Origin: a virus
Taxonomy: Duplodnaviria; Heunggongvirae; Uroviricota; Caudoviricetes
Virus record (IMG/VR): IMGVR_UViG_2563366829_000015
Length of the DNA stretch: 7,395 nucleotides
Direction: 5' to 3' (one strand)
Part shown: in pieces, positions 1-7,395 of the stretch
How the letters are laid out: every line of letters begins with the position of its first letter
How positions within the stretch are numbered: position 1 is the stretch's first letter
The notes under the pieces: generated by a model
The model's database searches: none
The model's input: only the letters and a program-made list of their open reading frames with translations
Told to the model about the DNA's origin: nothing
Position numbers and translations under genes: made by a program

Positions 1-1131
1 TCAAATGACCAGTTTTTTCCACTCCTTACCGCGTACATCGTTGTAAATATCGGTCATTTTTTGATTCGAATGGCCTAGCAAAATTTTGGTATCAACCCCC
101 TGCTCTCTGAACAATCGCTCTGATAAAGATCTCTGCTCATGGAAAGAGGGTGGGGTGCCATTAGCACGCCAGTTGTAATCCACAGAATCCCGGGCTTTTT
201 TAAATGCAACGGTTAATGTTGCTGGCTTAACCATCCCGCCGCGCTTAGCTGTCCCTTTCGCGTGATGGTGGTGCAATAGCCACGGACTAAGAACGCAATC
301 GCGGCAGGATGACACTACATCATCCAGGGTGAGATTTAATTTATCGCAACGCAGAGCCAGAGGGATGGCAATCCGGGTTCCTGTTTTTTGCTGTTCGACA
401 TGAAGATAACCATCCCGGATATCCGAAAATTGCATTTTGCAAATATCTGAAAGGCGCTGGCCTGTCATCAGTGCCAGCAGCATACCGCGCTGTAAAAAGT
501 AACCATTCTTTTCCGCTGCGTTATAAATCATCATCCACTCATCAAAAGTCAGTCGCTGTCTTGATATCCGCACCTGCGGTTTTTTTGCCGATTCTGCAGG
601 GTTAAAGCCTGGCGGGACATCGCCCGTTTGCTGAGCTTCCCGGAAAACATCGATCAGTACTTTCCTGAAAATTTGTCCCATTCTGTTATGTCCTCTGGCC
701 TTGTACTCTTCCAGTACTGATACCACATCTTTTACGGTTATGGCATCTAACGGTCTGGTGCCAAAACGTTCATCAAATACCCTGAGAGGGGCCGCTTTCT
801 GTTTCAGCGTGTTGAGTTTGATCTCGCCGTTTTCATATCTTTCCTGTTGAATTTTTCTGTAATTATTCAGAAAAATGGTAACGGTTGATGAACCGCCGGT
901 ATCACTAATAATTTTCTCCTGCAGACTGAGCATTTGTTCCATTTGCTGCCGGGCAAGACGGCTGTTCGCTTCTGCTGCAATAGTTTCTGCCAGTTTCTGG
1001 TCAATACTGCCGAGACCGTGATTTTTGCCTGTTATGGGATGCCTGTAACGCCAGTAAACTTTGTTATTTCTTTTGTCAAAATACGGAGATAATCCCGGAA
1101 CATCGGTTTTATATTTTCGCGGGCGCGCCAT
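1..1131 (-). CDS. int: Lambda-family tyrosine integrase (site-specific recombinase), 376 aa, apparently complete
   Basis: ATG at 1129-1131 (minus) and stop at 1-3 (minus-strand TGA). The translation matches the lambda Int C-terminal catalytic region in pattern: DGYLHVEQQKTGTRIAIP, PPSFHEQRSLSERL (H-x-x-R box), LLGH, and a candidate nucleophile Tyr in TDIY. Gene order int-xis with a 23-nt overlap is as in lambdoid phages. The attachment site would lie left of the window and is not visible. Confidence 0.92.
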   Translation of the reverse strand: MARPRKYKTDVPGLSPYFDKRNNKVYWRYRHPITGKNHGLGSIDQKLAETIAAEANSRLARQQMEQMLSLQEKIISDTGGSSTVTIFLNNYRKIQQERYENGEIKLNTLKQKAAPLRVFDERFGTRPLDAITVKDVVSVLEEYKARGHNRMGQIFRKVLIDVFREAQQTGDVPPGFNPAESAKKPQVRISRQRLTFDEWMMIYNAAEKNGYFLQRGMLLALMTGQRLSDICKMQFSDIRDGYLHVEQQKTGTRIAIPLALRCDKLNLTLDDVVSSCRDCVLSPWLLHHHHAKGTAKRGGMVKPATLTVAFKKARDSVDYNWRANGTPPSFHEQRSLSERLFREQGVDTKILLGHSNQKMTDIYNDVRGKEWKKLVI

Positions 1132-1357
1132 CTTCCAGTATCCTCTTCAAAGCAGGGTGATCTGTGGCGATCACCTCCGGCTTGTTTACCATTCCGACAA
1201 AGCGAGCTTGCGGATCCACTCGCCAGCGTCTTCCAACTTTTTTGGGGAGAGGAAATATCATTCCGGCTTTAGCGTATTTACTTAACGTACTCGGAGTAGG
1301 GACCGGTTCACTGAATTCCTCTTTTGCCCACTCAGTGAGCAGAATAAGTCTTGCCAT
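1109..1357 (-). CDS. xis: Excisionase (Xis-like winged-helix DNA-binding protein), 82 aa
   Basis: ATG at 1355-1357 (minus); the 3' end overlaps the int start by 23 nt. Motifs LLTEWAKEE and MIFPLPKKVGRRWRV resemble lambda Xis (LTLQEW / RIFPPPVKDGREY). The Shine-Dalgarno is weak. Confidence 0.8.
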   Translation of the reverse strand: MARLILLTEWAKEEFSEPVPTPSTLSKYAKAGMIFPLPKKVGRRWRVDPQARFVGMVNKPEVIATDHPALKRILEDGAPAKI

Positions 1358-1421
1358 GAGCGTCGTTCGCTAATCATGGTCGCCGCCACTATAGCTGGTG
1401 GGCAACGACCGGGGTTGAACA

Positions 1422-3893
1422 TTAAAAATCAGCCTGATTTGGGATCAGTTTTTGCCAGATAGCTGAAACGTATTTTGCCTGGTAACGGGCGTCATCAAGT
1501 GCATTATGGCGCTCACCTTCGAATGGAATAGCCGTTCTGGCATCGAAGTCTATGGCTTTCCCCAGCTCAACGATTGTGCGTACATCGCGATCGTTGTAGT
1601 AACGCCACGGGCAGGGGATCCCCTGCCGTTCGTATGAACGGCGCAAAATCGTGTTGTCGAAGTTGGCTCCATTTCCCCAAACCTGAACAAAAAATTCACC
1701 GGAGTTTTCGTCGATAAATTCCCGCAATTGTAACAGTGCATCATCTAACGGGATTTCATCGGTCATAATGGCAGATTGCGCTTCGCGTGATTGCTTAAGC
1801 CACCATTTAATGGTGTCCCGATCAATGACCCCGCCAGCAGTTTCCAGATCGATAGTCTTACTAAATTCCGGTCCCATATCTCCGGTTTGCGGATCGAAAA
1901 ATATTGCACCTATTGAGATGATCGGGGCATCAGGATTTTTTCCCATGGTTTCAAGGTCGATCATTAGATGGTCACACGTCCTGCTGGTGGATGTGATTTC
2001 TTGATGACCGTTCACCTTAATTGAGTGATCTGCCGTCTCGCCAGTTTCATTATCGCTATCGTGATGCTGATTGCCGCCAGTGTTCTCCTTGTGTGGATGT
2101 TCAGCGCCTTCCATTTCCTCCGGATCATCTTCCTGAACTTCAGGCTGATACTCTTCATCGAATGTTTCCTGGTATGTTGCGTCGCCCATTACCGCGCCAC
2201 AATCAGGGCAGTTGCCGCCGCCGGTCTGACCGCAGGCGGTGCAGACTTTTTCCACTTCCTGTTGCGCCACTGATTCAGGCTGTTTCGTTTCTGGCTCGTT
2301 TTGTAACGCATTTGGGCTGTTTTGTTCCGCTTTCTGGTCGTTCTGTTCCGTTTCTTGCTGGTTCTGGTTCACAGAATCGCGGGTCTGGTTCCCCTTAACC
2401 CATTTCGGATCATTCGGGTCGCTAATCCCTTCAACAAATTCACCACGTGATACTGCAAGCAGTTCATCGGCGTCAGGCTGGCTGATATTGGCTGCCTGCA
2501 TAATTTTGTTTACTTCGTCAGCGGTAACTTTTACTGACCCTGGTTGTGCGGTCGTGTCAGATGCACCAGTATTTTGTTGTGAACCTGAGTATGTACCGTT
2601 TTTGCGGGCGAAATATTCTTCTTTCGTGATTTCAGTAGCCCCAGCAGACAGCGCCTTATCCAGACCAGAAAGTTTGTTTGCGCGACCGTATTTTTCGCCA
2701 TCCTTGTCGGTGAAGAGGAAGTAGAACGGCCCCTCACGTTCTACAGATGGTTCGACTTCCACTTTGCATTCGGTTTTTTCGTTGTCCGGAATTGCCGTTT
2801 CCACTGCATCAGTTTCTGGTACTGGCGACGAGAGAGTATCAGTTGCGCTCTGATTTGTTCCTTCATCTTCAAACACGCCCTTTGTAGTCAGGTATTCAGT
2901 AATGTATTTGTTCAGTGCCACAGGGTCTTTGTGAATGTCGATCGGACGTTCACGGACAAGGCCAAAAATAGTCTGGCGGTCGTAGCGAAGGGCATCAGGC
3001 TGTTTGCGCATTGATGCCGAGATACGCTTCCAGTCTTCGCGGTCGTTGTCGATAACTTCATTTTTTGCCCAGCGATGGATGCTGCCGTCAATGTTTCCGG
3101 CATCCACATCACCAGGCCAGAGAGCGTAGGCCAGTTCGTCATCCAGTGTTTTCCATGTCTGCTTGTATTCGCGATGAATGGCAGCAATGACCGGGTTGAT
3201 TTTTCCTGTTGAATTTTCAGTGTGCTGTTGATTGGCTCTGGCGCGGGCGAGATCAACAACAGACGTGTATTTTCCGGCTTCCTTGCGTTCACCTTCGCGA
3301 CGTTTTTTCCAGATGCGCATCTCTGCCTGAATTTCGGGCCATTTGGCACCAGGCTTACATTTATGCTTAACCCACCCGATGGCATGCAGCTTAAGCTCCG
3401 GATACATGGCGTTAACTTCTGGCATTTTCATCAACGCTTCAACGATATGTCCGTCGAATGTTGCCATGTCTTCCTGCAACAGTTCCTGCGCGCTAATCAC
3501 CATATCAACGGTGATGTTTTCACATGTGTCGAACTTAACCATGACAGCGTTCTGTACTTCAGGGGCCAGCTTGTCAAAAGTGACGTTCATCGGATCTGAT
3601 TCAGTCTCAACCGGGACAAAGGAAGCAGACGCCTCATCCCAGCGGTTTTCCTGCATATATTCAGCATCCCAGGAATCTAGGGCAGGGCGGGGTATACCGG
3701 GTTTATCCTCGCAGACAAGAAATTTATAAGCGCAGTCCTGAGCAGCCGGATAATGTTCCAGGAATTGCCAGTGAAATTTTGCGCGGGCGCGACGTTCATC
3801 ACCGGCTTCAATGGCAGTGGCTACAGCGACTGCACCTTCTTCCTTTATTGCCTGTTCGTCCGGAATGGCGGCGCAAATAAAGACTTTACTCAT
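1422..3893 (-). CDS. Large multidomain prophage exonuclease, 823 aa: N-terminal region of unknown fold, Q/N/E-rich linker, CxxC-x7-CxxC zinc ribbon, acidic linker, C-terminal DnaQ-like DEDDh 3'-5' exonuclease domain
   Basis: ATG at 3891-3893 (minus) with a GAGGT SD about 9 nt upstream. The C-terminal ~184 aa (nt ~1425-1976) carry the three DEDDh motifs: Exo I MIDLET, Exo II GNGANFD, Exo III HNALDDARYQAKY. The zinc ribbon CTACGQTGGGNCPDCG is at nt 2202-2243. The position, directly upstream of xis-int, is where lambdoid prophages carry exo/recE-type genes. Whether the N-terminal ~500 aa relate to the RecE (exonuclease VIII) N-terminal region cannot be decided without a search. Confidence 0.88.
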   Translation of the reverse strand: MSKVFICAAIPDEQAIKEEGAVAVATAIEAGDERRARAKFHWQFLEHYPAAQDCAYKFLVCEDKPGIPRPALDSWDAEYMQENRWDEASASFVPVETESDPMNVTFDKLAPEVQNAVMVKFDTCENITVDMVISAQELLQEDMATFDGHIVEALMKMPEVNAMYPELKLHAIGWVKHKCKPGAKWPEIQAEMRIWKKRREGERKEAGKYTSVVDLARARANQQHTENSTGKINPVIAAIHREYKQTWKTLDDELAYALWPGDVDAGNIDGSIHRWAKNEVIDNDREDWKRISASMRKQPDALRYDRQTIFGLVRERPIDIHKDPVALNKYITEYLTTKGVFEDEGTNQSATDTLSSPVPETDAVETAIPDNEKTECKVEVEPSVEREGPFYFLFTDKDGEKYGRANKLSGLDKALSAGATEITKEEYFARKNGTYSGSQQNTGASDTTAQPGSVKVTADEVNKIMQAANISQPDADELLAVSRGEFVEGISDPNDPKWVKGNQTRDSVNQNQQETEQNDQKAEQNSPNALQNEPETKQPESVAQQEVEKVCTACGQTGGGNCPDCGAVMGDATYQETFDEEYQPEVQEDDPEEMEGAEHPHKENTGGNQHHDSDNETGETADHSIKVNGHQEITSTSRTCDHLMIDLETMGKNPDAPIISIGAIFFDPQTGDMGPEFSKTIDLETAGGVIDRDTIKWWLKQSREAQSAIMTDEIPLDDALLQLREFIDENSGEFFVQVWGNGANFDNTILRRSYERQGIPCPWRYYNDRDVRTIVELGKAIDFDARTAIPFEGERHNALDDARYQAKYVSAIWQKLIPNQADF

Positions 3894-3985
3894 TTTGTTT
3901 TACCTCATTACAGATTTAAGGGTGAACAAATCCCTGCCATTGCTGGCATATAAGAATGAAACCGGATATTTATTACGGAACTGTT

Positions 3986-4177
3986 TTAAAGACCTGCCGG
4001 GATTTCGTTATTATCCTGGTGAATGACTTTATCGACCGGGTAACAGTTACCGGGAATTTTCTGTTCGGTTGCTGCAGTCACACACTCCTGCATTGTCCTG
4101 TGAACACTGACTGCAATATCAACTGGCTCTCCGGAAACAAGAAAAACTGTCAGAACAAGTGCAAATGCTGTATTCAT
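3986..4177 (-). CDS. ydfD: YdfD-like small membrane-anchored lysis protein, 63 aa
   Basis: ATG at 4175-4177 (minus) overlaps the dicB stop (ATGA, translational coupling), with an AAGGA SD about 8 nt upstream. N-terminal hydrophobic helix (NTAFALVLTVFLVSG) followed by a soluble Cys-containing tail. Size, position directly downstream of dicB and sequence agree with my recollection of Qin-prophage YdfD. The ORF track's longer 81-aa version (start 4231) has a poorly spaced SD. Confidence 0.72.
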   Translation of the reverse strand: MNTAFALVLTVFLVSGEPVDIAVSVHRTMQECVTAATEQKIPGNCYPVDKVIHQDNNEIPAGL

Positions 4178-4362
4178 TGTGCACATCCTTTTTGTATCGG
4201 ACGTAAACGGGCCAGCATTGAAAGAATGCATATTTTATTTAATAACTCCCGTTCGTGTTTTCTCTTGTTAATGGCATCTTCAGTAAATACAGGGTTACTG
4301 ATAGTGACACCAATTTCAAAACAACCTTCAGACGTATTAACGTTTGGTAATAACGTTTCCAT
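4174..4362 (-). CDS. dicB: DicB cell-division inhibitor (MinC-dependent FtsZ-ring inhibitor), 62 aa
   Basis: ATG at 4360-4362 (minus) with a GAGGA SD 7 nt upstream. The sequence METLLPNVNTSEGCFEIGVTISNPVFTEDAINKRKHERELLNKIC...KGCAQ matches my recollection of E. coli DicB almost residue for residue, and the gene lies directly downstream of DicF as in the dicBF operon. Confidence 0.88.
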   Translation of the reverse strand: METLLPNVNTSEGCFEIGVTISNPVFTEDAINKRKHERELLNKICILSMLARLRPIQKGCAQ

Positions 4363-4545
4363 TATCGCGTCCTCAACAATGAATTTTGTGATGCAGTGCC
4401 TGGTGCCTCCAGGTGACGTTAACCAGTTAACAATTAACGCCGGGTTAGTTGATGCTCGTTACGCCCGTAAAATACCGCCTTACTGCTTTAACTGTTCCGC
4501 GTGCGCATAGCCGCATTCACCGCATCACAAAATTCACTTTAAAAA

Positions 4546-4598
4546 GGGCGGCAGAGCAGTCACGGAGTAAAACTGATACCGCCAAATGTCACCAGAAA
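4546..4598 (-). ncRNA. dicF: DicF small regulatory RNA (Hfq-dependent sRNA processed from the dicB operon transcript; represses ftsZ and other mRNAs)
   Basis: The minus strand reads 5'-TTTCTGGTGACATTTGGCGGTATCAGTTTTACTCCGTGACTGCTCTGCCGCCC-3' followed by T5 (plus 4541-4545 AAAAA). This matches the 53-nt DicF RNA as I recall it, with possibly one substitution, and it sits ~180 nt upstream of dicB. The exact ends are taken from memory of the K-12 RNA and could be off by a few nt. Confidence 0.8.
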
Positions 4599-4933
4599 AT
4601 TGATAACAGAGGGCGTTGTAGCGGGGTTGTCACTTAAGCGTATGGTCAACCTGACAACCCGGTGCATTTTCTGGAGCAATGGAGGAAACCCCAGCCATAC
4701 TTACCGCCGCGCCATTTCGCGGAGTGCCACAACCGGAAGCGCACGGTCGAACTAAATTTAACGACACCGTACAGAGAGACCAATTTCGCCGTGCGCTTTC
4801 GCGTTATGCCCTGACTTTTCAGGGACATATCCTTTCAGTAAACTGTCAGTGCCGGATGCTCACCCGTGTCCGGCGCACGCACTCCACCTGACCAGTGGAG
4901 AACTCCTTAATTACCAACCCTCAGGAGGGTGAA

Positions 4934-5212
4934 ATGGATAAAAAGCAAATTGAGGCCCTGCAATCTATTATTGAAGAACAAGATGAAGCTATCAGGATTC
5001 TTTCATATCGCACTGATATGATACTAAATATGCTTTCTGCATTAACGGCTGCGCTTGGTGGTACAAAAACAAACGTATACCGCGAAGTTGTTATTCAACA
5101 GATAGATAAATTTGAAAAAACCATACCAGGTATTAATGCTCATCTTGCAGAACAAGAGAAAGACCATGCTCTTATGGCAATTTCTTCAGTAGCTCTCCCG
5201 AAAGTTGAGTAG
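4934..5212 (+). CDS. Hypothetical protein, 92 aa, acidic/helical, opposite-strand insert within the early-left operon
   Basis: ATG at 4934 is preceded by a perfect AGGAGG SD (4922-4927, 6-nt spacer). It is the only plus-strand gene among the minus-strand neighbours. No recognisable catalytic or transmembrane motifs. The ORF track's upstream GTG start (4895) lacks an SD. The local sequence is visibly more AT-rich than the flanks. Confidence 0.6.
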   Translation: MDKKQIEALQSIIEEQDEAIRILSYRTDMILNMLSALTAALGGTKTNVYREVVIQQIDKFEKTIPGINAHLAEQEKDHALMAISSVALPKVE

Positions 5213-5573
5213 TTTTAATTGTTGTTTTGAAATAATCACTGCTTTCACATTTGAGTGATTTCATGGCAATCCAAATGCGGGCCTCTGTGCCTGCATTTGG
5301 TTCCAGTTGCTGTAGACGTTTTGCGTCTTCCAAAAGTAAGGCGATAATGTGTTTCAGCTTCTCATCATTTGCTTGATTCTTGTTTTCAGGCGAATTCTGT
5401 CCGCCGAATAGGCGCTTCTCTTCATACAGACCTATAAAGGCACGACGCACGTTACCGGATATAGTATCGATGGTTTCCTTTTCTACAGTACTCAGGTCAA
5501 GAGTCGCCAGTTGAGAGCGAACCACATTCGCTGCCATTTCCTGGAATGGCATTGGTAAATCTTTAAATTCCAT
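5172..5573 (-). CDS. Hypothetical protein, 133 aa, soluble, co-directional with the early-left operon
   Basis: ATG at 5571-5573 (minus) with a GAGG SD 6 nt upstream, 22 nt after the stop of the upstream 72-aa ORF. No recognised motifs. The 3' end overlaps the 3' end of the convergent 92-aa ORF by 41 nt (5172-5212). Confidence 0.65.
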   Translation of the reverse strand: MEFKDLPMPFQEMAANVVRSQLATLDLSTVEKETIDTISGNVRRAFIGLYEEKRLFGGQNSPENKNQANDEKLKHIIALLLEDAKRLQQLEPNAGTEARIWIAMKSLKCESSDYFKTTIKTTQLSGELLKKLP

Positions 5574-5595
5574 TATTAGCCTCGTTGGTTAGCTA

Positions 5596-5814
5596 TTAAC
5601 GTGGGTATGTAACCATTCTGGCAATGCTTAATGCCGCTGCTTTTTCCAGCCTGGTGATATCCTGCTCCAGAGCGGACAGATTTTCAGCCTGCTTAGTCCT
5701 GGCTTCATTGGCCCATTTCAGATCCTGCACTGCATTAATTTTCTGGCGCATCCACTCATAAAGTTCATCATCGGTATAGTCTGGCGCGATGATGACGGGT
5801 TCTCGTTTCTGCAT
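5596..5814 (-). CDS. ydfC: YdfC-like small protein, 72 aa (third ORF of the dicB-type operon)
   Basis: ATG at 5812-5814 (minus) with a GAGGA SD 6 nt upstream. Size and position (third small ORF, upstream of dicF/dicB) match YdfC of the Qin dicB operon. The symbol is assigned from size and synteny; I do not recognise the sequence from memory. Confidence 0.65.
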   Translation of the reverse strand: MQKREPVIIAPDYTDDELYEWMRQKINAVQDLKWANEARTKQAENLSALEQDITRLEKAAALSIARMVTYPR

Positions 5815-5843
5815 ACTGATTCCTCGCGGTGCTGTTTCGCTTA

Positions 5844-5972
5844 TCAGCCGTTAGATTTTCCCGAACTGGAAAGCGCCTGTTTAAATTCACTGAAGCTGAG
5901 AGCTTCTTCGCCTTCGGCAAGACCATCGAAGTATTCTTCGTAAGCCTTTTCCATGATTGTGTCGAAATCCAT
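5844..5972 (-). CDS. ydfB: YdfB-like small protein, 42 aa
   Basis: Found by manual translation (too short for the ORF track): MDFDTIMEKAYEEYFDGLAEGEEALSFSEFKQALSSSGKSNG. ATG at 5970-5972 (minus) lies 1 nt after the stop of the upstream 51-aa ORF (TGAtATG), suggesting coupling. The 42-aa size and second position in the operon match Qin YdfB / Rac YdaG-type proteins. Confidence 0.6.
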   Translation of the reverse strand: MDFDTIMEKAYEEYFDGLAEGEEALSFSEFKQALSSSGKSNG

Positions 5973-5973
5973 A

Positions 5974-6129
5974 TCACTCACCTGAGTTTCTTTCCAGCCA
6001 GCGACGGGCACCATTTTCGGTTTTAAACGTTTTGCTTTTGGTATACGTCATCGCGGTGAATGTGCCGTCCTGGTTGGGAAACACGCCGTACACCAGAGAT
6101 TCGTTGTTGCCAAGCTCGATAGTATCCAT
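5974..6129 (-). CDS. ydfA: YdfA-like small protein, 51 aa (first ORF of the early-left operon)
   Basis: Found by manual translation: MDTIELGNNESLVYGVFPNQDGTFTAMTYTKSKTFKTENGARRWLERNSGE. ATG at 6127-6129 (minus) with a GAGG SD 5 nt upstream. The 51-aa size and first position downstream of the repressor-proximal promoter match Qin YdfA / Rac YdaF. Confidence 0.6.
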   Translation of the reverse strand: MDTIELGNNESLVYGVFPNQDGTFTAMTYTKSKTFKTENGARRWLERNSGE

Positions 6130-6200
6130 GCTGACCTCATTTCCCCTTAACGCCGGGTGGCGGAACTAAAACCTACAGCGCCGTGCTGTTCTTGATAGAA

Positions 6201-6229
6201 ATATTAGTAACGCGGATATTTTAAGTCAA
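6201..6229 (-). promoter_or_regulatory. Sigma70 promoter of the early-left (ydfABC-dicF-dicB-type) operon, PL-like
   Basis: On the minus strand: -35 TTGACT (6224-6229), 17-nt spacer, -10 TAATAT (6201-6206). An AT-rich UP-like region lies upstream (6230-6320), and the predicted TSS is ~65 nt upstream of the ydfA-like ATG. The layout is nearly identical to the plus-strand promoter at 6893-6921. Confidence 0.5.
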
Positions 6230-6326
6230 CAGTATGGCGTATGATATTTTTGATTTGGTAACTATGTAAATGTTTTTTCAAGGGAAAAATATTAGTTATA
6301 CAGCTGATTTGCAGAAGTTATGGCAC

Positions 6327-6357
6327 AAAAAAACCGACTAAGACGTCGGTTTTTTTG
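6327..6357 (-). terminator. Bidirectional rho-independent terminator downstream of the repressor gene
   Basis: Plus strand reads A7-ACCGAC-taagac-GTCGGT-T7: a perfect 6-bp stem with a 6-nt loop flanked by A and T runs. It starts ~25 nt after the repressor stop (6383), so it insulates the downstream early-left promoter from repressor read-through. Confidence 0.7.
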
Positions 6358-6382
6358 TTGTGGATGGGGTAGTGAGCGGTGG

Positions 6383-6844
6383 CTACTGGTTACGTTTCTT
6401 TAGTGCCAGCATGTTCTCGAAGGCTTCCTCGTAGAGCTTGTTTAGTCCACGTAGCTGGTTAAGGAGTTTGGCTTTTTCTGACGCAGGTAGAATCTCGAAG
6501 AGGTTAAGTAACTCTGCCTGTTCTTCATTGACCAGCCTCCATCCTTTGCCTGAAAAGTTATCATCATAAGTATCTGATGATCTTACATAATTCATTAAGT
6601 CTTTAAGGTCTTCTCGAATGTCCTCTGGTTTTACCTTTAACAGAGCCGCAAATTTTAGCGCAGCGTCGGTATTTACCGGTATCTTGCCGTTCAGATACTG
6701 GCTAACGGTGCCTTGAGATTCGAATCCCAACAACTCAGCCGCCAGCTCTTGAGTCAGCTTCAGCTCTTTTTTTCTTGCATTCCATGCGGCTTTTAAATTC
6801 TTGCTCGCTTCTGGAGTTGCAATCACTTCGCGTGTTTTTTTCAT
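6383..6844 (-). CDS. Prophage immunity repressor, DicA/RacR-type HTH (XRE-family) protein, 153 aa
   Basis: ATG at 6842-6844 (minus). N-terminal HTH_XRE-like segment (LKLTQELAAELLGFESQGTVSQYLNG); C-terminal helical region (AELLNLFEILPASEKAKLL) with no S24 peptidase Ser/Lys autocleavage motif, as in DicA/RacR-type repressors rather than lambda CI. It is divergent from a cro-like gene and co-directional with the operon it would repress. No SD is visible upstream, so the mRNA may be leaderless. Confidence 0.85.
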   Translation of the reverse strand: MKKTREVIATPEASKNLKAAWNARKKELKLTQELAAELLGFESQGTVSQYLNGKIPVNTDAALKFAALLKVKPEDIREDLKDLMNYVRSSDTYDDNFSGKGWRLVNEEQAELLNLFEILPASEKAKLLNQLRGLNKLYEEAFENMLALKKRNQ

Positions 6845-6850
6845 ACATAG

Positions 6851-6878
6851 AGTTTATTTGTTTTACCAATATTATCAA
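6851..6878 (-). promoter_or_regulatory. Putative PRM-like promoter for the repressor gene (leaderless transcript)
   Basis: On the minus strand: -35 TTGATA (6873-6878), 16-nt spacer, -10 TAAACT (6851-6856), ending ~6 nt before the repressor ATG with no SD. It sits back-to-back with the PR-like -35, as in repressor/cro switches. Weak hexamers, so low confidence. Confidence 0.3.
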
Positions 6879-6892
6879 AGATAGTCTGGCTA

Positions 6893-6921
6893 TTGATCTT
6901 TAAAATTAGCGGGGCTAATAT
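6893..6921 (+). promoter_or_regulatory. PR-like sigma70 promoter for the cro-like gene; probable operator region
   Basis: -35 TTGATC (6893-6898), 17-nt spacer, -10 TAATAT (6916-6921), about 30 nt upstream of the ATG at 6952. The spacer and -10 region closely resemble the minus-strand promoter at 6201-6229. Confidence 0.45.
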
Positions 6922-6951
6922 TTGCTCGAGGCATAACGTAGAAGGTTGGCT

Positions 6952-7188
6952 ATGAACTTAAGAGACTATTTAAAAGAGAAACATATCACCCAGCTACAGT
7001 TTGGGAAGCTAACGGGTTTATCTCAGGTGCATGTAAGTCGAGTGCTGGGGGGCTATGAAAGATTCAGCCCTGAAAAAGCATTACGTGTTGCTGAAGTAAC
7101 GAATTTCGAGGTTACACCTCATGAACTCCGGCCTGATATTTACCCGAATCCAACCGACGGCTTACCTGTTGGATTCAAGGCTAACTGA
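6952..7188 (+). CDS. Cro/DicC/YdaS-like HTH regulator, 78 aa, 3' end abutting or interrupted by an IS element
   Basis: ATG at 6952 with a GAAGG SD 6 nt upstream; the ORF track's TTG at 6946 is less likely. HTH-like segment ITQLQFGKLTGLSQVHVSRVL. It is divergent from the repressor. The stop codon TGA at 7186-7188 coincides with the first three bases of the IS terminal inverted repeat. Confidence 0.75.
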   Translation: MNLRDYLKEKHITQLQFGKLTGLSQVHVSRVLGGYERFSPEKALRVAEVTNFEVTPHELRPDIYPNPTDGLPVGFKAN

Positions 7189-7395
7189 ACCGCCCCGGGT
7201 TTCCTGGAGAGTGTTTTATCTGTGAACTCAGGCTGCCAGATCATCGTTTCCGATGGAAGCATAATAAGCTTTTTCTGCTTCTGCCGGAGGAGTATGGCCC
7301 AGCCTTTCCAGCAATCGTCGATTGTTATACCAGTCCACCCACGTGAGTGTGGCCAGTTCCACTTCTGCACGGTTTTTCCAGCTCTTACGGTGTAT
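7186..7395 (-). mobile_element. IS3-family insertion sequence (IS629/IS1203-like), partial: right terminal inverted repeat plus 3' end of the transposase gene; continues beyond the window
   Basis: Plus strand from 7186 reads TGAACCGCCCCGGGTTTCCTGGAGAGTG, which matches my recollection of the terminal inverted repeat of the IS629/IS1203/IS3411 group (IS3-family TG...CA termini). Directly inward is a transposase C-terminus on the minus strand. Confidence 0.75.
7228..7395 (-). CDS. IS3-family transposase (OrfB / rve integrase-core) C-terminal fragment, 5'-truncated by the window edge
   Basis: Manual minus-strand translation gives ...SWKNRAEVELATLTWVDWYNNRRLLERLGHTPPAEAEKAYYASIGNDDLAA* with the stop at 7228-7230. 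This is the conserved C-terminal end of IS3-family transposases. The frame has no Met in the window, so it is absent from the ORF track; the track's 7140-7370 ORF is a different frame. Confidence 0.8.
   Translation of the reverse strand: MHRKSWKNRAEVELATLTWVDWYNNRRLLERLGHTPPAEAEKAYYASIGNDDLAA

Follow-up and report, generated by a model that had tools for sequence, protein, structure and literature searches.

The gene immediately before xis and int in the lambdoid prophage DNA analysed here encodes a rebuilt RecE protein: the non-catalytic part of RecE is kept, a YdfE-type N-terminus stands in front of it and a DEDDh nuclease domain of the DexA/Rv2179c type replaces the PD-(D/E)XK nuclease. 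The gene lies in a stretch of 7,395 nucleotides (the window; IMG/VR record IMGVR_UViG_2563366829_000015, Caudoviricetes).

Results

The exonuclease gene is complete and occupies positions 1422 to 3893 on the minus strand (stop codon 1422-1424). The ORF list and translation confirmed the uninterrupted, ATG-initiated frame of 823 amino acids described in the earlier note, as well as its neighbors. The excisionase gene xis (1109..1357, minus strand; Pfam PF07825 and the annotation of the nearest genome) is directly downstream and begins 64 nt past the exonuclease stop codon. The ydfD and dicB genes (3986..4362, minus strand; ydfD 3986-4177 as annotated and dicB 4174-4362; Pfam PF07358 and PF05358, and annotation) lie directly upstream in the same early-left operon. 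The prophage is lambdoid, of the Qin/mEp460 type, and in its early-left (PL) operon the exonuclease gene is the last one ahead of xis-int; no promoter- or terminator-like site above chance was found between it and the rest of the operon. The gene is also present in the sequenced phage genomes mEp460_ev081 and vB_EcoS-813R8. The K-12 Qin prophage has the same context (dicF, dicB, ydfD, ydfE); there ydfE has been cut short by IS2 and is a pseudogene, whereas the window holds the intact ancestral form. The DEDDh-domain coding sequence was found in 75% of complete E. coli genomes, with up to 7 copies each, and the gene has been annotated variously as exodeoxyribonuclease VIII, exonuclease or 3'-5' exoribonuclease. 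In the nearest genome the gene contains a premature stop, and an IS3 insertion is present in the prophage.

PHROG 2082 ('exonuclease') covers the whole of the window protein (1-823/823), which is a mosaic of three parts: a YdfE-type N-terminus, a RecE-homologous middle and a DEDDh nuclease head. The assignment of the head is supported by sequence and by predicted structure. All three motifs that had been noticed at the C-terminus were located in the translation: Exo I, MIDLET (1947-1964, minus strand; aa 644-649); Exo II, GNGANFD (1656-1676, minus strand; aa 740-746); and Exo III, HNALDDARYQAKY (1470-1508, minus strand; aa 796-808). Together they supply the complete catalytic pattern of the DEDDh family, D-x-E in Exo I, D in Exo II and H-x4-D in Exo III, and the five residues (D646, E648, D746, H796, and D801) were invariant in an alignment of nine sequences that included T4 DexA. 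The domain spans 1455..1970 on the minus strand (aa 642-813) and matched Pfam PF16473, the Rv2179c-like 3'-5' exoribonuclease domain, with E=1.4e-67 and 227.2 bits against a cut-off of 27 bits, over profile positions 2-177 of 177. The domain search and structure prediction that had been proposed as checks confirmed a DnaQ (RNase H-like) fold for the head: AlphaFold2 pLDDT was 90-98 across roughly aa 639-819, and a Foldseek search of the PDB placed T4 DexA (8KEL) at the top (E=1.9e-11), followed by RNase T. 8KEL was the best PDB match by sequence as well. The head had no PF12684 hit, and neither a lambda-Exo nor a PD-(D/E)XK fold was among its fold matches. Pfam, the invariant residues, AlphaFold2, and Foldseek thus agree with the earlier reading that the C-terminal nuclease is of the DEDDh 3'-5' type and not of the PD-(D/E)XK/lambda-Exo type. 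Given its family, the head probably has 3'-5' exonuclease activity. Among its structural neighbors are RNase T, oligoribonuclease, and ERI, whose substrates are RNA or short oligonucleotides.

T4 DexA shares the fold and the catalytic pentad of the head at about 25% identity. DexA and its E. coli homologue EcD (HAK9828821.1) consist of about 180-230 aa and stand alone; the DEDDh domain of the window protein ends an 823-aa scaffold. DexA is a 3'-5' DNase that takes part in intron homing (double-strand-break repair) and in host DNA breakdown, and EcD digests T4 DNA and protects cells (PMC12153337). In the alignment with DexA, which at 25% identity provides a weak test, the 5hmC-recognition residues differ (W152 aligns with Y766 and D169 with A780), and D90, the tetramer-forming Asp that is lost in the HREX/EcD type, is retained as D718. 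Closer relatives are the products of epsilon34 gp34, mEpX2 gp32, and LLS gp34, which belong to the same family and have 56-61% identity to aa 640-818. Each of the three stands alone, with a length of 182-190 aa; in the window protein the domain is preceded by 640 further residues, partly derived from RecE.

The body of the protein ties it to RecE. Domain A, the YdfE-type alpha/beta plus helical N-terminal domain (3279..3893, minus strand; aa 1-205), was predicted with a pLDDT of about 90, and aa 1-256 have 96% identity to the product of the K-12 Qin ydfE pseudogene. No fold match for Domain A was found in the PDB or BFVD, and the same two collections held no recognizable fold relative for the N-terminal 470 aa. 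Rac RecE has PF06630 as its N-terminal domain; Pfam detected no PF06630 in the window protein, and remote homology between the YdfE and RecE N-termini was rejected (hhalign probability of 2%). Beyond this domain, aa 262-625 (2019..3110, minus strand) correspond to Rac RecE residues 278-591 (BLASTP, E=9e-61), so that about 360 aa are common to both proteins, and at DNA level the closest segment, nucleotides 1425-1867 of the gene, has 77% identity to recE. NCBIfam NF007259, the RecE equivalog model, covers aa 246-625 only and scored 273.7 bits, below its cut-off of 1269. AlphaFold2 delimits a helical domain B (aa 245-340) and a small beta/alpha domain C (aa 388-432) in the RecE-like region; the Q/N-rich linker falls within it too, as do the zinc ribbon and the greater part of the acidic linker. 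The homology of aa 262-625 to RecE was missed in the first reading. The protein had there been set apart from RecE, a view that has to be withdrawn, as it is a RecE derivative. In overall size and plan, too, with a long non-catalytic body and a C-terminal nuclease, Rac RecE resembles the window protein. The Rac RecE head, by contrast, is a 5'-3' nuclease of the PD-(D/E)XK type (PF12684 at aa 615-850) and that of the window protein a DEDDh nuclease of the 3'-5' type.

The zinc ribbon, CxxC-x8-CxxC CTACGQTGGGNCPDCG (2196..2243, minus strand; aa 551-566), does precede the head as had been noticed, but it is not an insertion in the DnaQ fold. It lies about 75 residues upstream of the head, is flanked by predicted disorder (pLDDT <50), has a modest pLDDT itself and in the AlphaFold2 model is not packed against the DEDDh domain. 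Its counterpart in RecE is CNACGQTGGDNCPDCG (RecE 518-533), and the CxxC-x8-CxxC ribbon and acidic linker are common to both proteins. Because aa 262-625, ribbon included, are homologous to Rac RecE, the ribbon is, as judged by this homology, RecE's own element. Composition bore out the Q/N-rich and acidic linkers, with 18 Q/N residues in aa 501-550 and 14 D/E and no K/R in aa 551-600. The acidic low-complexity linker (1974..2195, minus strand; aa 567-640) has a pLDDT below 50 and joins the ribbon to the nuclease head.

Purifying selection was detected in every folded part of the protein. Among 78 unique alleles the overall dN/dS was 0.24, with values of 0.165 for aa 1-255 and 0.10 for aa 551-570, the ribbon, which was the most constrained segment. 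Folded parts ranged from 0.10 to 0.31, and the acidic linker alone was nearly neutral (0.84 for aa 571-640). The architecture is maintained in lineages down to about 45% identity. Precomputed annotations of homologues include two newer Pfam families, PF27430 and PF27432.

The relation between nuclease head and annealing protein was surveyed in 171 loci, 129 with a long DEDDh protein and 42 with a PD-(D/E)XK protein, most of them from closely related E. coli prophages, so that the individual loci do not represent independent events. Each type of N-terminus was found with each type of nuclease head, which makes four combinations. P0123, P0126, P0133, and P0136 join the RecE N-terminal domain PF06630 to PF16473, and P0140 and L016 join a YdfE-type N-terminus to the PD-(D/E)XK domain PF12684; the head of P0123 has 99% identity to that of the window protein. 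A single Rac RecT seed (phmmer) missed divergent RecT proteins beside proteins with a YdfE N-terminus and a PD-(D/E)XK head, which Pfam found, and the RecT search was rebuilt as an HMM. A RecT-family gene accompanied the PD-(D/E)XK head in 40 of 42 loci, and both exceptions end at a contig end. In contrast, no annealing protein (RecT/Bet, Erf, Rad52-like, or Sak4) was found beside the long DEDDh head (0/129), nor was Gam or Abc2 (0/129). The missing annealing protein had been reported for the window; it proves to be general among these loci, and the adjacent annealing-protein gene in related prophages that would have pointed to a simple deletion was looked for in the 129 loci and not found. 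Local deletion of such a gene is therefore ruled out. Annealing proteins were likewise absent from the window, from the entire 50-kb prophage in the nearest genome and from the complete mEp460_ev081 genome. Scans with Pfam or PHROGs also covered 20 upstream ORF clusters that were conserved, lay on the same strand and had been selected among those at least about 200 aa long. They revealed repressors, AbiH, Rha, and a methyltransferase but no annealing-protein family, and about ten clusters had no assigned function. No SSB, Gam or Abc2 hits were found beside the window gene, which thus falls outside the Rec-module definition of Zheng et al. (2025).

Operon context follows the head as well: both ydfD and dicB were present beside 121 of the 129 long DEDDh genes and beside none of the 42 PD-(D/E)XK genes. 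The Rac operon carries kilR and racC followed by recT, and the window operon carries dicB and ydfD without recT; the slot that recT holds in Rac is filled by xis in the window.

The stand-alone relatives fall into two settings. LLS gp34 (58% identity) is directly upstream of xis-int like the window gene, and like it has neither an annealing protein nor an anti-RecBCD gene; 79 of 80 LLS-gp34-like loci lacked an annealing protein. In epsilon34 and mEpX2, the same DEDDh family occurs within modules of Erf/Rad52-like protein, SSB, exonuclease, and Abc2, and 74 of 80 mEpX2-like stand-alone loci had an annealing protein. The homologue survey suggested in the earlier note therefore gave a divided answer, in which the long form is without an annealing protein and the mEpX2-like form usually has one. 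Since the family occurs within canonical recombination modules, it cannot be placed outside recombination.

Chi sites set the same groups apart. A Chi site, GCTGGTGG, on the late-gene strand (1983..1990, plus strand) overlies codons S635-T636-S637, at the joint of the RecE-like scaffold and the DEDDh head, and 121 of 128 long DEDDh genes carry it at an identical codon offset. A second Chi site (1394..1401, plus strand) is located in the 64 nt that separate the exonuclease stop codon from xis; 34 of 124 loci had a Chi site at most 120 nt downstream of the stop codon. Long DEDDh loci are Chi-rich, with 0.33 Chi/kb on the late-gene strand vs. 0.06 on the other strand, and RecE/RecT loci are Chi-poor (0.037/kb). 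LLS-gp34-like loci had the same 0.33 Chi/kb as the window type, and mEpX2-like copies in Erf-SSB-exo-Abc2 modules had 0.004 Chi/kb. With 0.6-0.9 Chi sites expected, 7 vs. 2 were counted by strand in the whole prophage and likewise in mEp460_ev081. Phage LLS has no Rec module and grows better with RecBCD (Zheng et al., 2025, Genome Res., PMC12315714), and the Chi-rich DEDDh loci match the Rec-module-less, RecBCD-aided phages described in that study.

Discussion

We favor, at an even chance, the reading that the window protein trims 3' ends in a manner tied to host RecBCD/Chi recombination. The protein would be synthesized from PL, during lytic growth only. By analogy with its family, the head would strip nucleotides off free 3'-OH DNA ends by two-metal catalysis through D646, E648, D746, D801, and H796, with a polarity opposite to that of RecE. 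We conjecture that the RecE-type scaffold and ribbon would deliver the head to RecE's substrate or partner through the flexible acidic tether, with linear double-stranded DNA ends or replication intermediates as the presumed targets. There would be no phage annealing protein to feed, and the enzyme would serve phages that depend on host RecBCD-Chi-RecA for concatemer formation. 3' tails might be trimmed or blunted so that RecBCD can load, or 3' flaps and non-homologous 3' ends might be removed from recombination intermediates; we infer these steps from 3'-end removal to RecBCD service. Several observations weigh on the other side. Zheng et al. expressly did not count int-proximal DnaQ-type genes as recombination genes, and 3'-5' single-strand exonucleases usually inhibit recombination rather than promote it (PMC12315714). 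Rv2179c, the founding member of the Pfam family, is an RNase, so an RNA substrate for the head is possible. The link with Chi is a correlation and could reflect just the missing Rec module, in which case the nuclease might have another function altogether; as it stands, the Chi/RecBCD association points to recombination through the host pathway and not to the absence of a recombination role. Host-nuclease interference, nucleic-acid degradation during superinfection and replication, which the earlier note put forward, are candidate roles.

Other functions for the gene have to be weighed against this reading. The position near int, typical of accessory genes, is one that Zheng et al. exclude from the recombination set (PMC12315714), and together with the activity of EcD on T4 DNA and its protection of cells (PMC12153337) and the frequency of the domain in E. 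coli genomes it would suit an HREX-like anti-phage or superinfection-exclusion nuclease, an accessory gene or moron beside dicB whose product degrades incoming DNA such as that of 5hmC-modified T-even phages. DicB, encoded in the same operon, protects against some phages. Such a role appears unlikely: by alignment the window protein departs from the HREX/EcD type at all three defining positions (Y766, A780, and the retained D718; a weak test at 25% identity), the PADLOC defense models gave no match to the window protein, and both the conserved RecE scaffold and the association with Chi would be left unexplained. Moreover, the gene is situated far inside the PL operon, which is repressed, downstream of the toxic dicB, and has no promoter of its own above chance; it should therefore be silent in lysogens. 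Bulk nucleic-acid turnover without a recombination role, either host DNA scavenging as in the classical role of DexA or 3'-5' exoribonuclease activity as in Rv2179c and the NCBI product name, is in keeping with the RNase for which the Pfam family is named, with the structural neighbors that act on RNA or short oligonucleotides, and with a putative deoxyribonucleoside 5'-monophosphate phosphatase encoded two genes upstream of the DnaQ-like gene in LLS. We nevertheless consider it improbable, since to our knowledge temperate lambdoid phages do not degrade the host chromosome, and the fusion to a RecE scaffold, the mutual exclusion with recT and the presence of the family within Erf-SSB-Abc2 modules argue for transactions at DNA ends.

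Two further explanations fare worse. The gene occupies the recE/exo position and was called exodeoxyribonuclease VIII in older annotations, as would be expected of an ordinary RecET/Red-type exonuclease that has lost its annealing partner to deletion here, or whose partner gene lies at another site in the prophage. That account is very hard to sustain and is already contradicted by the fold and polarity of the head, by the lack of an annealing protein in the 129 loci, the 50-kb prophage, and the mEp460_ev081 genome, by the mere 64 nt to xis and by the NF007259 score (274 vs. 1269). A non-functional relic, that is, an accidental fusion hitch-hiking in decaying prophages, would explain the IS2-truncated ydfE of K-12, the premature stop in the nearest genome and the IS3 insertion. 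It is highly improbable given the purifying selection on every folded segment (dN/dS 0.10-0.31), the invariant catalytic residues, an architecture held down to about 45% identity and the occurrence of the gene in the phages mEp460_ev081 and vB_EcoS-813R8.

The mosaic also bears on RecE itself. The first 560 or so residues of RecE have been without an assigned function for decades, and yet this body enhances linear-linear recombination (PMC11611040) and improves linear-linear recombineering. The same body is under purifying selection when joined to a nuclease of opposite polarity in the absence of RecT, which implies that its job is independent of 5'-3' resection or RecT loading. Tentatively, the RecE body may be a transferable module that directs nucleases of either polarity to DNA ends or replication intermediates. 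The DEDDh form and its stand-alone, int-proximal homologues such as LLS gp34 might then be the phage accessory factor dedicated to a second mode of recombination, used by phages that have neither an annealing protein nor a RecBCD inhibitor and that carry Chi sites in number and in the correct orientation. The 3'-5' exonuclease would condition ends or intermediates for host RecBCD-RecA, and the Chi site at the joint may have promoted the head swap. Chi-rich, RecBCD-aided lambdoid phages without a Rec module thereby gain a candidate gene, whose product is the sole recognizable DNA-processing enzyme left in their early-left operon.

The novelty that the earlier note implied is reduced, as annotations of the domain exist in Pfam, PHROG, and NCBI, and DnaQ-type nuclease genes beside int in lambdoid phages have been noted (Zheng et al., 2025, PMC12315714); the RecE-DEDDh fusion is not described in that paper. 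The mosaic provides a corrected annotation for a gene whose DEDDh domain is encoded in about 75% of complete E. coli genomes, and the intact window gene shows the former product of the K-12 pseudogene ydfE.

The DEDDh nuclease domain

The exonuclease gene (window 1422-3893, minus strand) is a single unbroken ATG open reading frame of 823 codons, and the identity of its product is near certain. The motifs on which the earlier note had based a DEDDh nuclease and a zinc ribbon, MIDLET (aa 644-649), GNGANFD (aa 740-746), HNALDDARYQAKY (aa 796-808) and CTACGQTGGGNCPDCG, were all present at those places in the translation. Pfam analysis assigned aa 642-813 to PF16473, the Rv2179c-like 3'-5' exoribonuclease domain, over the whole profile length (E=1.4e-67). 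The only solved structures that matched the protein by sequence were 8KEL and 8KEN, both of phage T4 DexA, and residues D646, E648, D746, H796 and D801 were invariant in an alignment of the protein with DexA and seven homologues. In an AlphaFold2 model of aa 440-823, the nuclease domain (hereafter the head) had a pLDDT of 90-98. DexA was the top Foldseek match of the head (E=1.9e-11), ahead of RNase T and further DEDDh enzymes, and neither a PD-(D/E)XK nor a lambda-Exo fold was found among the Foldseek matches. The DnaQ-like fold foreseen in the earlier note was recovered, but its zinc-ribbon insertion was not: the ribbon was modeled with modest confidence between disordered linkers on both sides and was not packed against the nuclease.

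A RecE body with a YdfE-type N-terminus

Residues 262-625 aligned with residues 278-591 of K-12 Rac RecE (BLASTP, E=9e-61), a relationship that the earlier note had missed. From about aa 470 to 625 the two proteins were nearly identical, ribbon and acidic linker included, and the DNA there was 77% identical. The CxxC-x8-CxxC ribbon (aa 551-566; RecE counterpart CNACGQTGGDNCPDCG) is preceded by a Q/N-rich segment with 18 Q/N within aa 501-550 and followed by a strongly acidic one, aa 551-600 containing 14 D/E but lacking K/R, as the first reading of these linkers had it. Judged by this alignment, the ribbon is part of the RecE body. RecE itself has PF06630 at aa 2-178 and PF12684 (PD-(D/E)XK) at aa 615-850, and the NCBI exonuclease VIII model matched only aa 246-625 of the window protein with a score far under the cut-off. 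By homology, then, the window protein is composed of three parts: a YdfE-type N-terminus, a RecE body, and a DEDDh head that replaces the 5'-3' nuclease of RecE. The body and ribbon are common to both proteins, but the heads differ, PD-(D/E)XK with 5'-3' polarity in RecE and DEDDh here.

The first 256 residues shared 96% identity with the product of ydfE, a K-12 Qin pseudogene truncated by IS2, and had no detectable kinship with PF06630 (hhalign probability 2%). AlphaFold2 modeling of aa 1-470 gave three confident units between disordered segments, an N-terminal unit (aa 1-205, pLDDT about 90), a helical domain (aa 245-340) and a small beta/alpha unit (aa 388-432), none of which had a significant match in PDB or BFVD. 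The K-12 ydfE gene (5079-5999 of the Qin locus, L003) corresponds to the N-terminal 256 residues of a window-type exonuclease cut by IS2, and in the window the gene, left unexplained by the K-12 annotation, is intact. The precomputed Pfam lists of homologues P0001-P0120 include the two recent families PF27430 and PF27432, which presumably cover the N-terminal and middle regions.

Exchange of heads

When 1.8 billion cluster representatives were searched for homologues and these were analyzed with Pfam, all four combinations of N-terminus and head were detected. A PF06630 N-terminus was joined to a DEDDh head in homologues P0123, P0126, P0133 and P0136 and to a PD-(D/E)XK head in RecE; the YdfE-type N-terminus was joined to a DEDDh head in the window protein and to a PD-(D/E)XK head in homologue P0140 and locus L016. 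The head of P0123 was 99% identical to that of the window protein despite a RecE-type N-terminus, which indicates that heads were exchanged recently between N-terminus types. A Chi site, GCTGGTGG, lies at window 1983-1990 (plus strand, the late-gene strand) on codons S635-T636-S637, the exact joint of scaffold and head. Genes of both N-terminal types were among the 121 of 128 long DEDDh genes that kept it at this offset. As a recombination hotspot right at the swap junction, it may have promoted head exchange. A second Chi site (1394-1401, plus strand) is in the spacer between the exonuclease gene and xis.

The relatives P0129, P0137, P0151 and P0156 (700-790 aa) and the product of L100 5992-8367 had the YdfE-type N-terminus and middle region and no nuclease domain recognized by Pfam at the C-terminus. 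They are possibly the "RecE-2" proteins that Zheng et al. (2025; PMC12315714) noted as having no nuclease domain. The gene after the L100 member encodes a Sipho_Gp157 family protein.

Locus and neighboring genes

The source prophage is integrated beside ompW in E. coli. Its early-left operon runs repressor, ydfA, ydfB, ydfC, DicF RNA, dicB, ydfD, exonuclease gene, xis and int; xis, which int overlaps, begins 64 nt past the exonuclease stop codon, and ydfD and dicB lie directly upstream, the neighbors that the earlier note had named. No promoter-like or terminator-like site setting the exonuclease gene apart from the operon was detected above chance, so the gene should be transcribed from PL, in lytic growth only. 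No annealing protein, SSB, Gam or Abc2 was annotated or detectable across the full 50-kb prophage or in the complete genome of the lambdoid phage mEp460_ev081, where an exonuclease copy of 95.7% identity lies in the same gene context.

To place this absence, 178 loci were gathered from IMG/VR, GTDB genomes and phage records, their long proteins were classed by domains, and each locus was probed for RecT/Bet, Erf, Rad52-like and Sak4 proteins. Many of the loci are close relatives, so the counts that follow are not independent. A RecT-family gene followed the PD-(D/E)XK head in 40 of 42 loci, and the two exceptions end 2 nt past the gene. No annealing protein, SSB, Gam or Abc2 accompanied a DEDDh head in any of 129 loci, close prophages included. 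The genes dicB and ydfD were upstream in 121 of the DEDDh loci and in none of the 42 PD-(D/E)XK loci. Nor did Pfam or PHROGs scans find an annealing-protein family in 20 conserved same-strand upstream ORF clusters, which had been selected among clusters at least about 200 aa long. The absence noticed in the window is therefore a property of the architecture rather than a deletion.

Selection and abundance

Among 78 unique alleles, dN/dS was 0.17 for the N-terminal domain (aa 1-255), 0.31 for the middle domain (aa 256-370), 0.10 for the zinc ribbon (aa 551-570), 0.22 for the DEDDh domain (aa 641-823) and 0.84 for the acidic linker (aa 571-640), values which, apart from that of the nearly neutral linker, show that purifying selection maintains the gene. 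Of 5,426 complete E. coli genomes, 4,064 had DNA coding for the DEDDh domain, with 8,102 occurrences in all and as many as seven in one genome, and one 90%-identity protein cluster has 23,183 member sequences. Selection and abundance both contradict the idea of a dead relic.

The best-matching genome, NZ_CP146681.1, had just two base differences from the window, at 3476 and 1830. There G3476A (plus strand) converts Q140, intact in the window copy, to a stop codon, which accounts for the RefSeq pseudogene flag on that copy. Several late genes of the same prophage are flagged as frameshifted.

Chi sites and stand-alone relatives

Zheng et al. (Genome Res. 2025; PMC12315714) showed that correctly oriented Chi sites abound in lambdoid phages that have no recombination module, and that RecBCD improves the growth of one of them, LLS. 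Long DEDDh loci had 0.33 Chi per kb on the late-gene strand and 0.06 on the other; the values for RecE/RecT loci were 0.037 and 0.004. The whole prophage (L008) and mEp460_ev081 each had seven sites on the late-gene strand and two on the other, with 0.6-0.9 expected per strand (0.56 for the prophage), and the prophage fits the Chi-rich, module-less class of Zheng et al. (2025).

Zheng et al. (PMC12315714) also described DnaQ-like nucleases within some Rec modules, e.g., that of epsilon34, and "sporadic" DnaQ-type genes near int that were not counted as recombination genes. Stand-alone homologues of the head split by annealing protein and Chi as the long proteins do. The "DnaQ-like exonuclease" of LLS, encoded by gene 34 immediately before xis-int, shares 58% identity with the window head; genes like it are separated from the int ORF downstream by 196-303 nt, with no annealing protein or anti-RecBCD gene in 79 of 80 loci and Chi densities of 0.33 and 0.03 per kb (late-gene and other strand). 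The genes like that of phage mEpX2 lie inside Erf/Rad52-like, SSB, exo, Abc2 modules (annealing protein in 74 of 80 loci, Abc2 in 79 of 80), with densities of 0.004 and 0.002. Co-occurrence with an annealing protein, raised in the earlier note, was thus usual in the mEpX2-like stand-alone form and was not found with the long DEDDh proteins. Two genes upstream of its exonuclease, LLS has gene 37 (L186 5801-6340) for a putative deoxyribonucleoside 5'-monophosphate phosphatase, which may hint at nucleotide turnover as the setting of the stand-alone form.

Possible role in recombination

Pfam, PHROG 2082, NCBI product names and Zheng et al. (2025) already cover the domain, its family and the occurrence of DnaQ-type nucleases among lambdoid phages. 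We found no prior description, in the accessible literature, of the abundant 800-aa "exonuclease" as a RecE body whose head has been swapped, of the strict rule linking head and neighbor, or of the membership of long DEDDh proteins in the Chi-rich class. A classical RecET-type role is contradicted by the DEDDh head and by the 129 loci lacking an annealing protein, and the pairing by head type agrees with the earlier suggestion that the gene does not serve Red/RecET recombination.

We propose that the protein is produced in lytic growth, where its head would trim nucleotides off DNA 3'-OH ends; action on DNA is suggested by the characterized relatives DexA and EcD, an E. coli DexA homologue, both of which are DNases. 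The RecE-type body would tether the head to a substrate or partner also addressed by RecE. Rather than feeding an annealing protein, the enzyme might prepare ends or intermediates for recombination by the host RecBCD-RecA pathway, which the Chi-rich phages would rely on. We consider the account as a whole to be evenly balanced between right and wrong; the RecBCD-accessory role as such is a tentative assignment, less likely than not. The protein offers testable leads on the unexplained RecE body and on the use of RecBCD by lambdoid phages that lack a Rec module.

Given its family and the int-proximal position of its gene, it is plausible instead that the protein is a defense nuclease like HREX (Kang et al., 2025; PMC12153337). 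However, the type-defining residues were not conserved by alignment (DexA W152 is Y766 and D169 is A780, with D90 kept as D718), no PADLOC model matched, and the gene lies within a repressed operon. Bulk turnover of DNA or RNA is possible, given a Pfam family named for an RNase, but it would leave both the scaffold and the pairing of head and neighbor without explanation.

Other features of the prophage

The DicF small RNA (window 4546-4597, minus strand; Rfam RF00039, 77 bits, full length) precedes dicB, an arrangement shared with the dicBF operon of K-12 Qin. Between the DicF gene and ydfC are two overlapping, opposed genes, 4895-5212 (plus strand) and 5172-5573 (minus strand), with ORFs of 105 and 133 aa. 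Both are hypothetical in RefSeq, one is oriented against the operon, and 4895-5212 is annotated from a later start than its 105-aa ORF. The right end of the window (7228-7395; 19228-20441 of locus L001) falls inside an IS3-family transposase gene. The element is just past the cro-like (YdaS-family) gene, which it parts from ydaT and the replication genes, and it probably cripples the source prophage. In most other genomes the match stops at window position 7185, which makes the insertion particular to a few strains.

Follow-up and report, generated by a model that had tools for sequence, protein, structure and literature searches.

The window, by which we mean the whole 7,395-nt stretch of viral DNA analysed here (IMG/VR record IMGVR_UViG_2563366829_000015), holds the genes and features collected in Table 1. 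Its sequence is 100% identical to a region adjoining ompW in E. coli MS 196-1, the only complete genome with a match at that level, and the arm that it represents occurs in about 145 records of complete E. coli genomes, as well as in phage records of PPompW. Integration at the ompW 3' end, replacement of that 3' end by phage-supplied sequence and an integrase of the intE type were all found. The window belongs to a lambdoid prophage of the PPompW type that sits in the 3' end of ompW, and covers the early-left (PL-type) arm on the int side of that prophage. Read along the minus strand, the predicted order runs from an HTH repressor of the non-SOS type and a terminator through the promoter, ydfA, ydfB, ydfC and two extra ORFs to DicF, the coupled dicB and ydfD genes, the 823-aa exonuclease, xis and int. 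In a lysogen this operon would be silenced by the repressor, and derepression would give rise to a polycistronic transcript of the early-left operon; no N-like antiterminator was identified for passage of the DicF terminator to dicB, xis and int.

Table 1. Features of the window, with the basis on which each was assigned.
Feature	Position	Strand	Basis
Tyrosine integrase (Int), 376 aa, lambda Int type, ompW-3'-end specificity	1..1131	-	Pfam and lambda Int alignment
Excisionase (Xis), 82 aa, overlaps int start by 23 nt	1109..1357	-	PF07825
Exonuclease, 823 aa, C-terminal 3'-5' exonuclease domain	1422..3893	-	PF16473, phrog_2082
ydfD, 63 aa, DUF1482, predicted lysis protein, start overlaps dicB stop (ATGA)	3986..4177	-	PF07358
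dicB, 62 aa, MinC-dependent division inhibitor (by homology)	4174..4362	-	PF05358
dicF–dicB spacer and dicB 5' UTR, flanks conserved, centre variable	4363..4545	-	K-12 alignment
DicF sRNA, 53 nt, G12A allele, followed by U run	4546..4598	-	Rfam RF00039
DicF precursor leader, homologous to K-12 ydfC–dicF spacer	4599..4919	-	blastn block and alignment
656-bp segment absent from Qin, two ORFs	4920..5575		synteny break
92-aa ORF, convergent and overlapping with 133-aa ORF	4934-5212	+	phrog family of no assigned function
133-aa ORF in 656-bp segment	5172-5573	-	phrog family of no assigned function
ydfC	5596-5814	-	RefSeq, PHROG, 96.3% to K-12 ydfABC
ydfB	5844-5972	-	RefSeq, PHROG, 96.3% to K-12 ydfABC
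ydfA	5974-6129	-	RefSeq, PHROG, 96.3% to K-12 ydfABC
Candidate early-left promoters (dicBp-equivalent)	6201..6270	-	consensus match
Perfect 14-bp hairpin, A and T runs at its sides, after repressor gene	6325..6358		inverted repeat, 100% complementary
Prophage repressor, 153 aa, HTH_3	6383..6844	-	Pfam HTH_3, PHROG repressor families
cro-like YdaS gene, cut from 91 to 78 codons by IS	6952..7188	+	Pfam YdaS_toxin, HTH_3
Left end of 1310-bp IS3-family element	7186..7395	-	junction mapping, RefSeq transposase

At the integrase end, the view of the initial annotation that int and xis are intact held up, as evidenced by the uninterrupted ORFs and Pfam domains of both genes. Int contains Arm-DNA-bind_1, Phage_int_M and Phage_integrase domains, aligns over residues 14-375 to lambda Int structures (5j0n and 1z1b; E about 1e-55) and keeps the six catalytic residues (R226, K249, H331, R334, H354 and Y363); Xis matched the Pfam Exc profile at 31.9 bits (cut-off 23) and is annotated as an excisionase by RefSeq also. 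Comparison of Int with K-12 intQ by tblastn gave no match. The disruption initially ascribed to the K-12 integrase was borne out by the K-12 annotation, in which IS2E interrupts intQ and ydfE, both pseudogenes. The exonuclease ORF, free of internal stops, matched PF16473 at 227 bits and phrog_2082 over residues 1-823 of 823, and its first 256 aa share 96.5% identity with what is left of K-12 ydfE ahead of the IS2E cut, making it the intact counterpart of that pseudogene. PGAP calls this intact exonuclease a pseudogene in one genome and does not do so in another with the same sequence.

At the opposite end of the window, the repressor carries no S24 peptidase domain; by position it corresponds to DicA and CI, and it resembles DicA only over a 42-aa C-terminal stretch (38% identity). 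The hairpin that follows its gene is likely a bidirectional terminator. Rfam matches to STnc370, IS128 and FuFi-1 were sub-threshold, picked up only this hairpin and were dismissed; a match to STnc100 in the dicF–dicB spacer (31 bits, below the gathering score of 47) was likewise taken as not meaningful. A promoter scan returned 8 sites versus 5.1 ± 2.5 in shuffles, and the candidates TTTACA-18-TATCAT (10 of 12 matches) and TTGACT-17-TAATAT may, from their resemblance to the consensus, function as early-left promoters. The region that contains them is unrelated to Qin dicBp, homology to Qin beginning only at window position 6167. The IS element is marked by a 3-bp target duplication (AAC), and strains that lack it match only window positions 1-7185. 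It splits the cro-like gene and the PR operon, so that ydaT and the replication genes are cut off from PR and cro; in VR50 the cro-like YdaS protein is 91 aa long.

The promoter-proximal genes of the operon are ydfA, ydfB and ydfC, after which comes the 656-bp segment. Its 133-aa and 92-aa ORFs matched phrog_1363 (E=3e-45) and phrog_18692 (E=8e-63), respectively. A defence or toxin-antitoxin role was considered for this segment and found to be unsupported, because Pfam and PADLOC searches of both ORFs (and of YdfC) returned no matches and the PHROG families were uninformative as to function.

DicF is placed between ydfC and dicB in the prophage early operon by RefSeq annotation and by synteny with Qin. 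The RF00039 match (4546-4597, minus strand) scored 77.0 bits (E=3.3e-16), against a gathering score of 48 bits, and covered the full model (positions 1-52 of 52), while the feature itself has the same extent as the 53-nt DicF annotation of K-12. Alignment showed 52 of 53 nt to be identical to K-12, the single change being G12A (GACGUUUGG -> GACAUUUGG), and the initial identification of this sRNA-like stretch as a homologue of DicF was thereby confirmed. Nucleotides 13-58 of the DicF region are the same as in K-12, the minimum-free-energy fold of the terminator hairpin is the same (-15.9 kcal/mol), and the 3' region, which pairs with ftsZ (PMC5069750), is unchanged. DicF would be freed through processing by RNase E and RNase III or via termination at its own hairpin, and the freed RNA would be expected to pair through this 3' region with the ftsZ ribosome-binding site. 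The sRNA is common: it was found in about 3950-3970 of 5426 complete E. coli genomes (about 73%), at no more than 7 copies per genome, and the dicBF operon has already been reported from many prophages (PMC5069750), its function and regulation being the subject of an established literature (PMC5069750, PMC6832061, PMC8835842, PMC4967827, PMC10448788).

The identity of DicB was equally well supported. The 62-aa ORF is uninterrupted in its full context, matched PF05358 at 129.2 bits over residues 1-62 of 62, and is identical to K-12 DicB at 56 of 62 residues with no frameshift, the differences being K2E, Q36H, V47L, L55P, M56I and P57Q; it is one residue away from the second commonest phage allele in IMG/VR. 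Residues 3-35 are the same as in K-12, and the N-terminal segment needed for activity (about residues 1-14, including L5) is intact. Four of the six changes lie at positions that experiment has shown to be tolerant of change or deletion: K2A, K2G and K2R keep toxicity, K2E affecting the same position with a glutamate outside the set assayed, and the last 8 residues, where L55P, M56I and P57Q fall, are dispensable for division inhibition (PMC4967827). By homology to the characterised protein, this DicB would be expected to act with MinC to block Z-ring assembly, and it may inhibit ManYZ-dependent entry of phage DNA (PMC6832061, PMC4967827). It had been suggested that differences from K-12 might alter the target range of the module; for the C-terminal changes in DicB this suggestion was unsupported, given that natural alleles are hypervariable over the C-terminal third and that its last 8 residues are dispensable (PMC4967827), and for the effect of DicF G12A on xylR it is plausible.

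YdfD matched PF07358 at 88 bits (residues 4-61 versus profile positions 1-57 of 57), is identical to its K-12 counterpart at 59 of 63 residues and represents the commonest allele in the IMG/VR sample. The 81-aa ORF at 3986-4231 in the program-made ORF list is an in-frame upstream extension only, the true start lying at 4177. The translational coupling of ydfD to dicB proposed initially agrees with the ATGA overlap of stop and start, an arrangement seen at 84 of the 95 dicB-containing IMG/VR loci. YdfD would bring about lysis through inhibition of IspG, and these expectations for all three members of the module derive from their near-identity to characterised K-12 genes. The differences from K-12 in DicF, DicB and YdfD are common natural alleles in E. 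coli genomes and in the IMG/VR sample. We consider it highly improbable that the cassette is non-functional and in decay, with no more than a historical likeness to K-12: although the host prophage holds an IS and several morphogenesis genes of MS 196-1 are annotated as pseudogenes, every ORF of the cassette is full length with a full-length profile match, the terminator and ftsZ-pairing region of DicF have been retained, the alleles recur across many phage contigs, and the DicB changes are mostly at change-tolerant positions (PMC4967827).

The initial annotation had taken the element for a possible less decayed relative of Qin (Kim), the cryptic prophage of K-12. Qin does have the same ydfABC–dicF–dicB–ydfD–exo order, with a repressor gene upstream in the same orientation and the same ATGA coupling, and identity of 92-96% extends from ydfA through exonuclease codon 256, which is the only block common to both. 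Within it, blastn paired window positions 4919-3127 with 19063-20845 of the K-12 locus record (92.7%), and synteny breaks exactly between 19062 and 19063 of that record; Qin is without the 656-bp two-ORF segment that the window has between ydfC and dicF. The resemblance ends there: intQ of Qin is disrupted whereas the Int of the window is intact and a different integrase, the att site of Qin is ydfJ rather than the ompW 3' end, Qin has DicA/DicC immunity whereas the repressor and operator region of the window are different, and Qin ydfE is cut by IS2E whereas the window exonuclease is whole. Since neither the integrase nor the att site nor the immunity region is related to its Qin counterpart, the element is not a relative of Qin in its integration module, and the notion of a better-preserved Qin failed, only the dicBF block being common. 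Equation of the element with the Qin prophage itself was also rejected (ompW and not ydfJ, Int unlike intQ, repressor marginally related to DicA).

The PPompW prophages (Nakamura et al. 2021, PMC8112680; LC567818-LC567841) occupy the same integration locus as the element, and their int and xis genes are annotated intE and xisE. Their records matched the window with 94.8-94.9% identity over 68% of its length in three aligned pieces, int and xis included; the annotations beneath the match name ydfC, the exonuclease and several hypothetical proteins. These matches leave uncovered the window's immunity region (about 6175-7185). The att region, about 121-125 bp of the ompW 3' end, is alike in the two (121 bp is given for PPompW; PMC8112680), and PPompW prophages are also typically defective, IS-bearing and prone to recombination-driven inversions (PMC8112680). 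In the O145:H28 PPompWs there are loci for type III effectors and a secondary attB that Stx phages use; the version in VR50 and MS 196-1 ends instead in tail-fibre, methyltransferase and DUF4376 remnants.

The cassette is shared more widely than the integration module. The isolated temperate coliphages Tritos (OV696610.1) and mEp460_ev081 (LR597641.1) have an exonuclease–ydfD–dicB–DicF–ydfC segment 94-96% identical to window positions 1414-6174, and DicF, DicB and YdfD are annotated in the Tritos record. Their integration modules differ, window positions 1-1413 remaining unmatched, and both are deposited phage genomes whereas the window comes from an IS-disrupted prophage. Lambda offers a parallel in Kil, a small inhibitor of host division whose gene lies in the early-left operon, with the immunity region on one side and exo/xis/int on the other, and which is made on derepression. 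The parallel with DicB is one of analogy only, with no sequence relationship. Kil reaches FtsZ by way of ZipA, whereas DicB works with MinC; to our knowledge lambda has no DicF-like sRNA. The dicF–dicB–ydfD module is a widespread, published phage cassette and not a special relic. Already published, too, are the activities of the dicBF cassette and its spread over many prophages, the PPompW family with its excision and its defects, and prophage-mediated inversions.

The linkage of the module to intact int and xis had been taken initially to indicate a less decayed and possibly excisable element, which would be expected to lie between direct att repeats. The prophage that contains this arm in VR50 and M15 is lambda-like and measures ~52-55 kb. 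Both ends of the VR50 prophage carry an identical 31-bp att core, inside about 125 bp of ompW-3'-end homology and in direct orientation, and the ends of the M15 prophage (ompW on one side, an ompW fragment and yciE on the other) follow the VR50 layout. M15 is 99.8% identical to the window; its prophage has the same IS, is contiguous and retains both att sites, so that the source of the window could still be excisable.

A different arrangement was found in MS 196-1, where the far end of the prophage lies in mlrA and is without the att core, and where a repeat search of attL against this actual far end detected nothing in common. The 31-bp cores of this genome are at about 2,874,271-2,874,301 (minus) and 2,256,899-2,256,929 (plus), 617 kb apart and inverted, with the ompW fragment–yciE junction at 2.257 Mb; the record between 2.60 and 2.65 Mb contains chromosomal genes only, from ynfB to rsxA. 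Reciprocal prophage hybrids were found, with the exchange point in the gpJ/tail-fibre region. An inversion involving two prophages was rejected as a model because zinT, not yciE, adjoins the end of the reciprocal mlrA-int hybrid, and at least three prophages have therefore swapped arms. The MS 196-1 chromosome has been rearranged more than once, as read from one public assembly in which several morphogenesis genes (terminase, portal, capsid and decoration genes among them) are frameshifted, possibly through sequencing errors. The att sites are parted because of homologous exchange between prophages: lambdoid prophages, at least three in number, would have recombined and so moved the cognate attR to its distant, inverted position, and action of Int and Xis in this genome would then invert the 617-kb segment and leave the prophage unexcised.

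On these grounds the proposal of a less decayed, still excisable Qin relative, from which Int and Xis would remove the whole prophage upon induction, is in our judgement unlikely, with the evidence divided between lineage and copy. For the lineage, Int and Xis are intact with conserved catalytic residues, the same arm lies within a contiguous prophage between ompW and an ompW 3' fragment plus yciE in VR50 and M15, and mitomycin C treatment leads PPompW genomes to excise and circularise (PMC8112680); to this extent, and on the direct att repeats of VR50 and M15, the initial suggestion of a less decayed and excisable element stands. It does not stand for MS 196-1, the sole 100%-identical genome and as such the likely source of the window, with its displaced and inverted attR and its IS; the att arrangement of that genome is an outcome that the initial annotation had named as refuting the idea. 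In addition, the cro-like gene and PR operon are broken by that IS, the PPompWs examined earlier were all packaging-defective (PMC8112680), and neither integrase, att site nor immunity region is that of Qin. The prophage in the best-matching genome is crippled and probably unable to excise itself, and the joint explanation that we favour with high confidence is that the window is a PPompW early-left arm bearing a widespread, already described cassette, the copy represented here being defective.

The single nucleotide change in DicF may have consequences for one of its targets. The xylR-pairing region has been defined experimentally as the 5' end of the sRNA (PMC5069750), and G12 occupies the middle of the 13-bp duplex predicted between DicF nt 5-17 and xylR +8 to +20, in which A12 would introduce an A·C mismatch and shift the predicted duplex energy from -20.3 to -14.5 kcal/mol. 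A compensatory change in xylR is absent since the site is the same in 5386 of 5407 genomes, and G12A is a minor allele that tracks this ompW-prophage lineage (152 records versus 3055 with the K-12 allele) and is largely restricted to it, in about 150 of 5426 complete genomes. These observations are consistent with a retargeted sRNA that keeps repression of ftsZ and in which control of xylR, and possibly of other 5'-end targets, is lost or weakened, a reading that we put forward tentatively. However, 7 and 5 base pairs persist on either side of the mismatch and with Hfq are perhaps sufficient, and the duplex predictions leave out intramolecular structure and Hfq. The predicted manX pairing of A12 DicF was the same or slightly better. 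Full-length duplex energies for ftsZ, pykA and manX were set aside, given that duplexfold omits the DicF hairpin, and the xylR 5'-seed result alone was used. Moreover, G12A is an ordinary polymorphism with no selection signal seen, because the Rfam DicF consensus has A at position 12 and A12 occurs in 13% of IMG/VR DicF copies. Taken jointly, the two proposed outcomes (G12A as a natural separation-of-function allele and, separately, an inversion of 617 kb driven by Int and Xis in MS 196-1) are in our estimation improbable.

Intact int and xis genes beside a cargo module are no proof of mobility, and the far end of such an element must be inspected. The natural DicF allele offers a ready-made probe of how the 5' seed acts on xylR. 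If the loss of xylR control were true, distinct prophage lineages would have distinct metabolic side-effects upon induction.

All 7395 bases of the window were 100% identical to E. coli MS 196-1 (NZ_CP146681.1, 2,866,728-2,874,122), and strain M15 was 99.8% identical; about 20 other complete genomes carry bases 1-7185 at 99.9-100% identity, and 145 records cover 80% of the window or more. In the RefSeq annotation the window adjoins ompW and forms the left arm of a lambda-like prophage. Phage records of the PPompW family, which is integrated at the ompW 3' end and described in PMC8112680, matched at 94.8-94.9% over 68% of the window, int and xis included, and the element is a PPompW-type prophage. 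The minus strand reads, in order, repressor, hairpin, promoter-like hexamers, ydfA, ydfB, ydfC, a 133-aa ORF, DicF, dicB, ydfD, exonuclease, xis and int, which is the layout of a standard lambdoid phage early-left (PL-type) operon. The inverted repeat that separates the repressor gene from the promoter of the operon is likely a bidirectional terminator, and it accounts for weak Rfam matches to STnc370, IS128 and FuFi-1.

Features of the prophage arm, in window positions
Feature	Position	Strand	Length	Remarks
int	1-1131	minus	376 aa	uninterrupted; expected Pfam domains
xis	1109-1357	minus	82 aa	uninterrupted; expected Pfam domains
exonuclease	1422-3893	minus	823 aa	
ydfD	3986-4177	minus	63 aa	Pfam DUF1482/YdfD, 88 bits
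dicB	4174-4362	minus	62 aa	Pfam DicB full length, 129 bits
DicF	4546-4598	minus	53 nt	exact counterpart of the K-12 DicF annotation
92-aa ORF	4934-5212	plus	92 aa	full-length match to phrog_18692, function not assigned in PHROG
133-aa ORF	5172-5573	minus	133 aa	phrog_1363, function not assigned in PHROG
promoter-like hexamers	6270-6201	minus		
perfect hairpin	6325-6358		14 bp	arms ACAAAAAAACCGAC/GTCGGTTTTTTTGT; A and T runs to either side
HTH repressor	6383-6844	minus	153 aa	
cro-like ydaS	6952-7188			diverges from repressor gene

The initial annotation had recognised DicF nearly base for base and DicB nearly residue for residue, and the database matches and alignments agree with it. DicF matched RF00039 at 4546-4597 (77.0 bits, where the gathering score is 48, E = 3.3e-16 for the whole window) over 52/52 model positions, and dicB and ydfD follow directly 3' on the same strand, coupled as proposed by an ATGA in which the dicB stop overlaps the ydfD start. 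An 81-aa ORF at 3986-4231 in the mechanical ORF list was rejected as a mere upstream in-frame extension, the ydfD start lying at the ATGA in both RefSeq and K-12. Aligned with the K-12 Qin locus, dicF–dicB–ydfD showed a mean column identity of 95%: DicF is homologous with G12A as its sole substitution, DicB is identical at 56 of 62 residues (K2E, Q36H, V47L, L55P, M56I, P57Q) and YdfD at 59 of 63. Over the dicF–dicB spacer, Rfam matched STnc100, a Salmonella sRNA, below threshold (31 bits vs 47, at 4330-4548); this stretch holds a hairpin, GUCACCUGGAGGCACCAGGCAC, perfectly conserved with K-12, and the spacer centre (about 4440-4500) is diverged. The conserved part may be a dicB 5'-UTR or processing element.

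Relative to K-12 Qin, blastn returned two collinear blocks, window 6167-5576 against ydfABC (96.3%) and window 4919-3127 against the ydfC–dicF spacer, dicF, dicB, ydfD and ydfE (92.7%), the latter stopping exactly at the IS2E cut in K-12. Between them the window has a 656-bp segment (4920-5575) that Qin lacks, with the 133-aa and 92-aa ORFs, which are convergent, share 41 nt at their 3' ends and matched nothing in Pfam or among PADLOC defence families; the 92-aa ORF runs antisense to the early-left transcript. Whereas ydfE of Qin is a pseudogene, the exonuclease of the window is the intact form, with 96.5% identity over its first 256 aa to what remains in K-12. No similarity to Qin intQ could be detected in Int, and the repressor resembles DicA only in 42 C-terminal residues (38% identity). 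The Qin homology extends only 38 nt upstream of ydfA, so promoter and operator are not those of Qin. In sequence terms, then, the element has a cargo block in common with Qin and integration and immunity modules of its own. The dicBF cassette and its wide spread across different prophages have been described (PMC5069750), the cassette occurs also in the isolated temperate phages Tritos and mEp460, and PPompW att sites, excision, defects and prophage-driven inversions have been published (PMC8112680); the observation is thus a known module correctly recognised in a known prophage type, all of it described before.

The element had also been proposed to be less decayed than Qin and possibly excisable, with complete int and xis. 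The latter point was borne out, both ORFs being uninterrupted with their Pfam domains in place; Int residues 14-375 align with lambda integrase structures (E about 1e-55), all six catalytic residues (R226, K249, H331, R334, H354, Y363) are present, and the int/xis module is probably competent. Just beyond window position 1, in the ~45 nt from the ompW stop to the int stop, three tandem copies of a 12-13-nt unit containing CTGCAAAAC (19960-19997 of the MS 196-1 locus extract L001) separate the att homology from the stop codon of the integrase; these could serve in the P' arm as arm-type sites for Int binding. In MS 196-1, PGAP/RefSeq reports an internal stop in the exonuclease gene and labels it a pseudogene. 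The 823-codon frame has zero internal stops, and strain VR50, which matches bases 1-7185 at 100.0%, has the gene annotated intact (WP_016238688.1); the label is probably an annotation artefact.

Defects were found elsewhere. After base 7185 comes a 1310-bp insertion, an IS3-family element whose target is duplicated over 3 bp (AAC); it occupies window 7186-7395 and runs on to L001 28495. Its terminal repeats (TGAACCGCCCCGGG...) are presumably those of an IS629/IS1203-like element. The insertion follows codon 78 of the cro-like ydaS, shortening it from 91 to 78 codons, lies 26 nt before ydaT, and cuts ydaT and the replication genes off from PR. Among the matches listed, the IS junction was matched in one piece by MS 196-1 and M15 only, and 23CRST038 covered the whole window in three separate pieces. 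For MS 196-1, frameshifts are annotated in the genes for the terminase large subunit, portal, head decoration and major capsid proteins (L003, a second extract, 35302-41982) and an internal stop in lom, whereas the VR50 counterparts of the late genes are intact except for the tape-measure gene; the frameshifts could reflect real decay or homopolymer assembly errors. The copy most likely represented by the window is defective for lytic growth.

A search for attL/attR repeats gave different answers in different strains. The VR50 copy of the arm is part of a ~52 kb prophage with ompW at one end and a residual ompW 3' fragment followed by yciE at the other. The aligned junctions share about 125 bp of ompW-3'-end homology, in agreement with the published PPompW att of 121 bp (PMC8112680), with a 31-bp perfectly identical block, CAGTGTGGTACATGGATATCGATACCACCGC, at its left edge. 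Because attL carries the phage-supplied ompW end and attR the native end to the right of this block, we infer that the crossover would lie in or near it. The M15 prophage shares the IS of the window and is likewise flanked by ompW and by an ompW fragment plus yciE, and the PPompW lineage of this arm generally has proper att sites as flanks. In MS 196-1, however, the prophage starting at this attL ends inside mlrA, beside btsS, where a repeat search with attL did not find the 31-bp core. The core is found instead with the native ompW fragment, yciE and tail-fibre and methyltransferase genes of VR50 type, at 2,256,899-2,256,929 (plus strand); the position of attL is about 2,874,271-2,874,301 (minus strand), 617 kb away and inverted. 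An int/xis arm of mlrA type is moreover joined to a prophage body ending at zinT, so arms have been swapped among no fewer than three lambdoid prophages, those of ompW, mlrA and zinT, giving the hybrids ompW-int...mlrA', mlrA-int...zinT and ...tail-ompW'-yciE (extracts L001, L003, L006, L007, L009). The MS 196-1 prophage is collinear with that of VR50 (99.4%) from int to about 44.7 kb, into gpJ, which places the exchange in the tail-tip or tail-fibre region. Gene order around the MS 196-1 terminus is rearranged more than once, as where ynfB to rsxA, at 2.60-2.65 Mb and in the ascending order of K-12, directly precede the segment from metG to btsS. Inter-prophage inversions of this kind are documented, PPompW included, and mitomycin C treatment leads published PPompWs to excise and form circles that are not packaged, all being judged defective (PMC8112680). 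The intact int/xis and the VR50 att cores speak for excisability in the lineage, but if the copy is that of MS 196-1, attL × attR recombination cannot excise the prophage.

While the cassette parts and their order come from our analysis, the mechanism that they suggest draws on the K-12 literature. The repressor, which has an HTH_3 domain, would hold the operon off; since Pfam found no S24/LexA-type autocleavage domain in its 153 aa, induction would probably be of antirepressor type or stochastic, as with DicA and Rem (PMC10448788), rather than by RecA cleavage. DicF would be freed from the polycistronic RNA by RNase E and RNase III (PMC10448788) and would repress ftsZ and, to a variable extent, metabolic mRNAs (PMC5069750); DicB with MinC would block division and inhibit ManYZ-dependent phage entry (PMC6832061), and YdfD would cause lysis through IspG inhibition (PMC8835842). 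No N-like antiterminator was found to carry transcription past the DicF terminator to dicB, exonuclease, xis and int.

The proposal that differences from K-12 could alter target range has support from prediction for DicF with xylR and was unsupported for DicB. DicB lacking its last 8 residues still inhibits division, and K2 tolerates substitution (PMC4967827), so L55P, M56I, P57Q and K2E are unlikely to matter for division inhibition; in the IMG/VR sample the window DicB is one residue off the second commonest phage allele, the C-terminal third is highly variable among natural alleles, and the window YdfD is the commonest allele. Of 5426 complete E. coli genomes, about 3950-3970 have DicF, and one genome can carry as many as 7 copies. 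An exact match to the K-12 58-mer occurs in 3055 records and to that of the window in 152, close to the 145 records with this arm; A12 was found in 16, and window-identical DicF in 9, of the 120 IMG/VR contigs listed, and the Rfam consensus itself has A at position 12. Nucleotides 13-58, comprising the terminator hairpin and ftsZ-pairing 3' region, are identical to K-12, and the predicted fold is the same. G12 falls in the 5' single-stranded region that pairs with xylR by experiment (PMC5069750). With G12, DicF nt 5-17 and xylR +8 to +20 are predicted by RNAduplex to pair perfectly over 13 bp (-20.3 kcal/mol), whereas with A12 a central A·C mismatch splits the predicted duplex into 7 and 5 bp (-14.5 kcal/mol). 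The xylR site is identical in 5386/5407 genomes, and thus there is no compensatory change. The predicted effect of G12A on xylR is the one computationally supported part of an altered target range. We consider it rather unlikely that DicF-A12 is a natural separation-of-function allele; if it is, it would be of modest interest.

What the first reader, a model, noticed from the sequence alone, without database searches (positions are those of the whole stretch)
4934..5573. Convergent, 3'-overlapping pair of uncharacterised ORFs (92 aa plus strand, 133 aa minus strand) inserted between ydfC and DicF
Both ORFs have convincing ribosome-binding sites (AGGAGG for orf92, GAGG for orf133) and lie tail-to-tail with a 41-nt overlap (5172-5212) in a block that is visibly more AT-rich than its flanks. 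orf92 is the only plus-strand gene in ~5 kb of minus-strand early-left operon, and it is antisense to any transcript that must cross it to reach DicF/dicB. In Rac- and lambda-type prophages the equivalent slot holds sieB-type superinfection-exclusion genes on their own promoters. Neither protein resembles SieB (no transmembrane segments) or any family I can recognise. This makes the pair a candidate lysogen-expressed exclusion, abortive-infection or toxin-antitoxin-like module; alternatively, convergent transcription from orf92 could gate DicF/DicB production.
Basis: partly seen in the sequence, partly recalled or inferred. Interest (0 to 1): 0.72.

Follow-up and report, generated by a model that had tools for sequence, protein, structure and literature searches.

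The report
Swappable small-gene cassette in dicB prophages
The two overlapping ORFs are real genes but not a matched pair: orf92 is a self-contained accessory gene, one of several small genes that swap in and out of one prophage slot behind a shared RNA leader, and orf133 is an ordinary early phage gene whose tail runs into it.

Summary
orf92 (4934-5212, +) and orf133 (5172-5573, -) exist, have Shine-Dalgarno sites, overlap by 41 nt and lie in a 656-nt, lower-GC block (4920-5575). K-12 Qin lacks this block cleanly between ydfC and DicF (4546-4597, -).

orf92 is a genuine gene (dN/dS 0.08-0.25) of a very small orphan family of helical proteins. It also occurs without any orf133-like partner, in two cases with its own intrinsic terminator.

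It carries a conserved plus-strand leader (4851-4933) with three covarying helices, one of which sequesters the SD. In 119 IMG/VR prophage loci, this leader precedes about 10 other small ORF types (57-94 aa), or nothing, as in K-12 Qin.

orf133 is a fusion of a common N-terminal module and a YmfJ-family core (e14 YmfJ, 75% over 40 aa). Its predicted-disordered tail is read off orf92's antisense strand.

A 3'-3' overlap is usual in this slot, and K-12 e14 ymfI/ymfJ is a documented convergent example. The toxin-antitoxin pair idea is not supported. An accessory gene ("moron") expressed while the prophage is repressed is the best reading. Its biochemical function remains unknown.

The parts
4920..5575 (.). 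656-nt block that is present or absent between prophages. It holds the orf92 RBS and ORF and all of orf133 up to its ATG. It is absent from K-12 Qin.
   Evidence: BLASTN of the window against K-12 Qin: 3127-4919 and 5576-6167 map to adjacent K-12 bases. GC is 0.405 against 0.488/0.474 in the flanks.
4816..4844 (+). Predicted sigma-70 promoter of the cassette: -35 TTTTCA (4816-4821), 17-nt spacer, -10 TAAACT (4839-4844). The inferred start is near G4851.
   Evidence: Read from the sequence. It scores 8/12, below the threshold of the consensus scan. A -10-like hexamer sits at the same distance from helix 1 in loci whose upstream DNA is otherwise unrelated: TAAGCT in L002, TAAAAT in L007, TATTAT in L012 and L017. 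No TSS was measured, so this is an inference.
4851..4933 (+). Conserved structured 5' leader. Helix 1 is 4851-4874, helix 2 is 4882-4900, and helix 3 pairs anti-SD CUCCU (4903-4907) with SD AGGAG (4923-4927).
   Evidence: The plus-strand RNA folds at -38.4 kcal/mol (z -4.07); the minus strand gives z -0.70. In 11 sequences, 87.4% of cells are paired against about 41% in slid controls, and 6 pairs change on both sides. The U.G/G.U pairs fit the plus strand only. No Rfam family matches.
4934..5212 (+). orf92: a 92-aa soluble protein, predicted to be three helices, of an orphan family.
   Evidence: dN/dS is 0.08-0.25. There are 22 clusters among 5.8 billion proteins and 12 representatives among 1.84 billion. 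The AF2 model has pLDDT 69.6 with helices 3-41, 47-61 and 69-85. No fold match reaches E<0.2 in PDB or BFVD.
5172..5212 (.). 41-nt 3'-3' overlap of orf92 and orf133.
   Evidence: The same 41-nt overlap is seen in L002, L007 and L012 and in 50 IMG/VR loci.
5271..5300 (+). 12-bp hairpin (CCAAAUGCGGGC-CUCUGU-GCCUGCAUUUGG) on the orf92 strand, 59-88 nt after its stop. It is the inferred 3' end of the orf92 transcript. On the other strand it encodes PNAGTEARIW of orf133.
   Evidence: It is conserved from E. coli to an Aeromonas phage, with frozen third-codon positions. The variants give G.U on this strand and A.C on the other. Folding energy is -16.8 to -23.7 on this strand against -12.9 to -19.0 kcal/mol on the other. 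In K-12 e14, a published Rho-termination region on the ymfI strand peaks at 1,202,011, which is the 3' foot of the same hairpin (PMC7815308 supplementary file 2).
5409..5573 (-). orf133 N-terminal module (aa 1-55), a helical hairpin.
   Evidence: It is shared with many 104-212-aa prophage proteins that have other C-termini. It is present in 894 of 5426 E. coli genomes. pLDDT is about 85-89.
5253..5366 (-). orf133 YmfJ-family core (aa 70-107): LKHIIALLLEDAKRLQQLEPNAGTEARIWIA.
   Evidence: BLASTP against K-12 e14 YmfJ gives 75% identity over 40 aa, E 3e-20. The core is widespread in Enterobacterales as 44-119-aa proteins with hypervariable tails.
5172..5252 (-). orf133 tail (aa 108-133 plus stop). 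Its last 13 codons and the stop lie on the antisense strand of orf92's 3' end.
   Evidence: Most of aa 108-133 has pLDDT below 50 and no secondary structure is predicted there. The tail varies with whichever cargo gene lies downstream. The orf92 C-terminus SSVALPKxE is conserved even where there is no partner.
4546..4597 (-). DicF sRNA gene, downstream in the early-left direction.
   Evidence: Rfam RF00039, 77 bits, E 3e-16.
5596..5814 (-). ydfC, the early-left gene just upstream of orf133.
   Evidence: PGAP annotation of the identical prophage; 96% identical to K-12.

Best explanation
orf92 is an autonomous accessory gene (a 'moron'). It sits in a cassette slot of dicB/DicF-type lambdoid prophages, on the strand opposite the early-left (PL-like) operon.

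**Shown**
- It is a protein-coding gene under purifying selection.
- It is present or absent as a clean block.
- It travels with a conserved, covarying plus-strand leader whose third helix pairs the Shine-Dalgarno sequence with an upstream anti-SD.
- In other prophages the same leader precedes about ten other small ORF types, or nothing.
- orf133 is not its partner. It is an early-left operon protein: a common N-module fused to a YmfJ-family core, with a tail read off whatever lies downstream.

**Inferred**
- A weak sigma-70 promoter (4816-4844) starts transcription at about 4851, so that helix 1 forms a 5'-terminal stabilising stem-loop.
- Translation is limited by SD sequestration.
- The transcript ends at the hairpin 5271-5300, probably after Rho-dependent termination, as measured at the homologous hairpin of e14 ymfI/ymfJ.
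- The convergent 3' overlap makes the two units mutually exclusive (an 'excludon'). orf92 would be made while the repressor keeps the early-left promoter off. It would be silenced by collision and antisense pairing once the prophage is induced.
- The cassette is probably exchanged by homologous recombination between the conserved leader on one side and the conserved N-module or YmfJ core on the other.

**Guess**
Orf92 is a small soluble helical protein. It probably binds another protein and acts in phage-phage or phage-host conflict, as superinfection exclusion or an anti-defence function. The reasons are that it sits in a diversifying slot and is expected to be expressed from the repressed prophage.
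For: - **Clean indel against K-12 Qin**.
- **Frequency in E. coli.** orf92 is in 127 of 5426 complete genomes, while parts of the surrounding region are in 3507.
- **Purifying selection** on orf92.
- **orf92 occurs without orf133.** Homologues have no orf133-like partner in L005, L013, L015 and L016. L015 and L016 carry intrinsic terminators 32 nt after the stop.
- **Leader structure.** It shows covariation and a plus-strand-specific fold. It is kept even in front of homologues only 33-44% identical in protein, including one in a P2-like prophage.
- **Census of 119 IMG/VR loci carrying leader helix 1.** About 42 are empty, 19 have a 124-aa leftward gene abutting helix 2, and the rest carry orf77, orf64, orf92, orf91a/b, orf69, orf73, orf76, orf94, orf57 or orf80.
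- **3'-3' overlaps** with the leftward gene range from 0 to 44 nt in 10 of the 11 cargo types.
- **No cognate pairing.** The same leftward C-region pairs with different cargos.
- **orf133 modularity**.
- **The K-12 e14 ymfI/ymfJ relative.** The genes overlap by 63 nt. The pair is listed as a convergent excludon (PMC12288877). There is a Rho-termination region at the hairpin foot on the ymfI strand, with read coverage in uninduced cells (PMC7815308). ymfJ mRNA is induced late in the SOS response and YmfJ protein is detected, whereas ymfI changes little (PMC11002266).
Against: - No transcription start, transcript end or protein product has been measured for orf92 itself.
- The promoter matches the consensus only 8/12 and fell below the scan threshold.
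- The hairpin at 5271-5300 has no U-tract. Its role as a 3' end is by analogy to e14, which has a different cargo gene and lacks leader helices 1-2.
- In E. coli, orf92 is almost always found with orf133/137 (50 of 56 IMG/VR loci). A functional link within that lineage is therefore not excluded.
- There is no homology, fold match or defence-database hit that indicates a function.
- The leader survives in about 42 of 119 loci with no ORF behind it. It may therefore have a role of its own.
Confidence: 0.55

Rival explanations
1. The two ORFs form a cognate two-gene module, either toxin-antitoxin-like or colicin/immunity-like. The variable C-terminal part of the induced leftward protein would be harmful. 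The oppositely transcribed, constitutively expressed small protein would neutralise it in the lysogen.
For: - The leftward proteins have a constant N-module and variable C-regions that change together with the cargo cassette.
- The convergent arrangement resembles that of immunity genes of pore-forming colicins (own knowledge).
- In E. coli, orf92 is nearly always next to orf133/137.
- A weak sub-threshold RelB-like hit for orf92 (E 0.014, 15.6 bits against a cut-off of 50).
- One alternative cargo (orf94/YmfI type) just reaches the Pfam GhoS threshold (21.2 against 21 bits).
Against: - orf92 homologues stand alone in four contexts, two of them with their own terminators.
- The divergent family member orf91a/b pairs with an unrelated C-region.
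- The YmfJ core pairs with orf92, orf57, orf94, orf76 and YmfI. The EKYFL-type C-region pairs with orf91a/b, with orf73, or with nothing.
- The overlapping tail is predicted to be disordered.
- There are no toxin or antitoxin family hits.
- The genes are convergent rather than co-transcribed.
Confidence: 0.1
2. The main function is regulatory and lies at the RNA or transcription level. The plus-strand promoter and leader would fire against the early-left operon. They would then dampen leaky read-through into DicF/dicB by collision, or by antisense pairing with ydfC/orf133 mRNA. The ORF behind the leader would be secondary cargo.
For: - The leader is retained at about 93% identity in K-12 Qin, and in about 42 of 119 IMG/VR loci, with no ORF behind it.
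- Every transcript from the early-left promoter must cross it to reach DicF (4546-4597) and dicB.
- A terminator-like site on the plus strand at 5619-5646 would give a short antisense RNA in empty slots.
- Convergent excludons are documented for ymfI-ymfJ and sieB-ydaF in K-12 (PMC12288877).
Against: - No plus-strand 3' end was found near the Qin leader in the K-12 Term-seq and Rho tables searched, and the two Cappable-seq supplements searched had no hit near that coordinate.
- orf92 is under clear protein-level selection and keeps its SD and anti-SD, so the protein matters.
- In K-12, Rho already terminates operon-sense transcription inside ydfC (PMC7815308).
- A DicF-leader duplex is no better than shuffled controls.
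- The leader in empty slots may simply be a relic.
Confidence: 0.2
3. orf92 is a spurious ORF on the antisense strand of a non-coding spacer or of orf133.
For: The family is tiny and has no known domain. 5 of 56 IMG/VR copies are frameshifted.
Against: - Most substitutions against Salmonella homologues are at third codon positions; dN/dS is 0.08-0.25 at dS 0.7-0.9.
- Length and C-terminal motif are kept in homologues of 33-44% identity in unrelated contexts.
- A strong SD sits at the correct spacing and is conserved.
- Only 41 of the 279 nt overlap orf133.
Confidence: 0.03

Closest known systems
ymfI / ymfJ of the E. coli K-12 e14 cryptic prophage (both uncharacterised)
   Same: - The architecture is the same: a small gene on the opposite strand (ymfI) converges on and overlaps (63 nt) the first early-left gene (ymfJ), next to the repressor.
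- YmfJ is homologous to the orf133 core: 75% over 40 aa.
- The same 12-bp hairpin lies inside the core.
- The pair is listed as a convergent excludon, and a Rho-termination region lies at the hairpin foot.
   Different: - YmfI was not detectably similar to Orf92; it is weakly linked to the orf94/phiES15 cargo type.
- e14 lacks leader helices 1-2.
- YmfJ has no N-module.
- e14 has no ydfABC, DicF or dicB context.
Morons of lambdoid phages: accessory genes with their own promoter and terminator, expressed from the repressed prophage (concept of Juhala, Hendrix and colleagues; own knowledge)
   Same: - Present or absent between otherwise collinear genomes.
- Different base composition.
- Opposite orientation.
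- Own promoter-like site, and in distant homologues an own terminator.
   Different: Here many unrelated small ORFs share one conserved structured leader and one slot. The 3' boundary lies inside a neighbouring gene. I am not aware that this has been described for classical morons.
SieB / Rex-type lysogen-expressed exclusion genes near the immunity region
   Same: Position in the early-left/immunity region, and an expected independent promoter. sieB-ydaF is also a convergent excludon in K-12.
   Different: No homology and no membrane segments. Orf92 is a soluble helical protein. No exclusion phenotype has been tested.
Anti-CRISPR or defence 'hotspot' loci, where diverse small genes sit at a fixed position between conserved flanks (own knowledge)
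   Same: One fixed slot, conserved flanks (the leader, and the N-module or YmfJ core), and about 10 interchangeable small ORF types of 57-94 aa.
   Different: No conserved regulator gene such as aca. No hit to any known defence family for the cargos and leftward proteins scanned against PADLOC. Orientation is against the early operon. Function is untested.

Membership tests
Moron (autonomous accessory gene of a temperate phage) | Present in some genomes and absent from otherwise collinear relatives | tested here: met
   Clean 656-nt indel against K-12 Qin. orf92 is in 127 of 5426 E. coli genomes, while flanking sequence is in 3507.
Moron (autonomous accessory gene of a temperate phage) | Own promoter upstream and own terminator downstream | tested here: inconclusive
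   The promoter is only predicted (8/12 match, missed by the scan), though a -10-like box is conserved in position. Intrinsic terminators follow the homologues in L015 and L016, with a terminator-like site in L012. In the window there is only a hairpin without a U-tract.
Moron (autonomous accessory gene of a temperate phage) | Base composition differs from that of the neighbours | tested here: met
   GC 0.405 against 0.488/0.474.
Moron (autonomous accessory gene of a temperate phage) | Expressed from the repressed prophage | not testable with these tools
   Only indirect evidence. In the e14 relative, the ymfI strand has read coverage and a Rho-dependent 3' end in uninduced K-12 (PMC7815308).
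Type II toxin-antitoxin module | Two adjacent, co-transcribed genes that consistently co-occur | tested here: not met
   The genes are convergent. orf92 occurs without orf133 in L005, L013, L015 and L016. The orf133 core occurs with other cargo genes.
Type II toxin-antitoxin module | Homology of either protein to a known toxin or antitoxin family | tested here: not met
   No Pfam or PADLOC hit. The NCBIfam RelB-like hit scores 15.6 bits against a cut-off of 50.
SieB-type superinfection exclusion | Sequence homology to SieB and membrane-spanning segments | tested here: not met
   No Pfam hit. The models are all-helical and look soluble. The longest hydrophobic run in Orf92 is about 15 residues (and reading of the sequence).
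Convergent excludon (overlapping convergent transcription units with mutually exclusive expression) | Convergent genes whose transcripts overlap | tested here: inconclusive
   The ORFs overlap by 41 nt, so their transcripts must overlap if both are made. Transcript ends could not be measured. The homologous e14 pair ymfI-ymfJ is listed as an excludon.
YmfJ family (for the C-terminal half of orf133) | Sequence similarity to E. coli K-12 YmfJ over the conserved N-terminal core | tested here: met
   BLASTP gives 75% identity over 40 aa, E 3e-20. The shared core appears in 106 cluster hits.
Polymorphic toxin / colicin-immunity arrangement | The variable C-terminal domain strictly co-varies with a cognate adjacent immunity gene | tested here: not met
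   The same C-region is found with several different cargo genes, or with none, and the same cargo family is found with different C-regions.
AroQ chorismate mutase (considered for Orf92) | Match to the CM_2 profile or to solved chorismate mutases | tested here: not met
   Only a weak NCBIfam hit (E 0.054) and Foldseek hits at E above 2. No CM_2 hit in 7 family members at E<=10, and no chorismate mutase in a PDB profile search.
DicF sRNA (neighbouring feature) | Match to Rfam RF00039 above the gathering score | tested here: met
   77 bits against a gathering score of 48, at 4546-4597 (-).

The most novel reading that the evidence does not exclude
The leader-plus-slot is a dedicated expression platform whose contents are exchanged by recombination. 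It would be found in the dicB-type prophages common in E. coli and would carry a diversifying set of small effector proteins. Orf92 and its divergent relatives (orf91a/b) would be one effector family among about eight. The effectors would be translated under control of an SD-sequestering leader and switched off by convergent early-left transcription on induction. They would act in superinfection exclusion or anti-defence, much as anti-CRISPR loci or defence hotspots do in other phages. The hairpin embedded in the YmfJ core would serve as the shared 3' end and as the recombination anchor.
Probability: 0.3. Interest if true: 0.7.

Novelty: new member of a known kind. Interest (0 to 1): 0.45.

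Why it matters
**Ordinary in kind.** The finding is an uncharacterised moron next to an uncharacterised early phage gene.

**Useful context.**
- One conserved, structured leader drives about ten interchangeable small ORFs in prophages of many E. coli strains, including EPEC E2348/69 and O157.
- K-12 carries an empty copy of the slot in Qin and a related convergent pair in e14.
- This gives a compact, testable set of candidate lysogen-expressed small proteins. It also gives a natural cassette system for asking what prophages express while repressed.

**Annotation points.**
- The '133-aa hypothetical protein' is a YmfJ-family fusion.
- Its tail, and the 3' overlap, should not be read as evidence of a gene pair.
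- A highly conserved peptide motif (PNAGTEARIW) coincides with a conserved RNA hairpin on the opposite strand.

Tried and rejected
**Searches that found nothing**
- Pfam, NCBIfam, PADLOC and PHROGs for both proteins gave nothing informative.
- Foldseek with both AF2 models found only generic helical bundles at E above 0.2: both models against PDB, and the orf92 model also against BFVD. The afdb50 library was unavailable.
- tblastn of orf92 against 50,697 phage records found no match, and against plasmids found one E. coli record.
- No paper mentions the two WP accessions.
- K-12 5'-end and 3'-end data for a plus-strand transcript at the Qin leader: three supplements held no entry near 1,649,130 (v3) or 1,647,154 (v2). 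The Thomason dRNA-seq paper is not held.

**Ideas tested and rejected**
- Orf92 as a chorismate-mutase-like protein. This was prompted by an LRxKISxLD-type first helix and a weak NCBIfam hit. Profile searches rejected it.
- DicF pairing with the orf92 leader. The duplex energy of -31.0 kcal/mol is equalled by 52% of shuffled DicF sequences.
- The 119-aa plus-strand ORFs upstream of orf92 homologues in L005 and L013 as a conserved partner. They show no similarity.
- A LexA box near the promoter. None was seen on reading the sequence.

**Technical failures and limits**
- The search for related loci with the diverse alignment A5 failed because no stretch was conserved enough. With A3 it returned only near-identical E. 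coli loci.
- The genome-contig scan for the leader returned only 5 loci.
Full report
**1. What is in the window**

The window is the left arm of a lambdoid prophage. In strain 118UI, which is 100% identical over 4800-5700, the prophage lies next to ompW.

On the minus strand, from left to right, it carries:
- int (1-1131)
- xis
- an 823-aa exonuclease
- a DUF1482/ydfD-like gene
- dicB (4174-4362)
- DicF (4546-4597; Rfam 77 bits)
- orf133 (5172-5573)
- ydfC (5596-5814)
- ydfB
- a DUF1391/ydfA gene
- an HTH repressor (6383-6844)

A Cro/YdaS-like gene follows on the plus strand. orf92 (4934-5212) is the only plus-strand gene annotated in the early-left region.

**2.

The lower GC is also confirmed: 0.405 against 0.488 and 0.474 in the flanks.

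Against K-12 Qin, window 3127-4919 and 5576-6167 align to adjacent K-12 bases. So 4920-5575 is a clean 656-nt indel. It starts 14 nt before the orf92 ATG and ends 2 nt beyond the orf133 ATG.

**3. orf92 is a real gene of a tiny orphan family**

- **Family size.** It has 22 clusters among 5.8 billion proteins and 12 representatives among 1.84 billion. Members come from E. coli, Salmonella and a few divergent metagenomic or genomic sequences.
- **Selection.** Against Salmonella homologues of 72-74% identity, most substitutions are at third codon positions. dN/dS is 0.245, 0.170 and 0.077 at dS 0.7-0.9.
- **Fold.** The predicted fold is three helices with pLDDT 69.6.
- **Function searches.** There is no Pfam, NCBIfam, PADLOC, PDB-profile or Foldseek match that says anything about function.
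- **Distribution.** It is in 127 of 5426 complete E. coli genomes, all at 95% identity or more, including E2348/69 and CE10. It is in one plasmid record and in no deposited phage genome.

**4. orf92 does not need orf133**

Context of orf92 homologues in other loci:

| Locus | Context of the orf92 homologue |
|---|---|
| L002-L004, L007 (Salmonella) | Converges on a 71-aa ORF that matches only the C-terminal half of orf133; same 41-nt overlap |
| L005 | Directly next to the repressor, no leftward partner |
| L015, L016 | Converges on an S24 repressor; a good intrinsic terminator lies 32 nt after the stop |
| L013, L014 | Next to an integrase at the end of an island |
| L012 (P2-like prophage) | Overlaps a 214-aa HTH protein by 41 nt |

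The C-terminal motif of Orf92 (SSVALPKxE) is conserved in the partner-less homologues too. The leftward tail encoded on its antisense strand is therefore a passenger.

**5. orf133 is a mosaic early-left gene**

- **N-module (aa 1-55).** It is a confident helical hairpin. It heads many prophage proteins of 104-212 aa with unrelated C-regions. It is present in 894 of 5426 E. coli genomes.
- **Core (aa 70-107), LKHIIALLLEDAKRLQQLEPNAGTEARIWIA.** This is the N-terminal core of K-12 e14 YmfJ, with 75% identity over 40 aa and E 3e-20. It is widespread in Enterobacterales as 44-119-aa proteins with hypervariable tails.
- **Tail (aa 108-133).** It is predicted to be disordered.

**6. A conserved structured leader precedes orf92**

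- **Fold.** As plus-strand RNA, 4845-4945 folds at -38.4 kcal/mol (z -4.07). The complement gives z -0.70.
- **Helices.** Helix 1 is 4851-4874 and helix 2 is 4882-4900. Helix 3 pairs CUCCU (4903-4907) with the SD AGGAG (4923-4927).
- **Covariation.** In 11 sequences, including homologues only 33-44% identical in protein, 87.4% of cells are paired against about 41% in slid controls. Six pairs change on both sides. Helix 3 switches between CUCCU/AGGAG and CUCCA/UGGAG. Helix 1 holds U.G and G.U pairs that would be mismatches on the other strand.
- **Rfam.** It has no such family.
- **Promoter (inferred).** A -10-like hexamer sits 4-8 nt upstream of helix 1 even where the upstream DNA is unrelated. 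In the window it is TAAACT at 4839-4844, with TTTTCA 17 nt upstream. I infer a start near 4851, but nobody has measured it.

**7. The slot is a cassette site**

| Slot content behind the leader | Loci |
|---|---|
| Empty: leader joined directly to the ydfC flank, as in K-12 Qin | about 42 |
| 124-aa leftward gene abutting helix 2 | 19 |
| orf77 | 8 |
| orf64 | 8 |
| orf92 (one frameshifted) | 8 |
| orf69 | 6 |
| orf91a/b | 4 |
| orf73 | 4 |
| orf57 | 3 |
| orf94 (the phiES15/pAEv1818 type) | 3 |
| orf76 | 2 |
| orf80 | 1 |
| Leader with no long ORF behind it | 3 |
| Helix 1 in an unrelated context | 3 |
| Match too close to the contig end | 5 |

- orf91a/b is a divergent member of the orf92 family: hhalign 96% probability, E 2e-9, 27% identity.
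- orf73 and orf64 are unrelated to orf92.
- The leftward gene ends inside, or right at, the 3' end of the cargo ORF in 10 of the 11 types. Overlaps range from 0 to 44 nt.
- The same holds for phiES15 and Aeromonas phage pAEv1818, with a 30-nt overlap.
- It also holds for PPompW prophages, with a 23-nt overlap.

The 3'-3' overlap is therefore a property of the slot, not of this pair.

One C-region can sit beside several cargos. The YmfJ core is found with orf92, orf57, orf94, orf76 and YmfI. The EKYFL type is found with orf91a/b, with orf73, or with none. That argues against cognate pairing.

**8. A hairpin inside the YmfJ core**

The codons for PNAGTEARIW (window 5271-5300) form a 12-bp inverted repeat.

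- In an Aeromonas phage, the synonymous sites of the stem are unchanged, while the flanking codons carry many synonymous changes.
- The loop varies.
- The stem variants seen give G.U on the cargo strand and A.C on the coding strand.

In K-12 e14 the 3' foot of this hairpin on the ymfI strand is at 1,202,010-1,202,012. A published Rho-termination region has its best position at 1,202,011 (+). The reads were 68 upstream and 21 downstream without bicyclomycin, and 181 and 367 with it. The Rho score was 6.57 (PMC7815308, supplementary file 2).

By analogy, I infer that the orf92 transcript ends at about 5300.

**9. Support from the K-12 relative**

- ymfI-ymfJ is listed among the convergent excludons of K-12 (PMC12288877).
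- ymfJ mRNA rises late in the SOS response, up to log2 4.83, and YmfJ protein is detected. ymfI rises only to 1.98 (PMC11002266).

This fits a repressor-controlled leftward gene and a separately controlled cargo gene.

**10. Verdict**

The most likely picture is a moron-type transcription unit:
- promoter at 4816-4844;
- leader at 4851-4933;
- orf92;
- 3' hairpin at 5271-5300.

It is inserted against the early-left operon, inside a cassette slot bounded by conserved sequence.

The convergent overlap would make orf92 expression and early-left transcription mutually exclusive.

What Orf92 does is unknown. A role in phage-phage or phage-host conflict is a guess, based on its position and on the diversity of the slot.

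The toxin-antitoxin pair reading is unlikely (about 0.1). Gating of DicF/dicB by the leader promoter remains possible as an additional role (about 0.2).

In kind, this is a new member of a known class. The shared leader, the number of alternative cargos and the dual-use hairpin are the parts worth following up.

Noticed in passing
window 5271-5300 (also L202 5986-6011, L009, L010, L002, L007, L024): The conserved peptide motif PNAGTEARIW of the YmfJ family is encoded by a 12-bp inverted repeat. The synonymous sites of the stem are frozen from E. coli to an Aeromonas phage. The hairpin is better on the strand opposite the gene. In K-12 e14 a published Rho-termination peak sits at its 3' foot.
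   Followed up: partly
L008 (K-12 Qin) 2563-2696, equivalent to window 4786-4919; window 5619-5646: K-12 Qin keeps the cassette promoter region and leader helices 1-2 (93% identity) but has no ORF behind them. The leader is joined straight to the ydfC 3' flank. A weak plus-strand terminator-like site inside ydfC would give a short RNA antisense to ydfC. No published 5' or 3' end was found for it.
   Followed up: partly
L017 2339-3004 (-): In an enterobacterial prophage (in an assembly labelled Chryseobacterium), the same leader precedes a 32-aa ORF and then a 156-aa ORF with two apparent hydrophobic helices. These converge on an S24 repressor. There is no Pfam or PADLOC hit.
   Followed up: partly
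L122 and L010 3235-3522 (-), L009 3241-3522 (-), L202 5498-5839 (+): The orf94/phiES15-type cargo just reaches the Pfam GhoS (type V antitoxin endoribonuclease) threshold, 21.2 against 21 bits. It also weakly matches NCBIfam YmfI_phage. This links it to K-12 e14 YmfI.
   Followed up: partly
K-12 genome 1,648,855 (+), inside ydfC (equivalent to about window 5780): The published bicyclomycin data list a Rho-termination region internal to ydfC on the operon-sense strand (Rho score 3.98). In uninduced K-12, much dicB-operon transcription therefore stops before the slot and DicF.
   Followed up: no
window 7140-7370 (-): The right end of the window holds the C-terminal end of an IS3-family-like transposase ORF (…WVDWYNNRRLLERLGH…). 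It lies directly after the Cro/YdaS-like gene, which is 80 aa here. The collinear 118UI prophage has a 91-aa gene followed by ydaT. This copy of the prophage may be interrupted by an IS element.
   Followed up: no
window 1422-3893 (-): The 823-aa 'exonuclease' has its Rv2179c-like 3'-5' exoribonuclease domain only at residues 642-813. The first about 640 residues are acidic and low in complexity, include a Cys-rich stretch (CTACGQTGGGNCPDCG), and match no family.
   Followed up: no
window 4532-4585 against L002/L003 3720-3770: The Salmonella prophages that carry orf93 have an 81%-identical match to the 3' part of DicF just leftward of the cassette. It does not reach the Rfam DicF threshold.
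   Followed up: no
L027-L076 (IMG/VR), equivalent to window 5574-5585: In most E. coli copies the leftward ORF can start 4 codons earlier (MRLTMEFKDLP…, 137 aa). In the window only the 133-aa form is open.
   Followed up: no
window 4810-4825: A 6-bp hairpin, CCCTGA-CTTT-TCAGGG, overlaps the predicted -35 of the cassette promoter. In e14, a very abundant minus-strand 3' end (1,201,423) maps within the ymfI promoter region, next to a hairpin (CACC…GGTG). This could be the end of an early-left transcript.
   Followed up: no

Follow-up and report, generated by a model that had tools for sequence, protein, structure and literature searches.

Candidate TATTAG-N5-CTAATA operators at a lambda-plan immunity switch of a Rac/Qin-like Escherichia coli prophage

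The operators of phage lambda have a 6-N5-6 geometry (1LMB complex). In the Qin prophage of E. coli K-12, repression of dicBp by DicA has been established experimentally and operators at both promoters have been published (PMC10448788, PMC3441716), while derepression runs via the antirepressor Rem and not via SOS cleavage (PMC10448788). The 7,395-nt stretch of viral DNA that we analysed (hereafter the window) comes from a Rac/Qin-like lambdoid prophage of E. coli and covers its early-left and immunity region. Its control region is an ordinary on/off switch of lambda-like plan, an arrangement that is already familiar, in which one repressor gene is flanked by two outward-facing early promoters; the new part is that comparing related loci has yielded a putative operator sequence. 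Our literature searches found no publication on its 153-aa repressor or on the regulation of phage Rac-SA53. The module governs dicB and DicF, two prophage products with effects on the host: they stop cells from dividing and change their susceptibility to phages.

The genes of the window are ordered int–xis–exo–ydfD–dicB–DicF–ydfCBA, followed by the repressor gene and a divergent YdaS-type cro gene (Table 1). According to the RefSeq annotation of identical DNA, the PL operon runs leftward as ydfA-ydfB-ydfC-DicF-dicB-ydfD-exo-xis-int, with Pfam matches to DicB and DUF1482 downstream of ydfA. The repressor and cro-like genes lie 107 bp apart and both encode an HTH_3 domain; the original prediction had already named ydfA, a 153-aa HTH repressor and a cro-like gene, in agreement with the list of open reading frames, Pfam and the RefSeq annotation. 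The cro-like protein scores 31.4 bits against Pfam YdaS_toxin (cut-off 30) and is identical at 78/78 residues to a 91-aa protein of strain ABU 83972. Homology to uninterrupted prophages stops at 7185, the stop codon of the cut gene comes from IS629, and the IS629 part is 100% identical to IS629 ORF2 regions of Shigella and E. coli plasmids. In intact relatives the cro-like gene is followed by ydaT (cII-like), which the insertion cuts off in the present strain.

Roughly 3% of the complete E. coli genomes have the module next to ydfA, and it is also found in a near full-length prophage of strain ABU 83972 and in phage Rac-SA53, which was deposited as a complete genome. Since Rac-SA53 carries the same module including PL beside different left-operon genes, PL and its candidate operator belong to the immunity module. 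A scan of genome contigs yielded three loci only, and the useful comparison set came from viral contigs and exact-protein look-ups. About 90 related loci were compared; variation was read from 43 distinct natural variants of the module and site density from 67 distinct loci. Four diverged repressor lineages are distinguished, G1 to G4 (E. coli, Salmonella-type, Hafnia and Serratia), of which the Salmonella-type lineage is 70% identical.

Table 1. Positions of genes, promoters, candidate operators and other signals in the window.
Feature	Position	Strand	Description
DicF RNA	4546-4597		77 bits
ydfA (DUF1391)	5974..6129	-	first gene of PL operon; ORF list, Pfam DUF1391 7e-28
Predicted PL leader	6130..6194	-	start inferred near 6194
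PL-type promoter	6201..6229	-	TTGACT (6229-6224), 17 nt, TAATAT (6206-6201); sequence, scan 9/12
OL1, candidate operator	6202..6218	.	TATTAG TAACG CGGATA; over PL spacer and -10; 2 mismatches to dyad in the 12-base arms
B2, lone perfect half-site	6287..6306	. (CTAATATTT on minus)	third CTAATATTT copy; TATTAG TTATA CAGCTG; 88 bp from OL1
Bidirectional intrinsic terminator	6327..6357	.	A7-CCGAC-loop-GTCGG-T7; T-run on both strands
Repressor, 153 aa	6383..6844	-	lambda-cI-like N-terminal HTH, DicA-like C-terminal helices
PRM-like promoter	6851..6878	-	TTGATA (6878-6873), 16 nt, TAAACT (6856-6851); scan 9/12
OR3, candidate operator	6855..6871	.	TATTTG TTTTA CCAATA; inside PRM spacer and start of its -10
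OR2, weak candidate	6879..6895	.	AGATAG TCTGG CTATTG; only inner ATAG/CTAT symmetric
PR-type promoter	6893..6921	+	TTGATC (6893-6898), 17 nt, TAATAT (6916-6921); sequence; start inferred near 6928
OR1, candidate operator	6904..6920	.	AATTAG CGGGG CTAATA; over PR spacer and -10; inner 15 bp a perfect dyad
cro-like gene, YdaS-family HTH	6952..7188	+	Pfam YdaS_toxin, HTH_3; cut after codon 78/91 by IS629
IS629 end (IS3 family), inserted in cro-like gene	7186..7395	-	sequence identity, RefSeq 'IS3 family transposase'

The N-terminal domain of the repressor resembles that of lambda cI in both sequence and predicted fold. A phmmer search of the PDB matched it to 3kz3 and 1lmb (E = 3e-4 to 9e-4), and the ten best Foldseek matches of its AlphaFold model were all lambda cI N-terminal domains, nine of them with TM scores of 0.71-0.83 and the tenth, a full-length hybrid repressor chain, with 0.36. 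Superposition on 1lmb gave a TM score of 0.75 and an rmsd of 2.3 Å. Model confidence is good for the N-terminal domain (pLDDT 80-92) and low for the C-terminal domain, and dimerisation of the repressor is assumed. No S24 peptidase was detected, as Pfam gives HTH_3 and HTH_31 only. At the C-terminus, and there only, BLASTP aligns the protein with DicA (38% identity over 42 aa, E = 8e-6) and PHROG 5736 matches residues 103-152, whereas the N-terminus gave no BLASTP alignment with DicA and the protein showed no significant BLASTP similarity to RacR (E = 26). The repressor gene has a PRM-like promoter whose -10 occupies positions -12 to -7 from the A of the ATG, with no Shine-Dalgarno sequence upstream. 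A TAnnnT hexamer is found at precisely these positions in all four lineages and the whole PRM block is invariant in the 43 variants. Given where the -10 sits, the repressor mRNA is probably leaderless.

As originally proposed, the early promoters PL and PR have hexamers separated by 17-nt spacers, AAAAT and GCG are present in both spacers, and CTAATATTT surrounds both -10 hexamers. A simple promoter scan listed PL (9/12) and left out PR, which at 8/12 falls under its threshold. The PL hexamers are invariant among the 43 variants and stand in register with Qin dicBp (TTGACC-17-TAATCT) upon alignment; those of PR are kept in G1, and TTGATC-17-TAATAT recurs at the same place in G2 and G3. To call the two promoters near-duplicates was an overstatement: their spacers agree at 9/17 positions (permutation p = 0.012, with about 2.7% of local 17-mers matching equally well) and the aligned promoters at 25/45. 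Among the variants AAAAT and CTAATATTT remain conserved, whereas the shared GCG is a coincidence because it lies within the 5 bp that vary most. A stronger-looking promoter-like sequence, TTTACA-18-TATCAT (6270-6241, 10/12), was rejected: both of its hexamers are altered in Rac-SA53 and it falls in the most polymorphic stretch.

Downstream of PL, the discriminator (6195-6200) differs between strains and the sequence that follows it is invariant. The PL leader aligns with the leaders of Qin, Rac and G2, so that it is common to heteroimmune Rac, Qin and Salmonella-type prophages, and the mosaic breakpoint is the start codon of the first PL gene. A structured RNA was not apparent in this leader: its minimum free energy is no better than that of shuffled sequences (z = +1.2), and it forms no more than a 4-bp hairpin, in which one change from the Qin sequence is compensatory. 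The terminator between the repressor gene and PL, by comparison, folds far more stably than expected (-20.7 kcal/mol, z = -5.9, with 0/200 shuffles as good). It lies where the original prediction had put it and is conserved in the variants; in G2 and G3 another hairpin takes its place. A candidate plus-strand small RNA at 6287-6361 was discarded because its Rfam match to STnc370 (30.5 bits) lies under the gathering score of 54 and is probably driven by the terminator. The STnc370 consensus itself matched chromosomal contigs of Salmonella as well as two short phage records that lack annotation, and an immunity context was not seen around these matches.

From the comparison of about 90 related loci, the predicted operator is a lambda-like dyad of 17 bp, TATTAG-N5-CTAATA. 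Its candidate copies OL1 and OR1 are in the same register: each begins at position 6 of the spacer and takes in the first five bases of the -10. OR1 has no mismatch to ATTAG-N5-CTAAT; its arms are fixed, all five central bases vary between strains (minor-allele counts 16, 7, 3, 10 and 1), and a site of its type lies at -67/-68 from the repressor ATG in all lineages. OL1 likewise has fixed arms around a variable centre (counts 0, 5, 1, 9 and 21) and equivalents over PL in G2, G3 and G4, though its left arm is poor (TATCCG, 4/6). G1-G4 and the Stx2a phage Lyz12581Vzw all have a site corresponding to OR3 whose midpoint is at -19 relative to the repressor ATG, and the central bases of OR3 are invariant among the variants. 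A weak OR2 candidate, centred 24-25 bp from both OR3 and OR1, matches the dyad at 7/12 positions and its 15-bp form with three mismatches; the corresponding position in Lyz12581Vzw reads CAATAG-TCTAG-CTATTT, and no equivalent was recognisable in G2-G4. Near PL we found no further site with up to two mismatches, and none at lambda-like spacing from OL1 that would correspond to OL2 or OL3. No stretch is more polymorphic than the DNA 24 bp upstream of OL1. G2 has a possible second PL site 34 bp upstream (TATCAA-N5-TGCATA) without a counterpart in G1. The half-site B2 has only three mismatches to the 15-bp dyad and is largely conserved in the variants.

The TTAC(N)AATATT motif that had been suggested as the shared operator element fares less well. 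It is present at 6199-6211 (minus strand) and 6863-6874, but 6913-6924 reads GGCTAATATTTG, of which only C-N-AATATT matches. Set against the dyad, the motif covers the promoter-proximal half-site and its AT-rich flank, but its TTAC is part of the non-conserved dyad centre. The broader proposal that a single repressor has operators over both early promoters gains comparative support, as the same type of dyad is kept at the same register in four diverged lineages.

In the window as a whole, TATTAG-N5-CTAATA has three matches with up to two mismatches where 0.18 are expected, a number reached by 0/200 shuffles, and all three lie at PL, PRM and PR. When 5-Nx-5 palindromes were enumerated without bias, with the condition that they occur in both regions, ATTAG-N5 came out on top. 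The 15-bp form ATTAG-N5-CTAAT is not enriched window-wide (4 matches against 3.0 expected with up to two mismatches, 26 against 27.7 with up to three), so that what is informative is limited to the 17-bp form and to where the matches fall. When every 6-N(0-8)-6 palindrome of the two regulatory regions is counted, TATTAG-N5 does no better than share first place with T-rich patterns, and we claim no significance for the single sequence because 35% of locally shuffled regulatory regions hold some 6-Nx-6 palindrome with at least three sites. Across the 43 variants, 9/20 central columns are variable as opposed to 3/48 arm columns (Fisher p = 4e-4, a post hoc test since these data had also served to derive the dyad), and for OR1 and OL1 alone the figures are 7/10 and 2/24. 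Conservation of the right arm is confounded with promoter function at OL1 and OR1, where this arm falls on the -10 hexamer. The Salmonella-type lineage shows the same pattern of arm and centre variation; all four lineages have sites over PL and, counted from the repressor ATG, at -67/-68 and -19, with a different centre in each; and site density in the 67 distinct loci is 46 times higher in regulatory segments than elsewhere. The natural variation leaves the arms fixed and the centre free and amounts to a ready-made mutational scan.

We consider it likely that the region is a lambda-plan immunity switch of a Rac/Qin-like prophage whose repressor acts on TATTAG-N5-CTAATA sites. It is rather unlikely that the conserved blocks are only promoter elements (the -35, an A-rich proximal spacer and an extended -10 context) and that the repressor binds elsewhere, for instance to a direct repeat such as TTAC(N)AATATT or CTAATATTT including the third copy at 6287-6299. 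Such a reading can draw on the occurrence of CTAATATTT three times and CCAATATTA once, confined to the two regulatory regions, on the coincidence of the right arms with the -10, on palindrome statistics that are not significant family-wise, and on the conservation of B2 although it is no dyad. Yet TTAC falls in a strain-variable stretch at OL1 and is absent at OR1, and the Salmonella-type OR3 lacks AATATT and has the perfect dyad TATGAA-N5-TTCATA instead. The distal spacer halves (ATTAG, ATCCG and ATGAA) are conserved 10 bp away from the -10, where sigma-70 spacers are normally free, and dyads are what a lambda-cI-type domain binds.

The sites might also serve mainly the YdaS-type Cro-like protein or the cII-like YdaT, with the 153-aa protein acting elsewhere or indirectly. 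Cro of lambda indeed uses the cI operators too, and our data assign the dyads to no single protein; operator sharing by Cro is, however, compatible with the switch that we propose, and the half-site geometry fits the lambda cI N-terminal fold of the 153-aa protein. Moreover, the Stx2a phage has the same sites and, among the parts compared, shares only the repressor N-terminal domain (50%); its neighbouring minus-strand gene is annotated only as a transcriptional repressor. We regard a primary role of Cro or YdaT as very unlikely. That the promoters resemble each other as a decaying relic without present function is barely credible, even though IS629 cuts cro and separates the right operon in the present strain and such prophages are often cryptic. 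The repressor ORF is intact with 2% variable columns as opposed to 14% of noncoding columns, dozens of strains show no change in the regulatory blocks, and the module is carried by the complete phage genome of Rac-SA53 and the near full-length ABU 83972 prophage. In Qin, derepression of dicB and DicF is toxic (PMC10448788), so that retaining the repressor makes sense.

Under the favoured model of a repressor acting on the 17-bp dyads, a dimer of the 153-aa protein would contact the arms and leave the central 5 bp free. Occupation of OL1 would shut off PL and silence the operon from ydfABC through DicF, dicB, ydfD, exo and xis to int, and OR1, over the same part of PR, would do so for the cro-like/ydaT/replication operon. 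Binding to OR3 within PRM would provide negative autoregulation at high repressor levels, and the weak OR2 may fill cooperatively, given its lambda-like spacing of 24-25 bp. PRM transcripts would be halted by the terminator ahead of the toxic dicB/DicF operon. Because the repressor lacks an S24 protease and has a DicA-like C-terminal end, induction is predicted to be independent of RecA-mediated cleavage, an antirepressor being one conceivable route, by analogy with Rem and DicA; the annotation of the related ABU 83972 prophage contains no antirepressor. The analysis itself shows the anatomy, the pattern of conservation, the homology of the protein and the positional homology to dicBp, and binding, transcription starts, cooperativity and the induction route are predictions. 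With the cro-like gene interrupted and the PR operon split by IS629, the switch of the present strain is probably locked in the repressed state. Overall, the lambda-like immunity architecture of the original prediction is supported by the cI-like repressor N-terminus, the divergent cro-like gene, the alignment with dicBp, the terminator and the dyads, and a concrete operator model (OL1, OR1 and OR3) makes the immunity type testable and the immunity group predictable from sequence.

More tentatively, and with some doubt on our part, the repressor may be a natural chimera of a lambda-cI-type DNA-binding domain and a DicA-type C-terminal domain, with specificity and induction route exchanged as separate modules. 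Tight silencing of PL and its toxic dicB/DicF operon might need looping between OL1 and OR, B2 or the leader conserved among heteroimmune prophages, since PL has a single and rather poor operator; the loop would span only about 650-700 bp. Elsewhere, namely in Stx2a phages, the lambda-cI-type domain is found fused to an S24 protease. The DicA-type C-terminal domain is that of SOS-independent repressors controlled by antirepressors.

Among described systems, dicC-dicA-dicBp of Qin in E. coli K-12 has the same order, with a divergent cro-like gene and short repressor gene, a terminator and a PL-type promoter ahead of ydfA-ydfB-ydfC-DicF-dicB-ydfD. PL is in register with dicBp and the leader is shared, the present PL is predicted to be repressed, and both repressors lack S24 and have their C-terminal domain in common. 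The N-terminal DNA-binding domains, by contrast, are unrelated at the BLAST level, the cro gene is of YdaS type and not DicC, and no match to the DicA-type operator (Oc, TTGTTAGTCATAACTAACAA) exists in the window at up to three mismatches. The present element and Qin are heteroimmune because the predicted operators here are TATTAG-N5-CTAATA.

With racR-ydaS-ydaT of the K-12 Rac prophage, the locus shares a cro-like protein of the YdaS family (32% identical to YdaS), ydaT as the next gene in intact relatives and the PL leader. PL and PR of Rac, as read from its sequence, also resemble each other and contain repeated repressor-type motifs (GCCTAAT). The repressor, however, has no similarity to RacR, the operator motif is another one, and the left operon is of dicB type instead of kilR/sieB type. 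Also close are related Stx2a phages and the Stx2a phage Lyz12581Vzw (Oslovirus). The cI of Lyz12581Vzw is 50% identical over the N-terminal 76 aa, and the equivalent positions of its cI-cro region read TATTAG-CTTAC-CTGATT, CAATAG-TCTAG-CTATTT and TATTTG-TGTTG-CTAATA, with the OR1/OR3-type sites 47 bp apart. Unlike the repressor described here, this cI has 239 aa, a Shine-Dalgarno sequence and, at its C-terminus, an S24 (LexA-type) domain; its downstream genes encode a methyltransferase and a restriction function, and no adjacent PL or ydfA was seen.

Lambda itself shares the cI-fold N-terminal domain with detectable sequence similarity and the 17-bp 6-N5-6 dyads predicted here. OR1 and OR3 are 49 bp apart compared to 47 in lambda, with the middle site at 24-25 bp; one site lies over PR, one over PRM and an operator over PL, and the repressor mRNA is predicted to be leaderless as well. 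Differences to lambda are the lack of an S24 autocleavage domain, the half-site (TATTAG and not TATCAC), a single OL site found here as opposed to three in lambda and Qin along with a weak OR2, ydfA and not N as first PL gene, and about 150 bp with a terminator instead of rexAB between the repressor gene and PL. The switch adds nothing conceptual to the lambda and Qin paradigms and is a new, heteroimmune example of this known lambda/Qin type.

The 7.4-kb window covers the left arm of an E. coli lambdoid prophage together with its immunity region, and segment 5800-7185 is 100% identical to prophages in strains ABU 83972, 042, VR50 and others. The minus-strand order is integrase, excisionase, an 823-aa exonuclease, ydfD (DUF1482), dicB, the DicF RNA (Rfam, 77 bits), two unnamed ORFs, ydfC, ydfB, ydfA (DUF1391) and, across an intergenic gap, the gene of a 153-aa HTH protein, the repressor. 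Between DicF and ydfC, two overlapping ORFs of 105 and 133 aa gave no hit in Pfam; in ABU 83972, the RefSeq annotation has shorter hypothetical proteins there. In uninterrupted relatives, the cro-like gene is followed 3' by ydaT, replication genes, a Q-type antiterminator, lysis genes and head and tail genes. Here an end of IS629 (IS3 family) interrupts it past codon 78 of 91, removing the last 13 codons, providing a TGA stop and cutting the rightward promoter PR off from both ydaT and the genes for replication. This junction is shared by just two of the 15 complete genomes listed, MS 196-1 and M15, and the window's prophage is probably locked and defective.

Features of the immunity region and related operator candidates
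Feature	Position	Strand	Description
ORF, 105 aa	4895-5212	plus	between DicF and ydfC
ORF, 133 aa	5172-5573	minus	between DicF and ydfC
PL leader	6130-6194	minus	AACAGCACGGCGCTGT ... AGTTCCGCCACCCGGCGTTAAGGGGA
Promoter-like site	6192-6220	plus	TTGATA-17-GATATT
PL (leftward, ydfA)	6229-6201	minus	TTGACT-17-TAATAT
OL1 (putative)	6202-6218		over PL; 17-mer match
B2 half-site	6287-6306		TATTAG TTATA CAGCTG
Terminator	6327-6357	both	hairpin
PRM-like (repressor)	6878-6851	minus	TTGATA-16-TAAACT; -10 at -12..-7 from A of repressor ATG
OR3 (putative)	6855-6871		inside PRM spacer; 17-mer match
OR2 (weak candidate)	6879-6895		CAATAG-CCAGA-CTATCT
PR (rightward, cro-like)	6893-6921	plus	TTGATC-17-TAATAT
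OR1 (putative)	6904-6920		over PR; 17-mer match
cro-like gene	start 6952	plus	YdaS-family HTH
IS629 end	7186-7395		inside cro-like gene
G2 OR1			over PR; TATTAA-CTATA-CTAATT
G2 OR3			PRM; TATGAA-CTGTA-TTCATA, perfect dyad
G2 OL1			over PL; TATGAA-TATAA-CTAATA
G3 OR1			over PR; TATTAC-TTATA-TTCATA
G3 OR3			PRM; TATTAG-TTTTA-TTCATA
G3 OL1			over PL; TATGAA-TATAA-ATAATA

Both early promoters lie exactly where the original prediction had placed them, with AAAAT and GCG in both spacers and CTAATATTT at both -10s, though a consensus promoter scan lists PL at 9/12 and PR, at 8/12, falls under its threshold. Their likeness is real but more modest than had been claimed: 25/45 positions agree in the promoter alignment and 9/17 within the spacers, a spacer value with a permutation p of 0.012 that 2.7% of local 17-mers equal. 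The hairpin between PL and the repressor gene is indeed a strong terminator: it folds at -20.7 kcal/mol (z = -5.9) and has a U-run on either strand. A promoter-like site on the plus strand, opposite to PL and overlapping it, mirrors the PRM/OR3 layout; a transcript begun there would reach the bidirectional terminator (6357) after ~130 nt, and its sole support comes from Rfam matches under the gathering score, with 30.5 bits against 54 for STnc370 and 21.7-24.5 bits against 80 for IS128.

Comparative evidence supports the proposed immunity switch, with a different operator. The direct motif TTAC(N)AATATT, previously suggested as the shared element, is found at two of its three sites, with only C-N-AATATT matching at 6913-6924; in its place, the DNA supports a 17-bp lambda-like dyad as putative operator. 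We compared ~90 loci encoding the window's repressor or relatives, comprising the window's own E. coli lineage G1 (56 loci, repressor DNA at least 95% identical, with 43 distinct versions of the complete module), the mostly Salmonella-type G2 (~29 loci, repressor 68-70% identical), G3 from Hafnia (71%) and G4 from Serratia (58%). Variable noncoding columns are unevenly spread in the G1 alignment: all five bases of the PR centre CCCCG (6910-6914) vary (minor-allele counts 16, 7, 3, 10 and 1 of 43) between fixed arms that form the perfect dyad ATTAG-N5-CTAAT, and in the same register at PL, ATCCG and CTAAT are fixed around a variable CGTTA. Extended by one base per arm, the 17-mer TATTAG-N5-CTAATA has three matches with at most 2 mismatches in the window versus 0.18 expected, a number that 0/200 shuffles reach. 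Over four proposed sites, 9/20 centre versus 3/48 arm columns vary (Fisher p = 4e-4; noncoding background 14%), for a pattern drawn from the same data as its statistics and with promoter-proximal arms whose overlap with the -10 limits the statistics of dyad conservation. When every 6-Nx-6 palindrome in both regulatory regions is enumerated, the family-wise result is not significant, and a 15-bp dyad version is not enriched across the window. The OR3 centre is invariant, and only one site, with a poor distal arm, was found at OL.

Replication across lineages is stronger sequence evidence for the putative operators than these window and G1 statistics. The degenerate dyad TATKAR-N5-YTMATA recurs at the same positions in 4/4 lineages: two sites lie at -67/-68 and -19 relative to the repressor's ATG, and another covers the PL-type promoter, 153-175 bp beyond the repressor stop. 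Arms are conserved and centres differ; fixed arms and a free centre also characterize variation within G2. Site density in regulatory segments is 46x that elsewhere (67 distinct loci), and the heteroimmune Qin and Rac loci of K-12 show no such clustering. Stx2a phage Lyz12581Vzw has only two matches with at most 2 mismatches in 5.2 kb, both in its cI-cro region and 47 bp apart. Its middle site CAATAG-TCTAG-CTATTT matches a window sequence that we therefore list as weak OR2, centred 24 bp from OR3 and 25 bp from OR1, and not clearly visible in G2-G4.

A third CTAATATTT copy (6287-6299, minus) lies between terminator and PL within B2, a perfect single half-site 88 bp from OL1 that also forms ATTAG-N8-CTGAT and is kept in 43 G1 variants; B2 might serve the repressor as an auxiliary site or contribute to an RNA hairpin on the plus strand.

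The deposited phage Rac-SA53 shares the repressor (99.3%) and its flanking DNA, minus-strand promoter and leader included; homology runs as far as the first leftward gene's start codon and gives way to different genes there. This places the leftward promoter inside the immunity module, as expected of PL/OL. The PL leader is common to prophages with unrelated repressors (the window, the Salmonella-type lineage, Rac K-12 and Qin K-12; L002 2935-3008, L003 3455-3500 and L062 about 3135-3200 among the compared loci), and its mosaic breakpoint is exactly that start codon. Just 5' of the SD, it carries a 4-bp hairpin, CGCC-ACCC-GGCG, in which one C:G pair is T:A in Qin (CGCT-ACCCC-AGCG), a compensatory change; the whole leader folds no better than shuffles.

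By Pfam, the repressor has HTH_3 only, without an S24 peptidase. Its best solved-structure matches by sequence are the lambda cI N-terminal domain (E about 3e-4), as are all top 10 Foldseek hits of the confident N-terminal part of its AlphaFold model (1lmb, TM 0.75, rmsd 2.3 Å). Lambda operators are 17-bp dyads of 6-N5-6 layout (TATCAC-N5-GTGATA type), as in the 1LMB complex, and such a modelled fold would predict the very dyad geometry that the DNA suggests by itself. Over its N-terminal 76 aa, the repressor shares 50% identity with an S24-type cI of Stx2a phages, and a C-terminal stretch of 42 residues is DicA-like (38%, E = 8e-6), such that the repressor looks like a domain mosaic from its sequence (compared regions: window 6383-6844, L005 2459-3178, L002 2435-2842). 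Its ATG has no Shine-Dalgarno sequence upstream, and a TAnnnT hexamer occupies -12..-7 in all four lineages; we infer that its mRNA is leaderless, like the one made from lambda PRM. From within the PRM spacer, OR3 would mediate repressor autoregulation.

The closest known system is dicC-dicA-dicBp of Qin (K-12), with the same gene order, a shared leader and dicBp in register with PL (TTGACC-17-TAATCT, with a DicA-type site in the Qin spacer). There, DicA represses dicBp, operators lie at both promoters, and control is SOS-independent and involves the antirepressor Rem (PMC10448788). A search of the window found no site of the type of the DicA operator Oc, TTGTTAGTCATAACTAACAA (PMC3441716), which together with its different DNA-binding domain makes the window heteroimmune to Qin. 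In Rac K-12, the PL and PR copies also share repeated GCCTAAT motifs around TTGACA, so that early promoters resembling each other are the rule for this group. The S24-type cI of Lyz12581Vzw shares only its N-terminal domain with the window's repressor. Taken together, these comparisons support the locus as a new heteroimmune version of a well-known immunity plan, with predicted operator binding.
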